A model generated the notes under the pieces. It worked only from the letters and a program-made list of their open reading frames with translations. It had not been told where the DNA came from and made no database searches. Positions 1-64,000 of a DNA stretch of 64,000 nucleotides are shown piece by piece (positions within the stretch are counted from its first letter, which is position 1; every line of letters starts with the position of its first letter). The position numbers were made by a program, and so were the translations under genes. The stretch comes from Escherichia coli (GTDB lineage: Bacteria > Pseudomonadota > Gammaproteobacteria > Enterobacterales > Enterobacteriaceae), in assembly GCF_003334335.1 (NCBI RefSeq), contig NZ_QOWQ01000010.1; one strand, given 5' to 3'.

Positions 1-3000
1 GAACCAACCGGAGGACGAATGGCGATTAAGCCGCCCGCCATGCCTTTACCGACATAGTCGTTGGCATCACCGGTCAGGTACAGTTCCACGCCGCCCGCGT
101 TCCACACGCCGAAGCTCTGGCCTGCGGTGCCGTTGAAGTACGCTTTGATAGGATCGGCTGCCAGCCCCTGATCGCCGTGCGTCTGGGCGATATAGCCTGA
201 AAGCGACGCGCCGACAGAACGGTCGGTGTTGCGAATATCGAACCAGAAGGTTTTGCTCTGGCGCTCATCGACAAACGGTTTCGCCTGTTGCAGCAACTGC
301 GCGTTCAGCAGGCCGTTATCAAACGGCGGGTTGTTTTCGGTGCAGTAGAGTGCCTTACCTGGATGCGGTTCGGCAGTCTCCAGCAGCTTCGACAGCGCCA
401 GCTTCTGCTGTTTGGCGGTGAAACCGTCCAGCTCTTTCAGCAGGTCGGTGCGACCAATCAGATCCACCAGACGTGTTACGCCAAGCTGTGCCATCAGCTC
501 GCGGGTTTCACGGGCGATAAACTCAAAGTAATTCGTCACCTTGAATGGCAGGCCGTGATAGTGGTTCTTACGCAGTTTGTCATCCTGAGTTGCTACACCC
601 GTTGCGCAGTTGTTCAGATGGCAAATACGTAGATATTTACAGCCGAGCGCCACCATCGGGCCAGTGCCGAAGCCGAAGCTTTCTGCGCCGAGAATCGCCG
701 CCTTGATGATATCGACACCCGTTTTCAGGCCGCCATCGACCTGCAAACGGATCTTGTGACGCAAGCCGTTAGCAACCAGCGCCTGCTGGGTTTCAACAAG
801 CCCCAGCTCCCACGGACAGCCTGCGTATTTCACCGATGAAAGCGGACTTGCGCCGGTGCCGCCGTCATAGCCTGCGATGGTGATCAAGTCCGCATAAGCT
901 TTTGCCACGCCAGTCGCGATGGTGCCTACTCCCGGTTCGGAAACCAGCTTCACGGAGATCATCGCTTTCGGGTTAACCTGCTTGAGGTCGAAAATGAGCT
1001 GCGCTAAGTCCTCGATAGAGTAGATATCGTGGTGCGGCGGCGGGGAGATCAGCGTCACTCCGGGCACCGAATAGCGCAGTTTGGCGATGTAAGGCGTGAC
1101 TTTATCACCCGGCAACTGACCGCCTTCGCCTGGCTTCGCGCCCTGGGCGACTTTAATCTGAATGACGTCGGCATTGACCAGATACGCCGGAGTAACCCCA
1201 AAGCGACCGGAAGCCACCTGCTTGATGCGCGACACTTTGTTGGTGCCGTAGCGCGCCGGGTCTTCGCCGCCTTCACCGGAGTTCGAATTACCGCCGATGC
1301 TGTTCATCGCTTCCGCCAGCGCCTCGTGGGCTTCCGGGCTTAACGCGCCGATAGACATCGCGGCGGTATCAAAGCGTTTAAACAGTTCGCTTGCCGGTTC
1401 AACATCAGCAATGTTGACCGCGTTTTCACCCGGCGTAATTGCCAGCAGATCGCGCAGCGTGGTTGCCGGACGCTCATTAACCAGCTTCGCGTATTCCTGA
1501 TAGTCGCTGTACTCGCCGCTTTGTACCGCTTGTTGCAGCGTGCGCACCACGTCCGGGTTGTAGGCGTGGTATTCGCCGCCGTGGACGTATTTCAGCAGAC
1601 CGCCCTGGCTGATGGGCTTACGCGCCAGCCAGGCACGTTTCGACAGATTCAGCAGATCCTGCTGGAAGTCTTCAAAGCTTGCTCCACCAATGCGGCTGAC
1701 CGCCCCCTGGAAGCACAGGCCCACTACATCATCGTGTAGACCGACCGCTTCAAACAGTTTCGAGCAGCGGTAAGAGGCGATGGTGGAGATGCCCATTTTG
1801 GACATGATTTTGTACAAGCCTTTGTTGATGCCGTTACGGTAGTTGAGCATCACGGTACGATAATCTTTGGCAATCGCATGGGTGTCTACCAGGCGGCCCA
1901 GCGTTTCATAGGCAAGGTATGGATAAATAGCCGTCGCGCCGAAGCCCAGCAACACGGCGAAGTGGTGCGGATCGCGGGCGCTGGCGGTTTCGACGATGAT
2001 GTTGGCATCGCAACGCAGGCTTTGATCGACCAGACGGGTCTGGATCGCGCCAACCGCCATCGGGGCTGGAACCGGCAGGCGATCTTTAGCGATATTCCGG
2101 TCGGAGAGCACCAGCAGCACGGTGCCGCTACGTACCATTTTTTCGGCTTTGTCGCACAGCTCTTTGACTGTCGCTTCGAGCGTGGTTTTAGTGACGTCAA
2201 AGGTGATATCCAGCGTATCTGCGCGGTAGTGCTCCTCTTTCATCGTCGTGAGCTGTTTGAAATCGGAGTAGAGCAGAATCGGCGATTTAAAGCTTAAACG
2301 GTGCGCCTGGCCCTCTGCTTCGCAAAAGACGTTCATTTCACGACCGATACTGGTGGCGAGCGACATAACATGCGCTTCACGCAGCGGGTCGATTGGCGGG
2401 TTAGTCACCTGGGCAAACTGCTGGCGGAAGTAGTCGTAAATAATGCGCGGCTGACTGGAGAGCACGGCGAATGGGGTATCATCGCCCATCGAACCGACCG
2501 CTTCCTGACCGTTTTCGCCCAGTACGCGAATTACGGAGTCCAGCTCTTCCGCGCTGTAGTTAAACTGTTTCTGGTAGCTGGCAAGCGTGTCGTCGTCCAG
2601 TTCGCGGCTACCCACTTCTTCATCGGGCAGATCTTCAAACGGTACCAGTCGGCGGACGTTTTTCTCCATCCACTCTTTATATGGATGGCGGCTTTTCAGA
2701 TCGTCATCGGTTTCTGCCGAGTGCAGAATACGCCCACTGCGGGTGTCGATAACCATCAGTTCGCCTGGCCCGACGCGGCCTTTTTCGACCACTTCGTCAG
2801 GCTGGTAATCCCAGATACCGACTTCAGAGGCGCAGGTGATGAGCTTATCTTTGGTGATGACGTAGCGCGCCGGACGCAGACCGTTACGGTCGAGGTTACA
2901 GGCGGCAAAACGACCGTCGGACATCACGATGCCCGCCGGGCCATCCCACGGCTCCATATGCATGGAGTTAAAGTCAAAGAAGGCACGCAGTTCCGGGTCC

Positions 3001-3944
3001 ATATCCGGGTTGTTCTGCCAGGCGGGTGGTACTAATAGACGCATGGCGCGGATGATATCCATCCCGCCTGCCAGCAGCAGTTCCAGCATGTTATCCATCG
3101 AACTGGAGTCAGAGCCGGTTTCGTTGACGAACGGTGCGGCGTCGTGCAGGTCAGGGATAAGCGGTGTCTGGAATTTATAAGTACGCGCACGCGCCCATTG
3201 GCGGTTACCGGTGATGGTGTTGATTTCACCGTTATGCGCCAGATAGCGGAACGGTTGCGCCAGCGGCCAGCGCGGTACGGTGTTAGTGGAGAAGCGCTGG
3301 TGGAACAGGCAAATGGCCGATTCCAGACGCAGGTCCGCAAGATCCAGATAAAAGCGCGGCAGATCCGTCGGCATACACAGACCTTTATAGATGTTCACCA
3401 GATTCGACAGGCTACAGACGTAGAAGTCTTTGTCGGCTTCGAGACGCTTTTCAATGCGGCGGCGGGCGATAAACAGACGGCGCTCCATATCGCGTGGACG
3501 CCAGCCTGCCGGGGCGTTCACAAAAATTTGCTCAATGCGTGGCAGAGAGGAGAGGGCGATTTCACCCAGCACGCCTTCGTTAGTGGGGACATCACGCCAG
3601 CCCACAATCGACAAGGTTTCGCGTTGCAGTTCTTCTTCAACGATGCGGCGTGCGGCAGCGGCGAGTTCAGGATCTTTATTCAGGAAGAGCATCCCGACAG
3701 CGTAGTTTTTTGCTAAACGCCAGCCGCGCTCCTGCGCAACGATGCGAAAAAAGCGATCCGGTTTTTGTAACAGCAAGCCGCAACCGTCGCCGGTTTTACC
3801 ATCGGCGAGAATCGCGCCACGGTGCTGCATGCGGGCCAGTGCGTGTATTGCAGTACGCACTACCTTGTGGCTAGGTTCGCCTTCTATGTGGGCGATCAGG
3901 CCGAAACCACAGTTATCCCTCTCAAGGGATTTATCGTACAACAT
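1..3944 (-). CDS. gltB: Glutamate synthase (NADPH) large subunit, N-terminal ~1314 codons; the 3-prime end lies beyond the left edge
   Basis: Minus-strand translation from 3944 gives MLYDKSLERDNCGFGLIAH (propeptide then catalytic Cys) and reaches DYVGKGMAGGLIAIRPP at the window edge. An in-frame upstream ATG at 4037 (MTRKPRRH...) is an alternative start. Absent from the ORF track because its stop is outside the window. Confidence 0.93.
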   Translation of the reverse strand, partial: MLYDKSLERDNCGFGLIAHIEGEPSHKVVRTAIHALARMQHRGAILADGKTGDGCGLLLQKPDRFFRIVAQERGWRLAKNYAVGMLFLNKDPELAAAARRIVEEELQRETLSIVGWRDVPTNEGVLGEIALSSLPRIEQIFVNAPAGWRPRDMERRLFIARRRIEKRLEADKDFYVCSLSNLVNIYKGLCMPTDLPRFYLDLADLRLESAICLFHQRFSTNTVPRWPLAQPFRYLAHNGEINTITGNRQWARARTYKFQTPLIPDLHDAAPFVNETGSDSSSMDNMLELLLAGGMDIIRAMRLLVPPAWQNNPDMDPELRAFFDFNSMHMEPWDGPAGIVMSDGRFAACNLDRNGLRPARYVITKDKLITCASEVGIWDYQPDEVVEKGRVGPGELMVIDTRSGRILHSAETDDDLKSRHPYKEWMEKNVRRLVPFEDLPDEEVGSRELDDDTLASYQKQFNYSAEELDSVIRVLGENGQEAVGSMGDDTPFAVLSSQPRIIYDYFRQQFAQVTNPPIDPLREAHVMSLATSIGREMNVFCEAEGQAHRLSFKSPILLYSDFKQLTTMKEEHYRADTLDITFDVTKTTLEATVKELCDKAEKMVRSGTVLLVLSDRNIAKDRLPVPAPMAVGAIQTRLVDQSLRCDANIIVETASARDPHHFAVLLGFGATAIYPYLAYETLGRLVDTHAIAKDYRTVMLNYRNGINKGLYKIMSKMGISTIASYRCSKLFEAVGLHDDVVGLCFQGAVSRIGGASFEDFQQDLLNLSKRAWLARKPISQGGLLKYVHGGEYHAYNPDVVRTLQQAVQSGEYSDYQEYAKLVNERPATTLRDLLAITPGENAVNIADVEPASELFKRFDTAAMSIGALSPEAHEALAEAMNSIGGNSNSGEGGEDPARYGTNKVSRIKQVASGRFGVTPAYLVNADVIQIKVAQGAKPGEGGQLPGDKVTPYIAKLRYSVPGVTLISPPPHHDIYSIEDLAQLIFDLKQVNPKAMISVKLVSEPGVGTIATGVAKAYADLITIAGYDGGTGASPLSSVKYAGCPWELGLVETQQALVANGLRHKIRLQVDGGLKTGVDIIKAAILGAESFGFGTGPMVALGCKYLRICHLNNCATGVATQDDKLRKNHYHGLPFKVTNYFEFIARETRELMAQLGVTRLVDLIGRTDLLKELDGFTAKQQKLALSKLLETAEPHPGKALYCTENNPPFDNGLLNAQLLQQAKPFVDERQSKTFWFDIRNTDRSVGASLSGYIAQTHGDQGLAADPIKAYFNGTAGQSFGVWNAGGVELYLTGDANDYVGKGMAGGLIAIRPPVG

Positions 3945-4618
3945 ATCGTGAACCTCCCCCAGGCTCTGCGGGAACCCCACTTCCGAACCGCTGCGCACGG
4001 GCACAGAAAGAGCGTGGCGACGGGGTTTGCGTGTCATACGCGCGCCTCGCATTCGCCCCCTTGTTGTCCTTTTCGCATCGGTTAATACGGTGAAGAGGGG
4101 ATCTCAATTACTGCATAAATATGATGAGCAGGCTGCTCATCCAGAAAGCTTCCAGCGGATTTCCAACTTATCGGGAAAGCTGATACAGGTCAAATGGCAA
4201 GCTTATTGGTACAGAAATGTGCTTTAGCGCAAAATTCTTTATTAAATGACTGAAATTAAAATGGATTTTATCTTTAAGGCTAAAAGGGAAGTCGTTAGAG
4301 AAACAGTCAATTCCTGACTGTCATAAAGGTGTGTTAACCCTTATCCTGCCTTGAACTGACGACAAAACCAGCATTTTATACTGCCTTAATTGGTAATGAC
4401 GTTTCATGCTACTGTTTTTGCCTAAAATCCATCAGGAGATAAAAAAATCTGACACAAGATAAGCAAAAGTGATTTATGTGATTATGCATGAAATTTCGGT
4501 AATTTTGATTGATTATGCAGTTGATAAAAGCAGGCCGGGACGATTGATCCAGGTCATCGCCGAATTGAGCTAAAAATGGCAGGCTTTGGCCTCTTTTCAA
4601 GGCGCGGTCTATCAGATT

Positions 4619-5548
4619 ATGCAGTTACAGAAATTAGTCAATATGTTTGGTGGTGATCTCACCCGTCGTTATGGGCAAAAGGTGCATAAGCTGACGCTGC
4701 ACGGCGGTTTTAGCTGCCCTAACCGTGACGGTACCATCGGGCGTGGTGGCTGCACATTCTGTAATGTTGCCTCGTTTGCCGATGAAGCGCAGCAGCATCG
4801 TTCCATTGCCGAGCAACTGGCGCACCAGGCGAATTTAGTTAACCGCGCTAAACGCTATCTGGCCTACTTTCAGGCGTATACCAGCACCTTTGCGGAAGTT
4901 CAGGTGCTGCGTTCTATGTATCAGCAGGCGGTGAGCCAGGCCAATATTGTCGGTTTGTGTGTGGGTACCCGCCCGGACTGCGTGCCGGATGCGGTGCTGG
5001 ATCTGCTTTGCGAATATAAGGACCAGGGTTACGAAGTGTGGCTGGAGCTGGGGCTACAAACCGCCCACGACAAAACACTGCGTCGCATCAACCGCGGCCA
5101 TGATTTTGCCTGTTATCAGCGTACAACCCAGCTGGCACGTCAGCGCGGGCTGAAGGTGTGTTCCCACTTAATTGTCGGCCTGCCTGGCGAAGGGCAGGCT
5201 GAATGTTTGCAAACGCTGGAGCGAGTGGTTGAAACCGGCGTGGACGGCATAAAGCTGCATCCGCTGCATATTGTGAAAGGCAGCATTATGGCGAAAGCCT
5301 GGGAAGCGGGGCGTTTGAACGGTATTGAACTGGAGGATTACACGCTCACTGCCGGAGAAATGATTCGCCATACGCCACCGGAAGTGATCTACCACCGCAT
5401 TTCCGCCAGCGCCCGTCGCCCGACGCTGCTTGCTCCGCTGTGGTGCGAAAATCGATGGACGGGAATGGTCGAGCTGGATCGCTATCTGAATGAACATGGC
5501 GTACAGGGATCGGCGCTGGGACGTCCGTGGCTACCTCCAACGGAGTAG
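4619..5548 (+). CDS. yhcC: Radical SAM family protein YhcC
   Basis: ORF-track 4586..5548; trimmed 11 codons to MQLQKLVNMFGG to give the 309 aa I recall for YhcC; Cys-rich CPNRDGTIGRGGCTFC motif. Confidence 0.88.
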   Translation: MQLQKLVNMFGGDLTRRYGQKVHKLTLHGGFSCPNRDGTIGRGGCTFCNVASFADEAQQHRSIAEQLAHQANLVNRAKRYLAYFQAYTSTFAEVQVLRSMYQQAVSQANIVGLCVGTRPDCVPDAVLDLLCEYKDQGYEVWLELGLQTAHDKTLRRINRGHDFACYQRTTQLARQRGLKVCSHLIVGLPGEGQAECLQTLERVVETGVDGIKLHPLHIVKGSIMAKAWEAGRLNGIELEDYTLTAGEMIRHTPPEVIYHRISASARRPTLLAPLWCENRWTGMVELDRYLNEHGVQGSALGRPWLPPTE

Positions 5549-5643
5549 GTCGTTGAGGGGAATTCCGCATTTCTCACACAATTTATAACGTAACTGTCAG
5601 AATTGGGTATTATTGGGGCAGGTTGTCGTGAAGGAATTCCCTA

Positions 5644-7980
5644 ATGAAGCAAATTCGTCTGCTGGCGCAGTATTATGTTGACCTGATGATGAAGTTAGGT
5701 CTGGTGCGCTTCTCAATGTTGCTGGCGCTGGCCCTCGTCGTTCTTGCCATTGTGGTACAAATGGCGGTAACCATGGTGCTGCATGGTCAGGTCGAAAGCA
5801 TTGATGTTATTCGTTCTATCTTCTTTGGTTTGCTGATTACGCCGTGGGCGGTCTACTTTCTATCGGTGGTCGTCGAGCAACTGGAGGAGTCACGACAACG
5901 TCTGTCACGGCTGGTGCAAAAACTGGAGGAGATGCGCGAGCGCGATTTGAGCCTCAACGTTCAGTTAAAAGATAATATTGCCCAGCTAAATCAGGAAATT
6001 GCCGTTCGTGAAAAAGCGGAAGCAGAACTGCAGGAAACCTTCGGCCAACTGAAAATTGAAATCAAAGAGCGCGAAGAGACACAAATTCAGCTCGAGCAGC
6101 AATCCTCATTCTTACGTTCCTTCCTTGATGCTTCACCCGACCTGGTTTTTTATCGTAACGAAGATAAAGAGTTTTCCGGCTGTAACCGCGCGATGGAGCT
6201 GCTGACCGGAAAAAGCGAAAAACAACTGGTTCACCTGAAACCTGCTGATGTTTACTCACCGGAAGCCGCCGCAAAAGTCATTGAAACCGATGAAAAAGTG
6301 TTCCGTCATAATGTGTCACTGACCTATGAACAGTGGCTGGATTACCCGGACGGGCGCAAAGCCTGCTTTGAAATCCGTAAAGTGCCGTACTACGACCGCG
6401 TGGGTAAACGTCACGGTTTGATGGGCTTTGGTCGCGACATTACCGAGCGTAAGCGGTATCAGGATGCGCTTGAACGGGCCAGCCGCGACAAAACGACGTT
6501 TATCTCCACCATCAGTCACGAATTGCGTACACCGCTGAACGGTATCGTCGGTCTGAGCCGCATTCTGCTGGATACCGAACTCACCGCCGAGCAGGAAAAA
6601 TATCTCAAGACCATCCATGTTTCGGCCGTCACGCTGGGGAATATCTTTAACGATATTATCGACATGGATAAGATGGAACGGCGCAAGGTCCAGCTTGATA
6701 ATCAACCGGTTGATTTCACCAGCTTCCTTGCCGATCTGGAAAATCTCTCCGCATTGCAGGCGCAACAAAAAGGATTGCGCTTTAACCTGGAGCCGACGCT
6801 GCCATTACCGCATCAGGTCATTACCGACGGGACGCGTTTACGGCAGATCCTGTGGAACCTCATCAGTAACGCCGTCAAATTCACCCAGCAAGGCCAGGTT
6901 ACCGTGCGCGTGCGCTACGATGAAGGCGATATGCTGCATTTTGAAGTGGAAGACTCTGGTATCGGCATTCCGCAGGATGAGCTAGATAAAATTTTCGCCA
7001 TGTATTACCAGGTGAAAGACAGTCATGGCGGTAAACCTGCCACCGGCACCGGTATTGGTCTGGCCGTTTCTCGTCGTCTGGCGAAAAATATGGGCGGCGA
7101 TATTACGGTTACCAGCGAACAGGGCAAAGGTTCAACCTTTACGTTGACGATCCACGCACCGTCGGTAGCAGAAGAGGTCGATGATGCGTTTGATGAAGAC
7201 GATATGCCTTTACCGGCGCTGAATGTGCTGCTGGTGGAAGACATTGAACTGAACGTGATTGTTGCGCGTTCTGTGCTGGAAAAATTAGGTAACAGCGTTG
7301 ATGTCGCCATGACCGGCAAGGCGGCGCTGGAGATGTTTAAACCGGGCGAATACGACCTGGTGTTGCTGGATATTCAGTTGCCAGATATGACCGGGCTGGA
7401 TATCTCTCGTGAACTGACGAAACGTTATCCGCGCGAGGATTTACCGCCGCTGGTGGCCTTAACCGCTAACGTGCTGAAAGACAAACAAGAGTACCTCAAT
7501 GCTGGAATGGATGATGTGCTGAGTAAGCCGCTTTCTGTTCCGGCGCTAACCGCGATGATCAAGAAATTCTGGGATACCCAGGATGATGAGGAGAGTACGG
7601 TGACGACAGAAGAGAACAGTAAATCAGAAGCATTGCTCGATATTCCCATGCTGGAACAGTATCTCGAACTTGTAGGACCGAAGCTGATCACCGACGGGTT
7701 AGCGGTGTTTGAGAAGATGATGCCGGGCTATGTCAGCGTGCTGGAGTCGAATCTGACGGCGCAGGATAAAAAAGGCATTGTTGAGGAAGGACATAAAATT
7801 AAAGGTGCGGCGGGGTCAGTGGGGTTACGCCATCTGCAACAGCTGGGTCAGCAAATTCAGTCTCCTGACCTTCCGGCCTGGGAAGATAACGTCGGTGAAT
7901 GGATTGAAGAGATGAAAGAAGAGTGGCGTCACGACGTAGAAGTGCTGAAAGCGTGGGTGGCAAAAGCCACTAAAAAATGA
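5644..7980 (+). CDS. arcB: Aerobic respiration control sensor histidine kinase ArcB
   Basis: 778 aa ORF; N-terminal transmembrane segment, HisKA motif ISHELRTPLN, receiver and HPt regions; matches ArcB as recalled. Confidence 0.97.
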   Translation: MKQIRLLAQYYVDLMMKLGLVRFSMLLALALVVLAIVVQMAVTMVLHGQVESIDVIRSIFFGLLITPWAVYFLSVVVEQLEESRQRLSRLVQKLEEMRERDLSLNVQLKDNIAQLNQEIAVREKAEAELQETFGQLKIEIKEREETQIQLEQQSSFLRSFLDASPDLVFYRNEDKEFSGCNRAMELLTGKSEKQLVHLKPADVYSPEAAAKVIETDEKVFRHNVSLTYEQWLDYPDGRKACFEIRKVPYYDRVGKRHGLMGFGRDITERKRYQDALERASRDKTTFISTISHELRTPLNGIVGLSRILLDTELTAEQEKYLKTIHVSAVTLGNIFNDIIDMDKMERRKVQLDNQPVDFTSFLADLENLSALQAQQKGLRFNLEPTLPLPHQVITDGTRLRQILWNLISNAVKFTQQGQVTVRVRYDEGDMLHFEVEDSGIGIPQDELDKIFAMYYQVKDSHGGKPATGTGIGLAVSRRLAKNMGGDITVTSEQGKGSTFTLTIHAPSVAEEVDDAFDEDDMPLPALNVLLVEDIELNVIVARSVLEKLGNSVDVAMTGKAALEMFKPGEYDLVLLDIQLPDMTGLDISRELTKRYPREDLPPLVALTANVLKDKQEYLNAGMDDVLSKPLSVPALTAMIKKFWDTQDDEESTVTTEENSKSEALLDIPMLEQYLELVGPKLITDGLAVFEKMMPGYVSVLESNLTAQDKKGIVEEGHKIKGAAGSVGLRHLQQLGQQIQSPDLPAWEDNVGEWIEEMKEEWRHDVEVLKAWVAKATKK

Positions 7981-8092
7981 CCCCGGCTAGACCGGGGTGC
8001 GCGAATACTGCGCCAACACCAGGGAAATCTTGGCTGCGCCGTAAATTATTATGATGAGTTACAAGGGCACAGCACTGTTTTTCAGGCCGCAC
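7972..8092 (-). ncRNA. arcZ: Hfq-dependent small RNA ArcZ (RyhA/SraH)
   Basis: Reverse complement reads GTGCGGCCTGAAAAACAGTGCTGTGCCC...CACCCCGGTCTAGCCGGGGTCATTTTTT, matching the ArcZ sequence as I recall it. Terminator hairpin CCCCGG/CCGGGG at 7981-7997; the U-run overlaps the arcB stop codon. Confidence 0.8.
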
Positions 8093-8209
8093 GCAGTTAA
8101 GATAGCAAAACTTAAATGATTTGTTACATGAATCAGTTAAATGTGTGATGCGTACCATTTTTATTAAAAAAATTAATGTGTTTCAGTCAATTGCGAAAGG
8201 ATGATCACA

Positions 8210-8863
8210 ATGAAGAAAATTGGCGTAATTCTGAGCGGATGCGGCGTCTATGACGGTTCTGAAATTCATGAAGCGGTGTTGACGTTGTTAGCTATTTCAC
8301 GCAGCGGTGCGCAGGCGGTCTGCTTTGCACCGGATAAGCAGCAGGTTGATGTTATCAACCATTTAACTGGCGAAGCGATGACGGAAACGCGCAATGTGCT
8401 GATTGAAGCGGCACGAATAACGCGCGGTGAAATCCGTCCTCTGGCCCAGGCCGATGCCGCTGAACTGGATGCGTTGATTGTGCCGGGGGGGTTTGGCGCG
8501 GCGAAGAATTTAAGCAATTTTGCCAGTCTTGGTAGCGAATGCACCGTTGACCGTGAATTAAAGGCGCTGGCACAAGCGATGCATCAGGCCGGAAAACCGC
8601 TTGGTTTTATGTGTATTGCCCCGGCGATGCTGCCGAAAATTTTCGATTTCCCGCTGCGTTTGACCATCGGTACTGATATCGATACCGCAGAAGTGCTGGA
8701 AGAGATGGGCGCGGAGCATGTGCCGTGTCCTGTCGATGATATCGTGGTTGATGAAGACAATAAGATTGTCACCACCCCAGCATATATGCTGGCGCAGAAC
8801 ATTGCAGAAGCGGCGAGCGGCATTGATAAGCTGGTTTCCCGCGTGCTGGTTCTGGCTGAATGA
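8210..8863 (+). CDS. elbB: DJ-1/PfpI-family protein ElbB (YhbL)
   Basis: ORF-track 8201..8863; start moved to [12 protein letters not shown] (217 aa). Confidence 0.9.
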
Positions 8864-9588
8864 GTAAAAGCCGCTTAACGGTGTTTAGTTTCGTTCGCCG
8901 TTTTCTTTTGCGGTTAATGGTTGTCCTCGCCGTTTTCTGGGGCGGGGGCATCGCGTTGTTTAGCGTTGCGCCTGTTCCCTTCTCAGCGGTAATGGTCGAG
9001 CGACAGGTCAGCGCCTGGCTGCATGGCAATTTTCGTTACGTGGCACATTCTGACTGGGTCAGTATGGATCAAATCTCGCCGTGGATGGGACTGGCGGTGA
9101 TTGCCGCAGAAGATCAGAAATTTCCTGAGCACTGGGGCTTTGATGTCGCTTCCATTGAGAAAGCCCTGGCGCACAACGAGCGCAATGAAAACCGTATTCG
9201 CGGTGCTTCAACGATTTCTCAACAGACAGCCAAAAATCTCTTTTTATGGGATGGGCGTAGCTGGGTTCGAAAAGGGCTGGAAGCCGGATTAACGCTGGGG
9301 ATAGAAACGGTCTGGAGCAAAAAGCGTATCCTGACGGTTTACCTGAATATCGCCGAATTTGGCGACGGTGTGTTTGGCGTCGAAGCTGCGGCACAACGTT
9401 ATTTCCACAAACCCGCGAGCAAACTTACCCGGTCGGAAGCTGCATTACTGGCAGCTGTATTACCTAATCCACTTCGTTTCAAAGTCTCCTCGCCATCGGG
9501 CTACGTGCGTAGCCGTCAGGCGTGGATTTTACGGCAGATGTATCAGTTAGGCGGTGAGCCGTTTATGCAACAACACCAGCTGGATTAA
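8860..9588 (+). CDS. mtgA: Monofunctional peptidoglycan glycosyltransferase
   Basis: 242 aa; transglycosylase motifs ([21 protein letters not shown]); ATGA overlap with the elbB stop. Confidence 0.95.
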
Positions 9589-10217
9589 GCTTCGCGCGAA
9601 GTGAGGGCCAGCGTTTTGCTCTCACGAGGTTGCAGATCTTTCTGCAGGGCAATAGCCAGCGCCGGTTGGGCGATAAATCGTTTCCATAACCGCTCTTGCT
9701 TACGCAGACAACACCACTTCGACCAGGTCGCCAGTGGAATCAATGTGCTTTCACCAATGTTGTCGCAGACGACCGGGATAACCTCTGACTCACTGATGCG
9801 GTGACAGAGGATATTCTGCGGCTTCAGCGACATCGTCACGATACGGTTATCCTGCAAATAACGCTTCAGCTGTTTCAGTAGCTGGCGCAGTTGTGCAATG
9901 TCTTCTTCGTAACGGCATTGTTCAGCAAATTCGGTCAGCGTAATGGAAGGCTTGCTGTCAAAATCTGCAATCACATCGTAGACATAACCGGTTCCGCAAT
10001 CCGTCTCAACGGTACCGTGATAGCGCGGTATTCCACTCCAGTCTTTTAACCGGCGACCAAGATGCGCGTAGTACTTTAACTCACGGCGGATCTCTTTATC
10101 GCCACCATCGCCACGATGGTAGACAATCTTGATACAGCGTTGGGCATCTTCCGGATGCGCATAACATTTCCGATGTCTTCCGGTGCCCAGGGGACTTTGT
10201 TCAGATAAGCGAATCAT
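9585..10217 (-). CDS. yrbL: PhoP-regulon protein YrbL (function unknown)
   Basis: ORF-track 9585..10274; start trimmed to [11 protein letters not shown] (210 aa); a PhoP box lies ~50 bp upstream of this start. Confidence 0.85.
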
Positions 10218-10267
10218 GCCATCTCCTGGAAATATTTTCTGACGATCTCCAGTATGGTCGATTAACT

Positions 10268-10284
10268 TAAACAAAACCTAAACA
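10268..10284 (-). promoter_or_regulatory. PhoP box (direct repeat TGTTTA-N5-TGTTTA) upstream of yrbL
   Basis: Minus-strand sequence TGTTTAGGTTTTGTTTA is an exact fit to the PhoP hexamer direct repeat; yrbL is a known PhoP-activated gene. Confidence 0.6.
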
Positions 10285-10430
10285 ATGCCTCTTAAGGTTT
10301 TCTTAAGGTTCTTCTGAAAGTGAAAAGCGCACAAAATGTACAAATGACGTTGATTGAGAACGATTTCAGTACGTGATTTTCTTATTGTCGGGGGGAGTTT
10401 GAAGGGAGTTGTATGTCAAAGTGATGAAGA

Positions 10431-10703
10431 TTAATCTTCATCAAAACCAGAATTAAAGAGGGCGATAACGGCGGCCAGTGCTTCCTCTTCCTGTGGACCG
10501 GTCGCTTCAACTTCAATCTGCCGTCCTTTGGCAGAATCCAACATCAGCAGCGCAATAACGCTGTTGGCTTCAGCCTCGGTGCCTTCGTCATTACGTAAGA
10601 GCACTTCAGCGTCAAAACCCTGCATTAATTCAAACAGCTTCATTGCAGGCCGGGCATGCATGCCCAGCTTGTTTGTGATTTCAACAGTTTGCTTGACGGT
10701 CAT
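10431..10703 (-). CDS. npr: Phosphocarrier protein NPr (nitrogen PTS)
   Basis: 90 aa, [20 protein letters not shown]; HPr-like. Confidence 0.95.
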
Positions 10704-11554
10704 GGTTTACGTTTTTCCAGCGTACGATGGCGTGACTGGACGTTTTTACCGCGCGAGCGGAAGTAGTCTGCCAGTTGCTCTGCAATATACACCGAACGGT
10801 GCTTCCCGCCGGTACAACCAATGGCGACCGTCAAGTAGCTACGGTTGTTGGTTTCCAGCATAGGTAACCATAGCTCAAGATAGCTTCGCGTCTGGTAGAT
10901 AAAATTGTGTACTTCTGTGTGGCGGTCGAGGAACGCGGCGACAGGTTTATCAAGACCTGTCATTGGACGCAGTTTCGGATCCCAGTGCGGGTTCGGCAAG
11001 AAGCGCACGTCAAAGACGTAATCTGCATCGATAGGGATACCGTGTTTGAAGCCGAAAGACTCAAAGACCATGGTCAGTTCGCGTTCACGTTTACCCAGCA
11101 GACGGGTACGCAGCATTTCAGCCAGCTCGTGAACGGACATTTCTGAGGTATCGACAATCAGATCCGCTCGCGAACGCAGAGGCTCCAGCAAATCGCTTTC
11201 TTTGTCGATAGCACTTTCCAGCGACAGGTTTTTGCTGGAAAGCGGATGCAGTCGGCGCGTGTCACTGTAACGACGAATTAAGGTATTACGGTCGGCATCC
11301 AGGAACAGGAGTTGCGGTGAGAAAGCGTCAGGCAGGTTACTCATCGCCTGTTCGAATATTTCTGGTGACTCCGGCATATTACGAACATCAATGCTGACGG
11401 CGGCAGAAATCTCGCGATCGGACAGGGTTCGAGCCAGATCGGGTAACAACACTACGGGAAGGTTATCCACGCAGTAAAAACCCATATCTTCCAGCGCACG
11501 CAGGGCGACAGATTTACCTGAACCTGAACGTCCGCTGACGATCATCAGTACCAT
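10700..11554 (-). CDS. rapZ: RNase adaptor protein RapZ (YhbJ)
   Basis: 284 aa; Walker A GRSGSGKS; ATGA overlap with npr. Confidence 0.95.
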
Positions 11555-11599
11555 GTACTGTTTCTCCTCACAACGTCTAAAAGAGACATTACCGAATAA

Positions 11600-12091
11600 C
11601 TACGCTTCATCCGGAGTACCTTCGGTATCCGTAATGATTTGATACAGCTCTTCATCGCTCTGGGCTGCGCGTAAACGGCGGCAGATGGTTTTGTCCGCCA
11701 GACGTTTCGCCACCAGCGACAGAGTATGCAGGTGCGTTTTAGTTTGGTCTGCCGGCACCAGCAGGGCAAAAAGTAAGTCCACCGGTTGGTTGTCGATGGC
11801 ATCGAAAGCTATAGGCGTTTCGAGCTGAACGAAAACGCCAACGGCGCGCAGAGTATCTTCTTCCAGTTTGCCATGCGGAATGGCAATACCATTGCCGATA
11901 CCGGTACTGCCCATTTTTTCCCGCGTCAGGATAGCTTCAAAAACCACCTGAGGCGGCAGGCTAAGTTGTTTCGCCGCCAGCTCGCTGATGATTTCCAGGG
12001 CGCGTTTTTTGCTCTGACAGTGGACGCGGCTTCGCGTACATTCCCTGTTAAGAACACTGCTAAGCTGTAGAGTTGTATCATTATTTGTCAT
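11600..12091 (-). CDS. ptsN: PTS IIA-Ntr (nitrogen regulatory protein)
   Basis: ORF-track 11600..12115; start trimmed to MTNNDTTLQLSSVL (163 aa). Confidence 0.9.
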   Translation of the reverse strand: MTNNDTTLQLSSVLNRECTRSRVHCQSKKRALEIISELAAKQLSLPPQVVFEAILTREKMGSTGIGNGIAIPHGKLEEDTLRAVGVFVQLETPIAFDAIDNQPVDLLFALLVPADQTKTHLHTLSLVAKRLADKTICRRLRAAQSDEELYQIITDTEGTPDEA

Positions 12092-12208
12092 AATTTCACC
12101 TAAGAACCTGCCCACTCAAACAGTGGAACAGGCTCGGAGCATTAACCGTACAAATGGCCCGTTGTGCCGCACAACAGACCGCCATGCACATGCTAATTGC
12201 CCGGACAA

Positions 12209-12496
12209 TTAGTGTTGTTTCAGTTTATCTTTATGTTTGGTCAACTGGCGTGCCAGCTTATCAATTAAGCCATCAATGGCAGCGTACATGTCCTGACCTT
12301 CCGCGCTGGCATGAATTTCACCACCGTTTACATGCAGTGTTGCATCTGAGGTGTGGGTGACTTTCTCCACTTTCAGAACAACATAGACCTGGTTGATTCG
12401 GTCAAAATATTGCTCAAGTTTGGCAAATTTGGCTGTAACAAATTCGCGCAGTGCCTCGGTGATCTCGACGTTATTTCCGGTAATGTTGAGCTGCAT
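12209..12496 (-). CDS. hpf: Ribosome hibernation promoting factor
   Basis: ORF-track 12209..12580; start trimmed to MQLNITGNNVEIT (95 aa). Confidence 0.9.
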   Translation of the reverse strand: MQLNITGNNVEITEALREFVTAKFAKLEQYFDRINQVYVVLKVEKVTHTSDATLHVNGGEIHASAEGQDMYAAIDGLIDKLARQLTKHKDKLKQH

Positions 12497-12518
12497 AGTG
12501 TCTTCCTTATCGGTTGGG

Positions 12519-13952
12519 TCAAACGAGTTGTTTACGCTGGTTTGACGGCGGAATGGATAAAGACTCTCGGTACTTCGCAACAGTGCGGCGTGCCACCATG
12601 ATACCTTGTTCCGACAGCAAAGAGGTTAACTTGCTGTCGCTCAACGGTTTCGCTGGGTTTTCCGCCGCGATTAATTTCTTCACCAGCGCACGAATCGCCG
12701 TGGAGGAAGCTTCGCCGCCGCCCTCGGTATTGACGTGACTGGAAAAGAAATACTTCAGTTCAAAAATGCCTCGTGGACTATGCAGGTATTTTTGCGTGGT
12801 CACGCGAGATATCGTCGATTCATGCATTTCGACAGCCTGGGCGATATCGGCCAGTACCATCGGTTTCATATATTCTTCACCTTGCTCAAAGAAGGCTTGC
12901 TGCTGTTCAACGATACAGCGACTCACGCGCAGTAGCGTATCGTTACGGCTTTCCAGACTCTTGATCAACCATTTGGCATCCTGCAGATTGCTGCGGATAA
13001 ACTGGCTGTCACCATCGTTGCGCGCGTTATTGCACATCGAGGCGTAGTGCTGGTTGATTTGCAGACGCGGAATGCTGTCACTGTTGAGTTCTACCGTCCA
13101 GTGACCGTTATGCTTACGCACCAGCACATCTGGAATGACATACTCAGGTTCGCCAGTCTGGATCGACTGCCCGGGGCGCGGATCGAGCGACTGGATCAGA
13201 TTGACGGCTTCTTTCAGCACATCTTCTTTCAGACGCGTGACGCGCATTAAAGTGCGGAAGTCGTGATTGGCTAACAGATCGAGATGATCGCTAATGATCA
13301 GTCTGGCCTCTTCCAGCCACGGCGTGGTCTTATCGAATTGGGAGAGTTGGATCAGCAGACAGTCACGCAGATCTTTTGCCGCCACACCGACCGGATCAAA
13401 CCGTTGGATCCGCTTAAGGACGGCTTCAACTTCGTCGATGTCGATCTCTTCATCGCCTATACTTTCGAGAATATCTTCCAGCGGGACAGTCAGATAACCG
13501 GTTTCATCAACGGCATCGACGATAGAGGTAGCAATAGCGCGGTCAGTGTCGGAAAACGGTGTCAGCTCAACCTGCCACATCAGGTAATCCTGCAAGGTCT
13601 GCGTCGTTTCGCCCTGGTAGACCGGCAGCTCGTCGTCAATGTAGTCACCGCTGGTGCCGGATGGTGTACCAGCGGTGTAAATGGTGTCCCAACTGGCATC
13701 GAGCGGCAGCTCTTCCGGCATCTCTTTTTGTTCGAGCGCGTCGGCGGTGTCCAGCGTTTCACTGTCTTGCGTTTCGCGGGTGTCGATTTCTTCATGAGTG
13801 TCGATTTGCTCAAGCAGCGGATTACTCTCCAGCGCCTGCTGTAGCTCCTGCTGAAGTTCCAGCGTCGACAACTGCAACAGACGAATTGCCTGTTGGAGCT
13901 GTGGCGTCATCGCCAGTTGTTGGCTAAGCCTGAGTTGCAAACCTTGCTTCAT
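12519..13952 (-). CDS. rpoN: RNA polymerase sigma-54 factor
   Basis: 477 aa; Gln/Leu-rich N-terminus [13 protein letters not shown] and RpoN-box [10 protein letters not shown] near the C-terminus. Confidence 0.97.
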
Positions 13953-13999
13953 GTTCAGAATCGTACTCTCCTGCTAAAACGTCGCAAACTTCTACCCTA

Positions 14000-14725
14000 T
14001 CAGAGTCTGAAGTCTTCCCCAAGGTATACACGCTTAACGTGTTCGTCTTGTAAGATTTCTGTAGGCGTGCCGTGGGCGATCAAATGCCCCTGACTGACGA
14101 TATAAGCGCGTTCACAAACCGCCAGTGTTTCACGCACGTTGTGGTCAGTGATCAGCACGCCCAGGCCGCTGTCGCGCAGGTGCTCAATGATGCGTTTAAT
14201 GTCGATAACCGAGATCGGGTCAACCCCGGCAAACGGTTCGTCGAGCAGAATAAATTTCGGATTCGCAGCCAGTGCGCGGGCAATTTCTACACGGCGACGT
14301 TCACCCCCGGAGAGTGACTGCCCCATGCTGTCACGCAGGTGCTCAATGTGAAACTCTTCCATCAGCTCGTTCGCGCGGTCTTCACGTTGTTCAGCAGACA
14401 AGTCGTCACGAATTTGCAGTACCGCCATCAGGTTATCGTAAACGCTGAGGCGACGGAAAATGGAGGCTTCCTGTGGCAGATAGCCGATACCGCGGCGCGC
14501 GCGTGCATGCAGAGGCAGCAGACTGATATCGTCATCATCAATAATGATGTTGCCCGCATCGCGCGGCACAATGCCTACAACCATGTAGAAAGTGGTGGTC
14601 TTACCGGCACCGTTTGGCCCCAGCAGACCGACAATTTCCCCGGAGTTGACGGTCAGGCTGACGTCTTCTACCACGCGACGGCCTTTATAGGCTTTTGCAA
14701 GGTTCTTTGCAGTTAATGTTGCCAT
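14000..14725 (-). CDS. lptB: LPS export ABC transporter ATPase LptB
   Basis: 241 aa; Walker [13 protein letters not shown] signature LSGGERRR. Confidence 0.97.
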
Positions 14726-14731
14726 AACGAA

Positions 14732-15289
14732 TTAATTACCCTTCTTCTGTGCCGGGGTCTGGCCTTTGTTGTTTTTGTCCTGCAGCTGCGACGGCACCAG
14801 AACGGTTGTTACGCGCTTGCCTTTGTCGCTGAAAGCCTGCATTTTCTGCTCTTTCACCAGGTAAGTGATCTTATCGCCCTTAATGTTGCTATCGACCTGC
14901 TGCAGATAAGCATTACCCGTCAGAACGACAAAATCTTTTGCCAGTTCGTAGTGCATCTGGGAAGCGTGACCTTCAACGGGTTTACCGTTGTCCTGCATCT
15001 GGTAGAACGTTGCCGGTTTACCGTAGCCGTCAATCACTTCTTTACCTTGTTCGCCGCCCGGACGGGTAACGACCACTTTGTCGGCATTAATTTTGATGGT
15101 GCCCTGGGTGACGATGACATTACCGGTAAAGGTAACCACGTTGCCTTGCATATCAAGAGATTGCTGGTCCGATTCAATGTGGATCGGCTGATCAGTGTCT
15201 CCGGTTACGGCAAATGCCGGAATGCTGGCGGCCAGAAGTGAGCTGGCAAGCACAAGATTAAGGCTGAGTTTGTTTGTTTTGAATTTCAT
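14732..15289 (-). CDS. lptA: LPS transport periplasmic protein LptA
   Basis: ORF-track 14732..15310; start trimmed to MKFKTNKLSLNL (185 aa, signal peptide). Confidence 0.9.
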   Translation of the reverse strand: MKFKTNKLSLNLVLASSLLAASIPAFAVTGDTDQPIHIESDQQSLDMQGNVVTFTGNVIVTQGTIKINADKVVVTRPGGEQGKEVIDGYGKPATFYQMQDNGKPVEGHASQMHYELAKDFVVLTGNAYLQQVDSNIKGDKITYLVKEQKMQAFSDKGKRVTTVLVPSQLQDKNNKGQTPAQKKGN

Positions 15290-15833
15290 AGGATGTTCTA
15301 ACCTTTTCAATCAGCTCGGCGTTCTTGCTGCGTAAGTTGCCGCGCATTTTCAGACCGCTGGAGTTAAATGTTGTTCCGTATAACGTGACGAGGTCTTCAG
15401 AGGTAACATCCTGCGTCACCAGATTGATCTGCGCGTTATCCGTCGTGATTCTGCGAAGTTGAGAGTCTGGCACAAGTGCGTTGACTTCAACGTGTCCATA
15501 TAAATAGAGCATCCGGTCATTGGTCAGCTTGGCTTTATCTGCTTTTACGGACCATGTCGGGATTTTATCCTTATCAAACGTGGTAAGTACCGGCTGCGTA
15601 AACCACGAAACGGCCTGATCGGAATAATATTCAACGTGTTGAGCAATCAATCGATAGCTTAGTGCCCCTTCTGGGTTATAGACGAGCGTGTCCGTATGCT
15701 CGCTTTTATAGGTGGGATCATTGTTGTTGACGACCACCTGGGCGGTATCGTCTTTTTCGGCCATATTAATGCCGATCATCACCAGAACCGCCAGTGATAG
15801 CACAATGATAACCCAACGTCTGGCTTTACTCAT
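15258..15833 (-). CDS. lptC: LPS export inner-membrane protein LptC
   Basis: 191 aa; its 3-prime end overlaps the lptA start by 32 nt. Confidence 0.95.
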   Translation of the reverse strand: MSKARRWVIIVLSLAVLVMIGINMAEKDDTAQVVVNNNDPTYKSEHTDTLVYNPEGALSYRLIAQHVEYYSDQAVSWFTQPVLTTFDKDKIPTWSVKADKAKLTNDRMLYLYGHVEVNALVPDSQLRRITTDNAQINLVTQDVTSEDLVTLYGTTFNSSGLKMRGNLRSKNAELIEKVRTSYEIQNKQTQP

Positions 15834-16396
15834 ATCGATTGCCCTTTGGCTTCATCCAGTTTGCCCTGCGCCAGGAGTAATAAGTCGCAAACTTCGCGCA
15901 CTGCGCCACGACCGCCAGCAATGCGCGTCACGTAATCGGCGCGCGGGATCAACAGTGGATGCGCATCGGCCACGGCGACGCTTAAACCCACTTTTTCCAT
16001 TACCGGCCAGTCGATGAGATCATCGCCGACATAAGCCACATTTTCCGGGGCAATCGCCAGTTTTTCCAGCAGATCGCTAAAGGCGATCAGTTTGTTTGAC
16101 TGCCCCTGATACAAGTGAGTGATCCCCAATGTGGCACAACGATCTTCTACCAGTTTAGCCTTTCGCCCGGTAATGATAGCGACTTCAATATCAGAGGTGA
16201 GCGCACAACGAATGCCATAACCGTCACGAACATTGAACGCTTTCAGCTCTTCGCCATTATTGCCCATATAAATCAGGCCATCTGACAGTACGCCATCGAC
16301 ATCGAGGATCAGCAGACGAATGTTCTCTGCTTTTGCTATAACGTCGGCGCTGACAGGGCCGTAACAGGTCGCAAGCGACGCACCTGCTTTGCTCAT
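15830..16396 (-). CDS. kdsC: 3-deoxy-D-manno-octulosonate 8-phosphate phosphatase
   Basis: 188 aa; HAD motif LILDVDGVL. Confidence 0.95.
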   Translation of the reverse strand: MSKAGASLATCYGPVSADVIAKAENIRLLILDVDGVLSDGLIYMGNNGEELKAFNVRDGYGIRCALTSDIEVAIITGRKAKLVEDRCATLGITHLYQGQSNKLIAFSDLLEKLAIAPENVAYVGDDLIDWPVMEKVGLSVAVADAHPLLIPRADYVTRIAGGRGAVREVCDLLLLAQGKLDEAKGQSI

Positions 16397-16416
16397 TGTT
16401 GTTTATCCTTGAATCT

Positions 16417-17403
16417 TTACACTACGCCTGCACGCAGTAAATCATGCATATGTAACACACCGAGTAAATGGTCGCCATCGGCAACCATCACGGAGGTGAT
16501 ATGGCGGGACTGCATTAAGTTCAGTGCCTCAACGGCCAGAATGCCAGGGCGCACACGTATTCCCCCCGGCGTCATCACATCGGCAATACTTAACTGACGA
16601 ACATCCACGCCCATATCGAAGACACGGCGTAAATCACCGTCGGTAAAGATGCCTTCAATCATCATATTGTCATCGCAAATGACAGTCATACCAAGATTTT
16701 TGCGGGTAACTTCCAGCAACGCGTCACGCAGACTGGCCGTTTTCTTAACATGCGGGATCTCATCGCCCGTATGCATAATATCGTTTACGCGCAGCAGAAG
16801 TTTACGACCCAGTGCGCCGCCTGGGTGTGAGAGCGCAAAATCTTCAGCAGTAAAGCCGCGTGCTTTTAACAGCGCGACAGCGAGGGCATCGCCCATAACC
16901 AGCGTGGCGGTGGTGCTGCTGGTCGGTGCCAGCCCTAACGGACAGGCTTCTTTCGCTACTTTAACACACAGATGCACATCTGCGGCGCGCGCCATGCTGC
17001 TCTCCGGGCGACCGGTGATGCAGATTAACGGTACGTGAAGACGCTTAAGCACTGGAATTAAGGCCGTGATTTCGCTGGATTCACCAGAGTTAGAGATAGC
17101 AATCACCACATCCTGTGGGGTAACCATGCCTAAATCACCATGCGCGGCTTCACCAGGATGGACGAAAAATGAAGGTGTACCGGTGCTGGCAAACGTTGCC
17201 GCCATTTTTCGCCCAATATGCCCCGATTTTCCCATCCCCATGACGACAACTTTCCCTTTACACCAGAACATCTTTTCACAGGCAAGCGTGAAATTCTGAT
17301 TGATGTATTGATCAAGCTCCGCCAGGCATTCACGTTCAATCGCCAGGACTTCTTTACCTGCTTGCTGAAAGTCAAAACCCGGTTGTAACTCTACGTGCGA
17401 CAT
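16417..17403 (-). CDS. kdsD: D-arabinose 5-phosphate isomerase (SIS + CBS domains)
   Basis: ORF-track 16417..17424; start trimmed to MSHVELQPGFDFQ (328 aa). Confidence 0.9.
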   Translation of the reverse strand: MSHVELQPGFDFQQAGKEVLAIERECLAELDQYINQNFTLACEKMFWCKGKVVVMGMGKSGHIGRKMAATFASTGTPSFFVHPGEAAHGDLGMVTPQDVVIAISNSGESSEITALIPVLKRLHVPLICITGRPESSMARAADVHLCVKVAKEACPLGLAPTSSTTATLVMGDALAVALLKARGFTAEDFALSHPGGALGRKLLLRVNDIMHTGDEIPHVKKTASLRDALLEVTRKNLGMTVICDDNMMIEGIFTDGDLRRVFDMGVDVRQLSIADVMTPGGIRVRPGILAVEALNLMQSRHITSVMVADGDHLLGVLHMHDLLRAGVV

Positions 17404-17416
17404 AATGCGTTTCCAG

Positions 17417-18394
17417 TTATTCAACGAGTATTGGCGATAACCAGTACAACATCGCCAGCCATACGATAAATCCGCCAGTTAATAATACCCCTACACCACG
17501 GCCCGGTTGCGGGGAGCGCCGCCAGCACAGCAACGCAAAAATAATGCTCACCAGCAACATCACGCTGTAGTCACGACTGTACGCCAGTGGATCAATCTCT
17601 CCTGGCGTTATCAGCGCGGGTAAACCCAACACGATGACAATATTAAAAATGTTTGCGCCAATGATATTTCCGACAGCAATGTCGTTTTCACCTTTGCGAA
17701 CCCCCGCTATTGCGGTTGCCAGTTCCGGCAGGCTGGTTCCGATAGCAATTGCCGTCAGACCCATCGTCAACTCGCTGATGGCAAAGTAATTCGCCAGCAC
17801 CGTGGCGTTATCAACCACCATCCGCGTGGCCACTGGCATGATGATAAGCGCAATGCCGAGCCATAAAAACGCGACGGGCAATCCGCCGTCACGCGGCAGC
17901 TCTGCAAGCTGCTCTCTGGTCAGGCTGTCAGTCCCCTGACGTTCAGCCTGACGTGCAAGTTTAACAATGAACAGCAGCCATAGCACAGCCAGAAAGAGGA
18001 GAAAGATACCATCGCTGCGACTAAGTTGTCCGTCATAGAGTACGGAACCGGCCACCACGCTGACCAACAACATTAAGGGTAATTCACGGCGTAGAACATC
18101 AGAATGGACGGTAAAAGGACGAACCAGCGCAGCCAGACCGAGGATCAGCAATATATTGATAATGTTTGAGCCGAGGGCTGTACCAACGGCTAAATCGCGT
18201 TGTTCGTGCAGAGACGCGGCAAGCGAGACGATGACTTCTGGTAACGATGTACCAATACTGACCACCGTCATGCCGATGATCAGCGGCGGGATGCCAAAGG
18301 TTCGGCAAAGAATAGACGCGGCAAAAACCAGGCGGTCGGCACTGTAAACGACCAAAAGTAAACCAACAATTAACAGTGCCGTAGCTAAAAGCAT
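17417..18394 (-). CDS. yrbG: Putative Na+/Ca2+ exchanger family inner-membrane protein
   Basis: 325 aa, polytopic membrane protein with duplicated GTSLPE motifs. Confidence 0.93.
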   Translation of the reverse strand: MLLATALLIVGLLLVVYSADRLVFAASILCRTFGIPPLIIGMTVVSIGTSLPEVIVSLAASLHEQRDLAVGTALGSNIINILLILGLAALVRPFTVHSDVLRRELPLMLLVSVVAGSVLYDGQLSRSDGIFLLFLAVLWLLFIVKLARQAERQGTDSLTREQLAELPRDGGLPVAFLWLGIALIIMPVATRMVVDNATVLANYFAISELTMGLTAIAIGTSLPELATAIAGVRKGENDIAVGNIIGANIFNIVIVLGLPALITPGEIDPLAYSRDYSVMLLVSIIFALLCWRRSPQPGRGVGVLLTGGFIVWLAMLYWLSPILVE

Positions 18395-18603
18395 CTAACG
18401 TCCTTTCTTCAGGTATACTCGCCGGTCCGCTGAAGATTTTCAGAAAGCCGTAACGGATGCTTAATTTTGACTTTATGCGGCTAAAAAGTAAAACAAATGC
18501 CAGCTTTCGCTAACCACGGCGGGTAATATTCTGTAAATATGTTGGGTTCAAGGTTAAATTGAGCGCCATGCTTAGAAAATCAACGCAAGACGAAGGGTGA
18601 ATT

Positions 18604-20203
<1,600 letters not shown>

Positions 20204-20207
20204 GTTC

Positions 20208-20759
20208 ATGCAAACGAAAAAAAATGAAATTTGGGTGGGTATCTTTTTATTAGCAGCACTGCTGGCGGCGCTGTTTGTTTGCCTGAAGGCGGCGAACGTG
20301 ACGTCCATACGTACTGAACCGACCTACACGCTTTATGCGACGTTCGATAACATTGGCGGCCTGAAAGCGCGCTCTCCGGTCAGTATTGGTGGCGTTGTTG
20401 TGGGTCGGGTGGCGGATATTACGCTGGACCCGAAAACCTATCTGCCGCGCGTAACGCTGGAAATTGAACAACGTTATAACCACATTCCAGATACCAGTTC
20501 GCTGAGCATTCGTACTTCCGGCCTGCTGGGGGAACAATATCTGGCATTAAACGTCGGTTTTGAAGACCCGGAACTGGGGACTGCTATCCTGAAGGATGGC
20601 GATACAATTCAGGACACTAAGTCTGCGATGGTGCTGGAAGATCTCATTGGTCAGTTCCTTTACGGTAGTAAAGGCGATGACAATAAGAATAGTGGCGATG
20701 CGCCAGCTGCTGCGCCAGGTAATAATGAAACCACTGAACCTGTGGGTACAACGAAATAA
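20208..20759 (+). CDS. mlaD: Mla MCE-domain substrate-binding protein
   Basis: ORF-track 20193..20759; start trimmed to MQTKKNEIWVG (183 aa). Confidence 0.9.
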   Translation: MQTKKNEIWVGIFLLAALLAALFVCLKAANVTSIRTEPTYTLYATFDNIGGLKARSPVSIGGVVVGRVADITLDPKTYLPRVTLEIEQRYNHIPDTSSLSIRTSGLLGEQYLALNVGFEDPELGTAILKDGDTIQDTKSAMVLEDLIGQFLYGSKGDDNKNSGDAPAAAPGNNETTEPVGTTK

Positions 20760-21412
<653 letters not shown>

Positions 21413-21413
<1 letters not shown>

Positions 21414-21706
21414 TGAGCGAGTCACTGAGCTGGATGCAGACGGGTGACACGCTGGCGTTATCCGGAGAGCTGGATCAGGACGTTTTGCTACCGCTTTGGG
21501 AAATGCGTGAGGAAGCGGTGAAGGGGATTACCTGCATCGATCTTAGCCGTGTCTCCCGCGTGGATACGGGGGGACTGGCACTGCTGCTCCATCTTATCGA
21601 TCTGGCGAAAAAGCAGGGCAACAATGTGACGCTTCAGGGGGTAAACGACAAAGTGTATACCCTGGCGAAATTGTATAATTTGCCTGCTGATGTTCTGCCT
21701 CGTTAA
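21413..21706 (+). CDS. mlaB: Mla STAS-domain protein
   Basis: ORF-track 21317..21706; start trimmed to MSESLSWMQTGD (97 aa), overlapping the mlaC stop. Confidence 0.88.
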
Positions 21707-21714
21707 ATTTTTTC

Positions 21715-21746
21715 AGGCCGGATATGGCGTTAACCGCCTGTCCGGC
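21715..21746. repeat. REP-like palindromic element
   Basis: AGGCCGGATATGGCGTTAACCGCCTGTCCGGC, a degenerate GCCGGATG...CCGGC REP-type palindrome. Confidence 0.45.
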
Positions 21747-21865
21747 AAACCTGCCTGCAAGTCGAGCCTTGTCTGATTTATCAGCGAGGCTTTTTGCTTA
21801 TTTATGCCAGCGCAACTTTGCTCTAAGATGTTTCGCTGGTTTATTAACTGATGATTGAAGATCCC

Positions 21866-22120
21866 ATGGAAAATAATGAAATTCAGAGCGTGTTGATGAA
21901 CGCTCTCTCCCTCCAGGAAGTCCACGTTTCCGGCGATGGCAGCCACTTTCAGGTTATTGCCGTGGGTGAGTTGTTTGACGGCATGAGTCGGGTTAAAAAA
22001 CAGCAGACGGTCTATGGTCCGCTGATGGAATATATTGCGGATAACCGCATTCATGCTGTGTCGATCAAAGCGTATACCCCTGCGGAGTGGGCGCGCGATC
22101 GCAAACTGAACGGCTTTTGA
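21866..22120 (+). CDS. ibaG: BolA-family acid-stress protein IbaG (YrbA)
   Basis: ORF-track 21851..22120; start trimmed to [12 protein letters not shown] (84 aa). Confidence 0.88.
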
Positions 22121-22174
22121 GCTATGGGCGATTCGCCGGTAGCGGATATGAATTGTTAACTGAGAACAAACTAA

Positions 22175-23434
<1,260 letters not shown>

Positions 23435-23445
23435 TCGTCTGAGAG

Positions 23446-23477
23446 CTGGCAGCCCCGTTCGCGGGGCTACCGCCAGA
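23446..23477. terminator. Hairpin between convergent murA and sfsB (putative bidirectional terminator)
   Basis: CTGGCAGCCCCG-TTCG-CGGGGCTACCGCCAG; 7-bp GC core stem with TTCG loop; T-run follows on the plus strand. Confidence 0.5.
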
Positions 23478-23481
23478 CCAC

Positions 23482-23760
23482 TCATTTTTTCGGTTTAGTG
23501 TAGCTACGCATCAACTGCGTTCTGTCGATAAACTCATGGGTCTGCGGATCATGGTAGCGTGATGGCCAGATAACCCAGGGGTCAGTTCCCAGGGCTTTCG
23601 CAATAATCATCTCTCCTTTCGGCCATGGGCGCGATAATGCATTCGCCAGCGTTGAGGAACTCAAACCATTTCTGCGAGATTCCGCCGCCATTGACGTTCC
23701 CTTCTTGCGCAAACCCGCAATGATGTCAGCGGGATGCCAGTCAATGAAATTACTTTCCAT
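23482..23760 (-). CDS. sfsB: Ner-like DNA-binding protein SfsB (Nlp)
   Basis: 92 aa, MESNFIDWHPADIIAGLRKKG. Confidence 0.93.
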   Translation of the reverse strand: MESNFIDWHPADIIAGLRKKGTSMAAESRRNGLSSSTLANALSRPWPKGEMIIAKALGTDPWVIWPSRYHDPQTHEFIDRTQLMRSYTKPKK

Positions 23761-23987
23761 TTTTCCTCACTCCTTAAGTTAGTCGCTTTCATTCAGAACA
23801 CTTCTTCTGTCGAGCATCACTATACTCCTGATGGCCTATTGCTCTAAAAAGTTCCTGTAAAGAGTGTGAATATTCAGAATATATAAAGATGCACATCCCT
23901 ATTTTTCAGGTGTTATAGAGCTGAATAAGTGTTTTTATGGAACTTACTGGAACCATCCCGCGCGCTGCGCGGGATGAGGGGAGGGGA

Positions 23988-24959
23988 TTAACGATCGCGT
24001 TGAACAGCGATGTGCGCGAGGCCGATGAGTGCTTCTCGCCAAGGGGTGTCCGGGAGCACCTGTAACGCTGCGATGGCTTTGTCTGCTTCTTCCTCGGCAC
24101 GCTGACGCGTCCATTCAAGAGATCCACAAGCGTTCATTGCTTCCAGAACCGGTTCCAGAAGATGGCGACCGTTACCCTGTTCGATGGCGGTACGGATCAT
24201 CTGTGCCTGTTCTGGTGTGCCATGATGCATCGCATGCAGCAGCGGCAGCGTCGGTTTACCTTCGTTCAGATCGTCGCCGACATTTTTACCTAACTGTTCG
24301 CCATCGGCATTGTAATCGAGTAAATCGTCGATCAACTGGAAAGCAGTGCCGAGATAGCGCCCATAATCCTGCAGGCCTTTCTCCTCCTCCGGCGTACAGC
24401 CAGCCAGAATCCCGGAACACTGCGCGGCAGCCTCAAACAGACGCGCGGTTTTGCTATAGATAACGCGCATGTAGTTTTCTTCAGTGATGTCCGGATCGTT
24501 AACGTTCATCAGTTGCAGAACTTCACCTTCTGCGATGACGTTTACGGCTTCTGACATGACTTCCAGCACTTTGAGCGAACCGAGGCTGGTCATCATCTGG
24601 AAAGCGCGGGTATAAATAAAATCGCCTACCAGCACGCTGGCGGCATTGCCAAATGCGGCGTTGGCGGTAGCTTTACCCCTGCGCATATCTGATTCATCCA
24701 CAACGTCGTCGTGTAGCAGAGTCGCCGTGTGGATAAACTCGATCAGGGCAGCAATGGTGACATGCGCATTTCCCTCATAGCCAACAGCTCGTGCAGCCAG
24801 TACAGCAATCATCGGACGAATACGTTTACCGCCGCCGCTGACGATGTAATAGCCTAACTGATTGATCAGTTGGACGTCGGAATTAAGCTGCTCAAGGATT
24901 GCCGCATTAACACCCGCCATATCTTGCGCGGTTAACTCATTGATTTTTTCTAAATTCAT
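23988..24959 (-). CDS. ispB: Octaprenyl diphosphate synthase
   Basis: 323 aa; two DDxxD motifs (LLHDDVVD, QLIDDLLD). Confidence 0.96.
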   Translation of the reverse strand: MNLEKINELTAQDMAGVNAAILEQLNSDVQLINQLGYYIVSGGGKRIRPMIAVLAARAVGYEGNAHVTIAALIEFIHTATLLHDDVVDESDMRRGKATANAAFGNAASVLVGDFIYTRAFQMMTSLGSLKVLEVMSEAVNVIAEGEVLQLMNVNDPDITEENYMRVIYSKTARLFEAAAQCSGILAGCTPEEEKGLQDYGRYLGTAFQLIDDLLDYNADGEQLGKNVGDDLNEGKPTLPLLHAMHHGTPEQAQMIRTAIEQGNGRHLLEPVLEAMNACGSLEWTRQRAEEEADKAIAALQVLPDTPWREALIGLAHIAVQRDR

Positions 24960-25116
24960 CGCAAAAGCCGGGCTTTTCGCCCCGATTACCTTACTGTGAA
25001 CAAAGGCAACTTAGGGTTTATGGTTAGGAATATAGGGTGATTGTACTGAAAAAATGGCACAGATAAACGTTACCGTACAAGTTGTGTTTTTTTTCTTCGT
25101 GTATTGACTGTAGCAC

Positions 25117-25145
25117 TTGTCAAAGGCGTGCGTTTTGCGTAATAT
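25117..25145 (+). promoter_or_regulatory. Candidate sigma70 promoter for rplU-rpmA
   Basis: TTGTCA, 17-bp spacer, TAATAT, about 70 bp upstream of the rplU ATG. Sequence-based only. Confidence 0.4.
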
Positions 25146-25181
25146 TCGCGCCCTATTGTGAATATTTATAGCGCACTCTGA

Positions 25182-25807
<626 letters not shown>

Positions 25808-25834
25808 GTTTTTCGCGTCCCGGTAACGGATGAA

Positions 25835-25862
25835 AGCCCCGCAACACGTTGCGGGGCTTTTT
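25835..25862 (+). terminator. Intrinsic terminator after rpmA
   Basis: AGCCCCGCAA-CACG-TTGCGGGGCT followed by TTTTT. Confidence 0.8.
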
Positions 25863-25933
25863 ACATTCGATAACCGGTAAAAATGCGCATGGTGCGACGT
25901 TAATCCGCAAATGCGCTTTGCAGAGAATACGGT

Positions 25934-26899
25934 ATGAAGCAGCAGGCAGGCATTGGCATTCTTTTGGCGCTCACCACAGCAATTTGCTGGGGGGCGTTGC
26001 CAATCGCAATGAAGCAGGTGCTGGAGGTGATGGAACCTCCGACAATCGTGTTTTACCGTTTCTTGATGGCGAGTATTGGCCTGGGTGCCATTCTTGCGGT
26101 GAAGAAGAGGTTGCCGCCATTACGCGTGTTTCGTAAGCCACGCTGGTTGATTTTGTTGGCAGTGGCGACCGCCGGGCTGTTTGGGAACTTCATCCTGTTC
26201 AGCTCATCCTTGCAATACCTGAGTCCGACCGCTTCGCAGGTGATTGGGCAACTCTCGCCAGTTGGCATGATGGTTGCCAGCGTATTTATCCTCAAAGAGA
26301 AAATGCGCAGCACTCAGGTTGTAGGGGCATTGATGCTCCTGAGCGGCCTGGTGATGTTTTTTAACACCAGTCTGGTCGAGATATTTACAAAGCTCACCGA
26401 TTACACCTGGGGAGTTATCTTTGGGGTCGGTGCGGCGACGGTTTGGGTGAGTTATGGCGTGGCGCAAAAGGTTTTATTGCGTCGGCTGGCCTCACCGCAG
26501 ATCCTGTTTTTACTGTACACTTTATGTACAATTGCGCTCTTCCCTCTGGCAAAGCCTGGAGTGATAGCGCAGCTTAGCCACTGGCAGCTCGCATGTTTAA
26601 TTTTTTGCGGACTGAATACCTTGGTAGGATATGGCGCCCTGGCGGAAGCGATGGCTCGCTGGCAGGCAGCGCAGGTGAGCGCGATCATCACGCTCACCCC
26701 ACTGTTTACGCTGTTTTTTTCAGATCTTTTATCACTGGCCTGGCCCGATTTCTTCGCCAGACCGATGTTAAACCTTTTAGGTTATCTCGGTGCGTTTGTC
26801 GTGGTTGCGGGCGCGATGTATTCCGCCATTGGTCATCGTATTTGGGGCGGATTACGTAAGCATACAACGGTGGTATCGCAACCCCGCGCAGGCGAATGA
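25934..26899 (+). CDS. yhbE: EamA-family inner-membrane transporter YhbE
   Basis: 321 aa polytopic membrane protein. Confidence 0.9.
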   Translation: MKQQAGIGILLALTTAICWGALPIAMKQVLEVMEPPTIVFYRFLMASIGLGAILAVKKRLPPLRVFRKPRWLILLAVATAGLFGNFILFSSSLQYLSPTASQVIGQLSPVGMMVASVFILKEKMRSTQVVGALMLLSGLVMFFNTSLVEIFTKLTDYTWGVIFGVGAATVWVSYGVAQKVLLRRLASPQILFLLYTLCTIALFPLAKPGVIAQLSHWQLACLIFCGLNTLVGYGALAEAMARWQAAQVSAIITLTPLFTLFFSDLLSLAWPDFFARPMLNLLGYLGAFVVVAGAMYSAIGHRIWGGLRKHTTVVSQPRAGE

Positions 26900-28087
<1,188 letters not shown>

Positions 28088-28111
28088 TCACTGATGATAA
28101 ACGCCAAATCA

Positions 28112-28210
<99 letters not shown>

Positions 28211-28240
28211 TAAACAAAGCGCACTTTGTCAATAATCTGA

Positions 28241-28270
28241 AGCCCCGGCCATGTGCCGGGGTTTCTTTTT
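28241..28270 (+). terminator. Intrinsic terminator downstream of obgE
   Basis: CCCCGGC-CATGT-GCCGGGG followed by TTTCTTTTT. Confidence 0.7.
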
Positions 28271-28272
28271 GA

Positions 28273-29706
28273 CTAATTGTTCTGATAAATATCTTTATAC
28301 AAACGGCTTTCAAAACGCACTAACGGAATACGGCGATTACGCTGATCCGCAGGTTCTACTGCATAGCCAGAAAGATATTGCACAAACGCCATTCGTTGCC
28401 CGCTCGCTGTGGTAATGAATCCCGCCAGGTTATATACCCCCTGCAACGAACCGGTTTTCGCTGAGACTTTTCCATCCACGCCCGCCTGATGCAGACCTGC
28501 ACGGTACTGCAAAGAGCCGTCATAGCCCGCCAGCGGCAGCATGGAGATAAAGTTAAGTTCATTGTCGTGTTGGGCAATGTATTGCAGCACCTGCATCATG
28601 GTGGCGGGGGCAATCAGGTTATGCCGCGAAAGCCCTGAACCATCGGCAATAATGGTGTTTCCAATATCGACACCGGCTTGCTGGCGCAGGATCTGACGCA
28701 CGGCGTCCGACCCGGCCCGCCATGTTCCAGGCACATTGAAGCGCGCATGGCCTATCATGCGGAAAACCGTATCGGCGATCATGTTGTCCGACTTTTTCAG
28801 CATAATCTTAAGCAGATCGTGCAGCGGGGCCGACTGTTTACTGGCAACTACCGTTCCAGGTTCGTTAACCTGAGTCTGGCGCAGCAGTGTTCCGCTCCAG
28901 GTGATACCCGCCTGTTTTAACTCATCTTTCAGAATTGCACCGGCATAGCTGGCTCCATCCTGCACGGCAAAAGCCAACGGGAGCGGCTCAGAACGTTGTG
29001 GCAGGCATCCCGTCAGCGTAAAGCGGTTCAGGTCGCCTGGCACCACATCCAGTTCGCAGTATTGCGCTTCGGCAGAACCACGGGGGAGGGTGCGTACCTG
29101 GCTGAACATCGTAACGGGGTAATAAGATGCCACGCGTATAAAAGCCATATCACCAGGCTTTGGGGCACTGTAGAGCGAGACGGAGAAACAGTTGCGGTCA
29201 ACTATGGCGGCGGCAGGCGGAGCGCTAAAGCATTGTGTCATGTCATTCCATGGCCAGCCGGGGGCTTTATCGTGGCTGGCGAAAATGGAGGTATCTATCA
29301 ACACATTGCCATCGATTTGGTTGACGCCAGATTTTTTCAAAGTCGCGACCATATTGCGAATATCCTGACGTTTTAACGTCGGATCGGCACCAAATCGCGC
29401 CACTAAGTCACCCTTAAGTACGCCGTTTTCCACATTGCCTTTGGTTTCAAGCGTCGTGGTAAAACGAAAATCGGGGCCGAGTTGAATCAACGCCGCCAGC
29501 GCAGTAATCACTTTCTGGGTACTGGCAGGCAGCGCCATCTGCTGACTGTGGTAATCAATAGCGGGGGCCGACGCGCCGACTTTTTGCACCATCAGGGCAA
29601 GGTTGGCACCAGCGGGGAGTTGAGTAATGTACTCATCAACATTTGCGGCCTGAACACTGAACGCTATACAGCTGGTCAATCCGATGATAAATCTGGAAAA
29701 TCGCAT
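28273..29706 (-). CDS. dacB: D-alanyl-D-alanine carboxypeptidase/endopeptidase PBP4
   Basis: 477 aa with signal peptide; SxxK motif STQK. Confidence 0.96.
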   Translation of the reverse strand: MRFSRFIIGLTSCIAFSVQAANVDEYITQLPAGANLALMVQKVGASAPAIDYHSQQMALPASTQKVITALAALIQLGPDFRFTTTLETKGNVENGVLKGDLVARFGADPTLKRQDIRNMVATLKKSGVNQIDGNVLIDTSIFASHDKAPGWPWNDMTQCFSAPPAAAIVDRNCFSVSLYSAPKPGDMAFIRVASYYPVTMFSQVRTLPRGSAEAQYCELDVVPGDLNRFTLTGCLPQRSEPLPLAFAVQDGASYAGAILKDELKQAGITWSGTLLRQTQVNEPGTVVASKQSAPLHDLLKIMLKKSDNMIADTVFRMIGHARFNVPGTWRAGSDAVRQILRQQAGVDIGNTIIADGSGLSRHNLIAPATMMQVLQYIAQHDNELNFISMLPLAGYDGSLQYRAGLHQAGVDGKVSAKTGSLQGVYNLAGFITTASGQRMAFVQYLSGYAVEPADQRNRRIPLVRFESRLYKDIYQNN

Positions 29707-29782
29707 AATCTCGCGCTAACAACCTGGAATCGAGCCGTCATACTACGGCGCAACGCCCTATAAAGTAAACGATGACCCTTCG

Positions 29783-29810
29783 GGAACTTCAGGGTAAAAT
29801 GACTATCAAA
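29783..29810 (+). promoter_or_regulatory. Candidate sigmaE-type promoter upstream of greA
   Basis: GGAACTT, 16-bp spacer, TCAAA fits the sigmaE -35/-10 pattern; greA is a reported sigmaE regulon member. Confidence 0.5.
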
Positions 29811-29825
29811 ATGTGAATTGTAGCT

Positions 29826-29859
29826 GACCTGGGACTTGTACCCGGGTCGGTATTTTTTT
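29826..29859 (+). terminator. graL: greA leader attenuator hairpin (3-prime end of the GraL leader RNA)
   Basis: GACCTGGG-ACTTGTA-CCCGGGTC followed by GGTATTTTTTT, about 95 nt upstream of the greA ATG. Confidence 0.6.
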
Positions 29860-29953
29860 GCTTCTGGTCCCGGTAAGGAGTTATGCCGGGCAGGCCGAAC
29901 AGCCGGGGTGGGTGAAGACTTGCCCTATCAGGAATATTCAAGAGGTATAACAA

Positions 29954-30430
<477 letters not shown>

Positions 30431-30473
30431 GAATTACCCAATACTCAAGATGTTGATGTATTGTAAAGAAAGG

Positions 30474-30497
30474 AAAAAGGCCGCTATGCGGCCTTTT
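30474..30497. terminator. Bidirectional intrinsic terminator between greA and yhbY
   Basis: AAAAA-GGCCGC-TAT-GCGGCC-TTTT; A-run and T-run flank the stem. Confidence 0.8.
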
Positions 30498-30585
30498 ATC
30501 AACGAACAGAGCGTGGCATTTTGCTCTCCTGCCTGCGGAAAACCCCTCGTTTTACACAGCAAATGTGTGTAACTTTAGGATAATC

Positions 30586-30879
30586 TTAGCGTGGCAGCGA
30601 GATTTTACGTTCTTTAGTTGGGCGATAAAGCACCAGCGTTTTACCGATGACCTGTACATTACAGGCGCCGGTTTCGCGCACGATAGCTTCCACGATCAAG
30701 GTTTTAGTTTCGCGATCTTCGGTGGCGATTTTCACCTTGATGAGTTCATGGTGCTCTAACGCTTGTTCAATCTCGGCCAGCACCCCTTCGGTCAAACCAT
30801 TACTGCCAAGCAGAACAACTGGCTTGAGCGGATGTGCCAGACCTTTCAGGTGCTGTTTTTGTTTAGTACTCAGATTCAT
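30586..30879 (-). CDS. yhbY: CRM-domain RNA-binding protein YhbY
   Basis: 97 aa, MNLSTKQKQHLKGLAHPLKP. Confidence 0.93.
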   Translation of the reverse strand: MNLSTKQKQHLKGLAHPLKPVVLLGSNGLTEGVLAEIEQALEHHELIKVKIATEDRETKTLIVEAIVRETGACNVQVIGKTLVLYRPTKERKISLPR

Positions 30880-31004
30880 CGTATTTTTTGCTTACGTTGG
30901 GATTGAAAACGGGTCATTCTACCGCCATCTCCCATATATCACCAAATAGGCGCGTAAAAATTTACGCAATTGGTTACGATGAGTTATCCCCATGGGAAAG
31001 TTAA

Positions 31005-31634
31005 ATGACAGGTAAGAAGCGTTCTGCCAGCTCCAGCCGCTGGCTTCAGGAACACTTTAGCGATAAATATGTTCAACAGGCACAGAAAAAGGGGTTACGT
31101 TCCCGTGCCTGGTTTAAACTTGATGAAATACAGCAAAGTGACAAACTCTTTAAACCGGGAATGACGGTTGTCGACCTTGGTGCTGCTCCGGGTGGTTGGT
31201 CACAATATGTGGTCACCCAAATTGGCGGCAAAGGCCGCATCATCGCTTGCGATCTTTTACCTATGGATCCTATCGTTGGTGTGGACTTTCTTCAGGGCGA
31301 TTTTCGTGATGAACTGGTGATGAAAGCACTGCTGGAGCGCGTTGGCGACAGCAAAGTCCAGGTTGTCATGTCCGATATGGCACCAAACATGAGCGGAACA
31401 CCGGCGGTGGATATCCCCCGTGCCATGTATCTGGTGGAACTGGCGCTAGAAATGTGTCGTGATGTATTAGCGCCAGGTGGCAGTTTTGTAGTGAAGGTGT
31501 TCCAGGGCGAAGGTTTCGATGAGTATCTAAGGGAAATTCGCTCCCTGTTTACGAAGGTCAAAGTTCGTAAGCCGGACTCTTCTCGTGCACGTTCGCGGGA
31601 AGTGTATATTGTAGCGACCGGGCGTAAACCCTAA
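31005..31634 (+). CDS. rlmE: 23S rRNA (U2552) 2-prime-O-methyltransferase RlmE (FtsJ)
   Basis: 209 aa; SAM-binding motif [13 protein letters not shown]. Confidence 0.96.
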
Positions 31635-31733
31635 CCGGGAGATTTCAGACGAAAGTTTGAAAGATGCTGGATATAGAGTATCCTGACGCTGTTTTTAACA
31701 CAGTTGTAATAAGAGGTTAATCCCTTGAGTGAC

Positions 31734-33668
31734 ATGGCGAAAAACCTAATACTCTGGCTGGTCATTGCCGTTGTGCTGATGTCAGTATTCCAGAGCTTTG
31801 GGCCCAGCGAGTCTAATGGCCGTAAGGTGGATTACTCTACCTTCCTACAAGAGGTCAATAACGACCAGGTTCGTGAAGCGCGTATCAACGGACGTGAAAT
31901 CAACGTTACCAAGAAAGATAGTAACCGTTATACCACTTACATTCCGGTTCAGGATCCGAAATTACTGGATAACCTGTTGACCAAGAACGTCAAGGTTGTC
32001 GGTGAACCGCCTGAAGAACCAAGCCTGCTGGCTTCTATCTTCATCTCCTGGTTCCCGATGCTGTTGCTGATTGGTGTCTGGATCTTCTTCATGCGTCAAA
32101 TGCAGGGCGGCGGTGGCAAAGGTGCCATGTCGTTTGGTAAGAGCAAAGCGCGCATGCTGACGGAAGATCAGATCAAAACGACCTTTGCTGACGTTGCGGG
32201 CTGCGACGAAGCAAAAGAAGAAGTTGCTGAACTGGTTGAGTATCTGCGCGAGCCGAGCCGCTTCCAGAAACTCGGCGGTAAGATCCCGAAAGGCGTCTTG
32301 ATGGTCGGTCCTCCGGGTACCGGTAAAACGCTGCTGGCGAAAGCGATTGCAGGCGAAGCGAAAGTTCCGTTCTTTACTATCTCCGGTTCTGACTTCGTAG
32401 AAATGTTCGTCGGTGTGGGTGCATCCCGTGTTCGTGACATGTTCGAACAGGCGAAGAAAGCGGCACCGTGCATCATCTTTATCGATGAAATCGACGCCGT
32501 AGGCCGCCAGCGTGGCGCTGGTCTGGGCGGTGGTCACGATGAACGTGAACAGACTCTGAACCAGATGCTGGTTGAGATGGATGGCTTCGAAGGTAACGAA
32601 GGTATCATCGTTATCGCCGCGACTAACCGTCCGGACGTTCTCGACCCGGCCCTGCTGCGTCCTGGCCGTTTCGACCGTCAGGTTGTGGTCGGCTTGCCAG
32701 ATGTTCGCGGTCGTGAGCAGATCCTGAAAGTTCACATGCGTCGCGTACCATTGGCACCCGATATCGACGCGGCAATCATTGCCCGTGGTACTCCTGGTTT
32801 CTCCGGTGCTGACCTGGCGAACCTGGTGAACGAAGCGGCACTGTTCGCTGCTCGTGGCAACAAACGCGTTGTGTCGATGGTTGAGTTCGAGAAAGCGAAA
32901 GACAAAATCATGATGGGTGCGGAACGTCGCTCCATGGTGATGACGGAAGCGCAGAAAGAATCGACGGCTTACCACGAAGCGGGTCATGCGATTATCGGTC
33001 GCCTGGTGCCGGAACACGATCCGGTGCACAAAGTGACGATTATCCCACGCGGTCGTGCGCTGGGTGTGACTTTCTTCTTGCCTGAGGGCGACGCAATCAG
33101 CGCCAGCCGTCAGAAACTGGAAAGCCAGATTTCTACGCTGTACGGTGGTCGTCTGGCAGAAGAGATCATCTACGGGCCGGAACATGTATCTACCGGTGCG
33201 TCCAACGATATTAAAGTTGCGACCAACCTGGCACGTAACATGGTGACTCAGTGGGGCTTCTCTGAGAAATTGGGTCCACTGCTGTACGCGGAAGAAGAAG
33301 GTGAAGTGTTCCTCGGCCGTAGCGTAGCGAAAGCGAAACATATGTCCGATGAAACTGCACGTATCATCGACCAGGAAGTGAAAGCACTGATTGAGCGTAA
33401 CTATAATCGTGCGCGTCAGCTTCTGACCGACAATATGGATATTCTGCATGCGATGAAAGATGCTCTCATGAAATATGAGACTATCGACGCACCGCAGATT
33501 GATGACCTGATGGCACGTCGCGATGTACGTCCGCCAGCGGGCTGGGAAGAACCAGGCGCTTCTAACAATTCTGGCGACAATGGTAGTCCAAAGGCTCCTC
33601 GTCCGGTTGATGAACCGCGTACGCCGAACCCGGGTAACACCATGTCAGAGCAGTTAGGCGACAAGTAA
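31734..33668 (+). CDS. ftsH: ATP-dependent zinc metalloprotease FtsH
   Basis: ORF-track starts at TTG 31725; I take ATG 31734 (MAKNLILW, 644 aa). Walker A GPPGTGKT; zinc motif HEAGHA. Confidence 0.95.
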
Positions 33669-33699
33669 GTTCCCGCATCAGATGACTGTATTTGTACCG

Positions 33700-33729
33700 A
33701 AAACCCCGGGGCGTGCTCCGGGGTTTTTT
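33700..33729 (+). terminator. Intrinsic terminator after ftsH
   Basis: CCCCGG-GGCGTGCT-CCGGGG followed by TTTTTT. Confidence 0.85.
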
Positions 33730-33757
33730 CTTATCAATTCATACCAGGGATAACATC

Positions 33758-34606
33758 ATGAAACTCTTTGCCCAGGGTACTTCACTGGACCTTAGCCATC
33801 CTCACGTAATGGGGATCCTCAACGTCACGCCTGATTCCTTTTCGGATGGTGGCACGCATAACTCGCTGATAGATGCGGTGAAACATGCGAATCTGATGAT
33901 CAACGCTGGCGCGACGATCATTGACGTTGGTGGCGAGTCCACGCGCCCAGGGGCGGCGGAAGTTAGCGTTGAAGAAGAGTTGCAACGTGTTATTCCTGTG
34001 GTTGAGGCAATTGCTCAACGCTTCGAAGTCTGGATCTCAGTCGATACATCCAAACCAGAAGTCATCCGTGAGTCAGCGAAAGTTGGCGCTCACATTATTA
34101 ATGATATCCGCTCCCTTTCCGAACCTGGCGCTCTGGAGGCGGCTGCAGAAACCGGTTTACCGGTTTGTCTGATGCATATGCAGGGAAATCCAAAAACCAT
34201 GCAGGAAGCTCCGAAGTATGACGATGTCTTTGCAGAAGTGAATCGCTACTTTATTGAGCAAATAGCACGTTGCGAGCAGGCGGGTATCGCAAAAGAGAAA
34301 TTGTTGCTCGACCCCGGATTCGGTTTCGGTAAAAATCTCTCCCATAACTATTCATTACTGGCGCGCCTGGCTGAATTTCACCATTTCAACCTGCCGCTGT
34401 TGGTGGGTATGTCACGAAAATCGATGATTGGGCAGCTGCTGAACGTGGGGCCGTCCGAGCGCCTGAGCGGTAGTCTGGCCTGTGCGGTCATTGCCGCAAT
34501 GCAAGGCGCGCACATCATTCGTGTTCATGACGTCAAAGAAACCGTAGAAGCGATGCGGGTGGTGGAAGCCACTCTGTCTGCAAAGGAAAACAAACGCTAT
34601 GAGTAA
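33758..34606 (+). CDS. folP: Dihydropteroate synthase
   Basis: ORF-track 33692..34606; start trimmed to [12 protein letters not shown] (282 aa). Confidence 0.93.
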
Positions 34607-35936
34607 TCGTAAATATTTCGGTACCGATGGGATTCGTGGTCGTGTAGGGGATGCGCCGATCACACCTGATTTTGTGCTTAAGCTGGGTTGGGCCGCGGGT
34701 AAAGTGCTGGCGCGCCACGGCTCCCGTAAGATTATTATTGGTAAAGACACGCGTATTTCTGGCTATATGCTGGAGTCAGCACTGGAAGCGGGTCTGGCGG
34801 CAGCGGGCCTTTCCGCACTCTTCACTGGCCCGATGCCAACACCGGCCGTGGCTTATCTGACGCGTACCTTCCGCGCAGAGGCCGGAATTGTGATATCTGC
34901 ATCGCATAACCCGTTCTACGATAATGGCATTAAATTCTTCTCTATCGACGGCACCAAACTGCCGGATGCGGTAGAAGAGGCCATCGAAGCGGAAATGGAA
35001 AAGGAGATCAGCTGCGTTGATTCGGCAGAACTGGGTAAAGCCAGCCGTATCGTTGATGCCGCGGGTCGCTATATCGAGTTTTGCAAAGCCACGTTCCCGA
35101 ACGAACTTAGCCTCAGTGAACTGAAGATTGTGGTGGATTGTGCAAACGGTGCGACTTATCACATCGCGCCGAACGTGCTGCGCGAACTGGGGGCGAACGT
35201 TATCGCTATCGGTTGTGAGCCAAACGGTGTAAACATCAATGCCGAAGTGGGGGCTACCGACGTTCGCGCGCTCCAGGCTCGTGTGCTGGCTGAAAAAGCG
35301 GATCTCGGTATTGCCTTCGACGGCGATGGCGATCGCGTGATTATGGTTGACCATGAAGGCAATAAAGTCGATGGCGATCAGATCATGTATATCATCGCGC
35401 GTGAAGGTCTTCGTCAGGGCCAGCTGCGTGGTGGCGCTGTGGGTACATTGATGAGCAACATGGGGCTTGAACTGGCGCTGAAACAGTTAGGAATTCCATT
35501 TGCGCGCGCGAAAGTGGGTGACCGCTACGTACTGGAAAAAATGCAGGAGAAAGGCTGGCGTATCGGTGCAGAGAATTCCGGTCATGTGATCCTGCTGGAT
35601 AAAACTACTACCGGTGACGGCATCGTTGCTGGCTTGCAGGTGCTGGCGGCGATGGCACGTAACCATATGAGCCTGCACGACCTTTGCAGCGGCATGAAAA
35701 TGTTCCCGCAGATTCTGGTTAACGTACGTTACACCGCAGGTAGCGGCGATCCACTTGAGCATGAGTCAGTTAAAGCCGTGACCGCAGAGGTTGAAGCTGC
35801 GCTGGGCAACCGTGGACGCGTGTTGCTGCGTAAATCCGGCACCGAACCGTTAATTCGCGTGATGGTGGAAGGCGAAGACGAAGCGCAGGTGACTGAATTT
35901 GCACACCGCATCGCCGATGCAGTAAAAGCCGTTTAA
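34599..35936 (+). CDS. glmM: Phosphoglucosamine mutase
   Basis: 445 aa; active-site SASHNP; 8-nt overlap with folP. Confidence 0.97.
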
Positions 35937-35954
35937 AGCGTTAGATAACTGGCT

Positions 35955-35982
35955 AAAAAGGCGGCGATTGTCGCCTTTTTTC
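35955..35982 (+). terminator. Intrinsic terminator after glmM
   Basis: AAAAAGGCGGCGA-TTG-TCGCC followed by TTTTTTCT. Confidence 0.7.
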
Positions 35983-36163
35983 TCAGCGAACACATCGGTT
36001 TTGCTGTTTTTTTCCGCAGTTGATACAATGCGATAAAATTGCCCTTGCGAAGGTCATTCGCTTTGGTTAGTATTCACACCCGCTTCAGTGGGAAAGATTA
36101 AAAACTCCCGCTTTATTGGTTGAAGCATTGGTACGCGGCAACTCCGCAAGGAACAGGTTGATT

Positions 36164-36496
36164 ATGTATGAAGCTCTTTTAGTAGTTTTCCTTATTGTGG
36201 CAATTGGCCTTGTTGGTCTGATCATGCTGCAGCAAGGTAAAGGCGCTGATATGGGAGCCTCCTTCGGAGCAGGCGCTTCCGCTACGCTGTTTGGTTCAAG
36301 TGGTTCTGGTAACTTCATGACCCGCATGACGGCGCTGCTGGCAACGTTATTCTTCATCATCAGTCTGGTGCTGGGTAACATCAATAGCAACAAAACCAAT
36401 AAAGGTAGCGAATGGGAAAATCTGAGTGCACCGGCGAAAACCGAACAAACTCAGCCAGCTGCTCCGGCTAAGCCGACCAGCGATATCCCGAACTAA
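36164..36496 (+). CDS. secG: Protein translocase subunit SecG
   Basis: ORF-track 36116..36496; start trimmed to MYEALLVVFLIVAIG (110 aa). Confidence 0.93.
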   Translation: MYEALLVVFLIVAIGLVGLIMLQQGKGADMGASFGAGASATLFGSSGSGNFMTRMTALLATLFFIISLVLGNINSNKTNKGSEWENLSAPAKTEQTQPAAPAKPTSDIPN

Positions 36497-36510
36497 AAAG
36501 TAGTATCCGT

Positions 36511-36597
36511 GCCGAGGTGGTGGAATTGGTAGACACGCTACCTTGAGGTGGTAGTGCCCAATAGGGCTTACGGGTTCAAGTCCCGTCCTCGGTACCA
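36511..36597 (+). tRNA. leuU: tRNA-Leu (anticodon GAG)
   Basis: GCCGAGGTGGTGGAATTGGTAGACACGCTACCTTGAGGTGGTAG...GGTTCAAGTCCCGTCCTCGGTACCA; 87 nt with long variable arm and encoded CCA. Confidence 0.95.
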
Positions 36598-36605
36598 AAT
36601 TCCAG

Positions 36606-36639
36606 AAAAGAGACGCTGAAAAGCGTCTTTTTTCGTTTT
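36606..36639 (+). terminator. Intrinsic terminator after secG-leuU
   Basis: AGACGC-TGAAAA-GCGTCT followed by TTTTTTCGTTTT. Confidence 0.85.
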
Positions 36640-37055
36640 GGTCCTGGTCTGAGGAATGGTTGTCAGGTATCTGTATCTCGTCCAGTTGCTTTACTCGTAG
36701 CTGGTACCTTGAAACGATGGTGCCGGTACGCCTTAGTTATAAATTTTTCCCTTCTACTGACATAATTGGCACTTTATTGTGTCAACTCCAGTTCCGGTAC
36801 GAATACGGATATGTTTACTTCTCGATAAACCATCCTGCTCCTGTCAGTATAACGACTGATGGCTACGTTCTGCGTAATGTTTAGAGACGCATTGATAATG
36901 TTATTTAATTACTGAGAACGCAATGGCCGCATCATTTAAAAAGAAAAAACTAACAGTGTTTCGTTCTGATATGGATCAGAGTTGAAAAACATGTCTGATA
37001 TAAAATTAAACATTGTTGATAATTGTTTATATTGGTTGTGAACTTGGATTTCTGG

Positions 37056-64000: not shown

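Follow-up and report, generated by a model that had tools for sequence, protein, structure and literature searches.

Why do gltB and yhcC of Escherichia coli, two divergently oriented genes, lie so far apart, and what does the DNA between them do? In the window, i.e. the whole stretch of 64,000 nucleotides analysed here, RefSeq places the start of gltB (minus strand) at 3944 and that of yhcC (plus strand) at 4619 with no feature between them, leaving a gap of 674 feature-free bp (3945-4618) that ends directly before the yhcC ATG at 4619. We conclude with high confidence that this gap is a composite regulatory region, which has already been characterised experimentally. It is the known control region of gltBDF and yhcC and is ordinary save for a conserved, undescribed fold in the gltB leader RNA, which may be the only new part of the spacer.

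The left border of the gap is set by the following feature:

3942..3944, minus strand: start codon ATG of gltB (RefSeq/PGAP annotation), the coding sequence running leftwards off the window

An initial annotation of this DNA had outlined the spacer as 4038-4618 (~580 bp); its right edge holds, while its left edge has to be moved to 3945. The ATG at 4038 is in frame with gltB and opens a longer frame, and we rejected it as the gltB start since it is unconserved and the RefSeq/PGAP start lies at 3944. In 78 enterobacterial genomes the start at 3944 is the conserved one, the upstream in-frame ATG being missing in 49 and an in-frame stop being present seven codons upstream in 35; across genomes, the segment from 4038 to 3944 carries indels that are not multiples of three. 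A GGAGG Shine-Dalgarno (SD) sequence of gltB is found at 3957..3953 (minus strand). The same annotation took the spacer to be the largest non-coding stretch at this end of the window, which is borne out even across all 64 kb (the runner-up, between yhbX and leuU, has 458 bp). Its description as AT-rich applies to 4161-4618, with 62.4% AT compared to 48% in the window and a rank within the top 0.6% of 458-bp windows, but not to 3945-4160, which is GC-normal with 43% AT. The long A/T tracts pointed out at 4241-4270 and 4430-4450 are AT-rich (83% and 71%, the second including ATAAAAAAAT), though neither is pure A/T.

Over positions 3900-4700 the window matches E. coli K-12 MG1655 with 100% identity, window position x corresponding to NC_000913.3 position 3358669 - x. 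Read from gltB towards yhcC, the region comprises a gltB 5'UTR of ~216 nt, a sigma-70 core promoter of low strength, ~360 bp of AT-rich DNA serving as upstream activating region, and a yhcC control module. Others established where the regulators bind and how they affect expression; the mapping of these sites onto the window and the nearly indel-free spacing are the contribution made here. This reading rests on published experiments and on conservation; motif matches do not contribute to it. The earlier interpretation as a regulatory region is supported and proves incomplete rather than wrong, because transcribed gltB leader makes up about one third of the gap and the 80 bp proximal to yhcC hold an FNR-dependent promoter and a short divergent transcript.

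The gltB promoter and its upstream activating region

The control region of gltBDF was analysed by Paul et al. 2007 (PMC1784095) using DNase I footprints and reporter fusions, in a pathway, that of glutamate synthase, which is credited in the same paper with ~15% of cellular ATP turnover in minimal medium. Transferring their sites to the window gives the following features:

4165..4193, minus strand: gltB core promoter, with -35 TTGACC (4193..4188), a 17-bp spacer and -10 TAAGTT (4170..4165), read from the sequence
4215..4236 (-55 to -76), no strand: CRP site centred at -65.5, repressing (Paul 2007 footprint and gltcrp1/2 primers)
4235..4273, no strand: IHF footprint, -75 to -113 (Paul 2007), covering the A/T tract 4241-4270
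4304..4414, no strand: three Lrp sites, with centres at 4312 (-152; palindrome CAGTCAATTCCTGACTG), 4375 (-215) and 4406 (-246) (Paul 2007)
4457..4475, no strand: conserved block AGATAAGCAAAAGTGATT, conservation 0.86 compared to 0.5-0.7 in the flanks
4478..4521, no strand: ArgR footprint, -361 to -318 (Paul 2007), with two ARG boxes at ~4483-4500 and ~4504-4521

The gltB +1 at ~4160 was derived from the numbering of Paul 2007 via the CRP 22-mer set by its mutagenic primers. The primers gltP1, gltP2 and gltcrp1/2 are found in the window (at 4459-4487, 4155-4174 and 4196-4252, respectively) and the numbering is self-consistent, -152 falling on the centre (4312) of the palindrome and the distance from the CRP edge to the -35 element being 21 bp, as stated in the paper. 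The FNR site placed by Grainger 2007 at -399.5 from the gltB start implies a +1 at 4151, and the position is accordingly uncertain by ~9 nt (4160 or 4151).

The initial annotation had suggested a multi-factor nucleoprotein promoter of gltBD bound by Lrp, IHF and other regulators, which agrees with these footprints and reporter fusions, and its first A/T tract, taken as regulator-related, indeed lies within the published IHF footprint. In the same study CRP and ArgR act negatively on gltB. Lrp at gltBDF is reported to exert its effect over a distance of more than 150 bp, not to respond to leucine and to depend on IHF as a co-activator. In our reading, IHF bends the DNA between -75 and -113 such that Lrp bound at -152, -215 and -246 can stabilise RNA polymerase, an activation that CRP-cAMP at -65.5 and ArgR at -318 to -361 dampen. 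The spacer would be long because activation at a distance needs a phased DNA scaffold, and we infer that the upstream region may form a DNA loop.

Comparative data fit such a scaffold. We recovered YhcC-anchored loci from 80 genomes of more than 20 genera and aligned 76 spacer sequences. The divergent order of gltB and yhcC is kept in all usable loci, with spacers of 656-688 bp, and hardly any indels occur between +1 and the yhcC ATG: in the 76 genomes the core promoter is invariant in length, the distance from the -35 element to the first Lrp site is 119-120 bp in every one, that from the -35 element to 4457 is 262-265 bp, and the ARG-box segment measures 84-85 bp. All variation in spacer length falls in the gltB 5'UTR, which has 200-230 nt. 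The sequence itself drifts, conservation at 4226-4455 being 0.5-0.77 and thus at or below that of third codon positions (0.67-0.78). Of the CRP site, a 22-mer with three mismatches to the core consensus, the half next to the promoter is the only conserved one; the distal half, like most of the IHF and Lrp sequence, is poorly conserved, so that details of the regulator sites may be specific to E. coli. Fixed spacing together with drifting sequence is consistent with a phased nucleoprotein scaffold as far as an alignment can tell, and a phasing constraint agrees with the cited result that an insertion of 5 bp lowers expression, whereas one of 10 bp does not. This provides an argument from natural variation, across genera, that selection keeps the architecture of the Lrp-IHF complex and not the exact sequences of its sites. 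One of the loci, from an assembly titled 'Chryseobacterium sp. 18061', is an enterobacterial yhcC-gltB locus close to those of Pluralibacter and Enterobacteriaceae; the assembly is probably mislabelled or contaminated.

Motif searches, by which the initial annotation had meant its reading to be checked, contribute little. Consensus scans for CRP, FNR and ARG boxes yield matches, none of them above chance in the 3.8-kb locus, for which reason we rejected them as stand-alone evidence, and a strict promoter scan of the locus gave no match. The ARG-box scan has a match at 4506-4519, and conservation of the boxes extends across genera. A second FNR-like match, CTGATACAGGTCAA at 4180-4193 with two mismatches and at chance level, overlaps the gltB -35 element and spacer; possibly it corresponds to the unconfirmed Fnr box of Fig. 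2A in Paul 2007. The conserved block at 4457-4475 sits between the third Lrp site and the ArgR footprint and has no assigned factor. Its ATA-N9-GAT arrangement is reminiscent of a Nac site.

The gltB leader RNA

The GC-normal third of the gap next to gltB is transcribed and contains the following features:

3945..4160, minus strand: gltB 5'UTR of ~216 nt (+1 at ~4160 from the Paul 2007 numbering), including the unconserved in-frame ATG at 4038
4123..4141, minus strand: leader hairpin 1 (+20 to +38), GAUGAGCA-GCC-UGCUCAUC, with invariant flanks
4096..4105, minus strand: candidate anti-SD segment GAGAUCCCCU (+56 to +65), predicted by RNAalifold to pair with the SD region 3951-3960
4008..4062, minus strand: leader hairpin 2 (+99 to +153), GC-rich, with a variable, deletable loop (RNAalifold)
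3855..3944, minus strand: gltB codons 1-30 with frozen synonymous sites (third-position conservation)

We consider it quite possible, if still short of probable, that the leader and the initial 90 nt of gltB coding sequence jointly form a cis-regulatory RNA not described so far, which hides the SD sequence and tunes the translation of glutamate synthase (GOGAT) or the formation of premature 3' ends in response to a metabolite, a protein or a small RNA, RyhB being a lead for the last. This would add to the promoter model and not replace it. Conservation at +1 to +65 is 0.93-0.98 and thus above the neutral level of ~0.7-0.78, and in more than 20 genera the third positions of gltB codons 1-30 are conserved at 0.98-0.99 compared to 0.78 over the first 480 codons, a freeze that points to constraint on the RNA or the DNA in addition to that on the protein. 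Alternatively, the conservation of the leader may stem from DNA-level sites downstream of +1. At hairpin 1, compensatory changes occur at four of the eight pairs, 98.8% of the cells are paired, and the covariation score is reached by none of 500 shuffles; it is an RNA structure because G-U pairs are confined to the gltB-sense strand. In hairpin 2 of the consensus fold, calculated with RNAalifold from 40 sequences, three pairs covary (e.g. UA 22, CG 11 and UG 4). The helix between anti-SD and SD is kept in all 40 sequences with one compensatory change, U-A to C-G, in Escherichia.

Other observations weaken the case for a cis-regulatory RNA. Single-sequence folding of the leader gives structures no more stable (z = -0.69 and +0.22) than those of shuffled sequences, and in the minimum-energy fold of the E. 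coli sequence the anti-SD segment pairs elsewhere. A closing helix is predicted by RNAalifold between leader +5 to +18 and gltB codons ~20-27, both strands of which are invariant, so that the long-range helices are beyond the reach of covariation. No regulatory phenotype has been reported. A pattern scan flags hairpin 1 (4141..4123) as an intrinsic terminator, and we rejected it as terminator or attenuator, its tail being AUAUUUAUGC and Term-seq having no end at genome positions 33545xx. Between the anti-SD segment and hairpin 2, at 4070-4094 (minus strand), a segment of ~14 nt with a small hairpin, AGCAAGUCCUCAAACUUG, is absent in Escherichia and Salmonella and present in nearly all other genera.

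Term-seq in M63 glucose, a minimal medium, maps an RNA 3' end to 4012 (genome 3354657, +149; Adams 2021), which falls in the 3' strand of hairpin 2. In Ribo-seq upon RyhB induction, gltB footprints drop ~2-fold while the mRNA barely changes, gltB being listed as a putative, unvalidated target, and the RyhB core GCUUCCAG shows perfect complementarity to CUGGAAGC, an invariant segment of the leader (+6 to +13; 4148-4155, minus strand); the predicted duplex of -27.3 kcal/mol is unremarkable, however, as it is equalled or beaten by 65% of background windows. A preprint on OmrA/B reports lower levels of the GltB and GltD proteins, an effect that is possibly indirect according to its authors. We put forward more tentatively still the specific proposal that leader +1 to +216 and gltB codons 1-30 form an undescribed cis-regulatory RNA common to the Enterobacteriaceae, which with its two covarying hairpins and hidden SD might set GOGAT translation or premature 3'-end formation and might possibly act as a RyhB-responsive, iron-sparing switch for this Fe-S enzyme. 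The constraint on the gltB leader suggests a post-transcriptional layer in the control of glutamate synthase, which the transcription-centred literature leaves unaddressed.

The yhcC side and further readings of the spacer

The opposite end of the composite regulatory region has the following features:

4539..4562, no strand: FNR site, core TTGATCCAGGTCAT at 4544-4557 (24-mer from the ChIP-chip of Grainger 2007)
4592..4618, plus strand: 5'UTR of yhcC (mnmL), start at genome 3354077 (PMC7967276, Table S1); coding sequence 4619-5548 by annotation
4528..4605, minus strand (annotated as 4605..4500): short divergent transcript, candidate ncRNA G0-10702, start at genome 3354064 (PMC7967276)
4614..4641, minus strand: promoter-like TTGACT-N16-TAATCT with an overlapping CATAAT, inside yhcC codons 1-8 and directed towards gltB, read from the sequence

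Grainger et al. 2007 gave exactly this 24-mer as the predicted FNR site of their ChIP-chip target 'yhcC/gltB', and Myers et al. 2013 found yhcC to be directly activated by FNR using ChIP-seq and RNA-seq. A physiological context comes from a 2026 preprint, in which YhcC replaces the MnmC oxidase activity in anaerobic tRNA modification. The core has two mismatches to TTGAT-N4-ATCAA, and one motif match is at chance level (1.66 expected); a block of 22 nt inside the 24-mer (4541-4562) is invariant in all genera. The box is centred at 4550.5, which puts it 41.5 bp upstream of 4592, the reported yhcC start, and suggests a class II geometry. The start sites of yhcC and G0-10702 overlap back-to-back by ~14 bp. 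The yhcC module combines an FNR site in a putative class II position with the overlapping promoter of a short gltB-sense transcript ending at 4528, and it is plausible that the two promoters compete and that FNR would relieve this competition. The start-site supplements of Cappable-seq and Kim 2012 hold no rows for the gltB-yhcC locus.

It appears unlikely that the conserved block proximal to yhcC encodes a trans-acting small RNA, namely G0-10702. The transcript has a reported start at 4605 and a Term-seq 3' end at 4528 (genome 3354141; M63 glucose), between GCUU and UUAUC, and its RNA was reported to be fairly abundant with yhcC being hardly detectable. Moreover, the TTGACT and TAATCT elements, which lie upstream of this start, are conserved at yhcC synonymous sites, third-position conservation being 0.93 over yhcC codons 1-15 compared to 0.67 over 295 codons; the element at 4614..4641 failed the strict promoter scan. 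On the other hand, the block consists of the FNR site, its invariant core, and of the yhcC core promoter, so that constraint at the DNA level is enough and may explain the conservation of G0-10702. The RNA forms a weak hairpin, its fold is not significant (z = +0.82), it has neither a strong terminator nor an Rfam family, and EcoCyc removed it in 2019 because evidence was lacking. Positions 4614-4654, i.e. yhcC codons 1-12, are nearly invariant, both rare TTA codons included.

Far less probable is a small protein gene hidden in the spacer, for which the reading frames themselves speak. The one listed in the initial annotation is the following:

4409..4600, minus strand: ORF of 63 codons with a TTG start, not a gene

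This ORF, already doubted in the initial annotation, exists, yet it is intact in only one of the 76 genomes, with a median of nine codons before the first stop; a 66-codon ORF on the plus strand is intact in two of the 76, and the start of a 34-aa ORF is not conserved. A 10-codon upstream ORF in the gltB leader, MSSLLIIFMQ, starts within hairpin 1, and we rejected it since in four genomes its ATG has become ATA and the opposite hairpin arm carries a compensating change, from which it follows that selection acts on the pairing and not on the peptide.

That the gap is a mobile-element remnant or horizontally acquired DNA, as its AT-richness relative to the flanks might suggest, can practically be dismissed, given that 5417 of 5426 complete E. 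coli genomes contain it in full, that across more than 20 genera synteny is the same and length stays within ~16 bp, and that the spacer contains no tandem repeats, no tRNA match and, in an Rfam 15 covariance-model search of 3000-9000 (E-value cut-off of 1), no match. The few short repeats are at chance level or represent ARG boxes: an 18-nt inverted repeat (4101-4118 and 4617-4634) is expected by chance for a 9-mer seed in 800 bp (rough estimate), and GATTATGCA occurs three times (4480-4488, 4511-4519 and 4615-4623), two copies being ARG-box halves and the third, which lies over the yhcC ATG and the divergent -10 element, possibly being a lone ARG-like half-site. The sole Rfam match in the searched region is the small RNA ArcZ at 7985-8092 (minus strand; full-length, 120.8 bits), which adjoins arcB as in K-12.

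Relation to known systems

AT-rich upstream arrays, DNA bending and sensitivity to helical phase are known from ilvIH, from the upstream activating sequence of ilvGMEDA and from pap. The gltBDF region is reported to differ from these in the long distance of Lrp action, the insensitivity to leucine and the requirement for IHF as a co-activator.

With class II FNR promoters (-41.5), such as that of nrdDG, yhcC shares a site resembling TTGAT-N4-ATCAA, occupancy in ChIP and anaerobic activation, and nrdDG is cited as being FNR-activated like yhcC in the 2026 preprint. It differs from them in two mismatches in the distal half-site and in the lack of a recognisable -10 element, and its start is taken from one secondary compilation.

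The rpoS leader, in which upstream pairing hides the SD sequence and small RNAs open it, resembles the gltB leader, which is likewise long and conserved with a predicted SD sequestration. In Staphylococcus, the iron-sparing small RNA IsrR is reported to repress glutamate synthase, and gltB shows a hint of translational repression by RyhB. Unlike in the rpoS leader and IsrR, the pairing in the gltB leader is predicted only, and it has no known effector and no thermodynamic signal.

Closest of all is the E. coli gltBDF promoter region itself (Ernsting 1993, Wiese 1997, Paul 2001, 2007), which is the same DNA and whose three Lrp sites and IHF, CRP and ArgR sites map one-to-one onto the window. 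In this respect the spacer adds nothing new, being a textbook convergence of Lrp, IHF, CRP and, on the yhcC side, FNR with the local regulator ArgR in one intergenic region. The published gltBDF model comprises neither the leader RNA structure nor the block at 4457-4475 nor the yhcC side; it is this block and the strong constraint on the leader that fall outside it.

Follow-up and report, generated by a model that had tools for sequence, protein, structure and literature searches.

The locus considered here, in a stretch of 64,000 nucleotides of Escherichia coli DNA (hereafter the window), raises the question of how closely the gene of the sensor kinase ArcB and the small RNA gene on the opposite strand are tied together at the point where they meet. 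Two further questions follow: whether the few base pairs that they share have a regulatory role, and where the arcB mRNA ends.

The region 7972..8092 on the minus strand is arcZ (formerly sraH or ryhA), the gene of a trans-acting small RNA of E. coli. When the whole window was scanned with Rfam, the ArcZ family (RF00081) was matched on the minus strand at 8092..7985, over model positions 1-106 of 106, with 120.8 bits (E 4.1e-27) and well above the gathering score of 66. The reverse complement of 7972-8092 is identical in 121 of 121 bases to RefSeq arcZ b4450 (NC_000913.3 3350577..3350697, plus strand). Record coordinates were converted as window p = 3358669 - NC_000913.3 coordinate, which places the start of the 121-nt primary transcript at 8092 and its annotated 3' end at 7972. 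A comparison of 5 kb with MG1655 showed two differences in all, at 6984 and 9956, and neither of them falls within arcZ. Sequence, position, strand, the neighbors arcB and elbB, the terminator and the overlap with arcB are all the same as for ArcZ (SraH/RyhA, b4450), and no difference in the RNA was found. An earlier note on this DNA had named the RNA as ArcZ, had given its span as exactly the annotated gene limits, and had proposed alignment to annotated arcZ as the check, with a mismatch as the refutation; that alignment was run and has zero mismatches in 121, in agreement with the Rfam match and the RefSeq annotation. Its remark that this is described biology was also correct, as the overlap, the repression by phosphorylated ArcA (ArcA-P) and the mutual negative regulation have all been published. 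The arcZ/arcB arrangement is real, conserved, and has been in the literature since 2001-2010.

The arcB coding sequence, which encodes the sensor histidine kinase ArcB of 778 amino acids (RefSeq b3210), occupies 5644..7980 on the plus strand and is convergent with arcZ. Its end at 7980 corresponds to that of MG1655 arcB at 3350689..3353025 (minus strand) in NC_000913.3, and both the list of open reading frames and the RefSeq annotation agree with the tail-to-tail order described before. The translation of the 5644-7980 frame ends in ...AKATKK*, and the plus strand at the junction reads GCC ACT AAA AAA TGA CCCCGGCTAGACCGGGG TGCGCG. The stop codon TGA lies at 7978..7980, and its complement UCA is the spacer that separates the stem of the ArcZ terminator from the U-run, while the U6 tract of ArcZ (7972..7977, minus strand) is the complement of the codons for Lys777-Lys778 (AAA AAA). 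The annotated overlap of arcZ with the arcB coding sequence is 9 nt (7972-7980), or 8 nt when the ArcZ end mapped by Term-seq is used. A 2024 review describes arcZ as lying downstream of arcB in reverse orientation, usually with a ten-base overlap (PMC11331407), and an arcZ -10 promoter mutant was chosen in an earlier study to spare "the overlapped arcB gene" (Bak et al., 2014, PMC3937726). On the other side of arcZ, elbB (8210..8863, plus strand; RefSeq b3209, also in the list of reading frames) is divergent from arcZ and runs in the same direction as arcB; in the RefSeq annotation arcB, elbB, and mtgA are all co-directional.

The scan of 7600-8500 for terminators found a single one on the minus strand, ACCCCGGTCTAGCCGGGGT at 7998..7980 followed by CATTTTTTAG. 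It has a stem of eight pairs with the loop CTA, and RNA folding gave the identical hairpin, ACCCCGGU-CUA-GCCGGGGU, so that the 3' end of ArcZ can be written as A-CCCCGGU-CUA-GCCGGGG-U-CA-UUUUUU. U7980, the complement of A7980 in the arcB stop codon, closes this stem by pairing with A7998; the stop codon itself sits between the stem and the U-run, and the stem-loop 7981-7997 falls in the presumed 3' UTR of arcB. Apart from the U-run and the UCA, nothing but the A7998-U7980 pair that closes the stem reaches into the arcB coding sequence, and the remainder of the hairpin is outside it. The earlier note had placed both the hairpin and the U-run on the final arcB codons and the stop codon, which is right for the U-run and the UCA spacer but not for the stem; the overlap of the terminator tail with the stop codon is borne out by the sequence and the terminator scan. 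In published Term-seq data a strong arcZ 3' end, antisense to arcB, is listed for three conditions (Adams et al., 2021, PMC7815308, supplementary file 1), and its position 3350696 (plus strand) corresponds to 7973 in the window, at the fifth U of the run. The hairpin at 7998-7980 with its U6 tail is thus the Rho-independent terminator with U tail (Hfq-binding 3' module) that is expected of the ArcZ family.

The same study also reports a region of Rho-dependent termination within arcB on the strand of ArcZ, at 3351461 or window 7208, downstream of which reads rose from 20 to 418 with bicyclomycin (Adams et al., PMC7815308, supplementary file 2). This points to ArcZ-sense transcription that enters arcB and that Rho normally cuts short; it may be read-through from ArcZ or may start at an internal antisense promoter.

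ArcZ is described as Hfq-dependent, and RNase E is reported to cut the 121-nt RNA to an active 3' form of approximately 56 nt (PMC11331407; PMC4152358). RNAs of approximately 121 and 56 nt from this strand have been seen on many occasions. Counted back from the 3' end with this published length, the processed portion would cover 7972..8027 on the minus strand. According to the literature, the conserved seed is part of this fragment, whose pairing targets include rpoS and flhDC. It contains a conserved core of 31 nt, TTCCCTGGTGTTGGCGCAGTATTCGCGCACC (7996-8026, minus strand), which is matched exactly in at least 120 species. The 5' part of full-length ArcZ forms a stem-loop, GCUGUGCC...GGCGCAGC (8033..8073, minus strand), in the alignment to the Rfam consensus structure, and the transcribed 5' half is variable, poorly conserved and rich in indels in an alignment of 25 species.

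That alignment, of the 190 nt upstream of the core in 25 Enterobacterales species, also contains the promoter region. A simple promoter scan of 7600-8500 called no sigma-70 consensus site, and the promoter was assigned by eye from the annotated start at 8092 and from conservation. The minus-strand sequence that precedes 8092 is TGTAACA-N17-TATCTT-AACTGC-G(+1), where TG occupies -15/-14, and the putative arcZ promoter (8099..8127, minus strand) would be of the extended -10 type, with the -35 hexamer GTAACA at 8127-8122, a 17-nt spacer and the extended -10 TGcTATCTT at 8107-8099. Among the 25 species TCACA (TGTGA at 8144-8148 on the plus strand) is invariant, whereas TGTAACA, containing the -35 (TGTTACA at 8121-8127 on the plus strand), and TTTGCTAT, the extended -10, are near-invariant. 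ArcA-P recognizes direct repeats of TGTTA at a spacing of 11 bp. On the plus strand, ArcA-box-like direct repeats overlap the promoter at 8111..8148 (CTTAA at 8111, TGTTA at 8122, and TGTGA at 8144) in an 11- or 22-bp phase, and CTTAAATGATTTGTTA (8111-8126) has one mismatch to GTTAAN6TGTTA, a pattern that has 64 matches with at most two mismatches in the 64-kb window, eight of them, including 8111-8126, with one. The layout of the half-sites at 8111, 8122, and 8144 fits ArcA-P, and we infer from the bases a putative ArcA site. ArcA-P has been described to bind the arcZ promoter and thereby to repress arcZ (PMC11331407).

An insertion in this promoter was observed in some laboratory strains. 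The top-ranked K-12 matches of a 901-nt query around the site carry IS1 between arcB and elbB, with an 8-bp target duplication, CAAAACTT, that corresponds to window 8106-8113 or -21 to -14 of the arcZ promoter. By alignment the element lies between the -35 and ArcA-like sites on one side and the -10 on the other. An 80-nt query across the IS1 junction had 100% matches in 53 genomes, nearly all of them identifiable K-12 derivatives (C600/EC600 and transconjugants, CV601, TG1, RV308, NEB Turbo, DTU-1, and GM4792), and a 92.5% match in the 5.2-Mb genome of the clinical strain HSP60. No description of an IS1 insertion in the arcZ promoter was found in the literature searched; the ER2796 genome paper gives arcZ as "missing."

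Within the species the locus is nearly constant. The 901-nt query matched 5417 of 5426 complete E. coli genomes, with 100% identity to K-12 strains, and a 171-nt stretch consisting of the arcB tail, arcZ and the promoter was present in the same number (5417 of 5426) and at least 99% identical in 5394. For the comparison between species, the exact 31-nt core (7996-8026) was searched and one genome per species was kept, which gave at least 120 loci, a sample that favors species with an unchanged core and leaves lineages with a diverged ArcZ unrepresented. The genera that carry the core include Escherichia, Salmonella, Citrobacter, Klebsiella, Enterobacter, Yersinia, and Rahnella, as well as Photorhabdus, Xenorhabdus, Proteus, Providencia, Morganella, Erwinia, Pantoea, Mixta, and others. 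At the large majority of the 120 further Enterobacterales loci among the matches listed, arcZ lies directly downstream of arcB in convergent orientation, and all 120 have TCA or TTA and then 5-9 consecutive T after the terminator stem. The hairpin occurs in 36 variants across the listed species, all of which fold (-8.6 to -16.9 kcal/mol), with compensatory changes in the stem (CCCCGG/CCGGGG, CCCCAAC/GUUGGGG, and CCCCAGU/ACUGGGG; GG:CC to AA:UU). When the end of arcB at each locus was taken as the end of the longest open reading frame on the opposite strand, 100 of 121 sequences (the 120 listed loci and the window) had their stop codon at the TCA/TTA triplet and an ArcB with KK as its last residues. 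The stop is within the U-run or at its end in approximately ten of the 121 (among them Morganella, Pluralibacter, and some Pantoea) and 15-21 nt past the stem in approximately ten more, mostly Pantoea and Mixta, in which arcZ and arcB therefore do not overlap. A few loci look disrupted or unusual, namely those of Serratia sp. M24T3, Kluyvera genomosp. 3, Chimaeribacter, and Ca. Pantoea persica. These counts put a number on the statement of the review that arcZ usually overlaps arcB and place the exceptions mainly in Pantoea, Mixta, Morganella, and Pluralibacter. Across most Enterobacterales, such sharing ties the C-terminal Lys-Lys of ArcB and its TGA or TAA stop to the tail of the ArcZ terminator.

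Several studies have connected the two genes functionally. ArcZ is stated to destabilize the arcB mRNA to which it is antisense (Bak et al., 2014, PMC3937726) and has been classed as a cis-encoded 3'-end antisense RNA with this effect (Mika and Hengge, 2014, PMC4152358), and a mutual negative regulation of ArcZ and arcB has been described, in which the reverse effect, an antisense action of the arcB mRNA, is "speculated" (PMC11331407). According to this literature, ArcB phosphorylates ArcA at low oxygen and ArcA-P represses arcZ, and ArcZ for its part reduces the level of arcB mRNA, so that the two inhibit each other as a switch. An arcB read-through RNA that is complementary to ArcZ may be what the cis-antisense effect physically depends on. 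Like other cis-encoded 3'-end antisense RNAs, ArcZ is transcribed from the opposite strand, is convergent with its partner, shares DNA with the partner's 3' end, and is reported to be in mutual negative regulation with it; it differs from them in that only 8-9 coding nucleotides are shared and that its main documented activity is in trans. The ArcZ seed, unlike the cis-antisense overlap, lies outside the arcB coding sequence, and the extent of complementarity depends on the arcB 3' UTR. Nothing speaks against the identity as arcZ, and we consider it very probable (about 95%) that the locus is explained jointly by the identity of arcZ, its overlap with arcB, the mutually inhibitory switch and a presumed read-through of arcB.

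The overlap might also reflect genome compaction with no regulatory role, in which case ArcZ would act only in trans and its effect on arcB would be indirect, by way of other ArcZ targets, or would come from pairing of the seed elsewhere in the arcB mRNA. The weak points of a cis-antisense action speak for this explanation: the overlap guaranteed in the coding sequence is a mere 8-9 nt, and Pantoea and Mixta, which make up most of the approximately ten listed sequences without overlap, retain ArcZ nevertheless, as does Pectobacterium carotovorum, for which the review that calls the antisense action speculated also notes arcZ and arcB without overlap (PMC11331407). Against compaction speak a stop codon at the identical position in 100 of 121 listed sequences from several families and the reports that ArcZ, as an antisense RNA to the 3' end in cis, destabilizes arcB mRNA (PMC3937726; PMC4152358). 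Nor does the ArcZ seed form an outstanding duplex at the arcB translation-initiation region: in a crude duplex test the energy was -24.8 kcal/mol, and 74% of 608 background windows were equal or better. Pairing of the seed in trans at the translation-initiation region was rejected as the cause of arcB repression, the duplex energy being at background. Compaction is on the whole an unlikely explanation.

The reach of a cis-antisense action depends on the end of the arcB mRNA. The terminator scan found no terminator-like site on the plus strand in 7600-8500. Past the hairpin the plus strand continues with TGCGCGAAT, without a U-run, and the plus-strand fold at the site is unremarkable (z = -1.4). 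Because no intrinsic terminator follows arcB on its own strand, arcB transcripts probably enter the arcZ region, where they would be complementary to much or all of ArcZ. The published Term-seq lists no 3' end on the arcB strand in three conditions and names arcB only in three arcZ rows (PMC7815308), for which low expression of arcB may be a simple cause. The earlier note had spoken of complementarity between the two 3' ends; this holds for the 9 bp that are shared, but it presupposed a 3' end of the arcB mRNA, and the published Term-seq lists none on the arcB strand here. The literature on SEnd-seq that was searched had nothing specific to arcB or arcZ.

In its furthest form, read-through would mean that all arcB transcripts traverse arcZ and possibly elbB-mtgA. 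The resulting 121-nt anti-ArcZ sequence would serve as a stoichiometric sponge or as a substrate of RNase III, and the conserved stop codon in the terminator tail would interlock the two transcription units by head-on collision of polymerases and duplex formation instead of reflecting compaction. We regard this extension as improbable.

Alternatively, the hairpin at 7980-7998 could be a terminator shared by both genes, so that the arcB mRNA would end there and the two RNAs would overlap by approximately 20-26 nt. It begins 1 nt past the stop codon of arcB, its sequence is sufficiently palindromic for either strand to fold into it, and head-on collisions of RNA polymerases at convergent genes are reported in a preprint to promote termination at sites of this kind (bioRxiv 10.1101/2022.10.23.513370). 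Bidirectional intrinsic terminators of convergent genes likewise consist of one GC-rich hairpin between the genes with an A-tract on one side, but they need a symmetry of A-tract, stem and U-tract, and at this site the stem is followed by CAUUUUUU on the minus strand and by UGCGCGAAU on the plus strand. The U-run is present in the ArcZ direction only, and the site therefore fails this symmetry. The continuation of the plus strand as TGCGCGAAT, the negative scan of 7600-8500 and the Term-seq without an arcB-strand 3' end in three conditions all argue against a shared terminator as well, and in a literature search on arcZ the expression "bidirectional terminator" came up in an unrelated sense only. 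A terminator for both genes at this position is thus quite improbable. Finally, that a 62-aa minus-strand reading frame (7970-8158, ATG start), which is present in the mechanical list of reading frames, encodes a small protein, with the RNA as its mRNA, was rejected as having next to no probability, because its ATG at 8158 is 66 nt upstream of the annotated arcZ transcription start at 8092 and the reading frame is not preserved between species, the 5' half of ArcZ having cross-species indels that would break any frame and the conserved portion being the non-coding seed and terminator.

For the joint explanation by arcZ, its overlap with arcB and the mutual switch, the end of the arcB mRNA decides whether the cis-antisense interaction spans approximately 9 nt or the whole small RNA. 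In enterobacteria, ArcZ connects the general stress response (RpoS) as well as motility and virulence with the sensing of oxygen and redox state by ArcB/ArcA. The interlocking of arcZ with arcB is a textbook-level example of a small RNA wired to a two-component system, and this picture is left unchanged by the present analysis.

Over the 5-kb stretch compared, the window differs from the reference E. coli K-12 strain MG1655 (NC_000913.3) at two positions only, 6984 inside arcB (A versus G) and 9956 in the yrbL region (T versus C); it is thus not MG1655 itself but very closely related to it. Further Rfam matches within the window, all above the gathering score, are the sRNA SraG (47271-47442, minus strand) and, on the plus strand, the greA leader (29737-29858), the rimP leader (40545-40645), the ribosomal S15 leader (46927-47041), naRNA4 (45344-45414) and tRNAs at 36511-36594 and 40380-40453. 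Among the records examined, only the curated MG1655 record annotates arcZ (7972-8092, minus strand) as an ncRNA; in the PGAP-annotated RefSeq E. coli genomes listed (genome matches H73-H87), arcB is the sole feature under the arcZ match. The paper on the ER2796 genome called arcZ "missing", for which its omission by PGAP may be the reason. A 62-aa ATG open reading frame (7970-8158, minus strand) overlaps arcZ on the same strand. Its ATG precedes the start of ArcZ transcription by 66 nt and its frame is not conserved, which makes a real gene here very improbable.

A non-standard arrangement of arcB and arcZ was seen in loci from Pantoea and Mixta (L023, L024, L041, L042, L063, L074, L085), Morganella (L015, L062) and a Pluralibacter-like group (L032, L055, L109, L121). 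In Pantoea and Mixta the C-terminus of ArcB is longer or different and the arcB stop codon lies 15-21 nt past the ArcZ stem, so that the two genes do not overlap, while in Morganella and Pluralibacter the arcB stop codon is TAA and falls within the ArcZ U-run. The ArcZ stem followed by TCA or TTA and a T-run is kept in all these departing loci.

Adams et al. (2021; PMC7815308, supplementary file 2), who compared DirectRNA-seq in the presence and absence of bicyclomycin, list a region of Rho-dependent termination inside arcB but on the opposite, ArcZ-sense strand, at NC_000913.3 position 3351461, which corresponds to window position ~7208; reads downstream of it rose from 20 to 418 with bicyclomycin. 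Transcription in the ArcZ sense therefore enters arcB and is ended there by Rho, ~765 nt past the ArcZ terminator, and its source may be either read-through from ArcZ or a separate antisense promoter.

Across 25 Enterobacterales genera, the arcZ promoter (8099-8148) is far more conserved than the 5' half of the ArcZ transcript, with TCACA invariant and both TGTAACA and TTTGCTAT near-invariant. An IS1 element separates the putative -35 (8127-8122) and ArcA-like sites (8111-8148) from the extended -10 (8107-8099) of this promoter in 53 complete genomes from laboratory lineages of K-12 (C600/EC600, CV601, TG1, RV308, NEB Turbo, DTU-1, GM4792 and derivatives). The insertion site corresponds to window 8106-8113, with the target duplication CAAAACTT, and in strain C600 the element occupies positions 1015-1790 of locus L002; the window itself is without the insertion, and a search of the literature found no description of it. 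The 5.2-Mb genome of the clinical E. coli strain HSP60 (NZ_CM137001.1; hits H66 and H87) matches the junction between IS1 and the arcZ promoter at 92.5%, and its arcZ match is interrupted where the junction falls, at window position ~8108. This coincidence of an imperfect junction match with the break in the arcZ match suggests a separate insertion of an IS1 variant into the same AT-rich spot. In the widely used strains that bear IS1, the expression of ArcZ or its control by ArcA may be changed.

Follow-up and report, generated by a model that had tools for sequence, protein, structure and literature searches.

Regulation of Escherichia coli yrbL by PhoP reportedly goes back to Minagawa 2003 and Zwir 2005, and the gene is said to have been a standard PhoP-regulon reporter since 2003–2005. 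In Salmonella, the yrbL promoter consists of a −35 hexamer TAGGTT, an 18-nt spacer and a −10 hexamer CATACT, with 11 nt between the PhoP box and the −10 (Zwir et al. 2012, PMC3335776). A single S1-mapped start was reported, active in the wild type at 10 μM Mg2+ and inactive in a phoP mutant, with a leader of 32 nt and a distance of 2 between the −10 and +1, and the promoter was classed as "architecture I" with those of mgtA and phoP, which are predicted class II promoters (PMC3335776). Footprinting and in vivo occupancy by phosphorylated PhoP (PhoP-P) were both reported for this promoter (PMC3335776, PMC4196223), and yrbL was the earliest transcribed among 20 PhoP targets (PMC4196223). In Shigella flexneri, a sequence identical to the one described below, tTGTTTAggtttTGTTTAa, was predicted as a PhoP site, a fragment from upstream of yrbL was shifted by PhoP-P in EMSAs, and deletion of phoPQ lowered yrbL to 0.02 of wild type on arrays (a drop of ~50-fold) and to 0.07 by qRT-PCR (PMC5775216). 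An E. coli yrbL reporter responds to PhoP induced optogenetically by light, with the lowest PhoP sensitivity of the genes tested (PMC13215669), and deletion of yrbL has no feedback on PhoQ/PhoP signalling (PMC2789325).

Repression of yrbL by PmrA (BasR) is reported for E. coli and Salmonella (PMC3335776, PMC2681069, PMC4196223), and the Salmonella PmrA box was placed "~24 bp" from the PhoP box (PMC2681069). In E. coli B populations adapted to iron(III), in which basR, eptA and arn had risen, yrbL was repeatedly among the most down-regulated genes (PMC13405929). The gene is also a direct Fur-repressed target in MG1655 (PMC4676285) and CFT073 (PMC7157518), in each case on the basis of ChIP-seq and transcriptome data, and in CFT073 it rose 5.66-fold in a fur deletion. 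PhoP is one of at least three published yrbL inputs, the others being repression by BasR/PmrA and by Fur.

The E. coli locus described here was analysed in a stretch of 64,000 nt, referred to at its full length as the window. Sequence elements and their uniqueness, spacing and conservation were computed; PhoP binding, dependence on PhoP and Mg2+, PmrA repression and Fur binding were taken from the literature. With a probability of roughly 95%, the 213-bp spacer upstream of yrbL is a PhoP-activated yrbL promoter subject to PmrA and Fur repression, with transcription starting near 10249 and a product of 210 aa. The PhoP site in this promoter and the 210-aa gene model, both put forward in an initial annotation made from the letters of the DNA, are correct and already known, being published and, for PhoP, part of the gene's name. 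The link between PhoP and yrbL is textbook PhoP-regulon content, and it serves as a positive control in which the site was recognised and the gene start corrected from sequence.

The npr–yrbL spacer and the start of yrbL

The genes of the locus were placed as follows.

Plus strand: elbB and mtgA
Minus strand: yrbL, npr, rapZ and ptsN
9585–10217, minus strand: yrbL coding sequence, 210 aa plus stop (RefSeq CDS of 633 nt), ATG at 10217–10215
10431–10703, minus strand: npr (ptsO), which ends the rpoN operon and lies upstream of yrbL in the same orientation

Positions 10218–10430 are exactly the 213-bp spacer from the npr stop codon to the yrbL start. The stretch 9585–10703, beneath which lie mtgA, yrbL, npr and rapZ, matched all 5426 complete E. 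coli genomes, 5421 of them over at least 80% of its length, at 90–100% identity. Upstream regions were aligned for 12 orthologous yrbL loci from Escherichia species, Citrobacter and Salmonella arizonae, and more distant syntenic loci from Siccibacter, Pluralibacter, Erwinia and Cedecea were compared, giving 16 syntenic loci in total. Across the 12 aligned loci the spacer is poorly conserved overall (mean column identity 66%, many indels), with conserved islands at the ATG and Shine-Dalgarno sequence, the −10 hexamer CATACT, the PhoP box, the repeat CTTAAG-N5-CTTAAG and a block at 10324–10345.

Searches against Rfam at gathering thresholds over the whole window gave zero matches in the npr–yrbL region, and permissive thresholds on 9400–10900 gave no credible match, only one sub-threshold snoRNA. 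Two small spacer ORFs with TTG starts (21 and 26 aa) were considered and rejected as unsupported. Elsewhere in the window, Rfam matches above the gathering threshold comprised ArcZ, SraG, the greA, rimP and S15 leaders, naRNA4 and two tRNAs, as is expected for this region of E. coli; five of these were placed as follows.

7985–8092, minus strand: ArcZ
47271–47442, minus strand: SraG
29737–29858, plus strand: greA leader
40545–40645, plus strand: rimP leader
46927–47041, plus strand: S15 leader

RefSeq names the product "PhoP regulatory network protein YrbL" (210 aa), as does NCBIfam, whose equivalog model NF007671 covers residues 1–210 of 210 and scores 396.7 bits (cut-off 227). This full-length match above the curated cut-off assigns the protein to the YrbL family; Pfam PF10707 covers residues 2–185 (E = 7.5e-66). 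The mechanical ORF list instead gave a start at TTG 10274 and 229 aa, with the TTG inside the PhoP box, which would turn the repeat from a promoter element into coding sequence. In E. coli and its nearest relatives the frame is indeed open between 10274 and 10217, but stops close it in E. albertii, C. amalonaticus and S. arizonae (15, 15 and 4 codons before the ATG, respectively), where there is no alternative start, and single-base indels between genera occur in the upstream region. The ATG at 10217 is invariant in 12/12 orthologous loci and has AGGAG 5 nt upstream, whereas the TTG has no Shine-Dalgarno sequence; the family models begin at the ATG, almost all full-length YrbL homologues are 196–214 aa long, and the transcription start transferred from Salmonella falls downstream of TTG 10274. 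A start at the TTG is therefore extremely improbable. The 210-aa model is right, and the 229-aa ORF is an artefact of mechanical ORF calling: the TTG at which it begins sits within the box, 5′ of the inferred transcription start, and stops interrupt the extension in other genera. The shorter gene model preferred in the initial annotation agrees with the RefSeq CDS, the NF007671 match and the upstream stops in other genera.

The PhoP box and the yrbL promoter

On the yrbL strand, the promoter elements follow one another in the order TGTTTAGGTTTTGTTTA, AGTTAATCGAC (11 nt), CATACT, GG..., the leader, AGGAG, ATGGC and ATG.

10268–10284, minus strand: PhoP box TGTTTA-GGTTT-TGTTTA, the unique consensus match, overlapping a weak −35 TAGGTT
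10280–10275, minus strand: weak −35 hexamer TAGGTT, overlapped by the PhoP box, 18-nt spacer to the −10
10251–10256, minus strand: −10 hexamer CATACT, 11 nt 3′ of the box, 6/6 columns invariant in 12 loci
10249, minus strand: inferred transcription start, transferred from Salmonella S1 mapping, with a 32-nt leader
10223–10227, minus strand: Shine-Dalgarno sequence AGGAG, 5 nt before the ATG, with CCAGGAGATGGCATG kept across Escherichia

The window contains a single copy of the 17-mer TGTTTAGGTTTTGTTTA, free of mismatches, at 10268–10284 on the yrbL (minus) strand, and exact matches to KGTTTA-N5-KGTTTA on both strands of the 64 kb numbered 1 against 0.01 expected from 100 dinucleotide-preserving shuffles. 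With one mismatch allowed, 2 matches were found in the same 64 kb against 0.75 expected, so that only the exact match is informative. A gap of 50 nt separates the 3′ edge of the box from the yrbL ATG (10217), and this distance is 50–51 nt in 12/12 Escherichia, Citrobacter and Salmonella loci. Both the exact box and its position about 50 bp upstream of the start had been claimed from the letters, and the counts bear this out.

The consensus has just 12 specified positions, would be met by ~0.75 matches per window at one mismatch, and begins each hexamer with a position that differs among species, which might suggest a chance match to a short T-rich motif with no regulatory role. Exact matches are expected at only 0.01 per window, however, the position, orientation and spacing to the invariant −10 are fixed across three genera, and published EMSA, footprint, ChIP and expression data refute a chance origin, the probability of which is negligible. 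The reading as a PhoP box is further borne out by geometry: the hexamers, 18-nt spacer and 11-nt gap of the window are identical to those of the S1-mapped Salmonella yrbL promoter, and the Shigella EMSA and the E. coli reporter response point the same way. Expression responsive to Mg2+, predicted in the initial annotation, matches the PhoP- and low-Mg2+-dependent Salmonella start (PMC3335776), and published results on the PhoP dependence that it proposed to check are positive, with yrbL at 0.02 of wild type in the Shigella phoPQ deletion (PMC5775216).

Across Escherichia, Citrobacter and Salmonella, 9/17 columns of the PhoP box are invariant and the GTTTA and TTTA cores are kept; in Siccibacter and Erwinia the box is degenerate, and in Pluralibacter and Cedecea it is hardly recognisable. 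A 73-mer at 10240–10312 takes in the −10, the PhoP box and the CTTAAG repeat. Of 5410 complete E. coli genomes, 3108 carry it unchanged, a further 2298 have 1–3 differences and 4 fall in a 90–95% identity band, so that ~42% differ somewhere. The three variant E. coli genomes aligned, including CFT073, all read TGTTTAG(G/A)TTTCGTTTA, in which the second hexamer starts with C. The "perfect" repeat of the initial annotation thus holds for this window and fails in part of the species, being a feature of a lineage rather than a species constant.

The −10, the Shine-Dalgarno sequence and the ATG are invariant among the 12 aligned loci. A generic sigma-70 scan called no promoter in the npr–yrbL spacer, as expected of an activator-dependent promoter with a poor −35, and this result is not counter-evidence. 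Transfer of the 32-nt Salmonella leader would put the E. coli start near 10249. A start 2 nt past CATACT is unusually close, so a small error may lie in the −10 assignment or in the mapped end.

In the proposed mechanism, low Mg2+, cationic peptides, acid pH or osmotic upshift would be sensed by PhoQ and yield phosphorylated PhoP, a dimer of which would bind the direct repeat TGTTTA-N5-TGTTTA at 10284–10268. Bound PhoP would recruit RNA polymerase by the class II mechanism inferred for yrbL from its "architecture I" (compare mgtA and phoP). The spacer would act as an activator-dependent sigma-70 promoter, giving transcripts that start near 10249 and carry a 32-nt leader with AGGAG ahead of the ATG at 10217, from which the 210-aa YrbL would be translated.

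Alternatively, yrbL could be transcribed mainly by read-through from rpoN-hpf-ptsN-rapZ-npr, with the PhoP box merely modulating its expression. The two genes npr and yrbL lie on the same strand, and an intrinsic-terminator scan of the npr–yrbL spacer found none in E. coli, yet the single Salmonella start is inactive in a phoP mutant (PMC3335776), Shigella yrbL drops ~50-fold when phoPQ is deleted (PMC5775216), and a C-rich, G-poor tract after npr at ~10378–10396 could serve Rho-dependent termination. Main expression by read-through is very unlikely on this evidence, and a PhoP-activated promoter within the spacer is retained as the source of yrbL transcripts. Siccibacter, Pluralibacter and C. 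amalonaticus were observed to carry a clear hairpin followed by a T-run where E. coli has no terminator.

BasR/PmrA, Fur and a conserved block upstream of the PhoP box

Upstream of the PhoP box, three further elements were recorded.

10291–10307, both strands: BasR/PmrA box CTTAAG-GTTTT-CTTAAG (CTTAAGGTTTTCTTAAG), a repressor site according to the literature
10324–10345, minus strand: invariant block A-TTGTACATTT-n-GTGC-n-CTTT, 19/22 columns invariant in 12 loci
10424–10443, both strands: perfect palindrome of 20 bp, GATGAAGATTAATCTTCATC, across the npr stop codon

CTTAAG is palindromic, and the BasR/PmrA box therefore reads on both strands; on the plus strand, 10291–10312 consists of two tandem 11-mers, CTTAAGGTTTT and CTTAAGGTTCT. 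The box is the sole site in the window for YTTAAK-N5-YTTAAK, for which 0.13 are expected by chance, and its centre lies 23 bp from that of the PhoP box. In the 12 loci 14/17 of its columns are invariant, and the CTTAAG repeat is found in 16/16 syntenic loci, including those of Siccibacter, Pluralibacter, Erwinia and Cedecea, with the orientation of the spacer flipped in Erwinia sp. and Cedecea. In these loci the BasR/PmrA box is conserved more widely than the PhoP box and outlasts it in evolution. BasR/PmrA bound at CTTAAG-N5-CTTAAG (10291–10307) would lower yrbL output. In E. coli ST131 strain 4993, an 11-bp deletion at ~10297–10307 was observed that removes exactly one tandem BasR/PmrA unit, a change that should relieve BasR repression of yrbL.

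The block is 20–22 bp long, reads TTGTACATTTnGTGCnCTTT, is found from Escherichia to Salmonella arizonae and is better conserved than the PhoP box; its distance to the ATG is 106–107 nt in 12/12 loci, and it is partly kept in Siccibacter and Pluralibacter. In CFT073, the Fur peak at yrbL has its summit at 3781815 and a modest height of 72.25 (PMC7157518). The CFT073 record places the yrbL start at 3781944 and the block at 3781818–3781837, which puts the summit 129 bp 5′ of the ATG and at a distance of 3 bp from the block; the corresponding window position is ~10346. A Fur-box scan of 10200–10450 with the 19-bp Fur consensus GATAATGATAATCATTATC gave a best score of 11/19, a background value equal to the median of the best scores obtained for random 250-nt segments of the window. 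The block is linked to Fur by position and has no likeness to a Fur box. Comparison with the motifs of OmpR, RstA, CpxR, PhoB, TorR, EvgA, MarA/SoxS, NtrC, sigma-54 and sigma-E yielded no convincing match, matches to the block pattern elsewhere in the window were not in excess, and a literature search with the block as a text string returned only an unrelated human paper.

Fur acting ~130 bp upstream of the ATG would likewise lower yrbL output. Combining activation by PhoP with repression by BasR/PmrA and Fur, yrbL would be expressed most strongly at low Mg2+ combined with low iron. A broader and on balance doubtful proposal is that the block is an undescribed operator, recognised either by Fur in a non-canonical way or by some additional factor, that ~130 bp of the yrbL promoter integrate Mg2+ (through PhoP), Fe3+ (through BasR) and Fe2+ (through Fur), and that YrbL might act on the LPS core or on envelope charge.

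The palindrome GATGAAGATTAATCTTCATC at the npr stop codon is predicted to pair into a stem of 9 bp in the minimum-energy structure, and in three related Escherichia lineages it reads ACGAAGATTAATCTTCGT, with a paired, apparently compensatory change that leaves it symmetrical. Its arms match Fur-box arms at 7/9 and 7/9 positions if the centre is taken as 2 nt instead of 1. This palindrome aside, the npr 3′ region gave an RNA fold whose stability did not significantly exceed that of shuffles (z = −1.35).

YrbL and comparison with known systems

Among 25 aligned sequences, K30 is nearly invariant and E46, N135 and D152 are invariant; these correspond to the ATP-binding Lys, the alpha-C Glu, the catalytic-loop Asn and the DFG Asp of kinases, all of which are present. 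Ser130 (TMSLKPQN; codon 9828–9830, minus strand) aligns with the Asp of HLDLKPQN in STK17B, and the HRD catalytic Asp is replaced by S, T, N or A in all YrbL orthologues aligned; position 130 is Asp only in a divergent paralogue on one metagenome contig (L019). YrbL is a minimal kinase-fold protein without the canonical catalytic aspartate. It had been described in the initial annotation as a protein with no known activity, and papers up to 2026 indeed report neither activity nor substrate.

An LPS core kinase is encoded by rfaY. In TAT-RasGAP resistance selections, described in two papers, mutations in envZ were accompanied by mutations in basS, rfaY and yrbL, with yrbL mutated in both studies (V149L, later E42G). 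E42 and V149 are nearly invariant in the YrbL alignment. On four metagenome contigs (L018, L019, L023 and L024), YrbL homologues of ~50% identity lie downstream of dnaE inside an LPS-core cluster that comprises a Kdo/WaaP-family kinase, GT4, GT2, GT9, Wzy_C and a second YrbL paralogue retaining the Asp. One dnaE-linked lineage shows the LPS-cluster context of homologues strongly; in another it is loose, and two lack it. Since it is not general, the link to the envelope is a lead, not a conclusion. The LPS-cluster context and the mutations selected by antimicrobial peptides are circumstantial hints that YrbL might act on the LPS core or on envelope charge. A 420-bp contig, NZ_JUET01000135.1, labelled Tannerella forsythia ATCC 43037, encodes YrbL residues 1–129 at 98% identity to E. 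coli and is almost certainly E. coli contamination of that assembly.

YrbL is among the earliest-induced ancestral PhoP targets, is governed by three metal-sensing regulators and has been mutated repeatedly under antimicrobial-peptide selection. Testable leads on its activity come from the conserved block upstream and from the LPS clusters around distant homologues.

Compared with the minimal protein-kinase-like proteins RIO1/2, Bud32, NleH1 and OspG, and with the LPS kinases WaaY and Kdo/WaaP of the same Pfam clan, YrbL differs in the replacement of the HRD Asp, which is Ser, Thr, Asn or Ala in 23/23 aligned near-full-length relatives that are 45–81% identical (12 residues, against IVHLDLKPQNIL).

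The yrbL promoter of Salmonella enterica is built like that of E. coli, with one PhoP box in direct orientation, 11 nt, CATACT, TAGGTT and an 18-nt spacer, and likewise with a PmrA box ~24 bp from the PhoP box and 50–51 nt to the ATG. The two differ in the first PhoP hexamer, CGTTTA in Salmonella and TGTTTA in the E. coli window, and the second hexamer of S. arizonae reads ATTTA. As at yrbL, the mgtA and phoP promoters of E. coli and Salmonella have one (T/G)GTTTA-N5-(T/G)GTTTA box over a poor −35, about one helical turn 5′ of the −10. The spacing from box to −10 is 12 nt at mgtA and phoP and 11 nt at yrbL, the regulatory leader of mgtA is 264 nt long compared with 32 nt for yrbL, and mgtA and phoP, unlike yrbL, have no adjacent PmrA box. 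In this last respect yrbL resembles pmrD (the "bi-fan"), which is also activated by PhoP and has a nearby repressing PmrA box that provides negative feedback from the Fe3+/PmrA branch. The distance between the PhoP and PmrA boxes is ~38 bp at pmrD and ~23–24 bp at yrbL, and yrbL differs from pmrD further in being a direct target of Fur.

Follow-up and report, generated by a model that had tools for sequence, protein, structure and literature searches.

The window, the 64,000-nucleotide stretch of DNA analysed here, belongs to the Escherichia coli chromosome and carries the divergent genes dacB (28273–29706, minus strand, with its ATG at 29706 in the list of open reading frames) and greA (29954–30430, plus strand). 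The greA coding sequence comprises 158 amino acids and corresponds to RefSeq WP_001148001.1, transcription elongation factor GreA. In the same neighbourhood, obgE, rlmE and ftsH lie on the plus strand and yhbY lies on the minus strand, convergent with greA. The two divergent genes are separated by an intergenic spacer of 247 bp (29707–29953), delimited by the open reading frames and by the RefSeq annotation of the identical stretch of MG1655. This is the spacer length that the first-pass annotation had given upstream of greA; the spacer runs from the dacB start to the greA ATG at 29954.

The spacer is 100% identical to that of E. coli K-12 MG1655, in which both dacB and greA are annotated, and the greA reading frame follows the leader directly on its 3´ side. 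A 461-bp stretch spanning the spacer is also 100% identical in MG1655 and in many other strains, and was found in all of the complete E. coli genomes searched (5426/5426). The RefSeq annotation (PGAP) contains no feature between dacB and greA in MG1655, and the greA leader with its small RNA, GraL, is unannotated in every E. coli genome listed (for example NZ_CP032667.1, 554306–554766), despite the existence of an Rfam family.

Beyond greA, a perfect palindromic hairpin of 10 bp, AAAAGGCCGC-TAT-GCGGCCTTTT (30475–30497), lies where greA and yhbY converge and is likely to be a bidirectional terminator serving both strands. This hairpin gave sub-threshold Rfam matches to STnc540 and STnc420, the only other Rfam families encountered in 29000–31000, and they were discarded as chance likeness among terminators.

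The overlapping promoters of greA

The presence of a σE-type promoter upstream of greA, proposed from the sequence in the first-pass annotation, was confirmed by a consensus scan and by published mapping. The promoter, P2, consists of GGAACTT (29783–29789), a 16-nt spacer and TCAAA (29806–29810) on the plus strand (29783–29810), with its +1 at A29816. It is a perfect σE consensus and the sole match in the 64-kb window, with 0.01 matches expected from dinucleotide-preserving shuffles. The motif conforms to the consensus of the σE (RpoE) regulon, quoted as GGAACTT N16 TCNAA by Potrykus et al. 2010 (PMC2836576), who mapped overlapping σ70 (P1) and σE (P2) promoters at this locus. Its start lies 6 nt past the −10 element, where a distance of about 6–7 nt is required. 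Initiation at P2 by the σE holoenzyme has been demonstrated with the ApA initiator (PMC2836576).

The first-pass account had overlooked the σ70 promoter. A promoter scan detected a σ70-like P1, ATGACC-N17-TAAAAT (29772–29800, plus strand), which overlaps the P2 motif. The greA AUG has been placed at +150 from P1 (Dylewski et al. 2019, PMC6829880); since this AUG is at 29954, the P1 +1 falls on A29805. This position agrees with the ApU initiator (A29805, T29806) and with the four A residues at +4 to +7 (29808–29811), and the P2 start, 11 bp downstream, agrees with the ApA initiator. Both starts thus rest on the published numbering together with the initiating dinucleotides, with σ dependence taken from the literature only. 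The published position of the dacB AUG (−98) is one base away from the present count, a trivial discrepancy. In reporter assays, the activity of P1 alone was nearly equal to that of P1 and P2 together (PMC2836576).

The terminator, GraL and the read-through leader

Downstream of the promoters, terminator scanning, folding and covariation identify an intrinsic terminator hairpin on the plus strand (29823–29851), with an 11-bp stem formed by GCTGACCTGGG (29823–29833) and CCCGGGTCGGT (29841–29851) and a 7-nt loop, ACTTGTA, followed by ATTTTTTTGC. The stem contains seven G–C pairs and also includes G–U pairs, and 12 nt separate it from the P2 −10 element. The 8-bp GC hairpin that had been noticed first, GACCTGGG/CCCGGGTC, does exist, 15 nt after the −10 element, but it is only the inner part of this longer stem. 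The hairpin is followed by the A-U7-GCUU tract (29852–29863), which is the zone of imprecise termination and is identical to the published AU7GCU2: A29852 precedes seven T residues (29853–29859) and then GCTT. The T7 run ends 94 nt before the greA ATG, in line with the distance of about 95 nt originally estimated. The 59-nt RNA from P1 to the end of the terminator (29805–29863) has a folding energy of −21.4 kcal/mol (z = −4.17), a stability not matched by any of 200 shuffled sequences. In the surrounding 1.1 kb, the terminator scan returned five sites against 1.1 expected.

Potrykus et al. demonstrated, in vitro as well as in vivo, that groups of short RNAs, which they called GraL, are released at an intrinsic terminator whose 11-bp stem is followed by AU7GCU2 (PMC2836576), and precisely this arrangement occupies 29823–29863. 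Termination reaches approximately 66% in vivo and 60% in vitro, with 3´ ends distributed over about 10 nt (PMC2836576), in agreement with the first-pass expectation that most transcripts end as a short leader RNA. The reported lengths are 49–59 nt for transcripts from P1 and 37–47 nt for those from P2 (PMC6829880). Combined with the mapped starts, these lengths place the 3´ ends at about 29852–29863, exactly the A-U7-GCUU tract, so that the GraL array covers 29805–29863 on the plus strand.

The same identity emerges from Rfam. The family RF01769, "Enterobacteria greA leader", matches 29737–29858 of the window on the plus strand over its whole length (model positions 1–124 of 124), with 127.5 bits against a gathering threshold of 60 and an E-value of 2e-24. 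The identification of GraL is thereby upheld: the match is full-length, the sequence is that of MG1655, the strain in which the published GraL work was done, and the published landmarks map exactly onto the window. In its sequence, its two promoters, its 11-bp stem, its UAU7GCU2 tail and the +150 distance, the element is indistinguishable from the published greA leader (RF01769; PMC2836576, PMC6829880). Nothing in the sequence examined is at odds with this reading, and we consider it almost certain that the element is the E. coli greA promoter–leader module producing GraL. What the present analysis itself establishes is the identity of the sequence, the uniqueness of the P2 motif, the stability of the fold, the Rfam match, and the conservation and covariation of the terminator.

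Read-through transcripts carry a 5´ UTR extending over 29864–29953 on the plus strand, which was characterized by folding and by comparison of leaders from Escherichia and its relatives. It contains a predicted hairpin at 29869–75/29884–90, a 9-bp hairpin, GGGGTGGGT/ACTTGCCCT (29905–13/29918–26), about 30 nt ahead of the greA ATG, and the greA Shine–Dalgarno sequence AAGAGG (29940–45). The 9-bp hairpin has four G–U pairs in K-12 that are Watson–Crick pairs in other Escherichia, including one exchange of C–G for U–A, and is a possible counterpart of the published P3/P4 primer-extension stops (PMC2836576). Two further candidates in this region were rejected. A mini-ORF starting at ATG 29883 (MPGRPNSRGG*, within 29875–29915 on the plus strand), with AAGGAG 2 nt before its ATG, lies past the terminator and loses both its start (GTG) and its stop (TGG) in E. 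albertii, which indicates that it probably does not encode a real peptide. In the minimum-energy fold of E. coli, UGCUUCU at the end of the U-tract (29859–65) pairs with AGAGGUA of the greA Shine–Dalgarno region (29941–47); this anti-Shine–Dalgarno pairing is predicted in 18 of 104 species, not including all Escherichia, and was not retained as a conserved feature.

Conservation in Enterobacterales

Species-representative genomes (one per species) were scanned with the pattern GGAACT..G.T.AAAT..A.CAAAATG, which covers the promoter only, so the terminator played no part in the selection of sequences. The pattern matched 113 stretches, all but four from Enterobacterales, and the four exceptions (Pedobacter, Chryseobacterium, a Synergistaceae MAG and a Desulfotomaculaceae MAG) are chance matches without greA downstream. 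The genera represented include Escherichia, Atlantibacter, Shimwellia, Mangrovibacter, Yersinia, Serratia, Pantoea and Erwinia, as well as Mixta, Tatumella, Dickeya, Pectobacterium, Brenneria, Lonsdalea and others. In 107 of the Enterobacterales stretches, greA is recognisable about 170–300 nt downstream of the motif.

Among the 105 distinct 131-nt sequences, each folded singly, 103 form a hairpin of 8 bp or more with five or more U in the 9 nt directly after it, at a median hairpin energy of −17 kcal/mol. A stricter rule demanding an uninterrupted stem is passed by 73 of the 105, the remaining 32 having bulged stems. The 11 pairs of the E. coli stem are kept in 87.1% of the alignment cells, compared with 56–63% after a shift of the partner by one column. 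Changes on both sides of a pair occur in 8 of the 11 stem pairs (69 cells), and the covariation score is not reached by any of 500 shuffles. Covariation was counted on the E. coli structure because RNAalifold, applied to a plain MAFFT alignment, returned only a weak 7-pair consensus, a consequence of hairpins that are out of register in some rows. Published work on four species had already found pairing to be maintained by 17 of 18 stem mutations (PMC2836576 / PMC6829880), and the present comparison extends that statement to 105 sequences. The terminator is kept with compensatory changes in at least four Enterobacterales families. This retention shows selection on termination, but does not show it for a function in trans.

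Some details of the E. coli terminator are more restricted. Escherichia and Intestinirhabdus are the main genera with the closing G–U pair and with the A interrupting the U-tract, most other genera having GG-UUUCUUUUG. As these features are not general, imprecise termination may not be general either beyond tails of the E. coli type. In a few species, the leader from P1 to the greA ATG is much longer, at 206–279 nt as against about 150, which points to insertions past the terminator.

The promoter side of the region was compared in the same set. The first position of RF01769 lies 68 nt ahead of the mapped P1 +1, so that over half of the model (55%) describes untranscribed promoter DNA, without mapped greA transcription. 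The four 5´ helices of the model (29737–29804) display no covariation among the 105 sequences, in a stretch partly fixed by the search pattern: a single cell contains a double change, the score equals the shuffled mean, and two pairs cannot form in 48 and in 61 of these sequences.

Two blocks upstream of P1 lie outside the search pattern and are nevertheless invariant or nearly so in the 105 Enterobacterales sequences: CATACTACGG (29739–48) and AAAGTAAAC-GATGACCC (29762–78), which flank a variable spacer of fixed length. Within the second block, AAAGTAAAC (29762–29770, plus strand) is an A/T-rich segment at −43 to −35 of P1, and GATGACCC belongs to the P1 region. Read on the plus strand, the blocks fit an UP element and the P1 −35 element, and AAAGTAAAC is probably the UP element of P1. 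Read on the minus strand, they give TTTACT-N18-TAGTAT, with the −35-like TTTACT inside AAAGTAAAC, a plausible candidate for a σ70 promoter of dacB; it scores 8 of 12 and therefore stays below the threshold of the promoter scan. It could also be imagined that the blocks are more than a dacB promoter and an UP element and form a shared operator through which a new regulator would coordinate the divergent dacB and greA, with the covarying hairpin at 29905–29926 adding a further, previously undescribed layer of post-transcriptional control, an idea to which we assign a low probability.

Control of greA by a leaky terminator

The σ dependence of the promoters, the termination efficiency, the release of the transcripts and the feedback by GreA rest on the published papers (PMC2836576, PMC6829880). 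P1 and P2 initiate at 29805 and 29816, 11 bp apart, and the polymerase enters the stem 18 nt (P1) or 7 nt (P2) past the start. After transcription of the 11-bp GC-rich hairpin and UAU7GCUU, about two thirds of the complexes stop at some ten adjacent positions, yielding GraL RNAs of 37–59 nt, and the remaining third continues through the leader of about 90 nt into the greA mRNA. With a leaky terminator placed behind two strong promoters, greA output becomes the product of promoter strength and read-through. P2 ties both greA and GraL to envelope stress, with P1 acting as a constitutive supply. GreA, whose dosage is set in this manner by promoter and leaky terminator, is the principal factor against backtracking and for transcription fidelity in E. 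coli.

Catalytically active GreA raises termination in vivo, directly or via another factor, which closes a negative feedback loop. It has been shown that GreA lowers its own expression 2–5-fold in vivo, and that this effect depends on the catalytic activity of GreA and on the presence of the GraL sequence in cis, but not on the promoter (PMC2836576 / PMC6829880). The feedback was seen in vivo but not with purified components (PMC2836576 / PMC6829880), which suggests an accessory factor or an indirect route; Hfq is considered unlikely to be this factor in the cis role of GraL (PMC2836576 / PMC6829880). Released GraL is reported to act in trans as well, with nudE as its likely target, on limited published evidence. 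The nudE gene is located outside the 64-kb window.

The leader had been described in the first-pass annotation as an attenuator. The term fits only loosely, and the classic sense of the word, in which an antiterminator structure or the translation of a leader peptide decides between termination and read-through upon a signal, finds little to sustain it. The terminator does sit in a 5´ leader with partial read-through, and read-through does change in vivo with the level of GreA. Nevertheless, the transcript has no more than 18 nt (P1) or 7 nt (P2) ahead of the stem, too little for a competing helix, and the fold of the 59-nt leader RNA shows none. The sole small ORF is the one at ATG 29883, past the terminator, with its Shine–Dalgarno-like motif 2 nt away and its loss in E. 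albertii. Termination efficiency does not change over growth (PMC2836576), the only known modulation is by GreA, an effector that increases termination instead of relieving it, and the authors of the published work themselves place the system outside the attenuator and riboswitch categories. The classic attenuator is therefore largely refuted and keeps a very small probability. It is less improbable, though still unlikely, that the terminator does no more than damp two over-strong promoters constitutively, with GraL as a functionless by-product. Termination efficiency appears unregulated in growth and in vitro, no direct GraL target had been found in 2010 (PMC2836576), and the short transcribed segment outside the stem and the U-tract coincides with promoter elements, making the conservation of the GraL sequence inseparable from that of the promoter. 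Against it stand the fitness advantage conferred by overexpression of GraL but not of scrambled GraL (PMC2836576), the need for the GraL sequence in cis in the GreA-dependent feedback, and the compensatory changes that preserve the terminator in at least four Enterobacterales families.

That the promoter motif and the hairpin coincide by chance, or that the hairpin acts at the level of protein or DNA and has nothing to do with transcription from P2, is favoured by nothing except the general caveat that consensus scans yield false positives. This reading is already refuted, and its residual probability is negligible: the P2 motif is expected 0.01 times in the window, no shuffled sequence among 200 folds as well, the terminator is conserved and covaries in the 105 sequences, and direct experiments on the same sequence have been published. 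The preferred reading, the greA promoter–leader module producing GraL, is correct and not new. As the leader was published in 2010 and is covered by an Rfam family of its own, the present analysis adds no new biology. The gain is a small one, namely a broader comparative confirmation, in 105 Enterobacterales sequences, of selection on the terminator, together with two remarks for curators: the boundaries of RF01769 take in untranscribed promoter DNA, and RefSeq lacks an annotation at the site.

The greA leader resembles leader-peptide attenuators (such as trpL) and riboswitch terminators in that an intrinsic terminator in the 5´ leader sets expression via partial read-through. Unlike them, it has no antiterminator, anti-antiterminator, leader peptide or ligand-binding aptamer, and its effector, GreA, enhances termination. 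Another terminated 5´ leader RNA has been reported to act in trans, and GraL is alike in both respects, but it has no aptamer, is far shorter (37–59 nt) and has 3´ ends spread over about 10 nt. Enterobacterial small RNAs that depend on σE include MicA, RybB and MicL. GraL shares with them a short RNA that starts at a consensus σE promoter and is ended by an intrinsic terminator; unlike them, it is the leader of a protein-coding gene and is made from a σ70 promoter as well, so it is also present without envelope stress.

Follow-up and report, generated by a model that had tools for sequence, protein, structure and literature searches.

The DNA between the tRNA gene leuU and the yhbX gene of Escherichia coli is very probably non-coding: it consists of a transcription terminator, 312 bp of filler in which an open reading frame has arisen by chance, and the probable promoter of yhbX, and it belongs to a low-GC cassette that is exchanged as a unit. 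We examined this spacer in a window of 64,000 nucleotides, the whole stretch of DNA analysed, which is E. coli K-12-like; derivatives of K-12 carry an identical spacer sequence. The range studied comprises the 416 bp that lie 3′ of the leuU terminator (36640-37055). The spacer holds no surprise for a specialist, and our results call for no additional gene, RNA or mobile-element annotation between leuU and yhbX in E. coli K-12. What deserves to be kept on record is only the three-state cassette: the interval between leuU and argG is a replacement locus of small size that lies between core genes and has no integrase.

The gene order around the spacer and the positions of all features are given in Table 1. 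The RefSeq start of yhbX is the ATG at 37056, which makes the spacer exactly 458 bp long, as an earlier reading of the sequence without database searches (the sequence-only reading) had proposed. This exceeds most E. coli co-directional spacers, and the excess is due to a 312-bp orphan segment without assignable role. The same reading had described the spacer as AT-rich, with poly-A/T runs at 36930-36950. The A-runs are present (A5 at 36938-36942 and A6 at 36944-36949), and the AT-richness resides mainly in the yhbX-proximal third: the GC content is 44.6% in 36640-36890 and 29.1% in the last 165 bp (36891-37055), whereas the flanks and the window as a whole both have 52%. The spacer resembles an ordinary bacterial intergenic region in having a hairpin and T-run terminator directly after the tRNA gene, AT-rich sigma-70-like elements within ~60 nt of the next start codon, and no annotated feature or repeat family. 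Unlike such regions, it includes the orphan segment.

Table 1. Features of the leuU-argG locus and its surroundings (positions in the window; a dot marks features without strand)
Feature	Position	Strand	Description
glmM	34599-35936		first gene listed in the local order
secG	36164-36496		upstream of leuU and co-directional with it
leuU, tRNA-Leu(GAG)	36511-36597	+	ARAGORN; Rfam tRNA, 52.8 bits; RefSeq annotation
leuU-yhbX spacer	36598-37055		458 bp
intrinsic terminator of secG-leuU	36605-36634	+	GC-rich hairpin and T6; terminator scan
K-12-type cassette	36640-38687	.	orphan segment, yhbX upstream region and yhbX; 42.1% GC
orphan segment	36640-36951	.	312 bp, non-coding, specific to the K-12 type; local blastn between haplotypes
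ORF74	36660-36884	+	74 codons, TTG start; string confirmed; judged a chance ORF
CCTTGAAA, sigma-32 -35-like	36707-36714	+	sequence match; 36708 polymorphic, C/T
yhbX upstream region (promoter and 5′ UTR)	36952-37055	+	~104 bp, 29% GC; blastn homology
palindrome TCTGAT-ATGG-ATCAGA	36965-36980	.	contains a GATC site; candidate operator
sigma-70-like candidate, CTGATA, 17 nt, GATAAT	36995-37023	+	-35 and -10 elements (-10 at 37018-37023)
sigma-70-like candidate, TGaTATAAA	36996-37004	+	extended -10
yhbX	37056-38681	+	RefSeq; phosphoethanolamine transferase family, 541 aa
argG	38689-40032	-	only 7 bp from yhbX
metY	40380-40456		beyond argG

The terminator is the last sequence that all genomes have in common. 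The first 42 nt of the spacer, which contain it, were matched in 5,426 of 5,426 genomes, and the shared sequence stops at 36639. These nucleotides (36598-36639) form the 3′ trailer of leuU, with the intrinsic terminator that ends the secG-leuU transcript. The adjoining 36640-37055 is present at 95-100% identity in 5,179 genomes and is undetectable in 247, even by sensitive blastn. The contents of the locus fall into three haplotypes that together account for 5,425 of the 5,426 genomes: the K-type (5,179 genomes), the F-type with an E. fergusonii-type yhbX (9 genomes), and the H-type with a gene for an XRE-type HTH protein (237 genomes). The terminator is kept in all three.

In F-type genomes (for example AST85, locus L002) the spacer measures 273 bp, and YhbX is 69% identical in protein sequence to that of the K-type; E. 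fergusonii is among the names of the members of the F-type YhbX protein cluster. Local blastn between the K- and F-types revealed 99.6% identity up to 36639, followed by unrelated sequences of 312 and 131 bp, respectively, and then by renewed homology, which starts at 36952, spans yhbX and extends into argG with 71% identity. In H-type genomes (for example O91:H21 FWSEC0008, locus L023) both the spacer and yhbX are replaced by a 1.17-kb block that encodes, on the opposite strand, the XRE-type HTH protein of 317 aa. This protein has no NCBIfam family, and its PADLOC matches are weak and at the level of the HTH. The breakpoints are common to the three haplotypes. The left one lies at 36639/36640, just after CGTTTT, and the right one in the last two codons of argG, where the encoded C-termini read ...NKGQ, ...NKAK and ...NKVK; the K-12-type cassette is accordingly delimited by the leuU terminator on one side and these two codons on the other. 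The GC content of the cassettes is 42% (K), 41% (F) and 37% (H) against 52% in the flanks. The exact SecG sequence was found in ten places, all with the K-type architecture. A genome (H93) that keeps only 36964-37055 was considered as a fourth haplotype and proved to be an IS26 rearrangement.

The block from 36640 onwards, yhbX included, passes between Escherichia lineages as one unit. The simplest mechanism would presumably be homologous recombination in the conserved leuU and argG flanks, and not site-specific integration at the tRNA gene. Horizontal-transfer hotspots that lack an integrase are chromosomal loci flanked by core genes. The leuU-argG interval is like them in that identical flanks (secG-leuU and argG) enclose three unrelated or strongly divergent low-GC contents. 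It is unlike them in its very small size, with one gene per cassette, and in that the genes in two of its three cassettes are not different cargo but divergent alleles (69% amino-acid identity). As a compact and cleanly bounded locus with three states, it might be used to trace recombination between lineages of Escherichia.

The gene carried by two of the cassettes shows signs of mobility elsewhere. YhbX produces NCBIfam matches to phosphoethanolamine (PEtN) transferase domains, all of them below the curated cut-offs, and a homologue search recovered only E. coli entries of ~100% identity. One scan of genome contigs with a YhbX alignment found two loci only, neither of them an orthologous region of Escherichia or Salmonella. 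One, in Leminorella, has an unrelated context with no tRNA gene nearby. The other, in an Enterobacteriaceae MAG (locus L009), encodes a homologue of 65% identity directly beside a P4-type integrase and a tRNA-Phe gene. One paper describes YjgX/YhbX-like genes in the pheU, pheV and selC islands. Within E. coli, yhbX is interrupted in several genomes by insertions of IS1, IS1203 or IS26 and in one case by a frameshift. The unrelated contexts of the homologues, the island reports and the interruptions support the view that yhbX is accessory and horizontally mobile, that is, an exchangeable envelope gene and not a core gene.

The position of the cassette beside a tRNA gene raises the question of site-specific integration. 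The sequence-only reading had pointed to remnants of integrated elements near tRNA genes, and in its full form this explanation would make the spacer the scar of a prophage or genomic island integrated at leuU, with the open reading frame as a decayed gene of the element. We regard this as very unlikely, and in its strict form it is refuted by the two outcomes that the sequence-only reading had itself named as refuting it, no homology to mobile elements and no direct repeat derived from the tRNA gene. The suspicion of foreign or variable DNA beside leuU was justified insofar as the low-GC block (36640-38687; 42% against 52%) is replaced in 246 of 5,426 genomes and breaks on the left just past the tRNA terminator, and both the MAG locus and the island reports place YhbX-like genes in the company of tRNA-associated elements. 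Low GC and replacement beside a tRNA gene are, however, not specific to integrative elements, and tRNA integration as the mechanism found no support. The left break falls after the terminator and not within the tRNA gene, and the right break falls in the last codons of argG, with 7 bp between yhbX and argG. A partial repeat of the leuU 3′ end, the mark of integration that the sequence-only reading proposed to look for, does not occur between 36598 and 40100: no leuU-derived repeat was detected there, and the last 12-25 nt of leuU match nowhere in this range with fewer than 4-11 mismatches. Local alignments of leuU with the spacer and yhbX are within chance, as 17-18% of shuffles score as well. 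One candidate, 36705-36724, matches the anticodon and variable arm of leuU at 15 of 20 positions, and was discarded as a chance similarity because its score is reached by 18% of shuffles.

Homology searches for an element were likewise negative. Distant-mode blastn of the spacer against 50,697 phage records gave no match. The plasmid collection gave four matches, with 98-99% identity, and all four are E. coli records; three are evidently chromosomes, being 4.8-4.9 Mb in size, and the fourth is a record of 354 kb. The homology to phages or integrative elements that had been suggested as a check on the origin of the spacer thus did not materialise. When a P4-type integrase and neighbouring proteins were compared with the spacer by tblastn, no integrase-, HTH- or YhbX-like translated similarity was found (all E > 0.3), and the spacer contains no open reading frame for a mobility gene. 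The tblastn and PHROG searches with the open reading frame, described below, also yielded no phage match. Compared with the tRNA-associated islands at pheU, pheV, selC and leuX, which have P4-type integrases, the leuU cassette is similar in being adjacent to a tRNA gene, low in GC and variably present, and in that genes of the YhbX family occur as island cargo elsewhere (L009). It differs from them in that an integrase, other mobility genes and att direct repeats are all absent, and in the location of its breaks after the terminator on the left and inside the end of the core gene argG on the right. Since the repeat, the integrase and the homology were all sought and none was found, the spacer does not belong to the class of tRNA-integrated islands.

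The part of the spacer nearest to yhbX can be assigned to that gene. Homology with the E. fergusonii-type allele resumes at 36952 and continues through yhbX, which indicates that the last ~104 bp belong to yhbX. They are ~71% identical to the region preceding the E. fergusonii-type gene, and the alignment score of 42 compares with a mean of 18.3 (sd 5.0, maximum 35) in 500 shuffles. We take 36952-37055 to be the promoter and 5′ UTR of yhbX, judging by matches to consensus and by conservation between these two alleles only. The sequence-only reading had leaned towards yhbX promoter or silencer DNA for the spacer at large; a promoter is supported only for this alignable stretch with its sigma-70-like elements, and not for 36640-36951.

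Several short blocks are retained within the upstream region. The candidate operator palindrome has a core, TGATAT(G/A)GATCA, that is common to both alleles and lies at -87 and -83 from the respective ATGs; position 36977 of the palindrome is polymorphic in 2 of 20 haplotypes. The other blocks are TCT(G/A)AT...TATAAAAT, in which TATAAAAT is identical in the E. fergusonii-type allele, and GATA(A/T)T. The retained blocks coincide with the extended -10-like TGaTATAAA and with the CTGATA/GATAAT promoter. A scan for consensus promoters found 1 site against 1.3 expected, which is not significant in itself. Transcription of yhbX would most likely start from one of these two candidates, TGaTATAAA or the CTGATA/GATAAT pair, with a resulting 5′ UTR of roughly 25-45 nt.

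Silencing of this promoter by H-NS is plausible from its GC content of 29%. DNA of such composition upstream of a low-GC accessory envelope gene is what the region shares with H-NS-silenced xenogeneic promoters. It departs from them in that the high-affinity motif TCGATAAATT is matched in the spacer only once, at 8 of 10 positions (36822), which is the background density. The site table of a paper on GalR lists yhbX; a GalR site could not be placed in the spacer.

The remaining 312 bp, the orphan segment, have no counterpart in either the E. fergusonii-type or the HTH haplotype. The spacer sequence is single-copy, with a median of one place per E. coli genome, and is therefore not a member of an IS, REP or MITE family. 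In an Rfam scan the tRNA alone exceeded the threshold; the matches to STnc50 and isrK, which lie across the tRNA and terminator, reached 17-23 bits where the gathering thresholds are 50-55. The predicted RNA fold of the segment is not significantly stable on either strand (z = -1.72 on the plus and -0.09 on the minus strand), and at the protein level the orphan segment resembles nothing against which it was tested. Most likely, the segment represents decayed filler that was brought in with the yhbX cassette or left beside it.

The open reading frame within the segment, ORF74, is almost certainly a chance ORF and not a gene. The sequence-only reading had noted 74 codons at 36660-36884 on the plus strand and had leaned towards a non-coding interpretation. 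The frame is present, with a TTG start, and the interpretation is borne out by its lack of homologues, of annotation and of a clear coding-specific substitution pattern, and by a length that chance would produce: when the spacer is shuffled, an ORF of 74 codons or more arises in 8% of cases with mononucleotide and in 13% with first-order Markov shuffling. A search with phmmer (HMMER) against 1.84 billion representative proteins found no homologue of ORF74 outside E. coli. It returned only two variants of ORF74 itself from E. coli and two proteins, 1,279 and 5,839 aa long, that matched weakly and in several stretches each. The ORF has no NCBIfam and no PHROG family, no PHROG match had an E value below 0.07, and the best tblastn match to phages had E = 0.6. 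The encoded sequence is rich in Cys, Tyr and Phe and has no recognisable motif.

Annotation of ORF74 is sparse. RefSeq shows no feature under the spacer among the matches listed (5,426 matching genomes), individually inspected PGAP/RefSeq records contain no call, and gene calls on ten independent assemblies skipped it. In public databases the exact sequence appears only under the label 'hypothetical protein', in a small number of annotations that are older or automated, namely in records of HMP 'MS' strains, strain 042, O157 SS17 and Shigella sonnei. The frame is open back into the tRNA gene, which explains the versions of 105-114 aa produced by gene callers on contig fragments. In our view ORF74 should remain uncalled.

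It is extremely unlikely that ORF74 is instead a real 74-aa protein restricted to E. coli and expressed either by a weak promoter belonging to it or by read-through from leuU past the terminator. One observation in this direction concerns the ribosome-binding site: the sequence-only reading had seen no Shine-Dalgarno, but an SD-like GAGG (36651-36654) precedes the TTG by 5 nt, which is a correct spacing. The start is, however, located ~20 nt past a strong terminator. Of 20 distinct haplotypes, 19 keep the frame open; one haplotype has a 1-bp deletion that shifts the frame, in which an assembly error is suspected since yhbX of the same genome is also annotated as frameshifted, and the longer deletion, of 6 bp in another haplotype, is in frame. 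None of the 13 substitutions among the 20 haplotypes affects a second codon position. This small number of substitutions gives a pN/pS of 0.47 in frame, compared with 0.42 and 0.33 in the two non-ORF frames. As these stop-filled frames have comparable values, no frame-specific signal is apparent. The whole ORF is missing from the F- and H-type haplotypes. Furthermore, the Bernhardt laboratory interrupted ORF74 between 36745 and 36746 with a cat cassette that served as an ftsH-linked marker in MG1655 derivatives; strains with the interrupted ORF are usable, and the part of the source that describes the marker mentions no phenotype. Together with the lack of homologues and inspected PGAP/RefSeq calls, the chance length and the unremarkable composition described above, these results argue against a protein-coding role and for the chance ORF.

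The orphan segment could alternatively function at the RNA level, as a long regulatory 5′ leader of yhbX that starts from a sigma-32 promoter near 36707-36740 and acts by attenuation or RNA structure. An in vitro genomic SELEX with RNAP-sigma32 found a peak in the leuU-yhbX spacer (Shimada 2017, PMC5493296), at 3.2-fold against a cut-off of 3.0. The -35-like motif CCTTGAAA at 36707-36714 may explain this weak peak, going by its sequence. By an approximate conversion from U00096.2 coordinates, the peak would fall near window position 36740. The plus-strand fold is also slightly more stable than that of shuffles (z = -1.7). We nevertheless consider such a leader very unlikely. The peak barely passes the cut-off, no good -10 and no convincing CCCCATnT follows CCTTGAAA, and the motif is polymorphic at 36708; because of the polymorphism and the missing -10 we regard the binding as incidental. 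Neither does the fold z-score reach significance, nor is there a match to an Rfam family. Moreover, in the E. fergusonii-type allele the proximal 104 bp are retained although the entire segment is absent.

Within E. coli, the orphan segment is about as conserved as yhbX, with 13 variable sites in 225 bp, compared with 26 in the initial 300 bp of the gene. At such high identity, neutral evolution and a recent common ancestry would be enough to account for this conservation, and the segment may also be under constraint. That it is active, either through ORF74 as a young small protein made by read-through or as a stress-promoter leader tuning yhbX, is highly improbable; if it were, a conservation at least equal to that of yhbX would reflect selection and not recent common descent.

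The interval between leuU and argG in E. coli holds one of three alternative contents, which share their breakpoints and are all low in GC (37-42%). The right breakpoint of this exchangeable block lies within the 3' end of argG (window 38688-38697), and the final two residues of argG, together with its stop context, vary by haplotype.

Alternative contents of the leuU-argG interval and the argG C-terminus of each example
Content	Coordinates	Genomes	argG C-terminus
K-12-type spacer and yhbX	window 36640-38687	5,179	...NKGQ (window)
E. fergusonii-type spacer and yhbX, 69% amino-acid identity	L002 (AST85 locus) 8043-9912	9	...NKAK (AST85)
Unrelated 317-aa XRE-HTH gene, opposite strand	L023 (FWSEC0008 locus) 3543-4711	237	...NKVK (FWSEC0008)

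In E. coli O91:H21 FWSEC0008, yhbX is replaced by a gene at L023 3575-4528 whose product carries the XRE-HTH domain at its N-terminus. No NCBIfam family was found for this protein, and its matches to the PADLOC candidate-system models are weak and at the level of the HTH only (PDC-M64C, E = 2e-4).

Some annotations start yhbX at TTG 37023, giving a protein of 552 aa, as opposed to the 541 aa that follow from ATG 37056 (window 37023-37058). Because the E. fergusonii-type protein aligns with the ATG-started form from residue 1, the comparison of the two sequences favours the start at 37056. Several complete E. coli genomes carry yhbX frameshifted or broken by IS26, IS1 or IS1203 (L022, H154, H184 and L026), as would be expected if the gene were accessory and dispensable.

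At its other end, yhbX is separated from the convergent argG by only 7 bp, and its 3' end contains a CCCTG...CAGGG inverted repeat (window 38655-38691). In each of the other two haplotypes, the gap between the genes holds a separate hairpin. The pair argG-yhbX appears in the ExcludonFinder list of overlapping convergent transcription units (PMC12288877).

A YhbX homologue of 65% identity was found in an Enterobacteriaceae MAG (contig CALYPF010000120.1; L009 2908-6213), where its immediate neighbours are a P4-type integrase (420 aa; NCBIfam PRK09692, E = 4e-74) and a gene for tRNA-Phe. Judged from this adjacency, the YhbX-family gene of that genome is cargo of a tRNA-Phe island. YjgX/YhbX-like genes are also reported from pheU, pheV and selC islands (PMC6174562).

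Within the spacer of the window, 20 nt at 36705-36724 match the anticodon and variable-arm region of leuU (36539-36558) at 75% (TACCTTGA...GGTGCC); we rejected this similarity as a meaningful match, as it is statistically within chance. The leuU 3' trailer has a 3-bp indel polymorphism (AAG) immediately 5' of the terminator stem (window 36598-36610), carried by several phylogroup-B2-like haplotypes (LS4, R12, AH21H052 and others).
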